A stretch of DNA of 64,000 nucleotides from an uncultured Gammaproteobacteria bacterium. GTDB taxonomy: Bacteria > Patescibacteriota > Microgenomatia > UBA10105 > UBA927. The first letter of the stretch is position 1. Every line of letters starts with the position of its first letter. The notes under the pieces are model-generated. The model did no database searches, was not told where the DNA came from, and saw only the letters and a program-made list of their open reading frames with translations. The DNA is taken from positions 2,068 to 66,067 of the forward strand of contig CAZKLT010000002.1 in NCBI GenBank assembly GCA_964553825.1, in the 5' to 3' direction. Both the position numbers and the translations under genes were made by a program. This document shows, in pieces, positions 1 through 64,000 of the stretch.

Positions 1-868
1 CCAGAAGGGCATCTGCCAGGCTGTTGCGCCCTGCCTCTGTGATGATTTCTTCCTCCGTGAATCGCCCGGTAATAGCCCGGCCCTGATTTCGCAGGTCGGT
101 GGCAATCACCGATTGAATCATCTGCGCTGGTGAACCGAAATCGCACAGCGCCTTCGCATTCGCCTGCGTGAGGTCATACTGGAATTCCACGTCCACATCG
201 TACGCCATCTTCACACCCGTGCCGCTGAGAATGGCATTAGTGATACTGGTCTCACACGCCGCAGACTGGCACGCAGGGTCCCCGGGATTAGGATTGGATT
301 CCAATACCGCGCGGTCAAGCGTGCGGTACCGTTGGGTTCCCGTGGGATACAGACGTGTCATATCCATCGGGAGCGCGTATACGCCGGGCTTGAGCAGGCG
401 GAATTCCTGATGGGCTTCATCGTAATTGCAATACAGACCCATGTAACCGCCTGGCACATTGGCGGCAACGTGCCCCTGTCCATCGGGACCCATATCCACG
501 AATTTCTGTGGAATGGTGCGATAGAGTCCCGGACCCAGAATTTCGTAGTCCGTCGAGCCATCGGCATTGTATTTCTTGACGAAAATGCCGATGCGGCCCG
601 CGGGGATGTTTGCCGCCGCCATCACCTCGATGGTGAAATTCTTGGTCTCATCCGCGTCATCGGCTTTCCACTGGGCAATGCTGTCACCCGCATATTTGTA
701 TTGCGAGTATTGTTGGGTGACGTCCATTGCCGCGGCGTCGTAGTTGGGATTCACGACACCGACGATTTGTCCGTTCGGAACGAAGTCCGGCGGCGCTTGA
801 GCACCGCATGACGTGACGAAAATCAACATCAGTAGAGCACCGAACACTTGCCAATTTCTTGTTTTCAT
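1..868 (-). CDS. SPFH/band-7-like lipoprotein, N-terminal part (gene continues beyond window start)
   Basis: ATG at 868-866 preceded by a GAGGT RBS. Signal peptide with lipobox (LIFVTSC). The reading frame stays open to position 1. Segment IQSVIATDLRNQGRAITGRFTEEEIITEAGRNSLADAL resembles the SPFH/band-7 core. This ORF is not in the supplied track because it runs off the window edge. Confidence 0.5.
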   Translation of the reverse strand, partial: MKTRNWQVFGALLMLIFVTSCGAQAPPDFVPNGQIVGVVNPNYDAAAMDVTQQYSQYKYAGDSIAQWKADDADETKNFTIEVMAAANIPAGRIGIFVKKYNADGSTDYEILGPGLYRTIPQKFVDMGPDGQGHVAANVPGGYMGLYCNYDEAHQEFRLLKPGVYALPMDMTRLYPTGTQRYRTLDRAVLESNPNPGDPACQSAACETSITNAILSGTGVKMAYDVDVEFQYDLTQANAKALCDFGSPAQMIQSVIATDLRNQGRAITGRFTEEEIITEAGRNSLADALL

Positions 869-1068
869 ACTATTTACCTCATCTTGGATTTCTTGTGTCA
901 CTGTTTCGGCTGACCGGGCCTACGTGTGGTGTGACGGTGGGTTGGGTTTTGTTGGTCTGGTATTTTCCTTTTCTCTTTTGGTTTTGAACTATTGGACTGC
1001 TGACAGGGCCAGAAAAAATAGCATTCTGTTCCTGTTTCGCAGCCCAAAACAACCGCCAACATTCCTTT

Positions 1069-1388
1069 CTCTTGAACTTGTTAACGTGCATCAGGAATGC
1101 ACGAACACACTCCCCGAGTATGGGAAGCGGTCATGCTCTCTTGATTCCTTTTTGTCTTTCTGCAAATTCGTCCTTTCGGACTCATCAGTACGGACACACA
1201 TCCGTAGTTTGCAGAGGAAAGGATACGGGTGGCTCAGGTGACGTCGGGTTCAATCGACATACATATACACTGAACGACCAGCATCCTCAGGGCCATACTG
1301 GCACCTGCATCGCCTGTCTCACGACGGCAATGTCCCCCGGAGGACCTTACGTGCATCCTCGAACTATTCACGTTCAAGAGTAGTTCCA
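1069..1388. repeat. 320-bp direct repeat, copy 1 (MITE-like or structured 3-prime-UTR element). Termini form a 9-bp inverted repeat: ctcttgaac ... gttcaagag.
   Basis: Base-for-base identical to 2853-3172, which I checked line by line. It begins 15 nt after the stop of the TPM gene on the minus strand. The terminal inverted repeats extend imperfectly to about 35 bp (ctcttgaac..ggaatgcacg / cgtgcatcc..gttcaagag). Confidence 0.9.
1158..1216 (-). ncRNA. hammerhead-ribozyme-like motif (type III topology), copy 1
   Basis: Minus-strand RNA: UCUGCAAA-C-UACGGA(UGUGUG)UCCGUA-CUGAUGA-GUCC(GAAA)GGAC-GAA-UUUGCAGA. All conserved core nucleotides CUGAUGA and GAA are present. Stem I is 6 bp, stem II is 4 bp with a GAAA tetraloop, and stem III is 8 bp. 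C17 sits at position 1207. Non-canonical: the 15.1-16.1 pair is U-A instead of A-U. Confidence 0.4.
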
Positions 1389-1402
1389 TAAAGCACAGGG
1401 GC

Positions 1403-2695
1403 TTATTTACGCGCGCGTTTGAAGAGGTTCACCGCTGGACGATCTTCGATTTTCGCGTCACGCAATTCGGCTAGCTGTGCCTTGAGGGTTTTGATGTCGG
1501 TGAGGATACCCGCTTCGGGACCGATATCATCGGCTTTGGTATACCGTAGTGTCACGGTCAGCGGTTTTCCTTCGAGCAGGCGGGATTGGGCTTGCAGATC
1601 GCGGACATCAGGATCCGTATCAGCCTCCGCCTGGGTGAAGCCCATCATCGGGTCGAGGAGTTCAGCAATTTCTGCCTCGGTCATTTCCAGCACGTTCTTG
1701 CTCGTGCCAATGAGTTTGAGGTAGATGACTTCCCACTGCTCTACTTTTTCCCGATAGGACAACGTGCGCACGCCTTCCTTCTCGTTGTCGAGGAGCATCT
1801 TCCTGTTGCCCATCACGAGTTCGATTTTGCGCATGGTTCTGCGGATCGCTTCGACAGCCGCCGTTTCGATGTCCGAATATTCCTGAAGACCGTTGGCCTT
1901 CATACGGCTGTAAAGGAGCGTTCCCTCAGGTTCGTCGCCGGCTAAGACCAAATTTGCCTGGCGGACGATTTCCCCGGTGCGGTCAGTGAGCACCTTGAGG
2001 TAGTTGAGTTCAGCGATGACTGGGACTCCGAATCGCAGGAACAGCCAACCTAAACCCACAAGGATTGCCAGCACGGCAAACCCGGCGAAGAAATTCCGTA
2101 CAGGCTTCATGTCCACGGGTGGACGCGGCGTTGCCGTAGGCTGGGATGTCGGCATGGCGAATTGCTGATTTGCGTTCGGATACGCCACGCGATATGCCTC
2201 GGCGAGCGCGATGACAATGCTCTCAGTAGCCTCATTGCTTGCCACGCCGTCGAGCACTAACTGCTTCACCGTCTCATCGGCAAGATGAATCGGCGTTGCT
2301 GAACCGAGCGTGCCGCCAACATCAAGCGTAACGGTCATTTCTCCGTCCACGATACCCACCGAGAGGAAGTAGCCGCTTTGGTGCAGCTCCATCTGCTCAA
2401 CGTTATCAATGGTCTGCGGAAACCGTGCCTGAGAGGCAATTTGCACCGCATCAATCCGGGCGTACCATTCATCCTCTGAGCTATATCGCTCATCGGATAG
2501 AAACAGGCCAACCTTGACCCCTTTGAGCGCAAGCGGCTTCATAGCCTCACACACTTGCTGCACATTGAGGGAATTGGTCTCATCCACGATGATGCCGTTA
2601 TCGCAACTGGCTTGCGCGTGAGCATTCGTGGGGACGACAGACGCTGTGATGACGAACATCAATACAAGCGTCAACAAACGACGAATAGCGTTCAT
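1403..2695 (-). CDS. membrane protein with an extracytoplasmic TPM-like (phosphatase-fold) domain, one TM helix and a cytoplasmic coiled domain
   Basis: 430 aa. AGGAGA RBS 8 nt upstream of the ATG at 2695. Signal peptide. Segment IIVDETNSLN...KVGLFLSDE...GYFLSVGIVDGEMTVTLDVGGTL fits the TPM pattern. TM helix FFAGFAVLAILVGLGWLFL. Confidence 0.5.
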   Translation of the reverse strand: MNAIRRLLTLVLMFVITASVVPTNAHAQASCDNGIIVDETNSLNVQQVCEAMKPLALKGVKVGLFLSDERYSSEDEWYARIDAVQIASQARFPQTIDNVEQMELHQSGYFLSVGIVDGEMTVTLDVGGTLGSATPIHLADETVKQLVLDGVASNEATESIVIALAEAYRVAYPNANQQFAMPTSQPTATPRPPVDMKPVRNFFAGFAVLAILVGLGWLFLRFGVPVIAELNYLKVLTDRTGEIVRQANLVLAGDEPEGTLLYSRMKANGLQEYSDIETAAVEAIRRTMRKIELVMGNRKMLLDNEKEGVRTLSYREKVEQWEVIYLKLIGTSKNVLEMTEAEIAELLDPMMGFTQAEADTDPDVRDLQAQSRLLEGKPLTVTLRYTKADDIGPEAGILTDIKTLKAQLAELRDAKIEDRPAVNLFKRARK

Positions 2696-2852
2696 GGGGA
2701 TTCATCTCCTGGGTAGTATTTTGGATAATTCCAGCGGTGGTCTCGGCATACCGAGTTTGCTCATCCCTCTTCTGACAAAATGGGACGATACGAAGATACA
2801 CAAGAAATGCTCTATCTTCATATCGTCCCACATCATCAGTCAATTATTTCTA

Positions 2853-3172
2853 CTCTTGAACTTGTTAACGTGCATCAGGAATGCACGAACACACTCCCCG
2901 AGTATGGGAAGCGGTCATGCTCTCTTGATTCCTTTTTGTCTTTCTGCAAATTCGTCCTTTCGGACTCATCAGTACGGACACACATCCGTAGTTTGCAGAG
3001 GAAAGGATACGGGTGGCTCAGGTGACGTCGGGTTCAATCGACATACATATACACTGAACGACCAGCATCCTCAGGGCCATACTGGCACCTGCATCGCCTG
3101 TCTCACGACGGCAATGTCCCCCGGAGGACCTTACGTGCATCCTCGAACTATTCACGTTCAAGAGTAGTTCCA
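2853..3172. repeat. 320-bp direct repeat, copy 2
   Basis: Identical to 1069-1388 with an offset of 1784 bp. It begins 15 nt after the pspA stop codon on the minus strand. It occupies the pspA-to-TPM intergenic region. Confidence 0.9.
2942..3000 (-). ncRNA. hammerhead-ribozyme-like motif, copy 2
   Basis: Identical sequence to copy 1 (offset 1784). The putative cleavage site C17 is at 2991. Confidence 0.4.
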
Positions 3173-3187
3173 ATGCAAATCTGCCTG

Positions 3188-3874
3188 CTATGCGCCCTTC
3201 TTGAGGGAGGCTTTCAGGGCGATGATATCGGCGCGCGCCTTTGCCACGGCATCGGTATTTCCCATGGCGTCGGAGATGGAGCCGACCACGCGCTTGTGGC
3301 GCTGATGTGCACGGCGATTCTTTTCCAGAATCTTCCCGCCGTAATCATCGAGCCCCTTGGTCTTACCAACCACTGCCTGAGCACCTTCCATGGCATCGGT
3401 GGACGCTTCGACCGCCTTGGTATCTTCCTTGGCTTCTTCGAGTTCCTTCACGCGCGCCACACCCTGCTCATACAGCATGGTGAGGAATTTGATGCATTCA
3501 TCATTGTCCGCGAACTCCGCTTCCTTGGCGGCGAGTCTCTCTTCGCGTTTCTTGATTTCTTCATCAAGTGCGTTGAATTGAACGCGGAGGAGCTCCGCAT
3601 CCTTGTCGTTGTTCTCGTCGTCGTCCAGCAGGAGAGCCTTCACATCACGGTCGAGCGCCGTTCTCTGCGGGCGGGCGGTCTTGAGGTATTTCCTCAGGTC
3701 GCCGATTGCAACGGTCACCGCATCCTGCACATTGTACATGCGCTCGCGCGCGCGATACAGGTCACGGACGCGCTGTTTGAGGACGGGGATGTCGAAAATT
3801 TCCATTAGAGCATCCATGCCCTCATTGAGGATGCCGAGCGAGAGCAGACGTGCCTTTTGGGCTGTTGTATCCAT
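3188..3874 (-). CDS. pspA: PspA/IM30 (Vipp1/LiaH) family membrane-stress protein
   Basis: 228 aa. Long charged coiled-coil. N-terminal MDALMEIFDIPVLKQRVRDLYRARERM and overall charge periodicity are typical of PspA. Confidence 0.6.
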   Translation of the reverse strand: MDTTAQKARLLSLGILNEGMDALMEIFDIPVLKQRVRDLYRARERMYNVQDAVTVAIGDLRKYLKTARPQRTALDRDVKALLLDDDENNDKDAELLRVQFNALDEEIKKREERLAAKEAEFADNDECIKFLTMLYEQGVARVKELEEAKEDTKAVEASTDAMEGAQAVVGKTKGLDDYGGKILEKNRRAHQRHKRVVGSISDAMGNTDAVAKARADIIALKASLKKGA

Positions 3875-4140
3875 ACGATTTTCTCACTTTCTACTAGTTG
3901 AATTGAAATTTTTTCGTGCTTTCGAACAAACTACGTACCTTGCCTTATTGGAACGGTTCACCTCCTGTGGTGTGAAAAAATGAAATTTTGAGACGCACAA
4001 ACGTAAGAGAAGAGCTCTCCTACCTCGCGTGCGTCCCAAACGCATGGAACCATACACTACTCTTGAGTTTTAAAGAGCGATGCTTCCAACGGAGTGAAAA
4101 TTATAGGGCGCAAATGCCCCGCACCTTCATACAGCGGAAA

Positions 4141-4190
4141 CTGGAGGATTGTAGCATTTTTTTAGGGAACAGTCAAAAACTATGGGGTAT
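4141..4190 (-). promoter_or_regulatory. sigma70-like promoter for pspA: TTGACT, 17-nt spacer, TACAAT, with a shared upstream motif TAATACCCCATAG
   Basis: The minus strand reads TTAATACCCCATAGTTTTTGACT gttccctaaaaaaatgc TACAAT. The leader to the pspA ATG is about 260 nt. Confidence 0.5.
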
Positions 4191-4198
4191 TAAAACGG

Positions 4199-4245
4199 TA
4201 CCAGACGGCGTAGCACGAAAACATAACATGTGACTACGCCATCTG
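4199..4245 (-). terminator. putative intrinsic terminator after the 4298-5089 gene
   Basis: 13-bp stem (ccagacggcgtag / ctacgccatctgg, one mismatch) with a 20-nt loop. On the minus strand it is followed by taccgtttta. Confidence 0.35.
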
Positions 4246-4297
4246 GATTTGGCGGATAATCTGCAGGATACCGTTTTTATTGGAGGGCGGGAGCGCA

Positions 4298-5089
4298 TCA
4301 CTCCATGTTGAATTCATTCTCCACGAACACCTCGTCCCAGAAATCCATGATGCCATCATTGACTTTCCAGGCGATGAATCCATACACGATGAGTACCAGA
4401 ATGGCGAGGAGAAAAATTCCCAGTTGCGCGAGAATCTTCACCCAATCACCGTCTCCCGAGGAGGAACTGGAGCGCGAACTGCGCCGGGTTGTGGACGATG
4501 TCCTGTTGCTTGACACGGGCATGGGAACGGGCATCGCCATCACGTTACTGGAGCGGGAACTTGCCTTGGCTTTGGATGATGAGCGGGTCGATGCGCGGTC
4601 CGACAACGACGGTTTTTGACCCGTCTGGAACGGATTCCAGCCCTGACCGTTGATGTTAATCAGGGTCGTGTTGGTCGGCCGCCTTGACCGCTCCTGAAAC
4701 TCATCCCAATGTTCATAATCCGGCCGGGCGCTCCCAAACTTGCGCTTGCTGTAGGTAACGAAAATCCCCCACACCACAATGGCTGACGCCACGTTGAAGC
4801 CGGGAACCCAGACCATCCACCAGCGGTAGGGACCAATAAATGCGTCTGCCATGTCGCGCATGCCGGGCAGAAATGCATCCAGCCCCAGAAGCGTTCCGAG
4901 TGTCAGGATCACCAGCGCTACCACCGTGTTGACATACTTGGTGGCTTGAACAAGGTAGTACATCACGGACGATCCGCCTTCGTCCTTGATGACTTCCGAC
5001 TCGGTCTGCACGGGGCCGTGCAGACTGTCGCTCAGCAGAATCAGTACGATTGCGCCGAGCACGGGGAAAAGATAACCATATTCCATTGT
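4298..5089 (-). CDS. hypothetical membrane protein with a Ser/Arg-rich low-complexity linker
   Basis: ATG (MEYGYLF) with an AGGAG RBS 8 nt upstream. Several TM segments. The long upstream extension in the ORF track lacks an RBS. Confidence 0.6.
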   Translation of the reverse strand, partial: TMEYGYLFPVLGAIVLILLSDSLHGPVQTESEVIKDEGGSSVMYYLVQATKYVNTVVALVILTLGTLLGLDAFLPGMRDMADAFIGPYRWWMVWVPGFNVASAIVVWGIFVTYSKRKFGSARPDYEHWDEFQERSRRPTNTTLININGQGWNPFQTGQKPSLSDRASTRSSSKAKASSRSSNVMAMPVPMPVSSNRTSSTTRRSSRSSSSSGDGDWVKILAQLGIFLLAILVLIVYGFIAWKVNDGIMDFWDEVFVENEFNME

Positions 5090-5254
5090 ATAACACTCCT
5101 TGAGTAGTATATTTTGACTGTCTTGAGGGCAGCCATCTGTTCGCGAATCGCGAAGCATATTGCCGCTCTCAAGAGATATCCTGCACATTATTAATGAGCA
5201 AATTACTTGTCTTACCATTGCAACTATCGGCCGCAATCAGTCGCGTGCATACGG

Positions 5255-5300
5255 CAAAAGAAGTCCCGGAATTATACTTTAAATGAGGCTGAGAGTCAAA
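5255..5300 (-). promoter_or_regulatory. sigma70-like promoter: TTGACT, 17-nt spacer, TATAAT, with the same upstream motif as the pspA promoter
   Basis: The minus strand reads ATAATACCCCATAGTTTTGACT ctcagcctcatttaaag TATAAT. It drives the 4298-5089 gene. Confidence 0.5.
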
Positions 5301-5319
5301 ACTATGGGGTATTATCCCG

Positions 5320-6600
5320 CTACTTTATGGCTGATACAATCCGCTCGATGGCTACTACAAACGCGGCAGTGCGCATGTCCGTCTTGTATCGCTTCGATGC
5401 ATCCCACACGTCGCTTGCTGCCTTGTTCATCTTTTCTTTGAGTCTGGCGTTCACATCATCTTTTGTCCACCGTTCCCCCTTGAGGTTTTGTTCCCACTCA
5501 AAGCAGGAGACCGTCACGCCACCGGAATTAGCAAGAATATCGGGTATCACCACGACACCCTTCTTATATAATGTAGCGTCAGCTTCAGGCGTCGTGGGGC
5601 CATTTGCCATTTCCAGGACGATTTTTGCCTGTATGCTCTTGGCGTTTTCCGCAGTCAGTACGTTTTCCAGGGCGGAGGGCACAAGAATATCGACAGGAAG
5701 CTCAAGAAGCGCTTCGTTTGATATTTGTCTCCCCTGCTTCACATCGCATACGGTGCCTGAGCAGTAGCATCCGGCAAGCATGCCCGTTTTCTTCTTGCAT
5801 TGGAGTGTCGTCACGGGATCCAAACCGTCAGGCACCAACACGCCACCACGGCTGTCTGAAACGGCTATTACTTTTACACCTGCTTCAACCAAAAATTTTG
5901 CCACATTAAATCCCACATTCCCGAACCCCTGAACGGCGGCGGTAAGACCGTCCTTTTTTCCTAACTTCGCCAAAATCGCCTGAAGCACAAACAATCCGCC
6001 TTTTCCTGTTGCTTCTTCGCGCCCCTCGCTCCCGCCATCTGTGAGTAGTTTCCCCGTAAACGTCGCCCTGAGCGTTTCGTCGGCCGGCATTCCCTTCTCC
6101 TTCTGAACAGCCATAAACTCATCGACCATCCATCCCATGATGGTGCCATTGGTATTTACGTCCGGCGCGGGCACATCTTTTTGCGGCCCGATATGGTCGG
6201 CAATCGCCCGGACATACCCTCGCGATAGTCGTTCAAGCTCACCCTCGGAAAGTGTTTTGGGATCCACAACAACGCCACCCTTCCCCCCGCCGAGCGGTAA
6301 ATCCGCAACGGCGCATTTCATCGCCATCCAGAAGGCAAGTGCCTTAACCTCATCCATGGATACCTGCTGGTGAAACCGGATGCCGCCTTTATACGGTCCC
6401 CGTGCATTATTGTATTGCACCCGGTATCCTTGAAATGTCTTGGTTGTCCCATCGTCCATGACGACGGGTATTTCCACATTGAGTATCCGCTGAGGCTCCT
6501 GCAGCTTAGCTACATCCGCCTGAATGGAAGGATCAGGCAGAAGTGCCGCTGCACGCTTGAGCTGGGTCAGTGCGCTTTCAAATGGATTTGCTGGTTGCAT
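5320..6600 (-). CDS. gdhA: NAD(P)-specific glutamate dehydrogenase
   Basis: 426 aa. KGGIRFH ... GGGKGG motifs. GGAGG RBS. Confidence 0.9.
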   Translation of the reverse strand: MQPANPFESALTQLKRAAALLPDPSIQADVAKLQEPQRILNVEIPVVMDDGTTKTFQGYRVQYNNARGPYKGGIRFHQQVSMDEVKALAFWMAMKCAVADLPLGGGKGGVVVDPKTLSEGELERLSRGYVRAIADHIGPQKDVPAPDVNTNGTIMGWMVDEFMAVQKEKGMPADETLRATFTGKLLTDGGSEGREEATGKGGLFVLQAILAKLGKKDGLTAAVQGFGNVGFNVAKFLVEAGVKVIAVSDSRGGVLVPDGLDPVTTLQCKKKTGMLAGCYCSGTVCDVKQGRQISNEALLELPVDILVPSALENVLTAENAKSIQAKIVLEMANGPTTPEADATLYKKGVVVIPDILANSGGVTVSCFEWEQNLKGERWTKDDVNARLKEKMNKAASDVWDASKRYKTDMRTAAFVVAIERIVSAIK

Positions 6601-6751
6601 AAACTGCCTCCTTTTTTGACTTATCTGAGCCTATCGTGCTTTCTCGTATCTTTGCTTGACAAAACGAGGACATAAAATCCCACACGCTGAAACTCGCGGT
6701 TTTCGCGTTCTTGATATAACACTAGTCGCACATACGGGGTAAAACCACGCG

Positions 6752-7477
6752 CTAGAAATACAGCTCTTTGTATATCTGTGCTTTCGGCACACCTGCGCCG
6801 GTAAGCTGTGCTTCCATATCCACGATCATCTGCTTGTTACCGCAGAGGTAATAATCACTGCCTGGTATGTTCTGCTCTTCCTGTATCACATGCTCCGTCA
6901 CCCGACCTCGCTTCCCATGCCATGTTTCTCCTGCACGGGAAAGCGTCAGGACATAGCGAAAATTTGGGTATTCCTGGGAAAGCGCCCGAAATTCTTCATC
7001 CCAATACACATCGTCTTCATGGCGCAGTCCCCAGTAAAGCGTTATATCGTCGGTCCCGCCGGACGTAAGATAATCGATGATCATAGGTCGGTATGGCGCG
7101 ATTCCTGTTCCCGTCGCCACGAGGACTTTTTTCCGGTGCGATTCCTTATCCAGAATAAATATCCCCAGGGGGGCCATAAACGTAGCCTGGTCGCCTTCTT
7201 TATGGGTAAGCGTCCATTGGGAGCCCGGACCCATGGGGCTCACATCGTGACACATAAGGATATGCGTGGTATCTGTCGGAAGCGACGCGATAGACATGCT
7301 GCGGTTTAGCCCTTCCCCAACATGAAGGGAGATCGTCTGTCCGGGAAGAAAAGTAATTGTCGGCGGCGCCGTTACACGGAAATTGACAAGGAAAATATGT
7401 TTCGTCAGCTGTTTTTTGGATTCGATAACTGCCGTGTATTTTTGCGGGCGTGGACGCTTGGAAAGATCAATAGCCAT
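6752..7477 (-). CDS. FAD/NAD(P)-binding oxidoreductase (ferredoxin-NADP reductase-like)
   Basis: GTGIAPYRPM NAD-binding motif. GGAGGAA RBS. The start ATG (7477-7475) lies 2 nt downstream of the trxB stop codon. Confidence 0.7.
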   Translation of the reverse strand: MAIDLSKRPRPQKYTAVIESKKQLTKHIFLVNFRVTAPPTITFLPGQTISLHVGEGLNRSMSIASLPTDTTHILMCHDVSPMGPGSQWTLTHKEGDQATFMAPLGIFILDKESHRKKVLVATGTGIAPYRPMIIDYLTSGGTDDITLYWGLRHEDDVYWDEEFRALSQEYPNFRYVLTLSRAGETWHGKRGRVTEHVIQEEQNIPGSDYYLCGNKQMIVDMEAQLTGAGVPKAQIYKELYF

Positions 7478-7479
7478 AG

Positions 7480-8430
7480 CTATGCGTGTTCCTCCAGGTA
7501 TTTTTGTGCGTCCATTGCGGCCATGCACCCTTGTCCCGCCGCTACAATCGCCTGGCGGTATCGCGGGTCAACACAATCGCCAGCAGCAAATATTCCGGGG
7601 ATCGATGTTTCTGTTTGTGATCCCGTTGCCGACGCCGAATGGTTGACGACAATGTACCCTTTTTCATCCAGTTTCAGAGTTCCTTTGAGAAAATCGGTAT
7701 TGGGTTTGTGTCCGATTGCCAGGAAAACTCCTTGAGTAGTTATAGTGCTCACTTCACCTGTTTGAGAGTCCTTCAATCGCACTCCCGTAACCGCCGTTTC
7801 TCCCATAATCTCCTCTACTATCTTGTTGGTGAGGAAGCGAATCTTCGGATCCTTACGGGCGCGCGCCAACATGATCGCCGATGCGCGGAATTCGTTTCTT
7901 CGGTGAATAATGGTAACGTTGGTGGCAAACTTCGTAAGAAATGTTGCCTCTTCCATCGCCGTATCCCCGCCGCCAACGACAACCACTTCTTTCCCGCGGA
8001 AGAAAAAGCCATCACATGTTGCACAAGCAGATACGCCTTTCCCCGCGAGCTTCGATTCCGAAAGAAGACCAAGATACATGGCCGATGCTCCCGTGGCGAT
8101 GATAACCGTCCTGGCGGTGTATTCTGCGTTTTGGGTTTTGAGCGTAAATTCTTTTTCTGATTTGGGCGTTATCTTCGTTACGATTTCCCCCTTTACCTCA
8201 GCGCCAAAGCGTTCCACTTGTGTCTTCATGTCAACCATTAACTGAGGCCCCAAAATACCTTTTGGAAAGCCAGGGAAATTATCAACCTCTGTCGTGGTCG
8301 TCAGCTGGCCGCCGGGTTGTATTCCCGAGAGCACCAAGGTCTTGAGAAATGCCCGGGCGTTGTAGAGGGCGGCAGTGTATCCCGCAGGTCCGCTGCCTAC
8401 GATGGCGACGTCATACATAGGAATATCCAT
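7480..8430 (-). CDS. trxB: thioredoxin-disulfide reductase
   Basis: 316 aa. GSGPAG and CATC redox-active motifs. Confidence 0.9.
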   Translation of the reverse strand: MDIPMYDVAIVGSGPAGYTAALYNARAFLKTLVLSGIQPGGQLTTTTEVDNFPGFPKGILGPQLMVDMKTQVERFGAEVKGEIVTKITPKSEKEFTLKTQNAEYTARTVIIATGASAMYLGLLSESKLAGKGVSACATCDGFFFRGKEVVVVGGGDTAMEEATFLTKFATNVTIIHRRNEFRASAIMLARARKDPKIRFLTNKIVEEIMGETAVTGVRLKDSQTGEVSTITTQGVFLAIGHKPNTDFLKGTLKLDEKGYIVVNHSASATGSQTETSIPGIFAAGDCVDPRYRQAIVAAGQGCMAAMDAQKYLEEHA

Positions 8431-8753
8431 CAGTTGATTAACTTGCTCAATTCAGACAGAAGCGCTTCTTTGCTCTGAACACCGATAAACTGCTTCACTA
8501 CGGTTCCATTCTTGAATATCATGATGGTGGGAATGCTCATGATGCCGTATTGCTGAGCCGCATTCGGATTTTCATCAACATTCATCTTGCCAATTTTTGC
8601 TTTTTCCCCGACGGCGGCTGCCACTTCTTCAACAATCGGCCCCTGAACTTGGCACGGACCGCACCAAACCGCCCAAAAATCCACTAAAACCGGCTTATCC
8701 GACTTTAATACCTCAGTCTCAAAGTTTGCATCAGTAATCGTTACATCTGCCAT
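8430..8753 (-). CDS. trxA: thioredoxin
   Basis: WCGPC motif. Its stop overlaps the trxB start (TGATG). Confidence 0.9.
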   Translation of the reverse strand: MADVTITDANFETEVLKSDKPVLVDFWAVWCGPCQVQGPIVEEVAAAVGEKAKIGKMNVDENPNAAQQYGIMSIPTIMIFKNGTVVKQFIGVQSKEALLSELSKLIN

Positions 8754-8815
8754 ATCGTTCCCCTTTCAAGGATTACTACTCTATCACCAGTATATCATCT
8801 ACACAAGAGCAGGTA

Positions 8816-10831
8816 TTATGCAGCATTCCGTACCGCGATAAGATGATCAGCTATTTCCACAAGAAGCCGTTGCTTCCTTTTAGAATTCAGTCGATTGAGC
8901 GCAACGGCAATCATGAAAGATTCATACGAGGGGTGATTCATGTCCTTCAGAAGCCGTTGTAATTTTCTGTCTTCCTTGTTGGAAAAAATCGGCCGAAGAT
9001 GTCGCGGCAGTCGCCGGGACGATGCATGAAGGAGATTCCGCCGTTCATACAGGAGTTTTATCGCGGTAACGCCTCGTCCCACCAACTCATTGGTAATCAC
9101 GCGATCTTTTGAACGGGTCGCCATCCGCTCGCTCGCCACCTTAGTTAAGAGTGCTTTTTGAATCGTCTCCCGGGCGAGATTTGTGGTTGCCCACGAAAGG
9201 GCTGCGGGCACAAAATTATCGCGCGAGGGCACTTCTACCATGAGAATCTTGTCGCCATCCTTTAATGGTGCTGAAAGCGGTAAACCGGCGTACCTATCTT
9301 CTCTTTTGACGTGAACCGTATGTACTAAACGCGCTACAGTGGTTCCAAAGTAACATGCAGCGTCAAAGAGTGTTGCTCCCCGGGGAAATATGGCAGGCTT
9401 TCCGTCGTTTCCATACACCCGCACGAGCGGCTTATGAAGGTGACCGATAATTTCACGGACAATCTTCCCAAGGTTGTGATTGGATCCGGAAGCCACATCT
9501 GCAGGCCAGATTGCGTGCAGCTGGACAAAATTTTCATGCAGCATGGAAAACTCCCGAAGTGCATTTGAATCCTGCATTTCCCTACGAAACGGGTTAACCA
9601 CGGGTGTTAAATCTCTTGCAAACTGCTCATACGTCGCAAAACGTACCATGACGACACGCCCACGGACCATGGTCGGAATTTCCCCTATCCCTCCTTCCCG
9701 AACCGCTGTTTTAAATTGCCCCCATGCTCCCGGCGGGAATCTGAAGCGTTTATGAAGCACATCCCACCACGGTCGAACGGCGGACAGCAGTCTGTTTTCA
9801 TTATGCTCAGAGGCGGCCATGGGAATGGCGATGTTCACCAGCGGCGGAACCGTCGATGTAGCGTCAACGTCTTCCAGTTTGCTTCCAAACTCGCGAAGCG
9901 CGTGCCACCAGGACGGAGTAAATGCATACACATCCGGCTTCTCACTATGCGGACTTTTGTCAAACTCCTGACCGATCTCATACTCGATGAGATCAAGCTC
10001 ACTGCGGGGATATAAATCCAAGGTGTTTGCCTCCAATATCGCGGCTTTCTTTTGCGCATACACCGATAGAGCCCTGCGGGTCAATTCTTCCCGAAGCCAG
10101 TGCATACGCAGGCGGTCTGCCAGAGGGACATAGAGCTCGAGGGTTTCAAACGCCTTCCTGCCCATACTTCCCTTTTTAATGCTTTCGTTCAGTGTCAGAA
10201 AATAATCCAACCGGTCAGCCAGTTTTGTGATAACAACACGATAGTTATCCAGTGCCTCAAAAAGACGGTAATGCGTCATGATCGGAAGATTTGCCTCAAT
10301 GATGCCCGACTCTTCCTCCTGCCCCTGGCCGTCGCCATTGACTTTTCTCAGATACCGGGATTTTGCCTTTGAAACCGACTGAACAGCCCGCGCCATTGGT
10401 GCGCCAAATTCCTGCGCTACAGCTTCTGCGGTTATCACTGGATGATTTGAAATCGTCCAATACTTGTCGTCTTTGGTGTCTTCAATAATGTCATGTAAAA
10501 GACCGTGCTGGATATTAAATACGTCTCCTCCAACGGCAGCGATAATAATGGCGACCCGCTTGAAATGGGTGCTCGTAGGGGTTATGCCGTCTTTTCGCAT
10601 GTGGCCATGCATGTTGGTTGTCGCATAGGTATTTGCATGGTCAATCTGGTCTATTTCTTCCGCGGTAAATTCTCGCTCGCGGCAAACCTGAAAAAGGAGG
10701 GCATCATACTCTTCAGGCGTCGTGAGGCCTTCCAAACGCTGGATAATTTCCGGTCCCCGCTGGGATCCGACCTCTCGGACATATTCGAGAATTGCTTCCA
10801 TAACCGCGCGCGTAGCTTTTTTTGACGACAA
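8816..10831 (-). CDS. RelA/SpoT homologue (RSH): HD hydrolase domain + degenerate synthetase region + TGS domain
   Basis: HD motif HGLLHDIIEDT. KLADRL motif. TGS-like AIFPRGATLFDAACYFG...DGDKILMVEV. I could not find the synthetase catalytic motifs. Confidence 0.7.
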   Translation of the reverse strand: MSSKKATRAVMEAILEYVREVGSQRGPEIIQRLEGLTTPEEYDALLFQVCREREFTAEEIDQIDHANTYATTNMHGHMRKDGITPTSTHFKRVAIIIAAVGGDVFNIQHGLLHDIIEDTKDDKYWTISNHPVITAEAVAQEFGAPMARAVQSVSKAKSRYLRKVNGDGQGQEEESGIIEANLPIMTHYRLFEALDNYRVVITKLADRLDYFLTLNESIKKGSMGRKAFETLELYVPLADRLRMHWLREELTRRALSVYAQKKAAILEANTLDLYPRSELDLIEYEIGQEFDKSPHSEKPDVYAFTPSWWHALREFGSKLEDVDATSTVPPLVNIAIPMAASEHNENRLLSAVRPWWDVLHKRFRFPPGAWGQFKTAVREGGIGEIPTMVRGRVVMVRFATYEQFARDLTPVVNPFRREMQDSNALREFSMLHENFVQLHAIWPADVASGSNHNLGKIVREIIGHLHKPLVRVYGNDGKPAIFPRGATLFDAACYFGTTVARLVHTVHVKREDRYAGLPLSAPLKDGDKILMVEVPSRDNFVPAALSWATTNLARETIQKALLTKVASERMATRSKDRVITNELVGRGVTAIKLLYERRNLLHASSRRLPRHLRPIFSNKEDRKLQRLLKDMNHPSYESFMIAVALNRLNSKRKQRLLVEIADHLIAVRNAA

Positions 10832-10918
10832 AAAAACCCAAGGCGTGCTTGGGAATTGTTGCCAGGATCGTTAATTGTAGCACTCAGACGGGCTCTTTTT
10901 CAACTATAGGATATAGCC

Positions 10919-11464
10919 CTACTCCATTGTCTGCTCGGGGCCATGATCTCGCCAGTAATCGATAAAGGTCTCTATGCGTTTGGCGTCAAATTCGTCGAAT
11001 TTATCAATTCGGTTCCACGCGGTGAGGGCTATTTTTGTATCCAAAAGCGGTCGAGGCACGACAAGAAGTTTCCACACTTTCTTCTCTGTGGCCAGATCGG
11101 AAAGCTGTTTTACTAGCGTTTTACAGGCTTCCGTATCATTTGTCGCGCTTGCGGTTGCCTCTTTTTCTTGAGCTCCCGCATTACAGTTATAATTAATATT
11201 CACATATCCATGCTCAAGAGCATGGATAAGCTCGCCTTCTTTTTGGGGTTCTTCATAGATCTCCGCTTTTACCCAGGTTTCTACATGGGGTCCGCTCGTG
11301 GGAGGATTGCTGTTGTATGTGGTTTTGGAGACCTCATCTGCGCTCACATGCTGCCTGCCCTGATCAGCAACCGCAATACCGGGAGGAGGAGTCGCAAGAT
11401 ATCGCACAAACCAGATACTGCCGACGAGAAAAACGATACCGAGGATGATTTTCCACCAACTCAT
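10919..11464 (-). CDS. DUF3105-like membrane-anchored protein
   Basis: N-terminal TM helix. PPTSGPH and LEHGYV motifs. Confidence 0.55.
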   Translation of the reverse strand: MSWWKIILGIVFLVGSIWFVRYLATPPPGIAVADQGRQHVSADEVSKTTYNSNPPTSGPHVETWVKAEIYEEPQKEGELIHALEHGYVNINYNCNAGAQEKEATASATNDTEACKTLVKQLSDLATEKKVWKLLVVPRPLLDTKIALTAWNRIDKFDEFDAKRIETFIDYWRDHGPEQTME

Positions 11465-11468
11465 GACT

Positions 11469-11675
11469 CTACGAAGATATCACACTGTACCCTGCTTTGG
11501 CTACCACGGTTTCTATCGTATCTTCCGCAACCGTCTTGGGGTCATATTCAACTTCAAGCGTTTCTTTTGCATAACTGCAGCGCGCCCGGACGCCCGCATC
11601 TTCCAGGTCGCCCTCAATAACAAGCGCACAGCTGGTACAGTGCATTCCTTTTATTTTGTACGTTTTTTTCGTCAT
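11469..11675 (-). CDS. copZ: copper chaperone CopZ (HMA domain)
   Basis: 68 aa. GMHCTSCA metal-binding motif. Confidence 0.85.
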   Translation of the reverse strand: MTKKTYKIKGMHCTSCALVIEGDLEDAGVRARCSYAKETLEVEYDPKTVAEDTIETVVAKAGYSVISS

Positions 11676-11677
11676 GA

Positions 11678-12691
11678 TTATGGAATCACATTGAATGAAC
11701 CGGTAAACATGCCCATGCTACAGGCAAATGCCAGCCTCCCCTCTTTCTTCGGGGTAAACTCAATAACCTCTTTGTCATTCTCTTGCAGAACTTTCGAAAT
11801 ATTTAAATCGGGTATGGTAAACGCGCGGGCGCATCCTTTTGCTCCGTTGGCCGCAAGTGTCAGGCGGACCGGAATGTTTCTTCTCAGTGTCGTTGCAGAC
11901 GCGGTATATCCCCGATCGGTAACGTCAATGGTTACTTCCTGCGTACCATTGGCATCTACAGCAGCCAGGTGTGCCTTTCCCGCTAATTGATCTGGATCTA
12001 ATGTGGCTGCTGCCACAAGATTATCCCAGGTATAAAACGAACCACGAAGCCCCATGCCACCGTTAATAGACAGAAGCGCAAATATGACAACGACGCTCGC
12101 GGCTACATAAGCGAAAACGCGGCGCTCAAGAAGCTTTACCAGCGAAGCCCCGAGAGCAAAAAATAATGGACTTGTTCCCAGCACGAAGGCGCCCATGATG
12201 GCCGCTCCCATGAGAGGGCTTCCCGACGCAACGGCCACGGCCATAGTGGCCTGTGTGACGCCACAGGGCATAAGGACGGTAAATAATCCAAGCAGTGCCG
12301 GCCCAAATAAGGACGCGTTTTTGCTTTGATTGCGCAGGAGTCTATACGCCCACCGTGGAGGCTGGATAACGGCATATCTGAAAATCGGGTGGAGATCCAG
12401 CAGGCGCGCAGCCGTTGCTAACATATAGAGCCCAACAGCAATCTGTAAACTCCCCAATATTTTTGGAGACAGCATGAGTGATGAGCCGAGCATCCCAAGA
12501 AGATATCCTAATAGGATATAGGCAAGAAGCTTTGCCGCCAAAAAGACGGCCACATACTGCCACCGCCCTGTCGTATCATCTTCTCCCCGGACGGAGGCGA
12601 TTGATGACGCAAGGAGTCCGCCCTGCACTGCAAGACACGAAATGCCGCCGGTGGTTAACCCTGTGAGAAATGCGACCCAGATGAGATTCAT
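11678..12691 (-). CDS. polytopic membrane protein with a C-terminal cupredoxin-like domain
   Basis: Multiple TM helices. The C-terminal beta-rich domain ends FACSMGMFTGSFNV. Start is ambiguous: TTG at 12709 or ATG at 12691. Confidence 0.5.
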   Translation of the reverse strand: MNLIWVAFLTGLTTGGISCLAVQGGLLASSIASVRGEDDTTGRWQYVAVFLAAKLLAYILLGYLLGMLGSSLMLSPKILGSLQIAVGLYMLATAARLLDLHPIFRYAVIQPPRWAYRLLRNQSKNASLFGPALLGLFTVLMPCGVTQATMAVAVASGSPLMGAAIMGAFVLGTSPLFFALGASLVKLLERRVFAYVAASVVVIFALLSINGGMGLRGSFYTWDNLVAAATLDPDQLAGKAHLAAVDANGTQEVTIDVTDRGYTASATTLRRNIPVRLTLAANGAKGCARAFTIPDLNISKVLQENDKEVIEFTPKKEGRLAFACSMGMFTGSFNVIP

Positions 12692-12713
12692 ACCTTGATA
12701 GTATACCAAACGC

Positions 12714-12770
12714 TTGACAGATCCAACGTATGGTTGTATTCTCTTTATATCCCCTATGGGGGGATTAAGT
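12714..12770 (+). promoter_or_regulatory. csoR promoter (TTGACA, 17-nt spacer, TATTCT) plus a GC-rich palindrome ATCCCCTATGGGGGGAT (candidate CsoR operator)
   Basis: TTGACA at 12714-12719, spacer, TATTCT at 12737-12742. The palindrome at about 12752-12768 lies between the -10 and the RBS (AAGAGGA). Confidence 0.4.
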
Positions 12771-12783
12771 CAAGAGGACGCAT

Positions 12784-13062
12784 ATGCCGAAAGGAATACC
12801 ACGAGATCAATCAACGAAACGCGCGGTACTCCACCGCCTGAAAATTGTCCGGGGACATCTGGACCGGGTGGTGGCGATGGTAGAATCCGGTGAGTACTGC
12901 GTGGATGTTATTCATCAGTCACTGGCTGTCCAGGCAGCTCTCAAGTCTATAGATGAAGCAATTCTCCAAAATCATATGGAAACCTGTGTTGCAGAGGAAA
13001 TCCGTAAAGGAAATACAAAGGAAGTAATAAAGGAAGTAATGAAAGTAATGAAGAAGAAATAA
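12784..13062 (+). CDS. csoR: CsoR/RcnR-family metal-sensing repressor
   Basis: 92 aa. GHLDRVVAMVESGEYCVDVIHQSLAVQAAL signature. Confidence 0.85.
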   Translation: MPKGIPRDQSTKRAVLHRLKIVRGHLDRVVAMVESGEYCVDVIHQSLAVQAALKSIDEAILQNHMETCVAEEIRKGNTKEVIKEVMKVMKKK

Positions 13063-13071
13063 GGAGGCTCT

Positions 13072-13635
13072 ATGAAACAACCGATCGTACTTACGTATTC
13101 ATTGCTCTGTATCGCGCTCATCATGGGAATGGCCGCAGGCTATGCCCTTTCCCCCGGCTATCCTGACCAAATGCTCCAAGAAAAATCCATGAGTTTGGGC
13201 CCTGTTGATCGTTGGTTTGATGCACGGTATATTGATGCGATGGCGGCTCATCACCGAGGCGCGATGCTTCTTGCCCAGCAGGCAAAAGGTCAAAGCACGC
13301 GCCACGAAATCCTGGGCCTGGCACAGGAAATCCTTACCAATGAGCCGAAGCTTATCGAGGAACTGTACGGCTGGAAACGCGCATGGTACAAAGACAACCG
13401 TCAAGCCAAGGATCCGATAGTCGCGAATCTTGCAACCTATGACGAAAAATTTGATCTTCGATTTCTTAATGCACTTATTGCCCATCACGAAGCGGGTATC
13501 GCCATGACGCAGGAAACCCGCATGAAATCATCAAACAAGGACGTACTTAACAATGCGGATGCGGTTGAAAATTTTCTCAGAACAACAATGGGTACGCTCA
13601 AAGAGTGGCGAAAAGCCTGGTATCAGGTGGAATAA
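13072..13635 (+). CDS. DUF305 family protein
   Basis: Two HH-containing helices (MAAHHRGAMLLAQ, LIAHHEAGIAMTQ). Confidence 0.7.
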   Translation: MKQPIVLTYSLLCIALIMGMAAGYALSPGYPDQMLQEKSMSLGPVDRWFDARYIDAMAAHHRGAMLLAQQAKGQSTRHEILGLAQEILTNEPKLIEELYGWKRAWYKDNRQAKDPIVANLATYDEKFDLRFLNALIAHHEAGIAMTQETRMKSSNKDVLNNADAVENFLRTTMGTLKEWRKAWYQVE

Positions 13636-13638
13636 CCT

Positions 13639-15930
13639 ATGACAGAAACAACACAAACCTTTACAGTTCGCGGCATGCACTGCGCAAGCTGCAGCACCCT
13701 GATCAAACGACGGCTGGGCAAACTCTCTGGCGTAACACATGCTGATGTTTCCTATGCGGCAGAAACGGCGTCCGTCACGTTTAATCCACAACACGTTGGC
13801 GTGGATGCTATGAATGCAGAAATCGGGAAATTAGGATACCATCTTACTTCCACAGCGCAGTCTCACCCGAAACAGATACCAACCCATGGGAATGATCATG
13901 CAGCGCATACCGGCATGACACAAACAGCAGACGAGAAGCAGGCCGAGCTTCAGCAACTCAAAGAGAAAACTGCGTTTATTTTTCCATTGGCACTGTTGAT
14001 TTTTGCGGTAATGATTTGGGATATCGCAGCCATGTTTTCCTGGCTTCCTCCGTTCCCTATTCCCATGGCGGTATTTAATCCTATTGCTTTTGCTATTGCC
14101 TCTGTTGCGTTGTTTTGGACCGGCAAACCATACATTGATGCGGTGGGCAGGTTTATCCGGTACCGCGCGGCAAATATGGACACGCTTGTTGGTATCGGGA
14201 CATTAACCGCCTACCTGTATAGCGCAGCGTTTCTCCTCTTCCCTCAGATACACCGTTTTCTCAGTGTCCCTGAGGGACTCTATTTTGATGTGACGATTGT
14301 GGTTATTGGGTTCATCACCCTCGGAAAATTCTTAGAAGCACGCTCAAAACTCCAGACCGGTGAAGCCATTGAAAAACTTATCCATTTATCTGCAAAAAGT
14401 GCACTCGTTCTGAGAAACGGGAAGGAAATGGAAATCCCCGTTGAGGAGGTTCTCGTTGGAGATATTCTTATTATTAAACCCGGGCAAAAGATTCCCGTAG
14501 ACGCCACGATCACACGGGGCACCACTGCAATCGACGAATCTATGATCACGGGTGAACCGCTTCCGGTTGATAAGAAACCCGGTGACACCATTATTGGTGC
14601 GACCATCAATTCCTATGGTTCGATCCAAGCGACGGCAATCAAGGTTGGCAGCGATACCATGCTCGCGCACATTATTCAGATGGTTCGCGATGCCCAGAGC
14701 TCCAAAGCGCCGATTGAACGATTGGCTGACACCGTTTCTTCCGTCTTTGTTCCGGTCATTCTCGTCTTATCCATCCTGACGCTTGTATTCTGGTTTTTCA
14801 TGGGAAATATTTCCCTGGGCATTCTCTCGTTTGTTGGAATCCTTGTTATCGCATGTCCGTGCGCCATGGGACTGGCAACCCCGACTGCGATCATCGTGGG
14901 AGTAGGAAAAGCCGCCGAGCAGGGCATCCTTATCAAGAACGCGGAAAGCCTGGAGAAACTCTCCTCCGTTTCAACCATCGTTCTGGATAAAACGGGAACA
15001 ATTACGGAAGGCAAACCGTCGGTTACAGACATTACGCCGGTTGCTGCAAGGGGGAAATCTCGCGTACTTTCGCTTCTGGCATCGCTTGAGAACCTCTCAG
15101 AACACCCGCTGGCGCATGCAATCGTGCATAAGGCAAAAGAGCAGAACCTTCCCCTCTCTCCCGTTTCACGCTTTACGGCGATAAGCGGGAAGGGCCTTGC
15201 GGGGGATATTCAGAGAAAGACCTATTATGCCGGCAACACCAAGCTTGCCTCCGATCTGGGTATTTCCTGGGACAAAGCGATTGTCGATGCGTTTGCCAGT
15301 GAAGGGAAAACACCCATACTTCTCATGAGCAAAACTGATCTATTGGCATATGTGGCGCTTGCTGACACCTTAAAAAAGAACGTAAAAGAAACCATGCAGG
15401 ACCTGCACCGTATGCATCTGACCGTCACGATGCTTACCGGTGACTCTGAAAAAACAGCGCGGGCGATCGCTAGACAGGCAGGCATCGATACGGTTATTGC
15501 TGAAGTACTTCCTGCCGACAAAGCCAGTGAAATCAAGAAGCTTCAGACGCAGGGGCAACGGGTCGTCATGGTAGGAGACGGTATCAATGATGCTCCTGCC
15601 CTCGCCACCGCCGATGTTGGCATTGCCATGGGGACAGGCACCGATGTAGCGATTGAATCGGCGGGCATAACACTGCTGGGCGGCACTATTACCAAACTTC
15701 CGCGCGCGGTTGCCCTCGCACGGCTTACGATGCGCACGATCAAACAAAATCTCTTTTGGGCGTTCTTCTACAACGTCGTGAGTATTCCTGTTGCTGCCGG
15801 AGTGCTGTATCCCATTTTAGGCATTATGCTTAATCCTGCCATTGCCGGTGCGGCCATGGCCCTTAGTTCCGTATCTGTCGTTGCCAATTCGCTTCGCCTT
15901 AAATCCGCCCGTATCACTAATCCCTATTGA
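13639..15930 (+). CDS. copA: copper-translocating P1B-type ATPase
   Basis: N-terminal HMA domain (GMHCASCS). CPC, DKTGTIT and GDGINDAPAL motifs. Confidence 0.95.
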   Translation: MTETTQTFTVRGMHCASCSTLIKRRLGKLSGVTHADVSYAAETASVTFNPQHVGVDAMNAEIGKLGYHLTSTAQSHPKQIPTHGNDHAAHTGMTQTADEKQAELQQLKEKTAFIFPLALLIFAVMIWDIAAMFSWLPPFPIPMAVFNPIAFAIASVALFWTGKPYIDAVGRFIRYRAANMDTLVGIGTLTAYLYSAAFLLFPQIHRFLSVPEGLYFDVTIVVIGFITLGKFLEARSKLQTGEAIEKLIHLSAKSALVLRNGKEMEIPVEEVLVGDILIIKPGQKIPVDATITRGTTAIDESMITGEPLPVDKKPGDTIIGATINSYGSIQATAIKVGSDTMLAHIIQMVRDAQSSKAPIERLADTVSSVFVPVILVLSILTLVFWFFMGNISLGILSFVGILVIACPCAMGLATPTAIIVGVGKAAEQGILIKNAESLEKLSSVSTIVLDKTGTITEGKPSVTDITPVAARGKSRVLSLLASLENLSEHPLAHAIVHKAKEQNLPLSPVSRFTAISGKGLAGDIQRKTYYAGNTKLASDLGISWDKAIVDAFASEGKTPILLMSKTDLLAYVALADTLKKNVKETMQDLHRMHLTVTMLTGDSEKTARAIARQAGIDTVIAEVLPADKASEIKKLQTQGQRVVMVGDGINDAPALATADVGIAMGTGTDVAIESAGITLLGGTITKLPRAVALARLTMRTIKQNLFWAFFYNVVSIPVAAGVLYPILGIMLNPAIAGAAMALSSVSVVANSLRLKSARITNPY

Positions 15931-15972
15931 TCTTGGCTTCCTAAGCGCGCACAATGACATTAAGGAGGGACT

Positions 15973-16383
15973 ATGGACAGCAAATCAATGCTATACGGCA
16001 TCATCGGACTGTTTGTTGGTGCGGGTATAACCATGTATCTCGCCAGCTGGGCGGTCAATTCCGGAAATACGGATATGATGAGTACGATGGGCATGCGTGG
16101 TATTCAGACACCATCAACACAACCGGCGCCGCACGGTAATATGGGAATGGGCTCAAGTATGGATGACATGATGAAATCTCTTGATGGAAAAACGGGAGAC
16201 GCGTTTGACAAAGCATTCCTGGATGCGATGATCGTGCACCACGAGGGCGCAATCGATATGGCGAAAATTGCTCAAAATGGCGCAGAGCACGCTGAAATCA
16301 AGACACTTGCCGGAGAGATTATCACTGCGCAAACGAAAGAAATCCAGATGATGCGCCAGTGGCAAACACAGTGGGGATACTAA
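15973..16383 (+). CDS. DUF305 family protein with a Met-rich N-terminal region
   Basis: MIVHHEGAIDMAK motif. Met-rich stretch MMSTMGMRG...MGMGSSMDDMM. Confidence 0.7.
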   Translation: MDSKSMLYGIIGLFVGAGITMYLASWAVNSGNTDMMSTMGMRGIQTPSTQPAPHGNMGMGSSMDDMMKSLDGKTGDAFDKAFLDAMIVHHEGAIDMAKIAQNGAEHAEIKTLAGEIITAQTKEIQMMRQWQTQWGY

Positions 16384-16389
16384 TCCCGA

Positions 16390-16836
16390 TTACTCTACGA
16401 TAAGCGTGCCCACCATACCGTTTGCACGGTGCTGACCCACGCTACAGTAGAATTCATACGTCCCCGCTTTGTCAGCGACGAACGTGAGCGTGTCGGTCTC
16501 CCCATTTTTAATCTGCTTTGTTGCCGCGTCAAATTCATCAACAACCCAGTCATGCGGCATTTTCCCGCTGTTTGTTAAATTGATAGTCACCGTGTCTCCC
16601 TCTTTTACGGTGATGGTTTTCTGATCATACCCGAACTCAAAACTATCAATCGTGAATTCTTTTCCTGCCTCGGGCACAGCCGCGTCTGAACCAACCATCA
16701 TTTCATTTCCCGTTGGCCCCTTGGTACCACCGGCGGGCATCGTACTCTCAAGAGAAGCCGGTGACTTTTGGGTCATGAAGTAATATGCGCCACCAACGAC
16801 TACCACAAGAAGAAAGACCATGAGTATTTTATTCAT
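16390..16836 (-). CDS. secreted cupredoxin (plastocyanin/azurin-like blue copper protein)
   Basis: Copper ligands H..C..H..M in PHDWVV ... YEFYCSVGQHRANGM. N-terminal TM/signal segment. Confidence 0.8.
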   Translation of the reverse strand: MNKILMVFLLVVVVGGAYYFMTQKSPASLESTMPAGGTKGPTGNEMMVGSDAAVPEAGKEFTIDSFEFGYDQKTITVKEGDTVTINLTNSGKMPHDWVVDEFDAATKQIKNGETDTLTFVADKAGTYEFYCSVGQHRANGMVGTLIVE

Positions 16837-16974
16837 ATACCGTTACCCTACTATATCGCTTCGTCTTTGTAAAGCGTATTACAAAATCTTATTCATAAAT
16901 TTACCACCTCTTGGTGTCCGGGAGCACTGATACCAAACGCGGAAGATGATTTGCTGGTAGAGTTACTATCTCCC

Positions 16975-17601
16975 ATGAAAACAACACCACTTGCCTCATC
17001 TCACCCGCATCCTGCATTTGCCCCGCGGGAAACAATACCCGAACCCTTGCGCGAGCATTCGTCCGGAAAAAAAAGTCACACACCGCTTTGGCAGGTCTTT
17101 CTTCTACTCGTGGCGCTGTTTTTTTTGGGAGCCAACACAATACTCTTTGCCTATCTGAATTGGAAAACAAAACTCCTTGTGGATGAGAAGAACGTACCCA
17201 CCATAACACCCACAGCATTTCGCACGCCAACCCCTACTTCAACCCCGTACCCCCTACCACAGGGAATACAATCATTCAACATCAATTACAGCACATCAGC
17301 GACAGGTCCAAAACTGGAAAAGGTTTTTGTCGATCCGTTTGACCCACAGCTCGATATGCACCAACGTATTACAATCGCCGCCTCTCATACTCACCCCATC
17401 GGTGCAGTCGCCCTCACGTTGTCATCCGATCACAAAGAAGCCACATATAGCATGGAGCGGATAAGCGGTACTGACACACAGGGTGTTTGGCAAACGACAA
17501 TTACTACCGACGATACGCACTTGTACCGCTACTACGTGTTTTTTAGCATTGAGAGCCAAACTGGTTCCTTCAACGGAGGACTCACGTTTCGCGCATACTA
17601 A
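16975..17601 (+). CDS. hypothetical membrane-anchored protein (Pro/Thr-rich linker)
   Basis: ORF with one TM segment. I recognise no domain. The start codon is uncertain. Confidence 0.4.
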   Translation: MKTTPLASSHPHPAFAPRETIPEPLREHSSGKKSHTPLWQVFLLLVALFFLGANTILFAYLNWKTKLLVDEKNVPTITPTAFRTPTPTSTPYPLPQGIQSFNINYSTSATGPKLEKVFVDPFDPQLDMHQRITIAASHTHPIGAVALTLSSDHKEATYSMERISGTDTQGVWQTTITTDDTHLYRYYVFFSIESQTGSFNGGLTFRAY

Positions 17602-17603
17602 CA

Positions 17604-18356
17604 ATGAAACATGTCTCAATTAGCTTAATCATCTGCGCATTTTTCCTAATATTCGCTGCACAAAAGCATCCGGCGTTCGCAGAAACCTGCTCCCCGCCTC
17701 AAGCCGGAAATCTTGAACTAACTGCCGATTGTTCATTTGCAGGCATTGTCAACGGCGTGGATTCGGGCACCGGTGATACAAACGATGCAATTCTTACCAT
17801 CAGTGCGGGCATTTTAACCATCATGCCAGGACAGACGATCGCCTTCGGTTCGCTTATCCTCAACGGCGGCGCTATCGCTATTCCAGCAAACAGTTCACTT
17901 CTCTTGCCGGGTGCTTCGCTCTGGATGACCGATTCGGATGCTGATGGATTCCCCGAAAGCACCGATCAAATTGCCGCCACAGAGAATCCGGGCCTCGGGA
18001 CTAGGCGCAGAGCAGGACTCAACGATATAAACACCGCAGATTGCTATGATGGAAATCCGGATGTCTTTGTGGGTCAAACGCTGTTTTTTTCCGTCGACCG
18101 CGGCGACGGGAGTTTTGACTACGACTGTGATGGCGACATCATCAAGCAGCGGGATATCTGCTCCTGTGGGTGCACCAATCTATGCCTTGCTATTCCGGAA
18201 TGTGTCGCCACCGATGTCACGGCAGAGGCAACGGATTGCGGAGCTACCGGAATAAATGCTGGACCCGTAGACTGCACGCGGTCAGACGATATCTACGGGA
18301 ATTGTGTTGCCTGTACAGGCTCGGGGACCACGGAAACCACTATGACATGCCGTTAA
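17604..18356 (+). CDS. secreted Cys-rich hypothetical protein
   Basis: Signal peptide. C-terminal region with 14 Cys (CSCGCTNLC..CVACTG). Its start is 2 nt after the upstream stop. Confidence 0.5.
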   Translation: MKHVSISLIICAFFLIFAAQKHPAFAETCSPPQAGNLELTADCSFAGIVNGVDSGTGDTNDAILTISAGILTIMPGQTIAFGSLILNGGAIAIPANSSLLLPGASLWMTDSDADGFPESTDQIAATENPGLGTRRRAGLNDINTADCYDGNPDVFVGQTLFFSVDRGDGSFDYDCDGDIIKQRDICSCGCTNLCLAIPECVATDVTAEATDCGATGINAGPVDCTRSDDIYGNCVACTGSGTTETTMTCR

Positions 18357-18990
18357 ATTGCGTCATGCCCTGCTCATCGACTTCCTTCTCAAGGGCGGAA
18401 AGATTCGGTATAACAATCATGCGTCTGCTGTATTCTATGAGTCTTTTTTTCTTGAGCGCCTCAATCTGAAGACTTGCGGTTTCTCGCGTTGTTCCAATCC
18501 ACGCGGCTATCTCTTTATGAGTCAGGGGCAAGGATAACTTTCCAGTCTGATTCTCACCGAAGTTCTTGGCGTAATACAAGAGCAAAAGGACAACCTTGTG
18601 GTACGCCGATTCAAAAACTAAGTGTTCCATGCGCATAAGCACCCCGCTTAAACCATGAAGAATACGGGAAAATACACGCTCAGTTTCTCCTGGATTTTGC
18701 TTCAGGAATCGTCGAACCTCTTCTCTGGGTGCGCGCAAAATTTCAACCGGCGTCAATGCCTCAAAATAATACCGATTCGGCGTGTCATTAATCACCCAGG
18801 TCATCGGGAAAAAACTTCCGGGTCGGTATACATGCACTACGAGCATGTCTCCGTTCTGCGCAATGAAACTTTGCCGCACAAATCCTTTCTTCAGATACAG
18901 AACTCCTGCCGGAGGGTCCCCTGCGCGAAGCACCACTTCGCCTTTAGCATAGGTAAGTTTGGTAAATTGGGAGAAAAAGACGTCAATCAT
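18340..18990 (-). CDS. Crp/Fnr-family transcriptional regulator
   Basis: cNMP-binding beta-barrel followed by a C-terminal HTH (TRETASLQIEALKKKRLI). Confidence 0.8.
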   Translation of the reverse strand: MIDVFFSQFTKLTYAKGEVVLRAGDPPAGVLYLKKGFVRQSFIAQNGDMLVVHVYRPGSFFPMTWVINDTPNRYYFEALTPVEILRAPREEVRRFLKQNPGETERVFSRILHGLSGVLMRMEHLVFESAYHKVVLLLLYYAKNFGENQTGKLSLPLTHKEIAAWIGTTRETASLQIEALKKKRLIEYSRRMIVIPNLSALEKEVDEQGMTQFNGMS

Positions 18991-19073
18991 GCCTTTACTA
19001 TACACCGTTTTTACGAAAACGGTGTAATCTATCGTACATATTCTTGATAGGGTACTTCAGGTACAATAGGACT

Positions 19074-19511
19074 ATGTCAAAATCAACTTCATTGAATCGC
19101 GCTATTTTCATTCTCTCTCTTTTGGGTATTATTATTGCCATATATGTCCTCCAGGGATTTATCCGCCAAGCACCGATTGTCTGCGTGAATACGGGCTGTG
19201 AACTCGTGCGAAAAAATCCGGCGAGTTATCTATTCGGCGTCGTCCCTGTCCCCGCAGTCGGACTTGTGGGATACACCATTCTTGCCATCTGCGCATTCCT
19301 GCGTACAACCCAGCTTACCCAAAAAACAGCGACACTCGTAACGCGCATCATGCTTGGCATGGGTGCTTTTGGCGTTGCGTTTGTGGCGTGGTTTACTTAT
19401 ACGGAGATATTCGTTATTCGGGGAATCTGCACCTGGTGTGCTATATCGGCCGTGAATATGGTTGTTGTTTTCGTCCTGACACTGAAGGGACTGAAGAAAG
19501 GAACGATATGA
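19074..19511 (+). CDS. vitamin K epoxide reductase (VKOR) family protein
   Basis: CVNTGC loop cysteines and CTWC active-site motif. 4-5 TM helices. Confidence 0.7.
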   Translation: MSKSTSLNRAIFILSLLGIIIAIYVLQGFIRQAPIVCVNTGCELVRKNPASYLFGVVPVPAVGLVGYTILAICAFLRTTQLTQKTATLVTRIMLGMGAFGVAFVAWFTYTEIFVIRGICTWCAISAVNMVVVFVLTLKGLKKGTI

Positions 19512-20143
19512 AACTCACAGACGAATCCAAAATTCTCCTGGGTATTCTGAGCGCAACCGTACTTCTCGTTGTCGGCGCAATTGTGTATTACTCCCGACCT
19601 ACTCCCCCAACGCCAGTGACTCCCATGGAGATCCTTGCCCCCGCAGACAGAAGTTATCGTGGTCCTGTAGATGCTCCGGTGGTGCTGGTCGAATTTTCGG
19701 ATTTCCAATGTCCTGCCTGTCTTGCGGCCAAACCGGTCGTCGATGCCATACTCCAAAAGTACCCCCAGGAAGTCCGATTCATCTACCGGCACTTCCCGCT
19801 TGACTCACATGTATATGGCAGGAAGGCTGCAGAGGCTGCAGAAGCGGCCAAGCAGCAGGGAAAATTCTGGGAAATGTACGACGGCTTGTTTGCCAATCAG
19901 GCATCGCTTTCTGACGAAACCGTCCGCAATCTTGCCCAATCCCTGGGTCTTCACATGGATACATTCAATCGCGACTGGAAAGACGCCACTATTGCAGCAT
20001 TCGTATCCGCGGATCGCGCAGACGGCGAAAAAGTTACCATCTTAGGGACGCCAACATTCTTTCTGAATGGGAAAAAACTTGCACCAGTCAGCTGGAGCGA
20101 CCTGATGGTTGAAGTGGAAAACGCTATCAATTCTGGTCGCTAG
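19508..20143 (+). CDS. DsbA-like thiol:disulfide oxidoreductase
   Basis: FSDFQCPAC (CPxC) motif. N-terminal TM anchor. Its start overlaps the VKOR stop (ATGA). Confidence 0.85.
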   Translation: MKLTDESKILLGILSATVLLVVGAIVYYSRPTPPTPVTPMEILAPADRSYRGPVDAPVVLVEFSDFQCPACLAAKPVVDAILQKYPQEVRFIYRHFPLDSHVYGRKAAEAAEAAKQQGKFWEMYDGLFANQASLSDETVRNLAQSLGLHMDTFNRDWKDATIAAFVSADRADGEKVTILGTPTFFLNGKKLAPVSWSDLMVEVENAINSGR

Positions 20144-20197
20144 TTCCCTCTCCCGCTCATTGACGGGCATAAAATTCAACGACTACAATCAAGAGGC

Positions 20198-21406
20198 ATG
20201 TTATATTTTGCCGAACTATCAGGGAAGCGGGTTACAGACGCGGGAGGAAAACACATCGGCAATGTAGCCGATCTGGCATTCCTGGCCTCCGGACAACCGC
20301 TTATTACGAAACTGACGATCCGCAACAACAGGGAATTTCTCAATGTCTCCCTGGCATCCGTTGCGTCTTTCAATGGCGGCATCCGACTGAAAGCAGGCTT
20401 TGAAGCGACCCAAGTCGACGAGAATGAACTTTCCATCCACACACACCTTCTGGACCAGCAAATCATCGATATCAAGGGAAACAAGGTCGTTCGCGTTAAT
20501 GACGTTGCGATACAGGAAAAACCCTATCTCGTGATTGCCGGAGTGGATGTGGGAATTTTGGGCATCGCTCGCTGGTTCCATTTGGAGCAATTTCTCAATC
20601 GTGGCCTTGCACGGTTTGGCAAAATCGTAACCAGCGACTTTCTTTCCTGGGAAAATATCCAGCCGGTTGAACTTTCGCGCGGAAAAGTTGTCCTGCGCCG
20701 CGAAGAAACCAAGCTCACGAAACTGCGACCTGAAGATTTGGCGGACCATCTGGAACGGCTTTCCCTCAAAAACCTCACAAAAATACTTGATCTGCTCCCG
20801 GATGAATATGAAGCAGACGTGGTCCAGAATCTCAATATCAGCCACCAACGAATGCTTTTCCGTTCAATTAAAGCGGAACACGCAGCGCAAATCCTCAGCC
20901 AAGCCGACCCCGACGAAGCAGTCGACATTCTGCTTACGCTTCCGCCCAAAAGACGGGAAGCAATCCTCGCCTATGTCCACGAAGAAGCCAAATCCCCTAT
21001 CAACCACCTCCTGGCCCTCTCAAAGACCGATATCGGTGAACTTGCTACCAGTGATTTCTTCACGGCAACTCCGCAGGAAAGTGCAGGAAATGTCAGACGT
21101 CGCATCAAGCATGATACGACAGCTGCCGATCCGCTGGTATACGTCTACGTTATAAATAAGAATAAGGAGCTCGTCGGCGTCTGCAATCTCCACGAACTTA
21201 TTCTGCAGGATGCGGAAGTGCCGATCTACAAATTCATGATTCCAAACGTTGTTCCCGTCTATCTGACGACGCCCCCCCAAATCGCGCTTACGAAAATGAC
21301 AAAATATAAAATTTACGCTCTACCGATTATTAATGACAAGCGGCATATTCTTGGCGTCGTCACGATGGAAGATATTTTAGAAACGCTGCAACATAAACTT
21401 ATATGA
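20198..21406 (+). CDS. soluble PRC-barrel + MgtE-N + CBS-pair protein (MgtE cytoplasmic region with no transmembrane transporter domain)
   Basis: AAGAGG RBS. Two PRC-like segments, an MgtE_N-like helical region, and two CBS motifs. No TM helices. Confidence 0.65.
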   Translation: MLYFAELSGKRVTDAGGKHIGNVADLAFLASGQPLITKLTIRNNREFLNVSLASVASFNGGIRLKAGFEATQVDENELSIHTHLLDQQIIDIKGNKVVRVNDVAIQEKPYLVIAGVDVGILGIARWFHLEQFLNRGLARFGKIVTSDFLSWENIQPVELSRGKVVLRREETKLTKLRPEDLADHLERLSLKNLTKILDLLPDEYEADVVQNLNISHQRMLFRSIKAEHAAQILSQADPDEAVDILLTLPPKRREAILAYVHEEAKSPINHLLALSKTDIGELATSDFFTATPQESAGNVRRRIKHDTTAADPLVYVYVINKNKELVGVCNLHELILQDAEVPIYKFMIPNVVPVYLTTPPQIALTKMTKYKIYALPIINDKRHILGVVTMEDILETLQHKLI

Positions 21407-22647
21407 TCGAGTGGATTCATCAACAGAAAAGAAGAATATTCGCAATGCTTGCCATCATCGGGCCTGGACTTATTACGGCATTTGCTGACAATGACGCTGC
21501 GGGCGTTTCCACCTATTCCGTCTCGGCGGCGGCATTCGGCTACGCAATACTCATCGTCACCATTCCCATGACCATACTGCTTGCCATCACACAGGAAATC
21601 GGCTCACGGATAGCCATTGTTTCCCAAAAAGGCCTTGCTGACCTCATCCGCGAACGCTACGGCGTGCGCGTCGCGCTTGGCATTTTTGGACTCATGTTTC
21701 TCGTAAATCTTGCCGTCGTCGTCATGAACATTAGCGGAATTAAATCCGCCCTCGCACTCTTTGGCTTGCCTGCTGCTGCGCTCATGCCTCTGATTGTCGC
21801 CGGACTGTATTTCTTTGTCGTACTGACAAAGTACAATACGATCGAACGGTTCTTTTTTATCCTTATCGGGTTTTATCTGACGTATGCGGTTTCCGCTTTT
21901 CTTTCCAAGCCTGACTGGGGTGCGGCAACACAGGCGCTTTTTATCCCCAACGGTGAACTGACGCCAAAATTTATTTACACCGCTATTGCCGTCATCGGGG
22001 CGACCATTACCCTTTGGGGGCAATTTTTCATCAATTCCTATGTCAAGGATAAACGGTTAACGGTCGAACATCTGAAATATAGCAGACTTGAAGTCTATCT
22101 GGGAGCCCTTTTAACGAACTTGTTTTCGTTTTTTATGATGGTTGCCGTCATTGCCACACTGTACGTCCGCAATATCCCGATAACCGATGCAGCAGGGGCA
22201 TCTATTGCCATCCGCCCATTTGCAGGTGAATTTGCGGGCATCCTGTTTGGCCTGGGTCTGTTTATTGCGGGGACACTTGGATGTATCATCGTCTCCCTTT
22301 CTACTGCGTATGCATTCTCAGAATTTTTCGGTTACTCAGGAAGTCTTGATGAAAATTTCCGCAAAAGCCGCCTTTTTTATACGATGCTACTGATCCAGCT
22401 TGTTTTAGGGACGCTCATTGTCATGTCTCCCAAAGTGTCGCTTTTTTCCATAACACTTATCGGCAACTTCATCAACGGCGGCGTTCTGCCGGTCGTTCTG
22501 TATTTTCTGTATCAGTTTGCGAATAACGAAAGGATCATGGGTGAATACACAAATACAAAAACACAGAATGTTATCCTCGCCGGATCTGCGGTCTTCATCT
22601 CAGCGGCCACGCTTTTTGGAATTGCGGGACAACTACTGGGCCTCTAA
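21403..22647 (+). CDS. NRAMP-family transporter homologue with non-canonical metal-site motifs
   Basis: GPGLITAFADNDAAG (TM1) and IGATITLWGQF (TM6) align to the NRAMP DPGN and MPH motifs but diverge from them. Its start overlaps the upstream stop (ATGA). Confidence 0.75.
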   Translation: MIEWIHQQKRRIFAMLAIIGPGLITAFADNDAAGVSTYSVSAAAFGYAILIVTIPMTILLAITQEIGSRIAIVSQKGLADLIRERYGVRVALGIFGLMFLVNLAVVVMNISGIKSALALFGLPAAALMPLIVAGLYFFVVLTKYNTIERFFFILIGFYLTYAVSAFLSKPDWGAATQALFIPNGELTPKFIYTAIAVIGATITLWGQFFINSYVKDKRLTVEHLKYSRLEVYLGALLTNLFSFFMMVAVIATLYVRNIPITDAAGASIAIRPFAGEFAGILFGLGLFIAGTLGCIIVSLSTAYAFSEFFGYSGSLDENFRKSRLFYTMLLIQLVLGTLIVMSPKVSLFSITLIGNFINGGVLPVVLYFLYQFANNERIMGEYTNTKTQNVILAGSAVFISAATLFGIAGQLLGL

Positions 22648-23324
22648 AGATAAAGCGCCACGGTCATATTCCAGAAGATATGAACCAGAATCGGGGCAAC
22701 GAGCGACCTGGTGGTTGCAAATAATATGCTATTGGCAAACGCCAAAATAAAATCGGTCACGAAGAACAGAATAAGGGTCGATCCCGTCAGTTTATTGATC
22801 GTCACGAGCATAGGAACATGAAGACAAAGGAATAAAACAGCGCCGATAAAGGCGGCCTTCATGAGGCTTCCCGTTTTTTCGTGGAGTCGGTTAAACACAA
22901 AGCCGCGGCTTAATAACTCTTCGGAAAATGCCGTTGCCAGAGAGACAATGATAAGAAAGAATCCATATTCCCGGAATGCGGCAATCGGATTAACGTCAAC
23001 ACTTCCGTATTTCAGCGCGTGTGCAAGGAGTCCCTCAATGGCAAATACCATGCCAAACCCAAGCCCAATGTAGATGCTCTTAAAAAAGTTTTCTCCGGTA
23101 AGACCGATCGAAGCCAAGCTTCTTCCCTCTTTCTTGAGGACATACCAAAGAACCGGCGCCACGAACACAAGCGGTTTGAACACAAATTCATCCGCCCACT
23201 CGGGAACACTCACAAAATACCGGTACAGACTCCACGCCAAAAGAATCCACGCCCACAGTCGGTAAATAGGCTCAGGTGAAGATGTCTCAGAAGCGGTAGA
23301 TTTCGTTCCCATTACTATTACCAT
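22644..23324 (-). CDS. CPBP-family intramembrane metalloprotease (CAAX protease-like)
   Basis: EELLSRG, FxxxH and HxxxN motifs. Confidence 0.75.
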   Translation of the reverse strand: MVIVMGTKSTASETSSPEPIYRLWAWILLAWSLYRYFVSVPEWADEFVFKPLVFVAPVLWYVLKKEGRSLASIGLTGENFFKSIYIGLGFGMVFAIEGLLAHALKYGSVDVNPIAAFREYGFFLIIVSLATAFSEELLSRGFVFNRLHEKTGSLMKAAFIGAVLFLCLHVPMLVTINKLTGSTLILFFVTDFILAFANSILFATTRSLVAPILVHIFWNMTVALYL

Positions 23325-23363
23325 ACCTTCTTCTCCCCGAAATGCGCAAGAGGCAGGCGTACC

Positions 23364-23861
23364 CTACTGCTGTTTTTCCCGGGGAGAAATATGCGCCTGA
23401 GTAACAGCCAGTTGCATCGCGTCAAGAATAAGCTGAATTGTTTCCTTGGCCCGGTCAAGTGTTAGGGCCCGATAGTTATGAGGAAAATAGTGAAACACCA
23501 GATTTCGACCGGTTTTCCACGCTTCCCAAAGGGCTTGAGCGAGGGGCTCTCCATATTTATCCTTCAGCTGGGCATAGGCGCTTCTTTGATGGAGCCGGGA
23601 AACAAGATGTGGTGAAAGCGCCTTACCGATGCGGAAACGGTCACTGACATACTGGCTTTTATCGATAATGCCCGTATCCAGAAAAAGTTGCTTGAGAAAT
23701 CCTTCATAAAGTTTTGCAAAAGGGAAAACAAGATATGAATAGTCCGTGGGCTCGCGGTCACGATGATGCGCGCTATCCTCCACCAAGAATGTTCCGTCTT
23801 CCAGGAGTGTTTGTTGGGTCGGTGAAAGATACCGCCAAAGCAATGAATTTTTCTCGATCAT
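23364..23861 (-). CDS. hypothetical protein (possible HEPN-like Rx4H motif)
   Basis: 165 aa. GRNLVFH near the C-terminus. No confident domain. Confidence 0.35.
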   Translation of the reverse strand: MIEKNSLLWRYLSPTQQTLLEDGTFLVEDSAHHRDREPTDYSYLVFPFAKLYEGFLKQLFLDTGIIDKSQYVSDRFRIGKALSPHLVSRLHQRSAYAQLKDKYGEPLAQALWEAWKTGRNLVFHYFPHNYRALTLDRAKETIQLILDAMQLAVTQAHISPREKQQ

Positions 23862-24340
23862 CGGACGAAAAGAAATGTCTCAACCAAAAACACAAACATA
23901 AACCCGATAAGCACCCACAGCTGTGTCTTTGGGCTTACGGGACCGGCAACCATCCGATACCAATCATCAAGATTCTTCTGAATCTGCCATTGTCCTACCT
24001 GCCAAAGCACCAGCGTAAGATACAGCGAAAGAACAAGGCCGGTTGCCAACGGTGAACCCGAGGACGTCACGACAAACATGCTCACCGGAACAAACGCTCC
24101 CAAAAAAACGATCGACCGGAACGGAGACGGCGTCAACGCAAAAAAAACCTCCGCGATATCCAAAAAATACACACCCAAAACGCCACCCAGCATAAACCAC
24201 GCTGTCGCCCACTGTGGATGAATGTTCCATTTGAAAAACGCCGCTATAACGAGATATATAAGCGATACGAAAAGAAAAAACGCAGGCTTCCGTCTGATAA
24301 TGGCTTTTATTTTTTCAACATCCATAGGGATAGCTCTCAA
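23858..24340 (-). CDS. hypothetical polytopic membrane protein
   Basis: 4-5 TM helices. Its stop overlaps the next gene's start. Confidence 0.5.
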   Translation of the reverse strand: MRAIPMDVEKIKAIIRRKPAFFLFVSLIYLVIAAFFKWNIHPQWATAWFMLGGVLGVYFLDIAEVFFALTPSPFRSIVFLGAFVPVSMFVVTSSGSPLATGLVLSLYLTLVLWQVGQWQIQKNLDDWYRMVAGPVSPKTQLWVLIGFMFVFLVETFLFVR

Positions 24341-24613
24341 TTAGTATAACACCTCAAATCTCAGGAATTCCCCGTTTCCCTCACCCCACTGAATATCAAG
24401 GTGCTCTACCCAAGCAACATCAGGCCCTTGGCGAACCTGATCAACAAACATCTTAAGCACCTCAGCAGATCCTTCCGCAACTATTGCGACGGTGCCGTTG
24501 TCTCTGTTTTGCACCCACCCGGTCAATGAGAGCGCCTTTGCCAGCCGCTTCGTCCATGCCCGAAATCCGACGCCCTGGACATCCCCGGAAACAATAAGGA
24601 AAACACGCTTCAT
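24341..24613 (-). CDS. acyP: acylphosphatase
   Basis: VSGDVQGVGFR motif. 90 aa. Confidence 0.9.
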   Translation of the reverse strand: MKRVFLIVSGDVQGVGFRAWTKRLAKALSLTGWVQNRDNGTVAIVAEGSAEVLKMFVDQVRQGPDVAWVEHLDIQWGEGNGEFLRFEVLY

Positions 24614-25815
24614 TCCACCTGCTCGACACTCAGGTCAAGCCTCCATACAGTCCCGGTCTTTTCGCTGTCGCGCAACCACTCTCGGTTATCGGGTTGCACG
24701 GGGTTTTGCTGGAGAAATTGGACAAGAGCGCGGATATCTGGATCTAGCCGCAATACCTCTAATTTACGCGCGATCGGCGATACATCATTGAGCGGATGCA
24801 CCGCATCAGTGACGACAATTCTGGTAATAAGCGGATGAGTCAAATGATCCATTGCCGTCAGCGTGCTATCCGTCACATTAGCAAATATTCCTTTTACGGC
24901 ACACACGGTGAGACTGTTGGCGCTTCCACTAAGCGCCTCTGCGATCTTGAACGTCGTGCCCGCCTCGCGCACTTCATCATCCATCATCACCACGTTGCAC
25001 TGGTTATCCCGGATATACGCAAGCACGGGTTGCGGAATTTCAATCGTGGGCATGCCATTTCCTGTTCTATTGCGTACTTTCACTGCAGAGCCCATGGGCG
25101 CACGAAGAACGGAAGCAAGGATACGAGCCTCGTCTTTGCGCCCCTTGTCCGGTCCCATGACAAAAACATTGGGAATTCCCTCCAGGCCCGCCTCTTTTGT
25201 CAAAAACTTAAATCCATCAAGCGGTAAAAGCGGGAATCCTTCCCGAAGGGCTAATTCTGTGGACCGCAGCGAATGCGGATGCGTAATAAATCCTGCGTCG
25301 ATGTATCCACGATCGGTCAAAATTTCAACCGAATCCTTCAGGGTGGTTACATGAGGAAGCGTGGTACCGTTTTGCGTAAATGTATGATCCTGTCGCTCAT
25401 GAGGAAGTGCTGTTAAAACGGTCACAATGGTTTCAACACCCATTTCCTTATAGGTACGCGCCAGCCCGCGAAGTCCGAAAAGATGATCCGCAAAGATGGT
25501 GCTTGCCACAAGAAATACGGTTTTTGGGATACGTCCGTACGTCGCGTTTAGATCGACAACAACAGGAATAAGCGACCCGTCCCCATAGCGCTTCACAGAC
25601 ATTTGACTATTTCCCTGGGGAGCGGCCCCGATACCCGTATAGACCAGTTCCGCGTCGGCAAAAAGCGCTTCTTTCCCCCGAAATTTATCTTCCCACAATC
25701 GTCGCGCCTGACCACCGAAACTCTCTTCCAGGGAAATTATCGGTTCATAGTTTGGGGGGGCAAAATTGTCAAGGTCTGAAGATTTGGTCTCGATTTCTCT
25801 GAGGTTACCTGTCAT
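24610..25815 (-). CDS. ribose-phosphate pyrophosphokinase-like protein (divergent PRPP synthetase)
   Basis: PRTase motif VVMMDDEVREAGTT. The N-terminal Prs-like domain includes HERQDH. It has an N-terminal extension. Confidence 0.55.
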   Translation of the reverse strand: MTGNLREIETKSSDLDNFAPPNYEPIISLEESFGGQARRLWEDKFRGKEALFADAELVYTGIGAAPQGNSQMSVKRYGDGSLIPVVVDLNATYGRIPKTVFLVASTIFADHLFGLRGLARTYKEMGVETIVTVLTALPHERQDHTFTQNGTTLPHVTTLKDSVEILTDRGYIDAGFITHPHSLRSTELALREGFPLLPLDGFKFLTKEAGLEGIPNVFVMGPDKGRKDEARILASVLRAPMGSAVKVRNRTGNGMPTIEIPQPVLAYIRDNQCNVVMMDDEVREAGTTFKIAEALSGSANSLTVCAVKGIFANVTDSTLTAMDHLTHPLITRIVVTDAVHPLNDVSPIARKLEVLRLDPDIRALVQFLQQNPVQPDNREWLRDSEKTGTVWRLDLSVEQVE

Positions 25816-25881
25816 AGTCGTTCATACGCGCTCTGATGAGGCGACTATAATCCTCTGCACTTACACAGTCAAGCGCTCCTA

Positions 25882-26151
25882 CTACTCTTCACCCTGCTTT
25901 AGCTTCCGCATTTTCCACATAAACAATCGTGCTTTGCTTTTGGCATTGGCATCTTTCACAAATGACAGGGCTTTTTCAAGAACAGCACGAGGTACCGTTT
26001 TGGCAAGTCGTATGTAGAGGGATTTGTGTTTATAATCGCCCAATGTCTCGGCCAGATAAATACCGTAGGACTGGAATTCACGGGAAATGTATTTATCTTC
26101 CAGGGGGTTAAACTTGGTAAGGATATCGCCGATGCGGGAAACGTTTCCCAT
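25882..26151 (-). CDS. hypothetical small basic protein
   Basis: 89 aa ORF between pth and the prs-like gene. Confidence 0.4.
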   Translation of the reverse strand: MGNVSRIGDILTKFNPLEDKYISREFQSYGIYLAETLGDYKHKSLYIRLAKTVPRAVLEKALSFVKDANAKSKARLFMWKMRKLKQGEE

Positions 26152-26153
26152 AC

Positions 26154-26744
26154 TTAATTAAAGCGATTCATCGCTTTATCTATACCGTCGGTAAGCAATA
26201 TTCGGGTAGCTTGAACACCATATTTGATGAGTTTTCTCAGTGATCCTGCCTCAGAGAGAGTAAATTTGGACAAAACAAACCGGATAACGGCAGCCTGCGG
26301 ACGTGTTCTGTCGGCCACAACACCCTTACGCGGCGCGTCACGACCAATCCCCAGTCGAATACGGACAAACGCATCACTTCCCATTTCCCGGATAAGGGAA
26401 TCAATGCCATGGTGTCCGGCAGACGCTCCCCCCGTACGTATCCGTATTTTTCCGAGCGGCAAATCCAGATCATCATGAACAACAACCACATCCGTTGGCT
26501 TCAACTTAAAAAAGGACACAAGGCTTTGGACGGCCAAACCGCTTGCATTCATAAGGGTCTGCGGCTTGACGAGAATGACATCACCGGTTTTAAGGATCTC
26601 CGCGTTATGCTTTTTTTCAAAGGACCAAACAGCGTCAGATGAGCCCAACTCATGCGCTAATTTCTCCAGCACCATAAAGCCGATATTATGTCGGGTGTCT
26701 TTGTACTGTCCGCCGGGGTTACCCAATCCTACGATAAGTTTCAT
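26154..26744 (-). CDS. pth: peptidyl-tRNA hydrolase
   Basis: MKLIVGLGNPG ... HNIGF motifs. Confidence 0.9.
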   Translation of the reverse strand: MKLIVGLGNPGGQYKDTRHNIGFMVLEKLAHELGSSDAVWSFEKKHNAEILKTGDVILVKPQTLMNASGLAVQSLVSFFKLKPTDVVVVHDDLDLPLGKIRIRTGGASAGHHGIDSLIREMGSDAFVRIRLGIGRDAPRKGVVADRTRPQAAVIRFVLSKFTLSEAGSLRKLIKYGVQATRILLTDGIDKAMNRFN

Positions 26745-27373
26745 AACGTTCTTCCAAGACATTCTACCACGTCTTCATCAGATACTTGCCGGAAATCCTC
26801 ATAGTACTGTCCTACCGACTCAAAATCACGAGGTGTTTCAAGCACAATACACTGTGCAACCTCTGGCACGAGATCACGCACGGCAGCCTCATGTGCCACC
26901 GGAAGCCCAACAGAGATCCGTTTGGCTTTTTTGGTGTTGCACCACTTGATCGCAGCTTGCATGGTGGCTCCTGTTGCTGCGCCGTCATCGACCAAAAGTA
27001 TCGACTTGCCTTGCACAACCAAGGGCTTTTTTCCCTTTCTATACATCTGCGTGCGCTTGGTAATCTGGTCATTTAAAGCAGTTATCTGACTTTGCATAAA
27101 AACTTCGTCTGCCCCCGATATTGCTGCCATTCTCCAATTAATGCGCCGTATTCCATTTGGCGCGAGTGCACCCAGGGCCAATTCCGGATTTCCCGGGGAA
27201 GGAATTTTTCGTACGACCAGCACGTCCAGGGGAAGCGCGAGTGCATGCGAGAGTGCACCCGCAACGATAACTCCCCCGCGCGCAAGCCCAATCACACAAT
27301 CAATAGTCCCCATCAGGGATGTACATTTTTCAGAGAGGAGGATGCCGGCGTTTACCCTATCCTTGAAAATCAC
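26741..27373 (-). CDS. type I phosphoribosyltransferase
   Basis: ILLVDDGAATGATM PRPP-binding motif. Confidence 0.75.
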   Translation of the reverse strand: MIFKDRVNAGILLSEKCTSLMGTIDCVIGLARGGVIVAGALSHALALPLDVLVVRKIPSPGNPELALGALAPNGIRRINWRMAAISGADEVFMQSQITALNDQITKRTQMYRKGKKPLVVQGKSILLVDDGAATGATMQAAIKWCNTKKAKRISVGLPVAHEAAVRDLVPEVAQCIVLETPRDFESVGQYYEDFRQVSDEDVVECLGRTL

Positions 27374-27445
27374 GTAATTAGCACCTACTCACACCGCGTC
27401 GGCGGTCAGGTGCTAATCATGCGTCTTTCACGGCGCACAATTTAC

Positions 27446-27784
27446 CTACTTCATCTTCGCAAGCTGCTTTTCTGCCATTTCTCCTACGTACGGAACTTTG
27501 TACATTTCACCTTGGAACGCTTTCCACATACACATAATCCACAAAACAAATGCGACGAAGGAAAGCAGTAATCCAGCGAGCCAACCAAGAATCGGGACGA
27601 ATCCAAGCGCCATGTTGATAACAAAGATGCCACCAAAAAGGAGCACGGATTGCATTGCATGGAACCGCACGAACTTGCTCTGCTTTTCGACGAGAAGAAG
27701 AATAACTCCTGTTATGAATCCCAACAGGTACGAAGCTGCACCCATGAGATTTTCATTGCCTTTCGGTTCTGCCATTTGTATCAC
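27446..27784 (-). CDS. DUF4870-like small membrane protein
   Basis: GAASYLLGFITG ... RFHAMQS pattern. 3 TM helices. Confidence 0.5.
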   Translation of the reverse strand: MIQMAEPKGNENLMGAASYLLGFITGVILLLVEKQSKFVRFHAMQSVLLFGGIFVINMALGFVPILGWLAGLLLSFVAFVLWIMCMWKAFQGEMYKVPYVGEMAEKQLAKMK

Positions 27785-27842
27785 CTCCTCTTCTATCTTC
27801 AGATTACCACGGCGCGATTTGACGAGTCAATATATAAAAACC

Positions 27843-29177
27843 CTAGAATATCGATAGTTGCTGTCGGTTTGCGTCGATGAGCGGTCGCTCCTCTCCGTCG
27901 CGCCAAAGCTTTACGACGCCGAAAACACCATCATACCCCGGATCAATGACGATATCCCCTGCCCGCACCTTCTCAATTCCCACTGCTACCCGTTCTCCCG
28001 CAATCTTGGCTATTTCTTCATGCGTCGATTCGAGAAGTACGCGAAACTCGCCGCCTAACGCATCCGTCAGTTGCTGATACGGTGTTTGCACTTTCGGACT
28101 CGTCACCGGTGAGCCTATACACTCGGCAATAATCTCCTGAAGCGGCACGAGGCTGACATATCCAGGCCGATCGGGGAAAAGATCGCTTTTGGTTACCCGA
28201 AGATTCACGGTCTTTGAAACCGGCATGGCGACATCATGCAACCGGAGGTCTTTCTGGGTAACGGATGCCAATTCAGAAACCCGCTGCTCTACTCCCTGCG
28301 TTAAAGGTTTTCCGCAAACCGGACAACTGTTGCCGTTTTTGGCCGTTTCCACGGGGCTCCAGCGGATATTACAGGCTCTGTGGCCACTCCAATGATATTT
28401 CCCCTCTTCAGGGAAAAATTCAACCGTGTAGACAATTCTTGATGATCCTTGCTGCTTTATGGCCTGCGAAATTGCACCATAACTCATATCAGCCAAATCA
28501 AAAACCGTAGCTTCACGCCCGAGTTTTGGGCCGCTATGAGCATCGGAGAATGAAACGATAGAGCGGGTTTGGAGTTCTTTAATGCGCCAGTTCATGGCAG
28601 GATTACTCGAAAGACCGGTTTCTACGGCATAGATGTGTTTCGCAAACGGGCCAAATGCTTCCGCAAGACTATCAAATCCGCTCATGGATCCGAACACGCT
28701 AAACCACGGTGTCCATGCGTGTGCCGGAATGATAAGGGCAGTGGGATCAATAGTAAGCACCAGGTCTGCCACCTGAATAGACGACAGTCCGATAATCGGT
28801 CTGCCGTCGCTCATGAGGTTGCACCCCTGGCGGGTCATCTCACGGCTTATTTTTGCAGCTGAATCTATGGACGATACCCAAATAAGCGTGTGAACCCGTC
28901 TCCCCTTTCCACCTTGGGAATAAATGCATGAAACTTCTGTGGCCAGAAGAAAAAGCGGATCATCAGGCATCCCGGACTTTAGCTTCAGAAGTCCGTTTCC
29001 TGTTTCTTCAAGCTCCTGTTGTATCTCCCGCATCCACAACGGATGCGTCCAGTCTCCCGTCGCTACAATCCCCATACCTTTGCGTCGCGTCCAAGCACAA
29101 ATCTGTGGCAGTACCATGTCTTTGGAAACAGCACGCGAAAATTTGGAATGAAGCTGCAGATCCGCGTAAACACGCAT
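27843..29177 (-). CDS. endonuclease Q-like PHP-domain nuclease with a C-terminal zinc finger
   Basis: DLQLHSKFSRAVSK, ATGD, PAHAWTPWF, SFSDAHS and CPVCGK align with archaeal EndoQ. The start is ATG at 29177 or an upstream alternative start at 29201. Confidence 0.75.
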   Translation of the reverse strand: MRVYADLQLHSKFSRAVSKDMVLPQICAWTRRKGMGIVATGDWTHPLWMREIQQELEETGNGLLKLKSGMPDDPLFLLATEVSCIYSQGGKGRRVHTLIWVSSIDSAAKISREMTRQGCNLMSDGRPIIGLSSIQVADLVLTIDPTALIIPAHAWTPWFSVFGSMSGFDSLAEAFGPFAKHIYAVETGLSSNPAMNWRIKELQTRSIVSFSDAHSGPKLGREATVFDLADMSYGAISQAIKQQGSSRIVYTVEFFPEEGKYHWSGHRACNIRWSPVETAKNGNSCPVCGKPLTQGVEQRVSELASVTQKDLRLHDVAMPVSKTVNLRVTKSDLFPDRPGYVSLVPLQEIIAECIGSPVTSPKVQTPYQQLTDALGGEFRVLLESTHEEIAKIAGERVAVGIEKVRAGDIVIDPGYDGVFGVVKLWRDGEERPLIDANRQQLSIF

Positions 29178-29179
29178 AG

Positions 29180-29431
29180 TTATCTTCGCTTTTTCCCCCA
29201 CCAGTAGACGAGAGCGTAAAAAACACCCAAAGAAAGATACGACAACCAGAAATTCACGGGGCCTTTTTCAATACCAGGAAAAAGAAAATCAAGATCCAGA
29301 ATATTCCAGACATTCATGATTTCATAATCCTGTCGACATATCGCATATCCCGCCAACAGCAGCAGATGAGCGGAAGCTCCGAAAACAAGCGTTCTTGCCG
29401 CTACGACGACTGCATACCGATACTTTTTCAT
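29180..29431 (-). CDS. small membrane protein
   Basis: 83 aa, 2-3 TM helices, tightly packed between GT2 and EndoQ. Confidence 0.4.
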   Translation of the reverse strand: MKKYRYAVVVAARTLVFGASAHLLLLAGYAICRQDYEIMNVWNILDLDFLFPGIEKGPVNFWLSYLSLGVFYALVYWWGKKRR

Positions 29432-29435
29432 AACT

Positions 29436-30239
29436 CTATTCTATCAACTCACGCCACAATATCCGTATCTGTTTATTCATTTTTGCAATCACTGACCGTT
29501 TCCCTTTTTGGTGATACACATGGCCACCCATCACATATCCCGGCATAAAGCGGAGCGGATGCTTTGTGACAACGGCTGCCAGCCCGGTTGCAACATACTT
29601 TTGAAGTACTGAGAGCGACCCTTCCTTGCGCAGGCGCCGAAGGGACCAAATACACAGCGTCTCACGCAATACGACGACACTATATTTCGCCCTCGAAAGC
29701 CGCATGCCGAAATCCAAATCTTCGCTAAATTCGTGAGAAACGTCATACCCAAGAATATCTTCAAACGCCACGCGCGATACGATCGTCAACGGTCCCGGGG
29801 TCAACGGTCGCCTGAAAACAAGTGAAAGCTCCATGGCGATATTGGCAAGTAACGTTATGAGTGCATCACCCGGCACTTCACTATCTGGACGAAACCACAC
29901 CGCCATGGCCCCTGGTTTACGGGTAGCAATACATTCCTTACACCGCTCAATAAAGTACGGGAGAAATACGCTGTCTGCGTCCACAAATACAAACCACTCT
30001 CCCCGTGCATGTTTGGCCCCCAGATTTCTCTGGTATGGCAAACTCGCCTTGGGCGAGCGCACGACGCTCAAGCGGGGCAATTTTGCTTTATACGTCTCCG
30101 CTTTCAGAATCGTTTTGTCTTTTGACCCGCCGTCTACCACGATTACCTCAAACCCTTGATCCGTTTGCACCCGCAGGGAATCAAGGAGAATAGGGAGAAA
30201 TCGTTCTTCATTGAGCGTAGGAATGATGATGCTAATCAT
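29436..30239 (-). CDS. family 2 glycosyltransferase
   Basis: IIIPTLNEE ... VVDGGSKD motifs. Confidence 0.85.
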   Translation of the reverse strand: MISIIIPTLNEERFLPILLDSLRVQTDQGFEVIVVDGGSKDKTILKAETYKAKLPRLSVVRSPKASLPYQRNLGAKHARGEWFVFVDADSVFLPYFIERCKECIATRKPGAMAVWFRPDSEVPGDALITLLANIAMELSLVFRRPLTPGPLTIVSRVAFEDILGYDVSHEFSEDLDFGMRLSRAKYSVVVLRETLCIWSLRRLRKEGSLSVLQKYVATGLAAVVTKHPLRFMPGYVMGGHVYHQKGKRSVIAKMNKQIRILWRELIE

Positions 30240-31069
30240 ACGGGTATAAATTCACGAATTATTTTTCTAATACTGCGCTCCAATGTTGAAATATGCCGTT
30301 TTTTCCTTCCGGGATGTATTTCATTTTCTTTGTAATGCAGTCCGCCGGAAACAAACCCGGGCATCACCTTGGGTCCCCGTTTGGTTTTCACCACCTGCAG
30401 CGCCGATTTCAAATTCCGCTCAAGCACCCGGAGCGTCCCCTCCCTGCGATACCGCCGCATTGAATAGACATACAATATTTCCCGTAATACCTGAAAGGGC
30501 ACCCCTCGTTCATGGATAACCATTGAGAGGTCATGGTCTTCTGCAAATGATGCAGCTTCATCGTATCCGCCGACCGACTCAAATACGTCACGCCTCACGA
30601 TGGTTAACGGGCCTGGTGCCCATGGCCGATCGATAAGAATAGCTGCCTCAACGCCGATGTTCCCCAAAAATCCAGCGATCGCCTCCGTCGGATCCTCGCC
30701 GTCTGCCTTAAACCATGTGGTGAAAAACTTTGGCTTCGCCCGATCAATATATGCCCCAATGCGCTCAAAAAAATTCGGCAGAAGCTCGCTGTCTGCGTCC
30801 ACAAACACAAGCCACTCCCCTTTTCCGACGCGGGCACCGTAATTTCGCTGAAGGGAAACTCCCGCTTTTGCGCTTGAAACGACCGTCAGTCCTGCAATCT
30901 TACGACGAAATGTTTTTGCGAGCATAACGGTACGATCTACAGACGCCCCGTCAACCACGGTCACGTCAAAATTCTTTACGGTTTGGGAGGCAAGAGATGC
31001 CAGAAGCCTGGGGAGGAATTTCTCCTCATTTAAAGTTGGAATAACCACTGAGAACCGTGGTGCTTTCAT
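30236..31069 (-). CDS. family 2 glycosyltransferase (tandem paralogue)
   Basis: VVIPTLNEE ... VVDGASVD motifs. Confidence 0.85.
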   Translation of the reverse strand: MKAPRFSVVIPTLNEEKFLPRLLASLASQTVKNFDVTVVDGASVDRTVMLAKTFRRKIAGLTVVSSAKAGVSLQRNYGARVGKGEWLVFVDADSELLPNFFERIGAYIDRAKPKFFTTWFKADGEDPTEAIAGFLGNIGVEAAILIDRPWAPGPLTIVRRDVFESVGGYDEAASFAEDHDLSMVIHERGVPFQVLREILYVYSMRRYRREGTLRVLERNLKSALQVVKTKRGPKVMPGFVSGGLHYKENEIHPGRKKRHISTLERSIRKIIREFIPV

Positions 31070-31135
31070 GAAGCTATTATATCAAGAAAGCCGAATCCAT
31101 GGGCCAGCTGCCCGGAAGACACGAAAACCGATACG

Positions 31136-32881
31136 CTATGCCTTACGAACGGACTGATTTGCGTACATCTGCAATACTTCCTTGACGGTCGTCGCTTGCG
31201 CGGGAGATTTATCTGTTCGGATGCGTACCAGGCGCGGAAAGCGCACCGCCACTCCCGCCCCGTGAGATGGAGATCTTGTCAGATCATCACCTGCAATTTC
31301 AACGACAATGTTTGGAGTCACCCACACGTCCGGCACAAAAAGCTTGTTCACCGCGTCATACTGCTTAGGCATCTCATCGGATTGTATGGCATGCAATTTT
31401 GCATGAAGATCTTTCCAAAGCTCATCTGAGACACCGGTTCCGATCTTGCTGAGCGTAACAAATCCATCACTATTGCGCACGCCGACCAGGAACATACCAA
31501 TACCAAATCCAGAACGCTTCCCCTGGCCCGACCAATACCCCATGATTACTGCGTCGATGGTGTCGGTGAGCTTTCCCGTGCGCCCTTCTTCTTCCTTAAA
31601 TTTTACCCATGTATATCCACGCCGACCCGGCTCATATCGTCCATCCCATTTTTTTACGACCACGCCCTCCAGACCTGCTTTCAGTTGATCGTCATGATAC
31701 ATCCGAAGCGTTTCAACGTCATCAGTAACGATATGCGGAGACACAACAAGTAAGTCACGAGGCTTCACCGTTTTTTCCAATACCTGCCGACGGCTTGAAA
31801 GCGGTTCCTCAAGCAAATCCGTCCCGTCCTTTGAGAGGATGTCAAATAAAACAAACTGAAGCGGAACACTGGCGCGAGCCTCATCGATGTTATGTTTTCG
31901 CTTCCGCGTCATTGTGTCCTGAAAGGACATGAATCGTCCGGTTTTCGGATCAACACCAATAGCCTCGCCATCCAAAATAACCTCATCTGCGGTCAATTCA
32001 TGGGCAATATCAGCAAGTTCTGGGAACATAGCGGTTGTATTCTCAAGATTTCGTGAAAACGTTTTAACCGGCCCTTCATACCCACGGAACCCTTTTTTCC
32101 GGTAATGAATTTGCACGCGGGATCCGTCATATTTCGGCTCCACACTGACTCTCCCCATTTTCTTGATCATGTCGTCTGCCGACGGAAGTCGTTGGGCCAA
32201 TGCCGCCAGGATCGGTGCGCCGATGGCGACGCGGACATGCGAAAGTCCGACAATCCCCTTTTCTTTTACCGTTTTTCCGATGTATCCCAAATCCGGTCGC
32301 ACATTGTAGGCTGCCTCAAGCTTCACGCGCAGCGACTTATCTCCCGTAACCATCCAGGACAAGCCATCCAGTATCGTCATATCGGAAAACCCAAGCCGTA
32401 GCTTGTCCAGGGGAATTCGTACAAGATATCTGGCGGAGAGAGGATCGCTTTTTATCAAAAGCTCAGCCAGAAGATGTATTTTTTTCTCCTGCGAGCCCAC
32501 GCCACCGGTCGTTGCCAGTTCATACAGCGTCTCAAAGACGGAGGCAACCGTTATAGTATGTCTCGGATGATTTCCTTTTCTCTGTTCCATCAGAAATTCT
32601 GCGGCTTTCCCCACGTCCCCCTGTCGCTTAAACTCTTTTGTGACACGCGGTTCATCCGTGTCGCAAGCCTGCGCTATGGCCCGGATGATAAACTTATCTG
32701 CAACACCGAATTCAATCGCTTCATAAAGCGGGACCACTCTCCCCTGCAGAAGATAGATGATTTTATCAATTTCCCCGGAAGACGCTTTGGCCAATAACTC
32801 AGCCAGAATCTCCGTTATGGCATTGCGGGATGCTGTGGCTTCAATTCGCTTGAAGTAATCCGCAAGTTGACGAAACTCCAT
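31136..32881 (-). CDS. lig: ATP-dependent DNA ligase
   Basis: KYDGSR motif I. Ligase adenylation and OB-fold motifs. Confidence 0.9.
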   Translation of the reverse strand: MEFRQLADYFKRIEATASRNAITEILAELLAKASSGEIDKIIYLLQGRVVPLYEAIEFGVADKFIIRAIAQACDTDEPRVTKEFKRQGDVGKAAEFLMEQRKGNHPRHTITVASVFETLYELATTGGVGSQEKKIHLLAELLIKSDPLSARYLVRIPLDKLRLGFSDMTILDGLSWMVTGDKSLRVKLEAAYNVRPDLGYIGKTVKEKGIVGLSHVRVAIGAPILAALAQRLPSADDMIKKMGRVSVEPKYDGSRVQIHYRKKGFRGYEGPVKTFSRNLENTTAMFPELADIAHELTADEVILDGEAIGVDPKTGRFMSFQDTMTRKRKHNIDEARASVPLQFVLFDILSKDGTDLLEEPLSSRRQVLEKTVKPRDLLVVSPHIVTDDVETLRMYHDDQLKAGLEGVVVKKWDGRYEPGRRGYTWVKFKEEEGRTGKLTDTIDAVIMGYWSGQGKRSGFGIGMFLVGVRNSDGFVTLSKIGTGVSDELWKDLHAKLHAIQSDEMPKQYDAVNKLFVPDVWVTPNIVVEIAGDDLTRSPSHGAGVAVRFPRLVRIRTDKSPAQATTVKEVLQMYANQSVRKA

Positions 32882-32882
32882 A

Positions 32883-33065
32883 TCAACGAATGAAAAAGTA
32901 GTAGCAGGAAACGATAAGAAGTATGAAAAAGACGCCAAATCCAATAGCTACGTACCCCTCTTTATCGTGCTTGGTAAGCTTCTCAATCCCCTGCAGCAGC
33001 ACAACCAGCGCAAACAGCGACGGGATGATAAGAAATGCGTAGATGATACCGGAGTCAGCATCCAT
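32883..33065 (-). CDS. small 2-TM membrane protein, translationally coupled to Fic
   Basis: Its ATG overlaps the Fic stop (TAATG). Two hydrophobic helices. Confidence 0.45.
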   Translation of the reverse strand: MDADSGIIYAFLIIPSLFALVVLLQGIEKLTKHDKEGYVAIGFGVFFILLIVSCYYFFIR

Positions 33066-34108
33066 TACGTTCGAAGGACATACCGAACACCTTTGGTCGT
33101 TCCTTCTTTTTTCACTATACCTTTTTTGATAAGGTCCTTCAATTCTCGAAGCACGGTATCCTCTGAGATCATGGGGAAAAGTTCAAAAAACGATTTATTT
33201 TGCAAAAATCCGTTTTCCTGTACAAATTCAACGATCTTGATTTGTCGCTCCGTAAGCGCCAGAGGCTGGCCTCCCAATGATTTCTTGAGTTTCAGATCCG
33301 TGGAAAGCGATTTAATCTTATCTTTAATGCGCGTTAACTCGATGGCAAGGCCCTGCGTAAAATACTCAAGCCATCCGGTAAGACTTCCCTCCAGTCTCCC
33401 CACGCTCTGAAGCGCTTCATAATACTGCAACGGCTCACGGTCATAGTGTTCTTCCAGAGAGAAGAATCGCTTGATATCGTATCCGGCTTTAAACAACACG
33501 AGCGTGGATATCGCGCGGGCGACTCTCCCGTTTCCGTCAAGGAAAGGATGAATCCGAACGATCTCATAATGCGCGATGCCCGCTTTGAGAACCGTATGGA
33601 CATCATCCGGACTCGTATCATTGAGCCACTGAAGAAATGAAGCAAGGAGAAATGGTACTTCAATCGGAGGTGGCGGCCTGAATGTTACCTCCCCCGTCTG
33701 ACTGTTTTTGACGACAACCTGCGTCTTACGATAATTCCCTACAGCATCCTCCGGGAGAATCCGGTGCACGGTCAGCTCGTGCATGTGCTTGAGTGTCTCT
33801 TCACTCACTTCCGGTTTCTGATACGACTCTATAAATTTGAGAACATTTCTATAATTGAGCACCTCCTGAATGTCCCGCTCCCGTCCGACGATTTTTGCTC
33901 CCGCCAGCAGTCGCTCCGCTTCCGTAAACGTCAATTCGTTGCCCTCAATATGCGTCCCGTGATGCACGGTACGAACCATGGCATCTTCACGGAATTTTGC
34001 TTCCCATGCAGGCACGAGGGGCGCGTTCTCAATGACTTCTTTGGCAGCCTCAATAATACCCATGGATTTGAGCATTTTATTGGTGATGAGGAAGTTGGGC
34101 GTAAACAT
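33065..34108 (-). CDS. Fic/Doc-family protein with a C-terminal wHTH
   Basis: HPFLDGNGRVAR Fic motif. The start is ambiguous: ATG at 34108 has no RBS, and an upstream alternative start at 34180 exists. Confidence 0.85.
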   Translation of the reverse strand: MFTPNFLITNKMLKSMGIIEAAKEVIENAPLVPAWEAKFREDAMVRTVHHGTHIEGNELTFTEAERLLAGAKIVGRERDIQEVLNYRNVLKFIESYQKPEVSEETLKHMHELTVHRILPEDAVGNYRKTQVVVKNSQTGEVTFRPPPPIEVPFLLASFLQWLNDTSPDDVHTVLKAGIAHYEIVRIHPFLDGNGRVARAISTLVLFKAGYDIKRFFSLEEHYDREPLQYYEALQSVGRLEGSLTGWLEYFTQGLAIELTRIKDKIKSLSTDLKLKKSLGGQPLALTERQIKIVEFVQENGFLQNKSFFELFPMISEDTVLRELKDLIKKGIVKKEGTTKGVRYVLRT

Positions 34109-34162
34109 GGCGAGACAACGGCGCGATTGAATTTTCCCGCGTAATACCCGTATAATACCCGT

Positions 34163-34438
34163 ATGGCTCGCGAAAAACAATCCTCAGATAAACCAAAAAA
34201 ACGACTTACCGTGCTTATGCTCAGACAAATGATCACGCTGGCAACCAGCGGTTTTGGCGTCGTTGCCGCCTTAGCATGGAATAGTGCCATCCAGGAATTT
34301 GTTACCAATTACATTAAGCCGTACCTGTCAGGCGCCAGCGGCCTTATATCACTGCTTATCTATGCCGTCTTCGTCACCGCGCTTGCGGTAGTGGTTACCT
34401 TTCAGCTGGGACGACTCATTGAAAAACTGGAACAATAA
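34163..34438 (+). CDS. small membrane protein
   Basis: 91 aa, 2 TM helices. A TATAAT lies 6 nt upstream of the ATG, so it may be leaderless. Confidence 0.4.
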   Translation: MAREKQSSDKPKKRLTVLMLRQMITLATSGFGVVAALAWNSAIQEFVTNYIKPYLSGASGLISLLIYAVFVTALAVVVTFQLGRLIEKLEQ

Positions 34439-35269
34439 CTACGCAAAAAGAAGTGCGTTCATTGTCTTGGGGATCTGTGCGGCCAGATCAGACGCATTGA
34501 AAAATGGCCCGACTGACCCATACAACTCATCTCCCGCCTTCTTGTTAATGTAACTTCCGGCCTCCATGGCGGTAAATGGATCATTCCTGCAGGCAAGTGC
34601 CGCGATAAGACCCGCCAGCACATCGCCCGTTCCCCCTTTGGTCATGCCCTCATTCCCACCCTTAATACGCTTTATTTGTCCGGCAGGTGAACACGCAATA
34701 TCAATACGTCCCTTAAGGAGCACAAAACACGAATACGTCCGGGAAAAAGCGCTCACTTTTTCCACGTCTTCACTATCCCCTTTTAATGACGGGGTATCCG
34801 ACCGCTGGCACAATGAGACAAACTCGCCGTGATGCGGCGTCAGTATTGACCCCTTGGGGATTCTCGAAAGATCAATCATCTGCAGCGCCCCCGCGTCGAT
34901 AACCCATTGTTTATCCGGATGTGCAGTCACCAGCGTATTGGTGAGATCAGCGGTTTGGGCATCCCTCGTCATTCCCGGACCGATCAGGATGCAGTCATCT
35001 TCCGCGATATACGCGTGTATGTCGCTTCGGGGGATTACAATCCCGTCGCGAAATTGTTTCTTGATTTCCTGTGCTATTGCATTGTTTTCAGGGGTAGATG
35101 CATAATGAACAAGATCAACGATACGCGATGCGACTTCAAGCGCCCACAGGCTCGCCGCATGGAAAAGCGCCGATCCCCCGATTATCAGCAGGCGTCCGTT
35201 CTGTCCCTTATGTGATCCCGGACCGGGCAAAACCAGACGCTGAATATGCTCATGCTTGATCATACGCAT
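34439..35269 (-). CDS. nnrD: ADP-dependent NAD(P)H-hydrate dehydratase (YjeF C-terminal domain)
   Basis: GGTGDVLAGLIAAL motif. Confidence 0.8.
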   Translation of the reverse strand: MRMIKHEHIQRLVLPGPGSHKGQNGRLLIIGGSALFHAASLWALEVASRIVDLVHYASTPENNAIAQEIKKQFRDGIVIPRSDIHAYIAEDDCILIGPGMTRDAQTADLTNTLVTAHPDKQWVIDAGALQMIDLSRIPKGSILTPHHGEFVSLCQRSDTPSLKGDSEDVEKVSAFSRTYSCFVLLKGRIDIACSPAGQIKRIKGGNEGMTKGGTGDVLAGLIAALACRNDPFTAMEAGSYINKKAGDELYGSVGPFFNASDLAAQIPKTMNALLFA

Positions 35270-35272
35270 ATT

Positions 35273-36316
35273 TTACGGCAATTCGATGATGCTCGCATCC
35301 TTTTGAAGTCCCTGCGATAGCTTTATGGGGTCAGCAGAGGTAATTATGGTCTGCTGCTTACCCACAACGTCCATTACGAGCGTCTTGTGTTCGAAATCCA
35401 ATTCAGAAAAAATATCATCAAGCAGAAGCATCGGCCGCTCACCTGTTTCCTTTTCTACGAAAGCAACTTCCGCAAGCTTCAGCCAGAGTATGGCTAACCG
35501 CTGCTCTCCCCGACTCCCGTACTTACTTAAGTCTCGGGGGACATCGCCATCCAGCGTAAACTGAAAATCATCCCGGTGCGGTCCGACGAGCGTTGCTCTC
35601 GCTGCTACCTCTTCATTGCGGTATTGTTCCAGGCGGGCTTCGGATATGACGCTTTTGTCATACACAAGCGCATATCTCGCATTGGGAACCTGATACGCAT
35701 TCACAAACGCGATATATGCTGCGCGTTTTTCCGTCAGATATGCGCCCGCTTTTATAAGAAGTTGATCCCAGAACAACAACTGAGACCGGGACGCCATCCC
35801 TTCCGCGATAAGATCCAGAAGCTTATTGCGTTGCCGCAAGCCCCGTTCATAAGACAGAAGGCTACGCCGATATTCACGATCCGTCTGTACTAGCACGCTA
35901 TCCAGATATCTCCGGCGTAGACTCGGACTGTCGGTCACCAAGTCAAGATGTTGCGGCCAAAACAACACCGCTCTCAGGTTGCCGACAAAGTCGATCATTC
36001 GTCTTGGGATACCGTTGACCAGATATTTTTTTAGCGGCGCCTTTTTTCCTGAAACCTCCCCCCGTGTGGCGACCAATTCAAGCGTCACATCCCCTACTGC
36101 TCCCTTCACTCGGGTAATTTCCTGCCCAAAACGGATAGCTTCCCGGTCCATATCTGCACGGAAACTCTTTCCGGTAGCCAGGAAGTACACCGCTTCCAGA
36201 ATATTTGTTTTCCCGGACGCATTGGGGGCAAGGATAAGCGTTATGCTTGAGGAAAAACTAAACGAACGTTTGGGATAACTGCGAAATTGCGCAAGAGTAA
36301 GCTCTGAAAGTATCAC
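35273..36316 (-). CDS. recF: DNA replication/repair protein RecF
   Basis: Walker A APNASGKTN. SMC-like signature. Confidence 0.85.
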   Translation of the reverse strand: MILSELTLAQFRSYPKRSFSFSSSITLILAPNASGKTNILEAVYFLATGKSFRADMDREAIRFGQEITRVKGAVGDVTLELVATRGEVSGKKAPLKKYLVNGIPRRMIDFVGNLRAVLFWPQHLDLVTDSPSLRRRYLDSVLVQTDREYRRSLLSYERGLRQRNKLLDLIAEGMASRSQLLFWDQLLIKAGAYLTEKRAAYIAFVNAYQVPNARYALVYDKSVISEARLEQYRNEEVAARATLVGPHRDDFQFTLDGDVPRDLSKYGSRGEQRLAILWLKLAEVAFVEKETGERPMLLLDDIFSELDFEHKTLVMDVVGKQQTIITSADPIKLSQGLQKDASIIELP

Positions 36317-36331
36317 GGGGCTATTGTAGCA

Positions 36332-37036
36332 TTAATTATGGATCGTCGTGCCGGTAAATTCTTTATTATCGAGGGCTTTTTCCAGGTTTTCAAGGTGCTT
36401 TCCGTTCAGAATTTTCACGGTCACATTGAGGTCTTGTGCGAGCCTGCTTGCAATGGGGTCAAAGGGGGCATTCATTCCGGGAGTCCACTTGTCTCCGATC
36501 ATGCGTCGATACTTCTCCCAGGTAATATCAACGAGAGGCTTGGCTTTGGGATTTTTTCGGGGATCTTCGCTGTAGACGTGGTCGATATTGGTGAGGTTGA
36601 TGGCGTGGGGAATATCATAATCCTGACAGAGGGTAACGGCGCAGTAATCCGTGCTCCAGCCCGGCTTCCATCCAGCAGCAATGGCAACCGGCTTATCAAT
36701 CTTAAGAATCACTTCGTAATGCTTGATCACCCGGGCGTCTGCAATATCACGAAAAATCGTTCTGACCAGTTGTGCGTTGAGACGCGTCGCGTGGAGACCG
36801 AGCCAATCAAGATCAGTATCATCAATTTCCTGATGACGGACCTGAAACGCAGCGTCCTGATAGTGGCGCGTGGTTCCTCCGCCGCCGACAGTGATAAAAA
36901 ATCTCCTCTTTTTTGAGGAGATTTGATGCCGGATAAATTGATTGAACTGATTAAGAAAATGAATATCAATCCCACCGTTGGGAACAACAAGGGAGCCGCC
37001 GAGAGAAAGAACAAATGTTTCGCCTTTATGGGTCAT
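36332..37036 (-). CDS. pyrH: UMP kinase, archaeal type
   Basis: LGGSLVVP ... ITVGGGGTTRHY and the C-terminal GTTI match archaeal PyrH. Confidence 0.7.
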   Translation of the reverse strand: MTHKGETFVLSLGGSLVVPNGGIDIHFLNQFNQFIRHQISSKKRRFFITVGGGGTTRHYQDAAFQVRHQEIDDTDLDWLGLHATRLNAQLVRTIFRDIADARVIKHYEVILKIDKPVAIAAGWKPGWSTDYCAVTLCQDYDIPHAINLTNIDHVYSEDPRKNPKAKPLVDITWEKYRRMIGDKWTPGMNAPFDPIASRLAQDLNVTVKILNGKHLENLEKALDNKEFTGTTIHN

Positions 37037-37159
37037 AAACCAGTCTAATGTACAAAAAAGCGCCAGATGACGCGGTGCACATATAGTAGAGAAAAGTCAG
37101 CTTTTTGTCAATTTTTGCTCATACTGGCAAAGAATCTGCGTTGGCCGTATACTTACTCC

Positions 37160-37723
37160 ATGCAACAAACCACCACAGTTCTCGTCTGCGGAGGATCCTG
37201 CTCGGGGAAGTCTGTTTTTGCCCAACGATTCGTGAACGCATTTGTGCTTGAAATGGATCATTTCTACGTGGCGAAAAAGGATATGAAACCTCAACCTGAT
37301 GGCAGTTTTGATTTTGATGCTCCGGAATCAGTGGCAATCAGCGAGTGTGCCAAGGCAGTCGAGGAACTCAAAACCGGTAAACCGGTTACCATCCCTGTCT
37401 ATGACATGAAAACAAGCGACCGCGTGGGCACTCAAACTATCCAGCTTGCACCGGAACATAAATTTATCGTCGTCCCGGGCATATTTTCTCTCTATTCCCC
37501 GCTGCGCGAACTGGGAGACCTAAAAATATTCATCGACACACCCCGGGAAATTCGCGTCGCCAGAAGAATGATTCGGGACGTGGCCAAAGGAAGAAATGAT
37601 ATCGATACGCTCACGTGGTCCATTACGGTCGAGAAGAATCATATGAAGTATATTGAACCGACACGGCAATACGCGGATCTGACCATCCCCTTCTCGTACA
37701 ATCCGGTTGAATTCTCCGAGTAA
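37160..37723 (+). CDS. udk: uridine kinase / PRK-family nucleoside kinase
   Basis: P-loop GGSCSGKS. Confidence 0.75.
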   Translation: MQQTTTVLVCGGSCSGKSVFAQRFVNAFVLEMDHFYVAKKDMKPQPDGSFDFDAPESVAISECAKAVEELKTGKPVTIPVYDMKTSDRVGTQTIQLAPEHKFIVVPGIFSLYSPLRELGDLKIFIDTPREIRVARRMIRDVAKGRNDIDTLTWSITVEKNHMKYIEPTRQYADLTIPFSYNPVEFSE

Positions 37724-37745
37724 AAACCCGGACATATCCGCTTTC

Positions 37746-39785
37746 CTAACTAAGCACGAGGGGTGGCTCAAATGGCGACTTTTCCAGGTGAGATTTGATC
37801 TGTTCCGGAAGCGGATTAATCGTTTTTGCATCACTAAGTTTACCCATTGAGTCGGGATAACCGGGATTCGGCAACATAGGATAGACATCCTGCAGCTGTG
37901 ACGGCGGAAATTTCTCCATATTCTGCCGCATAATATCCTGTTCTTCTGTATTTGTGATTCCCAAATCCGTGCAAATGCGTCTCCAGGCATCTGTAAAATT
38001 TTCTTCCATATGTGCTCTGTCTTCGTCACTATAGCGATACACTTCCCCTTTGGATGGTGTCCCGTCAGGTGTCATCTTAACGCGCATGTTTGCCCGAACA
38101 CGTTCAAACTCACGCTCCATTGCTCTATACCGTCGATGGAGTCTGGTAGCTAACTCGACTCCCGATGTTCCGTATTCCGCCTGCATGAGCTTTGCATATC
38201 CTGCTTCATATATTTTGTTGAATCCGGCACCACTTATCGCTTTCATGAACGTGGTAATTTCATCCTGAGGCACATTTGCCTTTACGAGCGCTTTCTTTGC
38301 AGCCATTCTCATGCGCTCATTTTGAATCTTATCAAACGCACCTAGTCCTTCCTCACCTTTTACGAGCTCCCGGTAGAGCTTCTGTGCCTGGAGCATATTG
38401 TAGAGGATAGTATTGCCGATAAATTCCATGAAAAGCGCATTCTGAGCAAATGGCGAATTGAGTAAAACCTTCACGTTTGATCGGTATTCATACATTGCAC
38501 GGCACCAGGTCGAAAGATCATAGTTCGGCAGTGGGGTCGGACTAAACGCAACGCTCATATCATCTTTTGGTGCGATGAGAACCCGAATGGTAGAGCGATA
38601 GACCTTTTCCTTGCGGATAACCGCATACTCACCAGGAATAATCATTTCCCATATGTCCGTCAAGTTAAAAAGCGAATCCCACGCGACCATGCGCTCCCGA
38701 TCGATGTCGACATCTCCCATAGACCACTGTCGCTCGGGGACTATCGCTTGCTCAATAAGATCCCAATGCGCCGATTCAAGGCTTCTGCCAAATCCAAATG
38801 TGCCAAACACATCCCCGTTTTCCCATTTCCCGGCGTTAACTTTCTGCTTCACAATCTCCTGCTGTTGCATGCGCAATATGCGATACCGATCAAGTCCGGA
38901 AAGAGAAAGTTGATCAACCGTACCTTTTTTATAGTGACCATACAGTATTTCATCGTCAAGTCCGGCTGCGTTTACTTTTCCTGTACCTGCAAGCCGGAAC
39001 TGGAAATCATCAAGCTGATCATGGACAGCTATACCCGCAGATAACACACGTACAAGCTCTTCTGTCAGCCGGTCGGACAGGTGCCCTGCCCGTTTGATAT
39101 AAGGTTTAAGTACATGGACGAGAAATGCCGCAGCTTCCTTGTGATCATCTTTCGGATCAAAATTTTTGAGCGTCGGGTCATCCGGGAACCGCTCTTTCTG
39201 CTGTTCCCACAAATTCTGCATAATATCATGGAAAATGGGTTTCATTGCCGCAGCAACCACCAAAGTGAGGGATGGATCCCGTTCATCGGCTCCCACAAGG
39301 ATCGCATTCATTTTCTGGATAGCCTCCACGGAACGCGTGTGATTGTCGGCATGCGGAAGCTCCTGATTGCGAAGTGCGACCCTGGCCCAGTTGCCAAACT
39401 CATCAGGGTCATCACTTTGGGCGTGGGTGAAATGAATAAGCGTCTCATTTGCAATGCGGGAACCAAAGTTAAGCGCTACCAATATTTCTAATGTATGAAT
39501 CTTCCGCTCGGTAATACCATCGGGTTGCATTCCGTTTTCGACAAGTTTCCCCTCGATCTCCTCCCACAGGTAGCTGTAGCGCTCATCCAGATCTATGCGT
39601 GCATTTGCCCAAAGCTCATTACTCTGATAGAGGTCGGTAAACGAATCGATTTCATCCGGAAGCCACTGTCCTTCCCGTGCCAATACAGGCTGTTTTCTAA
39701 AATCTAATCGTGGCTTTTCAGAGCGCATCCGGAAAAAAACGGATGTTTCCTGTACTGCCTTATCTGGGTCAACTTCTACGTTCAT
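37746..39785 (-). CDS. large acidic hypothetical protein (679 aa) with no recognisable domain
   Basis: Long uninterrupted ORF with protein-like composition. No motif I recognise. Confidence 0.6.
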   Translation of the reverse strand: MNVEVDPDKAVQETSVFFRMRSEKPRLDFRKQPVLAREGQWLPDEIDSFTDLYQSNELWANARIDLDERYSYLWEEIEGKLVENGMQPDGITERKIHTLEILVALNFGSRIANETLIHFTHAQSDDPDEFGNWARVALRNQELPHADNHTRSVEAIQKMNAILVGADERDPSLTLVVAAAMKPIFHDIMQNLWEQQKERFPDDPTLKNFDPKDDHKEAAAFLVHVLKPYIKRAGHLSDRLTEELVRVLSAGIAVHDQLDDFQFRLAGTGKVNAAGLDDEILYGHYKKGTVDQLSLSGLDRYRILRMQQQEIVKQKVNAGKWENGDVFGTFGFGRSLESAHWDLIEQAIVPERQWSMGDVDIDRERMVAWDSLFNLTDIWEMIIPGEYAVIRKEKVYRSTIRVLIAPKDDMSVAFSPTPLPNYDLSTWCRAMYEYRSNVKVLLNSPFAQNALFMEFIGNTILYNMLQAQKLYRELVKGEEGLGAFDKIQNERMRMAAKKALVKANVPQDEITTFMKAISGAGFNKIYEAGYAKLMQAEYGTSGVELATRLHRRYRAMEREFERVRANMRVKMTPDGTPSKGEVYRYSDEDRAHMEENFTDAWRRICTDLGITNTEEQDIMRQNMEKFPPSQLQDVYPMLPNPGYPDSMGKLSDAKTINPLPEQIKSHLEKSPFEPPLVLS

Positions 39786-39853
39786 AGGACTCTTTCATAC
39801 CTCTATTATGTGAAATATACTATCAGATTTTCTGTCGTATTTCCTGAAAAACG

Positions 39854-40639
39854 TCACCCTTCCATCCGGGCAAGCGCTCCCGTTTCCTGCGCTTTCCTAA
39901 ATTGCCAGAGGAGAAGCGCATACCCGCCCAAAAACCAGACCATGTTTACGAGAGTCCCCTGCCCAACCATCCACCAATCCATAACACCCGTTGCCATATG
40001 GGTACGGATCGCCTCAAAGATGTAGCCCGTAGGGAACAACAGCGGCAAGAATTGAATTTGTGGCGGCAATGTTGAGAGCGGATAGAAAACGCCCCCAAAA
40101 GGTTGAACGAGAAACACGAGTGCCCAAGACATGGACTGGACTTGCTGGCCATAGCGGAAAATGAGACTCAAGACAGCCATCCCGACTGCCCATCCAAAAA
40201 TAAGCAGTTCAATACTATAAAGGACAAGGCTCCACCCAAGCGGCATAAGCGTGAATCCGTAAATAAGCCATGCCACAAACAGGGTAACCGCAAATGAGAC
40301 GGCCGATTTCACGATTGATGAAAGCATCTGTCCGAAAAGAAACTCTGCAAGTGACAAGGGTGCGATAAACAAGCTGCTGAAGCTTCTTGACCAAATTTCC
40401 CACATGACACCCACCGTCACACCGTACTGGGCACCCCAGATAAAATTCCATAAGACAACTCCGATGAGCATTGCCGTAGCGAGAGCCTGCTGCCCCGAAT
40501 CAATCATCCCTTTGGCTATGAATGCAAAAAGAATAACCTGCAGTGTGGAATTCCAGAACATGTCCACCCAGGTTTCCATGCTGTGGAGAAAGTGGTACCA
40601 GGTATGTAACAAAACGGTTTTAATACGATTACTGCTCAT
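39854..40639 (-). CDS. ABC-2 type transporter permease
   Basis: 6 TM helices. AAAGGAAAT RBS before ATG 40639. Confidence 0.75.
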   Translation of the reverse strand: MSSNRIKTVLLHTWYHFLHSMETWVDMFWNSTLQVILFAFIAKGMIDSGQQALATAMLIGVVLWNFIWGAQYGVTVGVMWEIWSRSFSSLFIAPLSLAEFLFGQMLSSIVKSAVSFAVTLFVAWLIYGFTLMPLGWSLVLYSIELLIFGWAVGMAVLSLIFRYGQQVQSMSWALVFLVQPFGGVFYPLSTLPPQIQFLPLLFPTGYIFEAIRTHMATGVMDWWMVGQGTLVNMVWFLGGYALLLWQFRKAQETGALARMEG

Positions 40640-41555
40640 AATTTCCTTTCGCCACGGAGAGAAACACGTCTTCCAGGGTCGGTTTCTGAATATCAATATC
40701 CGTCAGCCACACGTTGCGCTCACTCAATCCAAAAAGCGTCTTGGGCACTTCGCGATCGGGCAGCGTTATGGATACAACATGTGCCCGGAGAAATTCAAAC
40801 GTATGCTTTTGGCTTTTCAGATACGAGGAGACGACGCTTTGCGGACCATCAAATGTCAGTGTAAGCGTCGTTGTTCCAATCTTTTTTGTGAACCCAAGCG
40901 GTGTATCGATCGCAACAATGTTCCCATGATCAAGAAACATAACCCGGTCACAGAGCTCTTCTACTTCTGCCATATCATGGCTCGTTATGAGGATCGTCGT
41001 TTTTTCTTTCTTTTGCAGTTCAAGAATCAATTCAAGAACCTTACGGGCAATGTCAGGATCCAGGCTTGCAGTCGGCTCATCCATAAGAAGCAGGCGTGGA
41101 CGGTTGAGAAGCGCCTTGGCAAGCACCACGCGTGTCTTCTGACCGCTTGAGAGCGTCCAGAACAGCGAATTCACCGTTTCTTCGATCTCCAGTGTTGCCA
41201 GAAGCTCCGCGATGCGTTTTTTCGCATCCGGGACCTCATAAAGGCCAGCAAAGATATGAAAATTCTCCATCACGGTCAACCGGCCTTGAATCTGGGAATA
41301 CGCGGAAGCAAAATTTATTCGTGAGAGTATATACTCACGATTTTTAAGAAATTCACGGCCAAAATAGCGGACACTCCCGCTTGTCGGTGTCGTTAACCCC
41401 AGAAGAATCTGCATCGTTGTTGTTTTTCCGGCGCCGTTGGGGCCCAATAATCCCACGATCTCCCCTTCTTTCACGGAAAAAGAAATTGCATTCACAGCCC
41501 GAAAGGGGCCATACATTTTTGTCAGATTGGTAACCTCCAACACTACATCTGCCAT
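40629..41555 (-). CDS. ABC transporter ATP-binding protein
   Basis: Walker A GPNGAGKTT, signature LSSGQK, Walker B LLLMDEP. Confidence 0.9.
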   Translation of the reverse strand: MADVVLEVTNLTKMYGPFRAVNAISFSVKEGEIVGLLGPNGAGKTTTMQILLGLTTPTSGSVRYFGREFLKNREYILSRINFASAYSQIQGRLTVMENFHIFAGLYEVPDAKKRIAELLATLEIEETVNSLFWTLSSGQKTRVVLAKALLNRPRLLLMDEPTASLDPDIARKVLELILELQKKEKTTILITSHDMAEVEELCDRVMFLDHGNIVAIDTPLGFTKKIGTTTLTLTFDGPQSVVSSYLKSQKHTFEFLRAHVVSITLPDREVPKTLFGLSERNVWLTDIDIQKPTLEDVFLSVAKGNYEQ

Positions 41556-41797
41556 GAGAGGATTATAGCAAGAAAGCGGACTCGTGGCCTGGTGGAGTCT
41601 ATTTGCCTGGAGATCGTTCCTCTGGCTGATGAAGAAAATACGTCCGATTGTTATCGAGTTCTCGTATTCGCACGGGTAAAGCATGGTTTACCGGTGGGCC
41701 CAACACTTCGGCTTCAACATTCCTTGTGAGGATCTGAAAATCGTCATCCTCATGCATACTGAGGTTTATCATCGTCCCCGCAGTAATAGTAATACGC

Positions 41798-42916
41798 TCA
41801 GGACCTGCCATGTCGCTTTTCCTTCCATTTCCCGTCTACAAACAAGGATATTTGTTTCTGAAATCGGTCTTTATTAAATTGCGCTGCATGCGCGACACAT
41901 ACCGTTGACCAATCTTTTTTGCTTTTCCCAAACCGTGAGAGCGCGTCTATAAGGCTTGCCGTTGTAGGCTCTGAGAAGAGTATACCTGTCTTTCCATCAA
42001 GCACCGTCTCAAGCGTTCCTCCCTGCCCCAGGGCGATAACAGGCACTCCATGCCCCATGGCCTCAACCGGAACGATACCAAAGTCCTCGTCCAGCGCACA
42101 AAAAATAAATCCCTTTGCCCCCGCATACAGGCGATCCAATTCTTCATCGGATACGCCTCCGACAAACTCAATCGTTGGTCCTGCAATGGAGCGTAAATAC
42201 TGTTCTTCTTTCCCTTTTCCAACAATTTTCAGGGGAACCTTCAAGGTGTTACACGCCTCAATGATCACATCCAGCCGTTTTGCATACGTTAATCGTCCAA
42301 CAGAAAGAAAATAGGCGCGATCACCCTTCCCTACGGCTTTTCCGGGTACATTAACCGGCGGGTAGATAACCGTAGCATCCCGACGATAGAACTTGGCAAC
42401 ACGACGGGCAGTTTCCTTTGAATTTGCTACAAAATAATCAACAGCCTGTGCTGTTGTAAAGTCATACTGCCGGAGAAAGAAATTGACTACCGCAGCATAC
42501 ATGCGTACGGGCCAGTATTTCTGGAGATCACTTCCCGTTGCGTATCCATAGAGATTTCTTGGCGGATGATGTATATAGCAAATATGCGTCGCCGATTTAG
42601 AGACCCGTACGCCACGGCACATGAACCACCCACTACTCGATATGACGACGTCGTACGATGAAAGGTCGAAACTTTCCCACACCTGGGGCGCCAGAAACCG
42701 AAGCGGCGAATGAAGCTTCTTAACAAGCCAATACTGCTGCATCCAACTGGGTCGGATGTCCCACCCTTTAAAACGCTGCGCGTGGACACCCATCGTTTTC
42801 CAGTCAACAAACGATGTGTAGACCGGTGCGTGCGGCCAGATTTCATGCATTGCCTCCACCACCCGCTCGGCGCCGCCGTACTCCCGTAAAAAATCATGAA
42901 CGATCGCAACTTTCAT
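41798..42916 (-). CDS. family 4 glycosyltransferase (GT-B)
   Basis: GT4 C-terminal motif region ... EDFGIVPVEAM. Confidence 0.85.
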   Translation of the reverse strand: MKVAIVHDFLREYGGAERVVEAMHEIWPHAPVYTSFVDWKTMGVHAQRFKGWDIRPSWMQQYWLVKKLHSPLRFLAPQVWESFDLSSYDVVISSSGWFMCRGVRVSKSATHICYIHHPPRNLYGYATGSDLQKYWPVRMYAAVVNFFLRQYDFTTAQAVDYFVANSKETARRVAKFYRRDATVIYPPVNVPGKAVGKGDRAYFLSVGRLTYAKRLDVIIEACNTLKVPLKIVGKGKEEQYLRSIAGPTIEFVGGVSDEELDRLYAGAKGFIFCALDEDFGIVPVEAMGHGVPVIALGQGGTLETVLDGKTGILFSEPTTASLIDALSRFGKSKKDWSTVCVAHAAQFNKDRFQKQISLFVDGKWKEKRHGRS

Positions 42917-42984
42917 ACGTTTTTTGTATTTGTCCTCCCTGATTCGAAAGATGCCTAAAAAATAATACCCGCTCCCCCACTATA

Positions 42985-43935
42985 TTAAAATAACTGTTGC
43001 TGTTCAGACGCAGTCTTTTTCTTTTCATTTGGTTTTTCGTGCGGCTTTTCCTCTCCGCCAATTTTTTTCAGAAGTGAGTGAAAATGGAGATTTCCCAAAA
43101 ACTCGCGGGCCGCAGGACTATCAAATGTGGCTGTCGCAACGAGATTACCCTCAATGGGCACATCCCGTCGTATGGCAGCCAGCGTATAAGAGAGCCTTGC
43201 GTCTTTCTCTCCGGATATCAGCTTCGTCAAAACTGCCCCTGTTGTGTGTATCTTTTTCTTTTGCACCGCATCGTAGATTCCCTGGAGCGAGCCGTATTGT
43301 GCCAGCAGCTGCACAGCCGTTTTGGGACCGATACCCGCCACGCCCGGATAATTATCGGAGGCATCCCCGGCCAATGCCTTAAAATCCACTATCGATCGCG
43401 GAGAGATGCCCATACGCTCTTTCACTTCTTTTTCACCGTAGAGCTTTCCTTCAGACAATCCTTTGGTGGGCATATACACGAGCACTTTTTCGCCTTCGAC
43501 AAGCTGGAGAATATCGCGATCACCGGTGACAATAATGACCTGATCGATTTTTTCGTCAACACGTTTCGATTTGAGCACACGGGTTGCAAGCGTACCGATA
43601 ACATCGTCCGCTTCGAAGCCATCCTTCTCAAAAATGGGAATCCCCAAAACCGCAACTAGCCTATGCACACGGTCAATTTGACCCGCAAGTTCATCGTCCA
43701 TCTTTGGCCGCTTTGCCTGATACCCCTCATATAGCGCCTTTCTGAATGTCGGCTTGGGCCGGTCAAATGCTACTGCCATATGCGACGGCTTCAAATTCTC
43801 AAATAACTTAAAAACGATCGTCGCAAAACCATACACAGCATTTACAAGACTTCCATCAGGAGCGGTAAGCGGAGGGAGTGCGTGGTACGCGCGATGAAGA
43901 ATGGCGTTGCCATCAATAAGCACGAGGCGGTTCAT
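42985..43935 (-). CDS. 5-prime-3-prime exonuclease (Pol I N-terminal / FEN-like)
   Basis: LIDGNAILHRAYHAL ... GFEADDVIGTLA motifs. Confidence 0.85.
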   Translation of the reverse strand: MNRLVLIDGNAILHRAYHALPPLTAPDGSLVNAVYGFATIVFKLFENLKPSHMAVAFDRPKPTFRKALYEGYQAKRPKMDDELAGQIDRVHRLVAVLGIPIFEKDGFEADDVIGTLATRVLKSKRVDEKIDQVIIVTGDRDILQLVEGEKVLVYMPTKGLSEGKLYGEKEVKERMGISPRSIVDFKALAGDASDNYPGVAGIGPKTAVQLLAQYGSLQGIYDAVQKKKIHTTGAVLTKLISGEKDARLSYTLAAIRRDVPIEGNLVATATFDSPAAREFLGNLHFHSLLKKIGGEEKPHEKPNEKKKTASEQQQLF

Positions 43936-43938
43936 GGA

Positions 43939-45843
43939 TTAATGAATTTTCTTTTTGGGCCCCCCCATCAGAGCCTCAAATTCTTCGCTTTCCAGGGTTT
44001 CTTTTTTCACGAGCTCAGCTGCGATGATATCCAGATGCTTTTTGTGTTTCTTGAGAAGGTCAACCGCCTTTTTATATCCCTCATCAAGAAATCGCTTTAC
44101 TTCCCGATCGATTGCTGACTGCATCTCCTGCGAAATAGCATTCTGCTCCATAAGACTCTTCCCCCACTCCGTTACATCCCGGTCCGGACCAAAGTTTATC
44201 GGACCCAAATCGCTCATCCCAAATTCCATAACCATATACCTGGCAATGCGCGTCGCCTGATCGATATCATTGGAAGCGCCGCTGGTCATTTCATTGAAAA
44301 TGAGCTGTTCCGCCGCTCGTCCACCCATAGTCATGGCTATCTCATCGATAAGCCGTGACTTGGTCTCATGGAGTCGGTCTTTTTCCGGCGGTGAGAGTGT
44401 ATATCCAAGCGCCATACCCCGAGAAACGATCGAAATTCGGTGAACAATATCCAGATTCGGGCTATAGTAGGACACGACTGCGTGTCCTGCCTCATGATAC
44501 GCAGTCATTTTCCGGTCAAGATCGCTTTGCAGGCGCTTCTTTTCGGGACCCAGCTTCACTTTCGTTGCCGCTTCTTCCAGATCTTTCATGTCGATTTCTT
44601 TCTTGTTTTCCCGAGCTGCATGGATGGCTGCCTCATTGAGCATATTTTCAAGATCAGCTCCGGAAAATCCCACGGTCCGCTTGGCTGCCTTATCCCAATC
44701 AACAGACGCCGTAAACGGTTTTCCCTTAGCATGAATCGAAAGAATCGCCTTACGCCCAGCCATGTCTGGCAGATCCAGAACAACGCGCCGGTCAAAACGT
44801 CCGGGCCGCAGAAGCGCCGGATCCAGGAGGTCTCCCCGATTGGTCGCTGCCACAATCAGTACTGCGGTATTTGGCTCAAAACCATCCATTTCTACCAGAA
44901 TCTGGTTCAGTGTCTGTTCGCGCTCATCATGTCCGCCCATAATTCCGACGCTGCGCATCCGTCCGATCGCGTCCACTTCGTCGATAAAGATAATTGCCGG
45001 TGCGTTTTTCTTGGCATTGGCAAAAAGATCCCGCACGCGTGCAGCCCCGACACCGACCAACATTTCCATAAATTCGCTTCCCGCAATCGAGTAAAACGCG
45101 GTTTTGGCCTCTCCCGCCATTGCCTTGGCAAGGAGGGTTTTTCCGGTTCCGCTGGGGCCAACGAGAATAACGCCTTTTGGCGTACGGGCACCCAACAGTT
45201 TATATTTGGTCGGATTCTTCAGAAAATCGACAATCTCTTCGAGCTCTTTTTTTGCTTCATCGACACCGGCAACGTCAGCGAAGGTAATCTTGGGGAGATT
45301 CTTACTGAAAATCCTGGCCTTACTTTGTCCGAAACTAAACAGGTTATCTTGCGCTCCCCTGGCTTGCCTGAAAAGAAACAGGAAGAAAAGCACCGTCAAC
45401 ACCAACGGAAGGACATTCGTAATAATCCCCAACCAAAGTTGTCCCATGCTTACATCGCGGACTTTGATTTCTGTCTTTGACGCATCAACGCCGGCAGCCT
45501 CTAGCATCTGATAGATCGATTCCTGTGATTCTTTATGCGCAACCGCTTTCGTTCCGTCCGAATAGGTAACAAGAAGCCGCCCCTCCTCTACTTCAATCGT
45601 TTGTACTTTGGCGTCTTTAACATCATTTATGACGGCCGAAACCGCCTTTTCTGGGTATGCTGCGCTCTGGTCAGACATGCTTCCAAGGAAGGAAAAAACA
45701 AGAAAAGCGAAAAATAGCCCAAGAATAATATTCTTGAGATTTACCTCAAAACGGAACTGAAATTTTCCATTCTTCTTACCCTGTTTGCCCGATGGATGGG
45801 CCGCGGTGTGTTTCTTAATAGATGATGCATGCTTCTCTGCCAT
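43939..45843 (-). CDS. ftsH: ATP-dependent zinc metalloprotease FtsH
   Basis: AAA Walker [14 protein letters not shown] zinc motif. Confidence 0.95.
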
Positions 45844-45893
45844 AGCGCTCGATCATGAGGACAACCGTTAACTGAAGCTCAAGTATACCACGA

Positions 45894-47753
45894 TTACCGA
45901 ATCTTTGCCCCTATAGGCATGTTTGCGGCAGTGATGAATTGTGGACGCCTATCAGCCCCGTCAACCGCAAGGATCATGCCCTGAGATTCTTCATCAAGCA
46001 TTCTTCTGGGTGCCAAATTGGTAATGAAAAAAAACTGTTTTCCGGAAAAATCTTCCGGCGTGTACCCAAAGGAGCGAACACCGGTGAAAATAATCCGATG
46101 CTTTTCTTCTCCGACATCAACAACCAGGCGAATCAGCTTTTCGCTGCCCTCTTTATTCCTTGCCTCCAGCACTTTGCCTACCGTCAAATCGAGCCGTGCG
46201 AAATCATCAATGGAAACAGTATTACCTACGATGGTTTTTTGGTATTGGAAAAAAGAATACGCCGTGGTTATCCCGATGGCTTCCCGTGCTGATGTCATCG
46301 TTTTTGCCGCGACTTCCATCGCCTTCTGCTGACCGGCTTTGAGTGTTTCTGTTACCTGCTCAGGGTGTGCCTTCAATTCCTCGTACGCTTTCCTTGCTGG
46401 GGCGAAATACCGCAAAAGCACCTCTATCAAATACTCCTTCACCGCCACATCTGACACCGCTCCTGCCCTGTATTGCTCTTTGAGCTTTGATACTTCCGCT
46501 GCGTCACCGAAAAAGTCTAGGTAGGCAAAAACCATGTTTCCTTCCACGTGTCCGGGATCAGTTGCGTGTTTACGCGTCGGATCGGTATATGTTCGCATCA
46601 CTTGTTTTCGTATCACGTCTTCTGATTCAAACAGAGCGATAAGATTGCCAAGGGACTTGCTCATTTTTCGCTTCCCGTCTGTGCCAAGGACGACCGCAAC
46701 CTCGTCAGGGATATAAGGATCAGGCAACGTAAAAACGTTTTTCTTATAAATCTTATTAAATCTTTCTGCGATATCCCGCGTAATTTCTATATGCTGTTTC
46801 TGATCCTTTCCGACCGGTACAAGCTGCGGCTGATATAGAAGAATGTCGGCCGCCATCAGCATGGGATAACTAAATAGCCCGACGTTAATATCATCTTCCA
46901 TCACATCTTTTTGCAATTTATCCTTGTAAGCATGTGCGCGCTTCAGCAGTCCCAGCGGGGTTATGTTATTGAGGATGGATTGACACTCAGTATGAAGCGG
47001 TACATCAGACTGCCGGAAAAAAATAATCTTTTCAAACTGTTGAGGCGTTAAAAATCCCTTCAGAAGCGCAAGCTCGTTGAGAATGAGTGTTTCAATATTG
47101 TGTTGTAGCTGTTTTTTATCCTGAATCGTCGTCAAGCCGTGCAAGTCCGCCACCATAAGATAGGTCTCGTTGGTTTTTGCCAGTTCGATAAACTGTCGTA
47201 CGGCACCCAGATAGTTGCCGATATGGAGAGACCCGTCACCACTGGGGGTAATACCGGAAAGAAACCGTTTTCCCGACGGTACGGTGCGCGTCTGCATATA
47301 CGCAAAATCAGCAACGGTACCTCCACTGACCGTTGGCAAATCATTCGCCTCCATAGCCATACCCACCGTTTTTTCTCCACCCGTTCCGTATACTTTTCCG
47401 ACTTCAAGCACTTTCTCGTCTATAAAATAGGCAACATCAAGCCCAAGGTAGGGCACGAGCCCAGGCACAACGCCCAACGACGCTAGATCCTCTTTGGAAG
47501 CGAACGTCAACTGGCGCACCTGAGCCGCTTTTTTTAGCCGCCGCTCGTCTATGTGCGTATCTGCGCGCTTGGTGGCTGCTATGATTCCGTTTTCCGTTTT
47601 GTACAGAATGGTTACCATCGCATTTGCCAGTTGTATTCCGTGAAACGCGGCATGCGAAGGAACGTCAGGAGCCAAATCTTCCGGTAACGGAATAAACGTA
47701 TACCCGACGTTTTTCTCTTTCAACAGTGTTTCGATGCGATCTTTCAGTTTCAT
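45894..47753 (-). CDS. trpS: tryptophan--tRNA ligase fused to an N-terminal YbaK/ProX-like deacylase domain and a C-terminal Myf/EMAPII-like tRNA-binding domain
   Basis: ITPSGDGSLHIGNY and KMSKS motifs. N-terminal 150 aa resemble YbaK. C-terminal LDLTVGKVLEARNKEGSEKLIRLVVDVGEE...ESQGMILAV matches the tRNA-binding OB fold. Confidence 0.8.
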   Translation of the reverse strand: MKLKDRIETLLKEKNVGYTFIPLPEDLAPDVPSHAAFHGIQLANAMVTILYKTENGIIAATKRADTHIDERRLKKAAQVRQLTFASKEDLASLGVVPGLVPYLGLDVAYFIDEKVLEVGKVYGTGGEKTVGMAMEANDLPTVSGGTVADFAYMQTRTVPSGKRFLSGITPSGDGSLHIGNYLGAVRQFIELAKTNETYLMVADLHGLTTIQDKKQLQHNIETLILNELALLKGFLTPQQFEKIIFFRQSDVPLHTECQSILNNITPLGLLKRAHAYKDKLQKDVMEDDINVGLFSYPMLMAADILLYQPQLVPVGKDQKQHIEITRDIAERFNKIYKKNVFTLPDPYIPDEVAVVLGTDGKRKMSKSLGNLIALFESEDVIRKQVMRTYTDPTRKHATDPGHVEGNMVFAYLDFFGDAAEVSKLKEQYRAGAVSDVAVKEYLIEVLLRYFAPARKAYEELKAHPEQVTETLKAGQQKAMEVAAKTMTSAREAIGITTAYSFFQYQKTIVGNTVSIDDFARLDLTVGKVLEARNKEGSEKLIRLVVDVGEEKHRIIFTGVRSFGYTPEDFSGKQFFFITNLAPRRMLDEESQGMILAVDGADRRPQFITAANMPIGAKIR

Positions 47754-48451
47754 AGAACCTCCTTATAATACTGCTTTAATACGCTTTCGGCGAGTATGGA
47801 TAAACTACTGTATACCGGAAGCCTGTACGAAGAAGGAAATACCAGTGGCAGCTCTGTGCATCCAAGCACAATGCCGGAAACGGCGTTTTTCTCAACATAC
47901 CGCTCGGTGAGTTTCACCAGTTTATGCATTAACATTTCTGTGTCGTTCCCCTCGAGCGTTCCCCGGATAATGTATTCCAGCTGGGGATAATCCCGTAATT
48001 GCGGCACAACATATCGAACGTTGTAGTGGGCTAAACGCACCTGATACAAGCCAAGACGAAGCGATGTTGGCGAAGCCAGGAGGAGCACAGTATGGTTATC
48101 GGCAGCAACGCGCCGGACCACCTCGTCTACGACGGAAACAAACGGCAGATGGGTTTGCCTCTGAAGCCGATGGGCAAGAAGGCATGCCGTGTTACATGCT
48201 ATAGTAACAGTGGTTGCACCAAACTGGGTGAGTCGGCGTACCCGGTCTTCCAGGATTCCCGCGGCGGTTTCCATAGACGCCGTGTCTGAGAGAAAATCTG
48301 GCACGGGAACACTGTCGATAACCACTTCCGGAAACTCGTTGTTGTTTTTTGCGCCATAGCGCTGCTTTGCTCCTTTTATAAGCAATCGATAGAATTCCAC
48401 TGAGGCTTGGGGCCCCATGCCTCCAATAACACCGATAATATCGGTTCTCAT
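47750..48451 (-). CDS. aspartate/glutamate racemase family protein
   Basis: IGVIGGMGPQAS ... TIACNTA motifs. Start is ambiguous (48451 or 48511). Confidence 0.75.
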   Translation of the reverse strand: MRTDIIGVIGGMGPQASVEFYRLLIKGAKQRYGAKNNNEFPEVVIDSVPVPDFLSDTASMETAAGILEDRVRRLTQFGATTVTIACNTACLLAHRLQRQTHLPFVSVVDEVVRRVAADNHTVLLLASPTSLRLGLYQVRLAHYNVRYVVPQLRDYPQLEYIIRGTLEGNDTEMLMHKLVKLTERYVEKNAVSGIVLGCTELPLVFPSSYRLPVYSSLSILAESVLKQYYKEVL

Positions 48452-48587
48452 AGGCGGGTGAGGCAGGCTTTGAACCTGCGTTCTTGGTTTTGGAGACCAA
48501 GGTCCTTCCAACTGAACGACTCACCCAAAAGGAAGAGAAGGATACGATGCAGTGTGAACCTGACGGCTCAAGTGATTCTCTCTTCCA

Positions 48588-48666
48588 TGGAGGCGGCGAG
48601 GTAGGACTTGAACCTACTCCCTCCGGCTTTGGGTACCGGCGCTCATCCTAATGAGCCATCTCGCCC
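48588..48666 (-). tRNA. tRNA-like gene, probable anticodon CCA (Trp), with irregular acceptor/T-stem register and C33
   Basis: Minus strand: GGCGAGA-UG-GCUC(AUUAGGAU)GAGC-G-CCGGU(ACCCAAA)GCCGG-AGGGA-GUAGG(UUCAAGU)CCUAC-CUCGCCGCCUCCA. Clear D, anticodon and T arms. The acceptor pairing is off by one. Confidence 0.5.
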
Positions 48667-48684
48667 TGTCCCCTTTTCTCTTGC

Positions 48685-49017
48685 TTACTCAGGTTCCTTG
48701 CCTGATCCTCCACATCTCGGACATGGATCTGCATCATATTCTGATGCCCACGCACCGCGTGCAGGTACAAAACCGGAGCCCAAACAGCGTTTGCAGCGGC
48801 CATGCCCAAACAGAGCGAATATACCGCTCACACTGACACCGACGATGATTAAAAATACCGGAAGAAGAACCACAAATCCTCCCGGTCCAAACCGATCAAG
48901 CACAAACGCCACCGCCGGCTGCGCATGGAATACGAAAACAAACGCACCGACAATGCCCAATACGGAAAAGATGTACCACACTCTTTTCCAAAACGGATTT
49001 TTTTTCTGACTTTTCAT
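48685..49017 (-). CDS. membrane protein with a C-terminal zinc ribbon
   Basis: AAGGAGAGA RBS before ATG 49017. Two TM helices. C-terminal CxRC...CPRCGG. Confidence 0.55.
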   Translation of the reverse strand: MKSQKKNPFWKRVWYIFSVLGIVGAFVFVFHAQPAVAFVLDRFGPGGFVVLLPVFLIIVGVSVSGIFALFGHGRCKRCLGSGFVPARGAWASEYDADPCPRCGGSGKEPE

Positions 49018-49456
49018 CACGTCTCTCCTTGTTTCAGGTTTCACCATTCATTTCCCCTCTTTCCAGCTCCGCAAAACGGAACTCGAGAGAGGGGAAATCG
49101 CATCCTTCTCTTGTTAATGTGCCGGCTTCTTGTGTTGACCCGCAAATAGGCCACCAAAAAGCCCCTGTACGCTTCCCAGACGTGGGAACCATACAGGGGC
49201 CTTCATCAGGCGGTACCACCCCGCACTATCTTCTCTTCGGTACTAAAAATCCCCTTCCGGGGAGTACGTTGTACCAACGAGAAAATCTCATTCGTGACAT
49301 ACTCCGCTTTCGCGACATATGTTGACAGACTTTTTACGGTTTCGCCTCCGTACCCGATTAAGGTCAGCGCCTAAAAGTTTGACATCTCTCTTAGGAAGTG
49401 GGCTCCATCCTCGCTCCACATCGCCAGTATTCACTTATCTATGAGTATACCATCCC

Positions 49457-50062
49457 ATGCACCATGGTTGCAAATCCGTCTGCTACAATGGATATATGCC
49501 TCAGGAAACACTCAGAAACATTCTGCTTCTGGAGCTTATCTATATAACGGGATTCTGGATCCTCACCACCAGCCCGAAGGGCAACCTCAAAGGTTTTTTC
49601 GCTGCAATAAAAGACAAACGCTCAGGCCTCCCGGTACTCGTGTTTGAGCTTCTCTGTTTTGTTCAGGTTCTGTTTTTTTCCAGCCCACAATTTTCCTTAG
49701 GGAGATTCGACTGGTTTATGGGGGTTGCCGGGCTATGTATCTCACTGTATGGCGCGGGGCTTGCTTCCTGGGCAAAATGGACCATGGGAACCAACTGGGG
49801 CAGACCAGCCCAGCACGACAGGAAAATTCAGAAACAGCTTGTCACCGACGGCCCGTTTGCGTTTTCCCGAAATCCTATTTATGTGGGCTTGTTGTTTCTC
49901 TTTATCGGCCTGGAATTTGCTCTTCAAAGTTATGGCTTTATTCTCGCTATTCCCCTCTTTCTGGCGATACGCAAAGCCGTTATGACGGAAGAAGCGCTCC
50001 TGCTCACCTACTTCGGAAAATCCTACGCCCGGTATAAAAAGCGGGTTCCCCGATTTTTCTAG
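49457..50062 (+). CDS. isoprenylcysteine carboxyl methyltransferase (ICMT/PEMT) family membrane methyltransferase
   Basis: RNPIYVG motif. 4-5 TM helices. Alternative start at 49496. Confidence 0.7.
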   Translation: MHHGCKSVCYNGYMPQETLRNILLLELIYITGFWILTTSPKGNLKGFFAAIKDKRSGLPVLVFELLCFVQVLFFSSPQFSLGRFDWFMGVAGLCISLYGAGLASWAKWTMGTNWGRPAQHDRKIQKQLVTDGPFAFSRNPIYVGLLFLFIGLEFALQSYGFILAIPLFLAIRKAVMTEEALLLTYFGKSYARYKKRVPRFF

Positions 50063-50124
50063 CTAGTAGGTTAGGATGTGTATCCGTGACTGGACGAGAT
50101 TAGTCGATACTTTCAACTGTGTTT

Positions 50125-50631
50125 TCATTTGCACCTGATAGAGCTTATTTCCTTTATCGAGCGCAATGGCCTTTGACGTAAGCAGGATTGGCCCGGAGGA
50201 GTCGGGGTGACCTCGGAAAACCATACCGGGTGCTTATCTGTGGCATTGTAGAGCCTCACCCATACCCTCTGGCTCCCCGCTGGCACCGTGACCGTGGCTT
50301 CAAATGTCGCCTGCTTCATGCGTCCGTATGACGCCGTGTCCACGTAGGCGCTTGCCCCTGCCACATCAACCCAGTCATCGGAGGCATTTGTTCCCGATCC
50401 GAGTGGTACATAATACTCTTTTGCCGACCCGCTCACTGTTTTCCCCGCTACCTGATTCATCTTTGCGATACATGCCGAGGGACATGCCTCACTTGTTGTC
50501 CCCAGCACGGAACCACCTGCAAAAAACTGATGAATGAGATAGAGGTCAACGACCACTGCATTGAGAACTAAAACACCGACAAGCCACGGAAGAGGCGTAA
50601 AAAAATGGCGAGTGGCATTACGAAACTTCAT
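50125..50631 (-). CDS. hypothetical secreted/membrane-anchored protein
   Basis: N-terminal TM/signal segment. No recognised domain. Confidence 0.45.
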   Translation of the reverse strand: MKFRNATRHFFTPLPWLVGVLVLNAVVVDLYLIHQFFAGGSVLGTTSEACPSACIAKMNQVAGKTVSGSAKEYYVPLGSGTNASDDWVDVAGASAYVDTASYGRMKQATFEATVTVPAGSQRVWVRLYNATDKHPVWFSEVTPTPPGQSCLRQRPLRSIKEISSIRCK

Positions 50632-50671
50632 ACTTTCTCCAGTGTAGAAACTACCCCACTGGAGGTCAACT

Positions 50672-50744
50672 TGGTTGCGGGGCCGGGAATCGCACCCGGT
50701 CTAGAAGATTATGAGCCTTCTGTGCGGCTTTACACTACCCCGCG
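50672..50744 (-). tRNA. tRNA with anticodon CAU and a C1-A72 mismatch (initiator-like), non-canonical D and T loops
   Basis: CGCGGGG-UA-GUGU(AAAGCC)GCAC-A-GAAGG(CUCAUAA)UCUUC-UAGA-CCGGG(UGCGAUU)CCCGG-CCCCGCA-A-CCA. 73 nt, CCA encoded. The D loop lacks GG. The T loop has UGCG instead of UUCG. Confidence 0.55.
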
Positions 50745-50847
50745 GTTCATAAAGAACGAATTTCATTATAGCGTGTTTGGCGCTCAAATCAAAGCTGCCC
50801 TTTGCTCTTCCTTCCAACTGGACTATACTTACTCAAGAACTTCTTGT

Positions 50848-52545
50848 ATGAAAAAGTACTGGCACCTTGTCATATTGGGCATTATCTTTTGTGTTGCCCT
50901 GTTTCTCCGACTTTGGCACCTTCCTCAAATTCCCGTCGGGCTCCATGGTGATGAAGCAAGTATCGGCTACAACGCATACTCACTGTTAAAAACCGGCCGT
51001 GATCAAAACGGTATCCGGTACCCTCTTGCTATTGACCAATTCGGCGACTTTCGACCTGCGGGATACCACTATCTTGATATTCCATTCGTAAAACTCTTCG
51101 GACTCAACGCGCTTGCGGTTCGACTTCCGTCTGCGATTCTTGGTGCCGCGTCTGTGGTGCTTTTTTACTTTCTCACCTCCGCGATCTTCGGCAAAAAACC
51201 GGTCGGTCTGATTGCGGCTTTTTTTCTGACCATTTCCCCGTGGCACATAAACATTTCCCGGGCCACCAGTGAGGGGGTTATCGCAGGCTTCTTCATTCTT
51301 TTGGGAATCCTTTTGGTGTTTCATGCACTGACCCGGCCAGGTCGAACGTCTCACCTGCTTATCGGAGGCTTCCTCTCGCTGTTTGTCAGCATCCTGTTCT
51401 ACCACAGTGCGCGTCTGTTCGTGCCTGTTTTTCTCATACCGTTTCTCGGAATCATGTTCCTGGCTTACAAACCGCCGGTGAAACGAAGCATCGGGGCCGT
51501 CATGCTTCTCGTTCTCTTCATCGCCGCACTCGCCGGAGTTATGAAGTCAAGCCAGGGAGCAGCGCGACCCAGCACGGTGAGCATCTTCAATATCCCGGGT
51601 GGTGATCGCGAAATTTTCCAGCAAATCGGTGAAGATGGAACACGGCCTGCCACCATAACACGAATACTGCATAACAAAGCACTCTTTTACGGCAGGTTAT
51701 TTCTTGCGTCGTATTTCTGGCATTTCAACGGTGAATTTCTTTTTAATTCAACGGGCATGCCCATACGATATAAGATCCCATGGAGCGCCAATATGTACCT
51801 CACAGACCTCCCGCTTTTGCTTCTGGGCGCTGCTGCACTTCTTCTGGACGGATTACGGAAACGGAAATACCTGCTCCTCATCCCGCTGGCGTGGCTGACG
51901 ATTGGCGCCCTTCCTGCGGGGCTGACATGGGAAGATCTCCCCAATGTGCAACGGGCTAGTCTTATGATTCCGGCGCTCCTGATGATTTCAGCGTATGGAC
52001 TGTTTGAGCTCCTTGCCGTATTTACCCAGAAAACGCTTCAGAAGCTGATCCTGCTGGGATATGGCGCATTTCTTACCTACGGATTTATTCTTTTTTACCA
52101 CAATTACTTCTACCATCTCCCCCGTCATGAACCGTGGCACAGAAGCGCCGCCGTGCCGCAACTACTCTCCCGGATAGCAGACCTTAAGAAAACGCACGGT
52201 AATGCTCCCGTTATCATGACCACCGAAAGCAACAATAACTTCATCTTCTACCTTTTCTATACGGCATTTGACCCGGCCACATTCCAGGCGATGGGATCAC
52301 CCACAGAGAAAGATAATATGCTTTTTGACGGCATCCAATACACGGTCAGACCATGTCCATTGGGAAACAATTCAGAAGCACCGGATGAAGAAGAAGACAA
52401 TATAGGCATCCTTTTCGTCAATAAAGCAACCTGCAAAACTCCGGTTAATGTTGATGTGTTGGAGACGATACGGTGGACCGATGGTGTCCCCGCCTTTCTT
52501 ATTGTGAAGGTAAACCCCCTGTGGGTAGCGCCGAAGACAAAATAA
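50848..52545 (+). CDS. GT39/GT83-like (ArnT/PMT family) membrane glycosyltransferase
   Basis: ATG 50848 (MKKYWHLVIL). More than 10 TM helices. Conserved HGDEA motif. The upstream part of the supplied ORF overlaps the tRNA and looks spurious. Confidence 0.65.
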   Translation: MKKYWHLVILGIIFCVALFLRLWHLPQIPVGLHGDEASIGYNAYSLLKTGRDQNGIRYPLAIDQFGDFRPAGYHYLDIPFVKLFGLNALAVRLPSAILGAASVVLFYFLTSAIFGKKPVGLIAAFFLTISPWHINISRATSEGVIAGFFILLGILLVFHALTRPGRTSHLLIGGFLSLFVSILFYHSARLFVPVFLIPFLGIMFLAYKPPVKRSIGAVMLLVLFIAALAGVMKSSQGAARPSTVSIFNIPGGDREIFQQIGEDGTRPATITRILHNKALFYGRLFLASYFWHFNGEFLFNSTGMPIRYKIPWSANMYLTDLPLLLLGAAALLLDGLRKRKYLLLIPLAWLTIGALPAGLTWEDLPNVQRASLMIPALLMISAYGLFELLAVFTQKTLQKLILLGYGAFLTYGFILFYHNYFYHLPRHEPWHRSAAVPQLLSRIADLKKTHGNAPVIMTTESNNNFIFYLFYTAFDPATFQAMGSPTEKDNMLFDGIQYTVRPCPLGNNSEAPDEEEDNIGILFVNKATCKTPVNVDVLETIRWTDGVPAFLIVKVNPLWVAPKTK

Positions 52546-52550
52546 GTGGG

Positions 52551-52623
52551 TGCCAGCGGCAGGGATCGAACCTGCGACCTATGCCTTATGAAGACACCGC
52601 TACTACCACTGAGCTACGCTGGC
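52551..52623 (-). tRNA. tRNA-Met (CAU), elongator-type
   Basis: GCCAGCG-UA-GCUC(AGUGGUAG)UAGC-G-GUGUC(UUCAUAA)GGCAU-AGGUC-GCAGG(UUCGAUC)CCUGC-CGCUGGC-A. Perfect 7-bp acceptor stem. G1-C72. Confidence 0.85.
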
Positions 52624-52667
52624 CTTCGGCCATTGTACGAAATTTAGCCTCATCTGGCAACCATTCC

Positions 52668-53021
52668 CTAGAAAAAAAGCTTCCACCACCGCTTCCAGTT
52701 GGAACTGTCTGACTCTCCTCCTGAGGCTGCCGGTCCTCCGATAGCTCCCGACGTGTCCACAAGGACGATCGTATCCTCCGGCCTGGCCAATCCGAGTTTC
52801 TCTCGTGCCTGTTTTTCGATAAATGCAGCACTGGTAGCCTCGGCAAGCTTCCCCAGAAGCTCCGCTTTGCGCTGTTCCTCGGCTTGAAGCACGCTTTCCT
52901 GCGTCTGGACGATATCCTGCTTCGTTAGATGTCCGATGATAGACCGGATAAGCCCAACGGAAACCACCAAGCTCAATAGGCCGAAAATCAGGCGTACCGA
53001 GGCTAATTTGTCAGATTTCAT
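52668..53021 (-). CDS. FtsB/DivIC-like septum formation initiator (single-TM coiled-coil protein)
   Basis: N-terminal TM helix followed by a coiled-coil. 117 aa. Confidence 0.45.
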   Translation of the reverse strand: MKSDKLASVRLIFGLLSLVVSVGLIRSIIGHLTKQDIVQTQESVLQAEEQRKAELLGKLAEATSAAFIEKQAREKLGLARPEDTIVLVDTSGAIGGPAASGGESDSSNWKRWWKLFF

Positions 53022-53132
53022 ACATCCACTTGCAAAATAGCTCCTTTAATGATATTATAGGTTATCTTTAGCTTCTTTTAGAGCTACAAAACACTCTAAA
53101 CCTGCCACGAGCTAACGAATCAAAATCATACT

Positions 53133-53990
53133 ATGACAACCCTAAAAGACGCCCATGTGCAATTTACGCAATACCTGGAGTCCAGGAAGCGAGCGCGCGC
53201 TACCATCGTAGCATACGGCAAAGACATCGAACAGCTTACTGGCTTCCTCACAAACATGGGGAAGAAAAACATCGAGGACGTCACTCGTGATGAGCTGGAT
53301 GCATTCCTGAAAAAACTGGCCGCAGACAGCTATACACCCAAGTCCATCTCAAGAAAAATTAACTCAATTAAGACCTTTTTCCGGTTTCTGAAAACAACGG
53401 GCATCGTCAGCGGAGATCCTGCCATCGAGATTGAACACCCGAAATATGAAGTCAAGCCGCCGCGCATTCTCTCAAAGATCGAATATCGCGCGCTGCGTGA
53501 CGCGTGCCGGGGCGATCTGCGCATATACGCAATCGTTGAACTTTTCCTTCAGACAGGCATCCGCATCGGAGAACTTGCAACACTGAAAATAGAGGATCTC
53601 AATGGCATAACACTCCATATAGCAGCCCAGGAAGGACACGAAGAGCGCACCATTCCGTTAAACAAAGCCGCAAAGGATGCCCTTGACCGGTACCTGACGA
53701 CCCGAAACCCCGAGGCATCAAGCAAATCCCTCTTTGTCACAAAAACAGGGCGTCCCCTTCTTATCCGCAACATTCGCACCGCCATTGACCGGTATTTCCG
53801 GATTGCGGGCATCGAGGGCGCAAAAGTGAACGATCTGCGCCATACGTTCATCGCTCACCATCTCATGGCAGGAACCGCAATTACGACCCTGTCCAAGCTC
53901 GTCGGTCACAAGCGACTTTCCACGACGGAACGCTATCTCGAACTCGTCAAAGATAAACAGGTTGAAAGCGTAAAACTTGAAGAATTGTAA
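53133..53990 (+). CDS. tyrosine recombinase XerC/XerD family
   Basis: R..H..R..Y catalytic residues (RHTFIAHHL ... TTERYLEL). 285 aa. Confidence 0.85.
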   Translation: MTTLKDAHVQFTQYLESRKRARATIVAYGKDIEQLTGFLTNMGKKNIEDVTRDELDAFLKKLAADSYTPKSISRKINSIKTFFRFLKTTGIVSGDPAIEIEHPKYEVKPPRILSKIEYRALRDACRGDLRIYAIVELFLQTGIRIGELATLKIEDLNGITLHIAAQEGHEERTIPLNKAAKDALDRYLTTRNPEASSKSLFVTKTGRPLLIRNIRTAIDRYFRIAGIEGAKVNDLRHTFIAHHLMAGTAITTLSKLVGHKRLSTTERYLELVKDKQVESVKLEEL

Positions 53991-54161
53991 CGCGTTTGCA
54001 ATAATAGGTGAAAAGCGACTGAGTTTGGCCAGTCACCAAACGAGCTATCTGCCGAACCGCAGTAAGCAGATCGGGTAAGCCCGTAACAGCACTCGAGAAG
54101 CAAATAAGGTGGTACCACGAACACCCGTTCGTCCTTATAATGAAGGAGAGCGGGATTTTTT

Positions 54162-56393
54162 ATGGAAAAAAACTACGATCCAAAGCAGGTAGAAGACCGC
54201 ATTTACGCCATGTGGCAACAGGGCGGCTATTTTGTGCCCACCGATAATCCGAAGGCAAAGCCCTTCACTATTATCATGCCTCCTCCCAACGCCAACGACC
54301 CGCTCCACATTGGTCATGCCATGTTTGTCGCCTTAGAAGACATTATGATCCGCTACCGGCGAATGGCAGGCTTCGCCAGCCTCTGGGTTCCGGGAACGGA
54401 CCACGCAGGTATAGAAACCCAGTTCGTGTTTGAAAAAAAGCTGAAAAAAGACGGAAAAAGCCGGTTTGATTTTGACCGGGAAACATTATTCGCCAATATC
54501 TGGCAGTACGTAAAACAAAACTCAGATATGGCCGTTTCACAACTGAAACGGATTGGGGCATCTGCCGATTGGAGCCGCTTTAAATTCACCCTTGATCCGG
54601 ATATCGTCGACGTCGTGTTAACCACATTTCGCAAACTGCATGAAGACGGACTTCTCTATCGGGACAACCGCCTCGTTAACTACTGCACCCGCTGCGGCAC
54701 GGGATACTCAGAGCTTGAGGCGAACCACGAGGTGAAAAGGGATCCATTTGTCACCATAAAATACGGCGACTTTACCATAGGCACGGTGCGCCCGGAAACC
54801 AAATTCCGGGATACCGCCCTTGCCGTAAACCCTAAGGACAAACGGTATAAAAAATTTATCGGCCAAAGCTTTGACATAATGGGACTCTTGGGGCCTATAA
54901 AGATGACGGTGATAGCAGATCCCGAGGTGGATCCGGCATTCGGCACCGGCATGATGAAAGTAACGCCCGCCCATGATTTTCATGATTTCGAGCTGGGTAA
55001 AAAACATAATCTTCCCGTCACTCCCATTATCGATCTCAAAGGAAAAATGGACTTTTCCTGGTATATACAGAGTCCTGACTTTGCAACCAAACCGCAAAAA
55101 TACCAGGATCGCGCAAAAACGTATCATGGCTTGCATGTGTCAAAAGCCCGGCCGCTTATGATAGACCATCTCAAAGCAGACGGATTGCTTGTGGATATCA
55201 ACGAAAATTACGAACACACGGTGGCCACCTGCTATCGCTGCGGCTCCACCCTTGAGCCGCTTCCACTCCCCCAGTTTTATATCAAGGTTGAAGCGCTGAC
55301 AAAACCGGTACTTCAAGCGCTCAAAACCAAAAAGGTGAAGATTCTCGGTCCCGGATACGACAAGATACTCAAAAACTGGCTTACCAACCTCAAAGACTGG
55401 AACATCAGCCGCCAGATCGTCTGGGGGATACGGATTCCCGTGTGGTATTCCCTGGAAGAAAACCCCAACCTGCAAATACGGTATGTGGACTCGCAGGGAC
55501 AGCAGATCGTGAGAAACGGGAACGATATTCTTGCGTCTGGTGATCTTGAGGAGGCAAAAAAGGGTCTTCAACAGCTGCAGGCGCCCATCGGCTCAACGTT
55601 TGTCATAAGCACTACTGCCCCTGGTCCCAACTATCTCCAGGAAACGGATACGTTTGACACCTGGTTTTCTTCAGCCCAATGGCCATTTGCCACGCTTAAA
55701 ACCGCAAAAAAGGGAGACTTTGACCGCTTCTACCCTACGCAGGTTATGGAGACGGCGTACGACATTCTTATCTTTTGGGTCATGCGCATGCTAATGATGG
55801 GTATATATGTCACGGGTAAACCGCCATTTGATACCGTCTACCTTCATGGCCTCGTGCGGGATGATAAGGGGCAAAAAATGAGCAAATCGAAGGGTAACGT
55901 TATTAACCCGATAGAAATAATTGACAAATATGGGGCAGATGCGCTGCGTATGGCGCTCGTTATGAGCACCACCGCAGGCCGTGATTCAAATACCAGCGAA
56001 GAAAAAATCCGCGGCATGCGTAACTTCACCAACAAAATCTGGAACGCCGCGCGGTTTATCCGCCTCAAGGAAAATCAAAATGCAAAAATAGGCGAGCTGG
56101 ACGAACCGTTTATCAAACACCTCCATGCCACATCAAAAACTATCACCAAGTATTTAACCGCCCAAAAAATCGGCCTTGCAGCCGAGTGTGTATATCAGGA
56201 ATTTTGGCATTGGTTTTGCGATGAAGCCATCGAACAAAACAAGGAAGGTAAAATCTCCGATGCGGCGCTCAACGAAGGATTCATAACGTTTTTAAAGCTC
56301 CTTCATCCATTTGTGCCATTTATCACTGAGGAAGTTTGGAGATCGATACATCCCGACAGGACGCCGCTAGTTGTCAGCCCATGGCCGTCATGA
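54162..56393 (+). CDS. valS: valine--tRNA ligase (compact form lacking the C-terminal coiled-coil)
   Basis: PPPNANDPLHIGHA and KMSKS motifs. 743 aa. Confidence 0.75.
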   Translation: MEKNYDPKQVEDRIYAMWQQGGYFVPTDNPKAKPFTIIMPPPNANDPLHIGHAMFVALEDIMIRYRRMAGFASLWVPGTDHAGIETQFVFEKKLKKDGKSRFDFDRETLFANIWQYVKQNSDMAVSQLKRIGASADWSRFKFTLDPDIVDVVLTTFRKLHEDGLLYRDNRLVNYCTRCGTGYSELEANHEVKRDPFVTIKYGDFTIGTVRPETKFRDTALAVNPKDKRYKKFIGQSFDIMGLLGPIKMTVIADPEVDPAFGTGMMKVTPAHDFHDFELGKKHNLPVTPIIDLKGKMDFSWYIQSPDFATKPQKYQDRAKTYHGLHVSKARPLMIDHLKADGLLVDINENYEHTVATCYRCGSTLEPLPLPQFYIKVEALTKPVLQALKTKKVKILGPGYDKILKNWLTNLKDWNISRQIVWGIRIPVWYSLEENPNLQIRYVDSQGQQIVRNGNDILASGDLEEAKKGLQQLQAPIGSTFVISTTAPGPNYLQETDTFDTWFSSAQWPFATLKTAKKGDFDRFYPTQVMETAYDILIFWVMRMLMMGIYVTGKPPFDTVYLHGLVRDDKGQKMSKSKGNVINPIEIIDKYGADALRMALVMSTTAGRDSNTSEEKIRGMRNFTNKIWNAARFIRLKENQNAKIGELDEPFIKHLHATSKTITKYLTAQKIGLAAECVYQEFWHWFCDEAIEQNKEGKISDAALNEGFITFLKLLHPFVPFITEEVWRSIHPDRTPLVVSPWPS

Positions 56394-56439
56394 GATAATA
56401 CGCATACCCAGCGAGGCTAATCCTGGGATTTTTCATTCT

Positions 56440-57003
56440 ATGTCAACGATAACCACCGCCGATTTTGCCAAAGGAATATTTATCGAATTTAAGAACGAAC
56501 CGCATCAGATTGTGGAGTTTCAATTCGTCAATCCGGGGAAAGGGTCAGCATTCGTCCGCACCCGCCTCAAGTCCCTCAAAACAGGAAAAGTCCAGGAATT
56601 TACGTACAAATCCGGAGAGTCTGTTGAGGAGATTCCGGTCGCTACCCGCGAGATGCAATTCCTCTACAAAGAAGCGGATAAATATATCTTTATGGACAAC
56701 TTTTCCTATGAACAATATGGCATCCCGGAGAGCATGTTGGGCACATACGTGAACTGGCTCAAGCCAAATGACACCTACCAAATCCTCGTAAACGACGATG
56801 AGGCTGTGGGCATACGGTTCCCCAAAAAAGTACGACTGAAGGTAACACAAGCGGAAGAAGGTGCGCGCGGCAATACCGTCGGCGGCGCATTGAAGTCAGT
56901 CACCGTGGAAACGGGCGCCACGGTCAGTGTTCCCCTCTTCATCAAGGAAGGCGAAACGATCGCCATCGATCCCGAGACTGGGACCTATCTTGAGCGCGGC
57001 TAA
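56440..57003 (+). CDS. efp: elongation factor P
   Basis: NPGKGSAF loop with the modifiable Lys. KOW-like and OB domains. Confidence 0.9.
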   Translation: MSTITTADFAKGIFIEFKNEPHQIVEFQFVNPGKGSAFVRTRLKSLKTGKVQEFTYKSGESVEEIPVATREMQFLYKEADKYIFMDNFSYEQYGIPESMLGTYVNWLKPNDTYQILVNDDEAVGIRFPKKVRLKVTQAEEGARGNTVGGALKSVTVETGATVSVPLFIKEGETIAIDPETGTYLERG

Positions 57004-57024
57004 AATAGCCGGTACACTGGGTAT

Positions 57025-58212
57025 ATGGCCGCCAAAACCCTCAAACGACCTTGGACCCACTGGGCGAGCGCGGCACTGGTTGGCAGTATCATCATCCTGA
57101 CCGTTTCTACATGGGCTGCAGATACCTGGACGACCCTTTCCCAAACTATCGTCGGGAAGTCGCAGGAAAATACGCAGCTCGCACGCCAAATTGCTTCAAT
57201 CTCAGCGGAGCTTTCGGCTCTCCAGAACGAGGATCAATTCATCCGCAACAAGAAACTTGAAGGCGACATCAAACAGATCGAATCCACATACAAGGGCGCG
57301 GTTGATGTGTATGAGGAATTGCTGGAACTTAAAACAGTCGCCAAGGATACCAAAAAGTTTGATGAGTCATTTGCAAAAATCCTCGACCTCCTATCCGGCA
57401 GGAACTATGCGTCAGCAGCGGCTTCGCTTGCAACGCTGCGGACTTCCATAAAAGCAGAACACGATAAAATCACTGCATCATTTGTCATCCCCGCCAATGT
57501 CTCGGCAAATAATTCCGCTCCCTCATCTGGGTATCAAAGACAACGTGTCGAACTGGATATTGGCGAATACCTGGTAGACATTGTCGCCGGCGACCTGTCT
57601 TCCACCCGCGTCATTGTTGATACAGCCTCAAGTGAGACGTGCAAAAACGATTGCCCCGTTCTTTCCCTTTCTGAATACGTATCGCGAAACGGCGCCTTTG
57701 CGGCGATTAACGGATCGTATTTTTGCCCCGCCAGCTACCCAAGCTGTGCCGGAAAGACCAACTCCTTTGATACACTGCTGATGAATAAAAACAAAGTATA
57801 TTTTAACTCCGATAACAACGTCTATAGCACTGTACCTGCGGTTATTTTCGCGTCAGGATCAGTCCGGTTTATCGGGCGCTCTCTTGATTGGGGTCGGGAT
57901 ACCGGGATAGACAGCATGATTGCCAATCAACCACTTATGGTGTCTGGCGGCAATGTGATTTTCGGAGGCGACGGCGATCCTAAAAAAGGAAGCATCGGCC
58001 CACGCAGCTTCGTTGCAAGCAGAGGAAACACGGTATACATCGGCGTTGTCCACAACGCGACCGTCGCTGAGGCCGCACGTGTGCTGAAAGGTTTGAACAT
58101 GGACCATGCGCTTAATTTGGACTCCGGCGGCTCAACTGCCCTTTGGAGCGGTGGATATAAAGTGGGTCCCGGCAGAAACATTCCAAACGCGATTTTGTTT
58201 GTCAGAAAGTGA
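57025..58212 (+). CDS. phosphodiester glycosidase family protein (DUF2233-like), membrane-anchored
   Basis: ALNLDSGGSTAL motif. N-terminal TM and coiled-coil. Confidence 0.6.
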   Translation: MAAKTLKRPWTHWASAALVGSIIILTVSTWAADTWTTLSQTIVGKSQENTQLARQIASISAELSALQNEDQFIRNKKLEGDIKQIESTYKGAVDVYEELLELKTVAKDTKKFDESFAKILDLLSGRNYASAAASLATLRTSIKAEHDKITASFVIPANVSANNSAPSSGYQRQRVELDIGEYLVDIVAGDLSSTRVIVDTASSETCKNDCPVLSLSEYVSRNGAFAAINGSYFCPASYPSCAGKTNSFDTLLMNKNKVYFNSDNNVYSTVPAVIFASGSVRFIGRSLDWGRDTGIDSMIANQPLMVSGGNVIFGGDGDPKKGSIGPRSFVASRGNTVYIGVVHNATVAEAARVLKGLNMDHALNLDSGGSTALWSGGYKVGPGRNIPNAILFVRK

Positions 58213-58258
58213 AGGCTCGTTGACAAACCAGCAAAAACAGTGAAACAATACCGCTAGT

Positions 58259-59179
58259 ATGGCCGATCCTATTACCACCGAAGACTTATACGGAAAATCA
58301 TCGGAACCAAAGCAGGAACCTCCTCCGATAACACCCGCACCAATCCAATATGAGGAAACGCCGGAGATACACCCGGTCGCCCCCGCTGCATCAACGGAAG
58401 GACACGACACGCATCCACCCGCTCCTAAAAAGGCAGGTTCTGTCTTGGGAACCATTCTGACGGGTGTCATATTTCTCGGTTTGTTTGCCGGAGGCATTTG
58501 GATCTCAAGCGTGATTCGTCAATTCCTTCCTGCAAGTCAGCAGGAAACGTCAAGACTCCCCACTCCCACCCCACTTCCGGGCGCCCTAAATTCCGTTCCG
58601 AACGCAACAAACTCAGCTGATGTCAATATGCAGTGGAAAACATATGACGTCATCAGCGGCGTCACGAAGCTTTCTTTTGCAGGCATCACCTTTAAACTCC
58701 CGACCAATGTTCTATCCCCTATTTGTGACGGAACTGGTTGTGCATCTCAGGGAACATACCTTCCCGGCGGAACACGCTTTACCGTTGCACCCCGTGGATC
58801 CGGTGAGGCGCTTGCGGATTTCCGCGGAAGCATTATCAGCGATGTGAACGGTATTTCATTTACCACAAAAAAAGTTACTGTGGGAGGTCGGCCTGCCACA
58901 GAATTCACCGGCTCATTTACCGGGCGGACGCTTGCAGGATATGCGTTTAGTAAAATGCGGGGCGTCATGATTGAAATTACCCCGAACACATCATTGGAAA
59001 TTAATCATTTCACGCCAAATGGCGTAACGGCAGATTTTGTTTCAGACGACACATTATTTGATTCTATCCTTACCACTGTTTCCATCCCCGCAGCACTGAC
59101 GCCGACGACCCTTACACCCACCTCAACCATACCAGTCGCCACCTCGACTCCCCGACCGGCAACAGGAAGCGGGTATTAA
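58259..59179 (+). CDS. hypothetical membrane-anchored protein with Pro/Thr-rich regions
   Basis: One TM helix. No recognised domain. Confidence 0.45.
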   Translation: MADPITTEDLYGKSSEPKQEPPPITPAPIQYEETPEIHPVAPAASTEGHDTHPPAPKKAGSVLGTILTGVIFLGLFAGGIWISSVIRQFLPASQQETSRLPTPTPLPGALNSVPNATNSADVNMQWKTYDVISGVTKLSFAGITFKLPTNVLSPICDGTGCASQGTYLPGGTRFTVAPRGSGEALADFRGSIISDVNGISFTTKKVTVGGRPATEFTGSFTGRTLAGYAFSKMRGVMIEITPNTSLEINHFTPNGVTADFVSDDTLFDSILTTVSIPAALTPTTLTPTSTIPVATSTPRPATGSGY

Positions 59180-59180
59180 C

Positions 59181-59870
59181 TTACCTCGCTCGTTTCCCAA
59201 ATAACGCTTCTCCCAGACGCACCTGTGTCGCACCCTCCTCTATTGCGACTTGATAGTCACCACTCGTCCCCATTGATAATGTGCTTCCAAACTGAGGCAC
59301 CTGTTCACGAATGGTATGCAAAAGCGCTCTCATAGACTGAAAGTACGGTCTATTTTTCCCGGCATTCTGCGTCAGAGGTGCCATAGTCATAAGCCCATCA
59401 AGTCGAATATGTGAAAGCGTTATTCCCTCTCGTATGACAGCAAGGAGGGCGCGTAATTTTGCTTCATCTGACTCCCACTGCACCATGGGAAACCCATATT
59501 TTCCTTTTTCGCCCGAAATGTTTACCTCCAAAAGCACAGGGAGTCGTTTTCCAATCACTGAAGCTTCTTTGTTAAGCCGCTGTAACAGCGACTGCGAATC
59601 AACGGAATCAACGGAATCAAACGCACTTACGACTGCACGCGCTTTTCTCGATTGCACATGACCAATCATATGCCAATGAATACCAGTAATTCCCTGTTTG
59701 CTCGTGTGCTCTATTTTATCTGCGGCTTCTTCTACCCTATTTTCCCCAATGTGCCGCAATCCCATGTGGTAAGCAGTTAGCACGGCATCCACGGGAAACG
59801 TCTTGGTCACGGCCACGATGGTGACATTGGGAGGAACTGATACCCAGGTTGTCACGACAGCGTTTTTCAT
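59181..59870 (-). CDS. yggS: YggS-family pyridoxal phosphate homeostasis protein
   Basis: VTKTFP ... GENRVEE ... HMIGHVQSRK motifs. Confidence 0.85.
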   Translation of the reverse strand: MKNAVVTTWVSVPPNVTIVAVTKTFPVDAVLTAYHMGLRHIGENRVEEAADKIEHTSKQGITGIHWHMIGHVQSRKARAVVSAFDSVDSVDSQSLLQRLNKEASVIGKRLPVLLEVNISGEKGKYGFPMVQWESDEAKLRALLAVIREGITLSHIRLDGLMTMAPLTQNAGKNRPYFQSMRALLHTIREQVPQFGSTLSMGTSGDYQVAIEEGATQVRLGEALFGKRAR

Positions 59871-60913
59871 ACCGAGGCAAAAAGATCTGTTGCCGGAAAA
59901 AAAAGTATGTCTGCAATATCAGGCACATCGGCAAAAAGCATGATAAGCCTATCCAACCCAACGGCTATTCCGCTACAGCTGGGGAGCCCCACGGCAAGTG
60001 CATCGATAAAATCATGGTCATATTCGTACGCCGTCTTCCCCAAGCGGGTAATTTCTACCAGTTCCCGCTCAAAACGATCCTTCTGTTCATCTGCATCCGT
60101 CAACTCGTCGTAACAATCCCCCAGCTCTAAGCCTGCAATATAAAATTCAAAACGCTGAGCAAACCGCGGATCATCTGGATTTTTCCGGGCAAGGGCGCCC
60201 ATGGGCGCCGGAAAATCATATAAAATGCTGGGCTTTTCTTGGCCGAGATGATTTTCGACTTCATTGAGAAATATCTGGTTATAAAGCTCTTCCCAGGTGG
60301 TTTCTTTTTCGACACGGTATCCTTTTTGACGTGCAATAGCCCAGGCTTCATCAGGATCAAAGAACCGCTCAAGATCCACGCCCGCCCACCGGTCGAACGC
60401 CTCCAAAACAGAAATTCGCTCCCAGGGCGCAGTTAGATCAATGGTTTTCCCTTGGTAGGTAAGCGTCTGTCTCTTTGCGTTTCCCAAACTTGCATACAGA
60501 AAGAGGATAAGCCGCTCGCAATCAGCCATTACATCCTTATAGGTCGCTCCCACCCTATACCACTCAAGAATGGAAAACTCCGGATTATGCAATTTCCCTT
60601 GGGTTTCCCTATTCCGGAAACTCTTGGAAATACTAAAACAGTTCCCGAGGCCCGCTACCATCAATTTTTTTAGAGGTACTTCGGGTGATGTGGAAAGGTA
60701 TGCTCGTTGCTTCTTCTTGTTCCTATCCAGCAGCGTTGTTTCAAAAACGTCTAAGTAGCTCTCCGCAGGAGGATGAGAAATAAGAAGAGGGGTTTCAATT
60801 TCGTGAAAATGCTCCTGGGAAAAAAACGAACGTACGCCTGCATATACCTTCTCACGGATGAAATACCGATTCCAAAGCTCAGGCTGTTTTCGAAGTGTAC
60901 GCCATGTGGACAT
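59867..60913 (-). CDS. epmA: EF-P lysine aminoacylase EpmA (PoxA/GenX), a LysRS catalytic-domain paralogue
   Basis: FHEIETP, SFRNRETQGKLHNPEFSILEWY (motif 2) and GIAVGLDRLIML (motif 3) align closely with E. coli EpmA. Confidence 0.8.
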   Translation of the reverse strand: MSTWRTLRKQPELWNRYFIREKVYAGVRSFFSQEHFHEIETPLLISHPPAESYLDVFETTLLDRNKKKQRAYLSTSPEVPLKKLMVAGLGNCFSISKSFRNRETQGKLHNPEFSILEWYRVGATYKDVMADCERLILFLYASLGNAKRQTLTYQGKTIDLTAPWERISVLEAFDRWAGVDLERFFDPDEAWAIARQKGYRVEKETTWEELYNQIFLNEVENHLGQEKPSILYDFPAPMGALARKNPDDPRFAQRFEFYIAGLELGDCYDELTDADEQKDRFERELVEITRLGKTAYEYDHDFIDALAVGLPSCSGIAVGLDRLIMLFADVPDIADILFFPATDLFASV

Positions 60914-60925
60914 GTTGCAGGATTT

Positions 60926-61183
60926 TTACGAGCGGCGATGTTTTTTTACGACCTTCTGGGAGCCGCTCAATACCTTCACGACGAAAAGCAGATACATAAT
61001 TTCTAAAATCCCGGCTGTATGAACGAGAAGAAAAAGGATAAACCATCCTTTTTGCCCTCTCGTGGCTGCGTGCCATAACGCCAATCCCGTCCAGACAGCA
61101 GACCAAAGAGCAACAACGGCAATCCCTGCGCCCGACCAATGATCCAGATTATTACTGTTTCCCAGATACCATGGCATACACAC
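60926..61183 (-). CDS. small membrane protein
   Basis: 85 aa, 2 TM helices. Confidence 0.4.
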   Translation of the reverse strand: MCMPWYLGNSNNLDHWSGAGIAVVALWSAVWTGLALWHAATRGQKGWFILFLLVHTAGILEIMYLLFVVKVLSGSQKVVKKHRRS

Positions 61184-61186
61184 TCC

Positions 61187-61867
61187 TTACGGAAGCAGCT
61201 TCGTCACTTTTGCGCTCCCTTTCAATTCAGCCAACCACGGTTGGATTTTCTCGCTTATCTTCTGAGATTTCAGCGCGGTTCGTGCTTCTTCGCGCTGCAA
61301 AGCGGCATCCGTTGCTACCAACGTGTCTTTATTTTCCTTCAAAAACGTGTCAACTTCTGTTTCCTCGATCGCTATATCCCGACTTAAAATCTTCTCTACA
61401 GTAATCTGAAGGCGAATCTGGTGTTCAAAATCGTCGCGGGTCATCCCCTGATAACGCAACAGTTCGTCCAGGTTCACGTTTTCACCCAGTCCCTTCACAA
61501 TTTCGTTAATTTTCGCCTCTACTTCCTGTGACGTAAGGTCAATTCCTTCTTTTTTCGCTGCGTCAGCGATAAGCTGTTCGGTAATCATTGACTCCAGCGT
61601 CTGCTGCCCAAAACGACTGACGAGAGCGCGATTCAGGTGCCATCGAAAAATTGGCTTGCCATTCACGGTCGCCGCCACGATATTGCCGCTGCGGTACAGC
61701 CAAATGGCTCCCAAAAGCAACAACACGGCCACCACAATTACCCGAACCGTTGATGATGGGAGTTTTCTTCGTGTCTGAGCAGATGCGCCCGGATGCGGTA
61801 TAACGTCATCCATATTTGTATCTAACATCTCATACGTTGAAGAGGCTTTTCGTCGATTTTTTGCCAT
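61187..61867 (-). CDS. SurA N-terminal-domain chaperone-like protein (no PPIase domain)
   Basis: TM anchor followed by a SurA_N-like helical domain (GKPIFRWHLNRAL ... LIADAAKKEGIDLT). Confidence 0.5.
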   Translation of the reverse strand: MAKNRRKASSTYEMLDTNMDDVIPHPGASAQTRRKLPSSTVRVIVVAVLLLLGAIWLYRSGNIVAATVNGKPIFRWHLNRALVSRFGQQTLESMITEQLIADAAKKEGIDLTSQEVEAKINEIVKGLGENVNLDELLRYQGMTRDDFEHQIRLQITVEKILSRDIAIEETEVDTFLKENKDTLVATDAALQREEARTALKSQKISEKIQPWLAELKGSAKVTKLLP

Positions 61868-61985
61868 AGATCCCCTTTCACAATGGGCAGTATTTAATGA
61901 TACCCAAGAATACCACACTGCCCAACTGGGGAGCAATGCCCTGAAACGATTGCTTTTCGCCCCAAAGCTTCATACAATAGCCGCA

Positions 61986-62396
61986 ATGAAAAAAGCTGCT
62001 TTTTTATTCCCGCATATTCCCCGATTATTCTCCGCACCGATTCGTTCCAGCCTTCTTGCCTGGAGCAAGCTCCTGATCGTGTGGGGCGTGGTAGGGCTTT
62101 TGATTGCGGCAAACCGCTTCTGGCCAACGCCACATGAGAAAAGACTGCCAAATCCGTCATCGCCGGTACTCGGTGCTACAGTGCAGCCAACAGTCACGCA
62201 GACACAACTGGATTATTGGAAACGGATGACGGAAGAAAAACCAGATTATCGGGATGCGTTCATCAAAGCAGCGGCAATCGCACTCGATCTCGGAAAAATG
62301 TCTGAGGCAAGAACATTTATTGATAAAGCTCTTCTACTGGATCCGAATTCTCCCACGGCCCTGGCAATATCAAAACTTCTTGAAAAGTCGGAATAA
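61986..62396 (+). CDS. hypothetical membrane-anchored protein with a TPR-like C-terminus
   Basis: One TM helix. The C-terminus has a TPR-like helical repeat. Confidence 0.4.
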   Translation: MKKAAFLFPHIPRLFSAPIRSSLLAWSKLLIVWGVVGLLIAANRFWPTPHEKRLPNPSSPVLGATVQPTVTQTQLDYWKRMTEEKPDYRDAFIKAAAIALDLGKMSEARTFIDKALLLDPNSPTALAISKLLEKSE

Positions 62397-62402
62397 TAAT
62401 GG

Positions 62403-63113
62403 TTATGCGGCTTTTTTCTCTTCAGATTTAGCTTCTGCGGATGTCTTTTCTTCTGTTTTGGCAGATGTCTCGACTGCCTGGCCTTCTGCGGGTGCTTCGC
62501 TTGAAGATGCTTCCGCAGCTGCCGCAGCCTCAGCTGCAGCCTGAGCCTCGGCTTCTTTTGTAACCAATGGGCCAACCTTTACAACAGTCAGGCCACCATC
62601 CGTGAGGACGGTCACCGCTCCGGACACGTGGACATCACCCACTTTAATTTCTTGATCGACTTCAGCTAATGAAGCTACATCGACCATGATTTTTTCCGGC
62701 AGGTCTGCCGGAAGTGCTTCTACTTCAATATCGTTGAGAACGGTCAACAAAACACCAAGCTTCTGCACGACTGCGGGAGCTTCACCCGTGAATTCGACAG
62801 GAACCTTTGCGTGTACTTTTTCCTTCAGATCTACCTGATGAAACTCGACATGAAGCGGTTCATGCGTTACCGGATCGATTTGCATGGTATGGACAAGAAC
62901 AGGTCGCGTATCATTATCGACGGAAAGCTCGATCAGACCTGTTTCTCCTGCGCTCTCATACAGCGAAACAAACTCATCCCGGGAAACGCTCACCGATACA
63001 CTTTTTACGGATTTTCCATATATTGTAGCTGGTAACTGCCCCTGGGCACGAAGCGTCTTTACCTTTTTTCCGACGAGTGATCGTAATGTGGCAGTTAATG
63101 TATATTTTTTCAT
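62403..63113 (-). CDS. rplY: 50S ribosomal protein L25 / general stress protein Ctc, with an Ala/Glu-rich tail
   Basis: N-terminal L25 domain (RAQGQLPATIYGK). Two beta-barrel domains. Low-complexity C-terminus. Confidence 0.9.
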   Translation of the reverse strand: MKKYTLTATLRSLVGKKVKTLRAQGQLPATIYGKSVKSVSVSVSRDEFVSLYESAGETGLIELSVDNDTRPVLVHTMQIDPVTHEPLHVEFHQVDLKEKVHAKVPVEFTGEAPAVVQKLGVLLTVLNDIEVEALPADLPEKIMVDVASLAEVDQEIKVGDVHVSGAVTVLTDGGLTVVKVGPLVTKEAEAQAAAEAAAAAEASSSEAPAEGQAVETSAKTEEKTSAEAKSEEKKAA

Positions 63114-64000
63114 TGTAGAAATCGCACCCGCACAAACTGGTCTGCGGACACCGTGTTATTGTACTCAAATTCGCCTTCCTTTGCAATAAGCGCGCCTGAA
63201 CGATCCGTTCCCAAAATTCTTGACTCATCTGACATATGCCAGCCTGCTGGATAATATACACGGGTAACCAGCGGCATACCGCTCACGCCTGGCTGCTTGG
63301 AATACATCACATCCAACACAGCCTCGGATCCCCTATTCAGAGTCATCGGAAACACGATTCCCCGTTTATACGTAATCTTCACCTGCCGGCTTGCCCCGGG
63401 CGCTATTTCTATTGCGGCTCCGAGACCAGTCATCTTTTCGGGTGCATCTACCCGTTCAATATAGGGAAACTCCGGTCGAGTCGTGTCTGTGGTCTTGCGC
63501 GACGGGACTGTCGCTCCGTCCAGCGTCACGTCCTGGATTGACGCATCACCCGGTACAAAAAAACGGATGTAGGTGAAGTAGCTTCCGCTTACCCCGCGCT
63601 CCTCCCCTGCCGCCTCATTACGAATATCTGCGGTTACCGTTTCCGTTATCTGACCATCCAACCCAATGACAATCTCCCGGAGAATGCTCCTCTTTACAAA
63701 ATAATTCACCTTACTTACAGAAACATTCGCTTCAGAAAAAATAAACGGATCAAATAAACAGATCTCTGCTTTTACCCCATGACATCCTTGTATCGGAAAA
63801 AGTCTACCCGCCCACTGGAAATGTTCGGCAAGCTCCTCCAGTTCCGGCTTTCTGAAGTAAAACATAATGTCCTTGCGCTCCAACGCGTACGAAAATGCCC
63901 GGAATAAATCTTCAGGTGGAATCGTTTTGTCTGTCGTCAGTCTGGTGATAAGTGTTCGCGCGAGGGCACCCAAGAAATCACTTTTCTGTGTTGATCCCGG
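63110..64000 (-). CDS. hypothetical protein, partial (N-terminus beyond window end)
   Basis: The ORF stays open past position 64000; the listed M is a TTG. No recognised domain. Confidence 0.5.
   Translation of the reverse strand, partial: PGSTQKSDFLGALARTLITRLTTDKTIPPEDLFRAFSYALERKDIMFYFRKPELEELAEHFQWAGRLFPIQGCHGVKAEICLFDPFIFSEANVSVSKVNYFVKRSILREIVIGLDGQITETVTADIRNEAAGEERGVSGSYFTYIRFFVPGDASIQDVTLDGATVPSRKTTDTTRPEFPYIERVDAPEKMTGLGAAIEIAPGASRQVKITYKRGIVFPMTLNRGSEAVLDVMYSKQPGVSGMPLVTRVYYPAGWHMSDESRILGTDRSGALIAKEGEFEYNNTVSADQFVRVRFLQ

Follow-up and report, generated by a model that had tools for sequence, protein, structure and literature searches.

A two-gene operon of a Patescibacteria genome that pairs an NRMT-clade importer with a soluble MgtE-like protein

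As Mg2+ importers, the NRMT proteins form the fourth class known in bacteria. They do not couple transport to protons, which raises the question of how the cell avoids Mg2+ overload. A conserved partner protein, encoded next to the importer, is the obvious candidate for restraining it, and its role has been a matter of speculation since 2014. The window analyzed here, a stretch of 64,000 nucleotides from contig CAZKLT010000002.1 (assembly GCA_964553825.1), contains such a pair: in this Patescibacteria (CPR) genome an NRMT-clade importer and a soluble MgtE-like partner are encoded by an operon of two genes. The window alone adds little, and it is the comparative data that sharpen the question of the partner role: pairing in at least ten phyla, a retained Mg4/Mg6 clamp, a lost ATP pocket, a PRC region as candidate docking surface and the occurrence of the same module on MgtE channels. 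These data should also ease the design of mutagenesis and complex-reconstitution work. The locus comprises the following elements:

20198..21406, plus strand: partner gene, 402 aa, with a PRC-barrel region, an MgtE_N domain and a CBS pair, without a membrane domain.
21403..22647, plus strand: transporter gene, 414 aa, NRMT-clade and SLC11/NRAMP-related.
21403..21406, plus strand: ATGA, the partner stop codon overlapping the transporter start codon, with 4 bases in common.
20160..20189, plus strand: promoter-like site TTGACG-18-TACAAT, 10/12 matches, in the 54-bp gap 5' of the partner gene.

A preliminary description of this DNA had recognized the two open reading frames, the PRC, MgtE_N and CBS architecture of the first and the ATGA overlap, and both the coordinates and the Pfam matches agree with it. 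Strong purifying selection acts on both genes, with pN values of 0.09-0.13 and pS values of 0.73-0.85, which are given instead of a dN/dS ratio because synonymous sites are saturated. Open reading frames on the opposite strand over both genes (e.g. 20219..20848, minus strand) were considered spurious, given the plus-strand homology and the purifying selection. In the NCBI annotation of the contig the transporter begins at Met15, which yields a protein of 400 aa; sequence comparison suggests that the long 414-aa start is better supported, since relatives of 85-87% identity conserve its first 14 residues and two close relatives, L081 and L083, keep the ATGA overlap, whereas Met15 is not kept. 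The promoter-like site comes from a consensus scan only, in which the number of sites was about that of shuffled sequence, and deserves little weight; the same scan found no convincing terminator after position 22647, with counts no better than in shuffled sequence. The position of this site leaves almost no leader, so that there would be no room for an M-box of ~170 nt. Across the whole window no M-box or other riboswitch matched Rfam at the gathering score, and 5' of the pair, in the region 18300-20400, there was no riboswitch match at E <= 10, RF00380 included. The neighboring genes relate to transition metals and redox functions, and comprise a Cu ATPase, a cupredoxin, DUF305 proteins and VKOR/DsbA.

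The transporter matches Pfam Nramp (PF01566) with an E value of 1e-67 and displays at least 10 hydrophobic segments in a hydropathy scan. The best solved relative is EleNRMT (7qia), the Mg2+/Mn2+ transporter of Eggerthella lenta (Ramanadane et al. 2022, eLife, PMC8806188), which aligns over the full length (residues 7-413, E 4e-68), while the best MntH match reaches only E ~1e-14 and the score under the NCBIfam MntH model, 80 bits, stays below the cut-off of 430. Alignment to EleNRMT and DraNramp gave the correspondence of the metal-site motifs:

21493..21504, plus strand: TM1 metal-site motif D31-A-A-G34, the NRMT DxxG in place of the canonical DPGN.
22000..22017, plus strand: TM6 metal-site motif A200-T-I-T203-L-W, in place of AxxM-P-H.

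The strings ADNDAAG and GATITLW, quoted earlier as non-canonical versions of these sites, are both present in the transporter sequence, and the two alignments bear out that interpretation; a canonical MntH misaligned in the first reading was ruled out by the same agreement. The further proposal that the substitutions are of the Mg2+ type held in part. The DxxG motif and the lack of Met fit the published NRMT signature, DxxG-TxxA/T (PMC8806188), and T203 matches its second TM6 position, but the first is occupied by A200, where EleNRMT carries Thr224 and 198 of 200 relatives carry Thr (80/80 loci and 118/120 close homologues). The TM1 Asp and Gly are invariant in all 200 relatives, and the NRMT consensus at TM6 is T-x-x-T/A-P/A-W. 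A200, encoded by GCG, is an outlier even next to the closest relatives (85-87% identical), which have ACG or ACC at this codon. In EleNRMT the T224A mutant kept Mn2+ transport while Mg2+ transport was no longer detectable (PMC8806188), so Mg2+ specificity should not be assumed for the A200 protein. The histidines of the TM6b proton pathway are replaced by W205 and N211, as they likewise are in EleNRMT, and Mg2+ transport by NRMT is H+-independent (PMC8806188). These alignments place the transporter in the NRMT clade by ancestry and make it a variant by functional signature. Its most likely substrate is Mg2+ and/or Mn2+, and the A200 copy may lean towards Mn2+ given the Thr-to-Ala change at the Thr224 position; the Ala that the window genome carries at this position was not found in the literature searched.

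The partner can be divided into four regions:

20198..20437, plus strand: first beta-barrel with PRC-barrel fold (residues ~1-80), from Pfam PRC and the N-terminal model.
20447..20650, plus strand: second beta-rich region with helices (residues ~84-151), from conservation and a weak second Pfam PRC stretch.
20723..21016, plus strand: MgtE_N domain (residues 176-273), from Pfam, carrying D239 and D243.
21050..21394, plus strand: CBS pair (residues ~285-399), from Pfam, carrying D392.

Pfam detected MgtE_N at E 1e-16 and the two CBS domains at E 5e-16. PF01769, the C-terminal five-helix membrane domain that forms the MgtE pore, gave no match in the partner, the hydropathy scan showed no real transmembrane segment, and the chain ends 4 residues past the CBS pair; TIGR00400, whose cut-off is 233, gave 115 bits and covered profile positions 23-253 only. 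The AF2 model (mean pLDDT 79) finds its closest solved structures in MgtE cytoplasmic domains, with E values from 1e-16 to 3e-18. Over the entire partner Pfam PRC matches weakly, but residues 1-175 on their own score 26 bits, above the 21.2-bit cut-off. An AF2 model of the N-terminal part is confident for residues 1-85 only (pLDDT 72-95), and in a Foldseek search of the PDB the top matches of this barrel, at E values of only ~2e-3, come without exception from PRC-barrel proteins, namely CdpB1/B2, MTH1859, the reaction-centre H subunit, RimM and CdvA, with MTH1859 superposing at an rmsd of 1.4 Å over 68 residues. The second region is the best-conserved stretch of the partner across phyla (66 full-length partners), with L85, D86, Q88, D91, R99, V100, N101, D102, D117, R125 and W151 among its conserved positions; its fold derives from the weak second Pfam PRC stretch and from the full-length AF2 model, which is less confident there. 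We propose residues ~84-151 as a candidate docking surface.

Closure of MgtE requires Mg2+ binding at the Mg4, Mg5 and Mg6 sites, and in MgtE the plug helix together with Mg2 and Mg3 couples sensing to the pore. Alignment with the Thermus thermophilus protein (TtMgtE) places D239 and D392 of the partner at the Mg4 ligands D91 and D247 (Asp in 60/66 and 62/66 partners, respectively) and D243 at the Mg6 ligand D95 (64/66). At Mg5, D226 is replaced by Lys (K371), with E395 at the other ligand position, and only 11 of the 66 partners have Asp in place of D226; the Mg7 position is acidic (D207) yet variable across the family, and the plug helix and sites Mg1-Mg3 are absent. Phe227, which stacks on ATP in MgtE, is Ile in this partner; the position is Leu in 56 of the 66 and Phe in 3, Leu and Ile together account for 61, and the N203 position is variable. 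The ATP/adenine pocket of MgtE is not conserved in the partner family. The conservation of the Mg4 and Mg6 aspartates makes it plausible that the partner is a Mg2+-sensing regulatory subunit.

The preliminary description went further and proposed a split two-component transporter, a view that finds no support, since NRMTs transport without the partner. According to the relevant passages of Shin et al. (2014, PLoS Genet, PMC4072509), NrmT genes expressed without it complemented Mg2+ or Mn2+ transport defects, and co-expression of the A. capsulatum partner with its NrmT left the rescue unchanged; this NrmT rescued the Mn2+ defect, and the Mg2+ defect weakly, and behaved as a Mn2+ importer. Purified EleNRMT transports in proteoliposomes, and a partner or CBS protein is unmentioned in the text of that study (PMC8806188). 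At most, the partner regulates the transporter; it does not make up one half of a pore.

Co-occurrence of the two genes in other genomes, named at the outset as a check on the pairing, was found in most loci. In 72 of 80 NRMT loci the transporter gene has a full-length partner, PRC region included, beside it, in about 66 of these on the same strand and <200 nt upstream; the 4-base stop/start overlap occurs in 11/80 loci and most others have a gap of <35 nt, while no partner lies nearby in 7 of 79 assessable NRMT loci. In the reverse direction, an NRMT gene is directly downstream in 54 of 72 assessable partner loci. The paired loci span Patescibacteria, Chloroflexota, Actinomycetota, Firmicutes, Nitrospirota, Omnitrophota, Acidobacteriota and others. 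An M-box precedes the partner gene in 7 of 16 sampled loci (124-163 bits), in operons from Firmicutes, Thermoleophilia and Chloroflexia, and the M-box-linked members have a TxxT motif type as in the CPR subclade, which is also changed with respect to EleNRMT at E133 (N/D) and Q379 (N). Three sets showed no partner-NRMT fusion proteins: the nearest 120 transporter homologues, the 150 top representatives of the N-terminal module and the 80 loci; apparent long open reading frames in L053 and L054 run in a different frame from the partner they overlap and are artefacts, not fusions. The PRC, MgtE_N and CBS module is fused to the MgtE membrane domain in proteins of ~600 aa, hence it also occurs on a Mg2+ pore, and this presence of the PRC module on some full-length MgtE channels was not found in the literature searched. 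A sister group of partners, 62-68% identical to the NRMT-linked ones, has a SAM-HAT-like gene next to it: in 13 metagenomic loci a SAM hydroxide adenosyltransferase-like gene comes after a closely related partner gene, and no NRMT gene lies within 3 kb. This group was likewise not found in the literature searched and, as it lacks an NRMT nearby, the partner may not be dedicated to NRMT.

In characterized MgtE the pore is gated by the N and CBS domains. Our leading reading, which we hold tentatively, is that the operon encodes an NRMT importer and an accessory MgtE-type sensor that gives Mg2+ feedback inhibition. The accessory protein is the cytoplasmic sensor half of MgtE, N domain and CBS pair, with a PRC-barrel and no pore. 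It would bind cytosolic Mg2+ at inter-domain acidic sites equivalent to Mg4 and Mg6, and binding would close the N domain onto the CBS domain; the closed form would dock on the cytoplasmic face of the transporter, probably via the conserved PRC region, and restrain it. The transporter itself can work without the partner. The outcome would be feedback inhibition at the post-translational level, acting on an importer without proton coupling. In the M-box-bearing lineages the riboswitch would additionally switch off the same operon, and with no riboswitch in the window genome the protein sensor would be its sole Mg2+ feedback. Several observations speak against this reading: the A. capsulatum partner left the rescue by its NrmT unchanged, and that NrmT behaved as a Mn2+ importer (from the passages of PMC4072509 on this pair); Mg2, Mg3 and the plug helix are absent, and the Mg5 Asp is Lys here and Asp in just 11/66; the SAM-HAT-linked group (62-68% identical) has no NRMT nearby; no partner-NRMT fusions appeared among the homologues and loci scanned; and, if the T224A finding for EleNRMT carries over to this protein, A200 disfavors efficient Mg2+ transport.

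This last point bears on a rival explanation, possible although somewhat unlikely in our judgment, in which the window copy imports Mn2+ or another transition metal and the partner senses that metal or something else. The Ala at the Thr224 position, which in EleNRMT preserved Mn2+ transport at the expense of detectable Mg2+ transport, is joined here by the behavior reported in PMC4072509 for the A. capsulatum NrmT, which has a partner and no M-box and rescued mainly the Mn2+ defect, by the lack of an M-box at the window pair, by the E133 to N/D and Q379 to N changes of the CPR subclade, and by neighbors with transition-metal and redox functions (Cu ATPase, cupredoxin, DUF305, VKOR/DsbA). However, the closest relatives and 198 of 200 overall keep the Thr, so the family fits the Mg2+ signature; M-box-linked members share the TxxT type of this subclade; the T203 hydroxyl, at the canonical Met position, might compensate; and A200 comes from one G/A difference, present in a single metagenome-assembled genome, that could be an assembly error.

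Two other explanations concern the partner itself. That PRC, MgtE_N and CBS form a general sensor of Mg2+ or adenosyl ligands, with several clients or a non-transport role and with NRMT adjacency reflecting co-regulation, we regard as unlikely. Adenosyl ligands are commonly bound by CBS pairs, MJ0100 with SAM/MTA is among the structural matches of the partner, the 13 metagenomic loci carry a SAM-HAT-like gene and no NRMT within 3 kb, and 7/79 assessable NRMT loci have no partner nearby; yet the ATP/adenine pocket is lost (Leu/Ile at F227 in 61/66, N203 variable), and a pairing kept across very distant phyla, often with a stop/start overlap, exceeds the usual conservation of co-regulation. The other explanation is a positive factor, a metallochaperone or buffer for the imported ion or an activator at low Mg2+, which also seems unlikely: co-expression gave no better rescue in the single test reported in PMC4072509, the conserved residues are those of the inhibitory Mg2+ clamp of MgtE, and purified EleNRMT transports in liposomes with a partner unmentioned (PMC8806188). 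In its favor, passages of Shin et al. (PMC4072509) raise 'metal chaperone activity', the invariant acidic cluster D86, D91, D102 and D117 of the second beta region could bind metal, and the tight translational coupling suggests matched amounts of both proteins.

Beyond Mg2+ feedback inhibition by an accessory sensor, which is our preferred reading, the module is found in three contexts, fused to the MgtE pore, free beside the LeuT-fold NRMT and free beside a SAM-HAT-like enzyme gene. It is conceivable, though doubtful, that it is a portable Mg2+-sensing gate used on unrelated machines, that PRC docking imposes channel-style feedback on NRMT and that the Thr-to-Ala change is a natural selectivity switch.

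The preliminary description knew of no such system, but the pairing has been known since 2014, and the window pair is a further example of it. In the passages of Shin et al. (PMC4072509) that deal with it, most NrmT genes adjoin a homologue of the MgtE N-terminal cytoplasmic domain, in 'mgtE-nramp operons' exemplified by C. acetobutylicum CA_C0685 and A. capsulatum Acp2976/Acp2977; one operon pair was tested, and feedback regulation was speculated upon, with the partner role left open and chaperone activity as the alternative. Literature searches returned no later work on the partner, or on a PRC-barrel together with MgtE. The gene order in these operons is the same as here, the MgtE-cytoplasmic homologue lying directly upstream of the NrmT-clade transporter, and the MgtE cytoplasmic domain is described while the PRC-barrel N-terminal module is not mentioned in the passages on it. 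The window pair differs in its Patescibacteria origin and in a TM6 motif that starts with Ala, not Thr; it resembles A. capsulatum in having no M-box, whereas in a Clostridium muellerianum locus (L057) an M-box accompanies the same full-length partner. EleNRMT shares with our transporter the binding-site Asp, the TM1 Gly in place of Asn, the absence of a TM6 Met, the Trp for the first TM6b His and N382, at an identity of only ~33% (MAFFT alignment), and differs at T224 (A200), A227 (T203), P228 (L204), E133 (N109) and Q379 (N355). The cytoplasmic domain of MgtE (T. thermophilus 2yvx/2yvy; 2oux; 8gpv) is homologous to the partner in sequence and fold over the N domain and CBS pair, and the Mg4 (D91/D247) and Mg6 (D95) ligands are retained in it; the partner differs from MgtE by the absence of plug helix and transmembrane pore, by Lys at the Mg5 D226, by Ile/Leu at Phe227 and by an extra N-terminal PRC-barrel module of ~170 residues. 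Finally, the canonical SLC11/NRAMP/MntH importers (DraNramp, ScaDMT, EcoDMT) share PF01566, the LeuT fold and the TM1 Asp with the transporter, in which their DPGN has become DAAG and the M-P-H of TM6 has become T-L-W.

The partner and the transporter lie at the positions assigned to them in the preliminary description, and their overlap is confirmed:

20198-21406, +: partner (soluble PRC-barrel, MgtE_N and CBS-pair protein), 402-aa open reading frame
21403-22647, +: transporter (NRAMP-related protein), 414-aa open reading frame
21403-21406, +: ATGA shared by the partner stop and the transporter start

The NCBI annotation of the contig starts the transporter at Met15 (window position 21445 versus 21403; 400 aa). 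Judged by sequence conservation, the start 42 nt upstream of this call is better supported, because relatives 85-87% identical keep both the ATGA and the first 14 residues but not Met15. Strong purifying selection acts on both genes, with non-synonymous differences of 0.09-0.13 per site versus synonymous ones of 0.73-0.85, the latter being saturated in this close-relative comparison. A 54 bp gap containing a promoter-like site lies 5' of the partner gene. The transporter stop (22644-22647) shares 4 bases with the end of a convergent Rce1-like (CPBP) protease gene (22644-23324, -), and no terminator-like structure was found between the two.

Upstream of the pair lies a cluster of copper and redox genes (13072-20143), and four tRNA genes lie within 48455-52623:

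13072-13635: DUF305 protein
13639-15930: Cu-type P1B ATPase with HMA domain
15973-16383: second DUF305 protein
16390-16836, -: cupredoxin
18340-19005, -: Crp/Fnr-type regulator
19044-19511: VKOR
19508-20143: DsbA-like thioredoxin
48455-48526, 48594-48665, 50675-50744 and 52551-52623, -: tRNA genes

The wider order VKOR, DsbA, partner, NRMT (the NrmT-clade transporter), Rce1-like protease is also kept in close relatives; it is retained in full at locus L081, and from the partner gene, where the sequence begins, at L083.

An NRMT alignment was scanned against one genome per species, which gave 80 loci (34-66% identical) from phyla including Patescibacteria, Chloroflexota, Actinomycetota, Firmicutes, Nitrospirota, Omnitrophota, Acidobacteriota and Armatimonadota, and their open reading frames were searched with a partner-family profile. 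A partner homologue adjoins NRMT in 72 of the 80, nearly always full length including the N-terminal PRC region, which bears out the co-occurrence of the two genes across genomes. The partner is on the same strand and less than 200 nt upstream in about 66 loci, with the identical 4-base overlap in 11; elsewhere it is downstream (2 loci), on the opposite strand (1) or more than 1.2 kb upstream (3). No partner was found in seven NRMT loci with enough flanking sequence. In the reverse scan, with the partner as query in metagenomes, NRMT directly follows in 54 of 80 loci and is 1.2 kb away in one; the contig ends too early in eight, and in the remaining 17 the downstream flank available (1-3 kb) holds no NRMT gene.

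The transporter matches the Pfam Nramp model over its full length (E 1e-67) and contains at least 10 hydrophobic segments. By far its closest solved relative is EleNRMT, the Eggerthella lenta Mg2+/Mn2+ transporter (7qia; E 4e-68 over residues 7-413), and canonical MntH matches reach only about 1e-14. The NRMT clade is marked by DxxG in helix 1 and TxxA/T in helix 6, which replace DxxN and AxxM (PMC8806188). The window protein reads D31-A-A-G34 and A200-T-I-T203-L-W, so the non-canonical motifs of the preliminary description, and their alignment to DPGN and MPH, were correct. Threonine occupies the EleNRMT Thr224 position in all 80 genomic relatives and in 118 of the 120 closest database homologues, and alanine is found only in the window, its own NCBI copy and the unrelated protein P0234, an independent occurrence of the same residue. 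The Ala200 codon, GCG (22000-22002), differs by a single base from the Thr codon of the nearest relatives (ACG or ACC). In EleNRMT the T224A mutant keeps Mn2+ transport, with Mg2+ transport no longer detectable (PMC8806188). A200 may be a genuine selectivity variant, or it may stem from misassembly of this metagenome-assembled genome; because of it, the substrate of this copy is uncertain and Mn2+ is a serious alternative. The CPR subclade of the window also departs from the wider NRMT consensus at the positions of EleNRMT E133 (N/D), P228 (A/L) and Q379 (N).

In the partner, Pfam recognises two CBS domains and an MgtE_N domain (residues 176-273, E 1e-16). Its PRC-barrel model scores only weakly against the full protein and reaches 26 bits, against a curated cut-off of 21.2, with residues 1-175 alone. 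No MgtE membrane domain was matched, the NCBIfam mgtE model aligns only over its cytoplasmic positions 23-253, well below cut-off, and a hydropathy scan gave no real transmembrane segment, in agreement with the pore-less architecture initially proposed. The AF2 model (mean pLDDT 79) places a beta-rich region at the N terminus, then a helical MgtE_N domain and a CBS pair; among solved structures, MgtE cytoplasmic domains match it best. When residues 1-172 were modelled separately, confidence was confined to residues 1-85, and the top PDB matches of this second model were exclusively PRC-barrel proteins (CdpB1/B2, MTH1859, reaction-centre H subunit, RimM, CdvA), with E-values of only about 2e-3; MTH1859 superposes with an rmsd of 1.4 Å over 68 residues. 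Within the whole protein, conservation across phyla peaks in the second beta region (L85, D86, Q88, D91, R99, V100, N101, D102, D117, R125, W151).

Experimentally defined Mg2+ ligands of Thermus thermophilus MgtE (PMC5882242) were mapped onto 66 full-length partners, where the N-CBS clamp residues are retained.

MgtE Mg2+ ligands, window residues and conservation in 66 partners
Mg4 D91: D239, Asp in 60
Mg4 D247: D392, Asp in 62
Mg6 D95: D243, Asp in 64
Mg7 E59: D207, acidic in 49
Mg5 D226: K371, Asp in 11
Mg5 D250: E395, acidic in 45
Mg2/Mg3 E258/D259 (plug helix): no residue, beyond the end of the window protein

The partners have not kept the ATP pocket of MgtE, which includes the stacking Phe227 and Asn203 (PMC5529423): 56 of 66 carry Leu in place of Phe227, the window protein carries Ile, and the residue at the Asn203 position varies.

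The N-terminal 170 residues of the partner, searched against 1.84 billion representative proteins, matched 691 clusters, at the extreme N terminus of nearly all; most full-length hits have 400-440 aa and the partner architecture. A few proteins of ~600 aa continue from PRC, MgtE_N and CBS into an MgtE membrane domain or 4-6 C-terminal hydrophobic segments, and real MgtE channels with a PRC module therefore exist. These MgtE-type proteins are P0317 (598 aa) and P0337 (602 aa), both matched by the PF01769 membrane domain, and P0308, P0328 and P0333 (about 600-620 aa); 4-6 C-terminal segments are present in P0317, P0328, P0333 and P0337, and only one in P0308. The simplest reading of the free-standing partner is the PRC-MgtE cytoplasmic assembly minus its pore. 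Our literature searches found no paper mentioning a PRC-barrel together with MgtE.

A sister group of PRC, MgtE_N and CBS genes, 62-68% identical to the NRMT-linked ones and with the Mg4 and Mg6 aspartates kept, was also observed (L118, L138, L140, L141, L144, L145, L146, L148, L153, L154, L155, L158, L160). Instead of NRMT, a gene for a ~273-aa SAM hydroxide adenosyltransferase-like protein (SAM_HAT_C, E ~1e-7) lies within about 35 nt downstream (for example, L138:3001-4185 then L138:4220-5044), and the sister-group gene is often preceded by a D-Ala-D-Ala-ligase-like ATP-grasp gene.

In other taxa the known link of the pair to a Mg2+ riboswitch was reproduced: M-box aptamers (124-163 bits) precede the partner gene in 7 of 16 sampled loci (four Firmicutes, two Thermoleophilia, one Chloroflexia), with none in the three CPR loci sampled or in the window. 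The Pelosinus NRMT operon (L044) carries two in tandem (L044:2004-2181 and L044:2322-2493; 163 and 161 bits).

With respect to mechanism, Mg2+ binding would close the partner, which could then dock on the cytoplasmic face of NRMT, perhaps via its PRC region, and so restrain an importer without proton coupling. By analogy only, such docking would resemble that of the reaction-centre H subunit, whose PRC domain rests on its membrane partners. Several findings stand against such feedback: sites Mg2, Mg3 and Mg5 are lost together with the plug helix, no partner-NRMT fusion was found among the 120 closest transporter homologues, the 80 NRMT loci and the 150 best N-terminal-module matches, and the sister group has no adjacent NRMT. 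A single negative co-expression experiment also argues against it: in the work of Shin et al. (2014, PLoS Genet, PMC4072509), who named the NrmT clade, the A. capsulatum transporter rescued a Mn2+ defect and adding its partner gave no better Mg2+ rescue. As speculation, these authors offered feedback control from the cytoplasm or chaperone activity, and they left the function undecided.

According to that source the partner is not needed for transport, and EleNRMT was characterised without one (PMC8806188); a "split two-component transporter" is therefore a wrong description, and the pair should instead be called a transporter accompanied by a candidate regulatory subunit. The NRMT-type transporter of the preliminary description stands and its regulatory partner is plausible, but the central claim of an undescribed system falls, the pairing being already in Shin et al. 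(2014, PMC4072509) under the name "mgtE-nramp operons". The partner is absent from later structural and evolutionary NRMT papers, and literature searches found nothing newer. What merits attention, rather than the window itself, is the mechanism of the accessory protein, the PRC-MgtE channels, the SAM-HAT-linked paralogues and the natural Thr-to-Ala variant; the locus is a Patescibacterial example of a known, widespread operon type.
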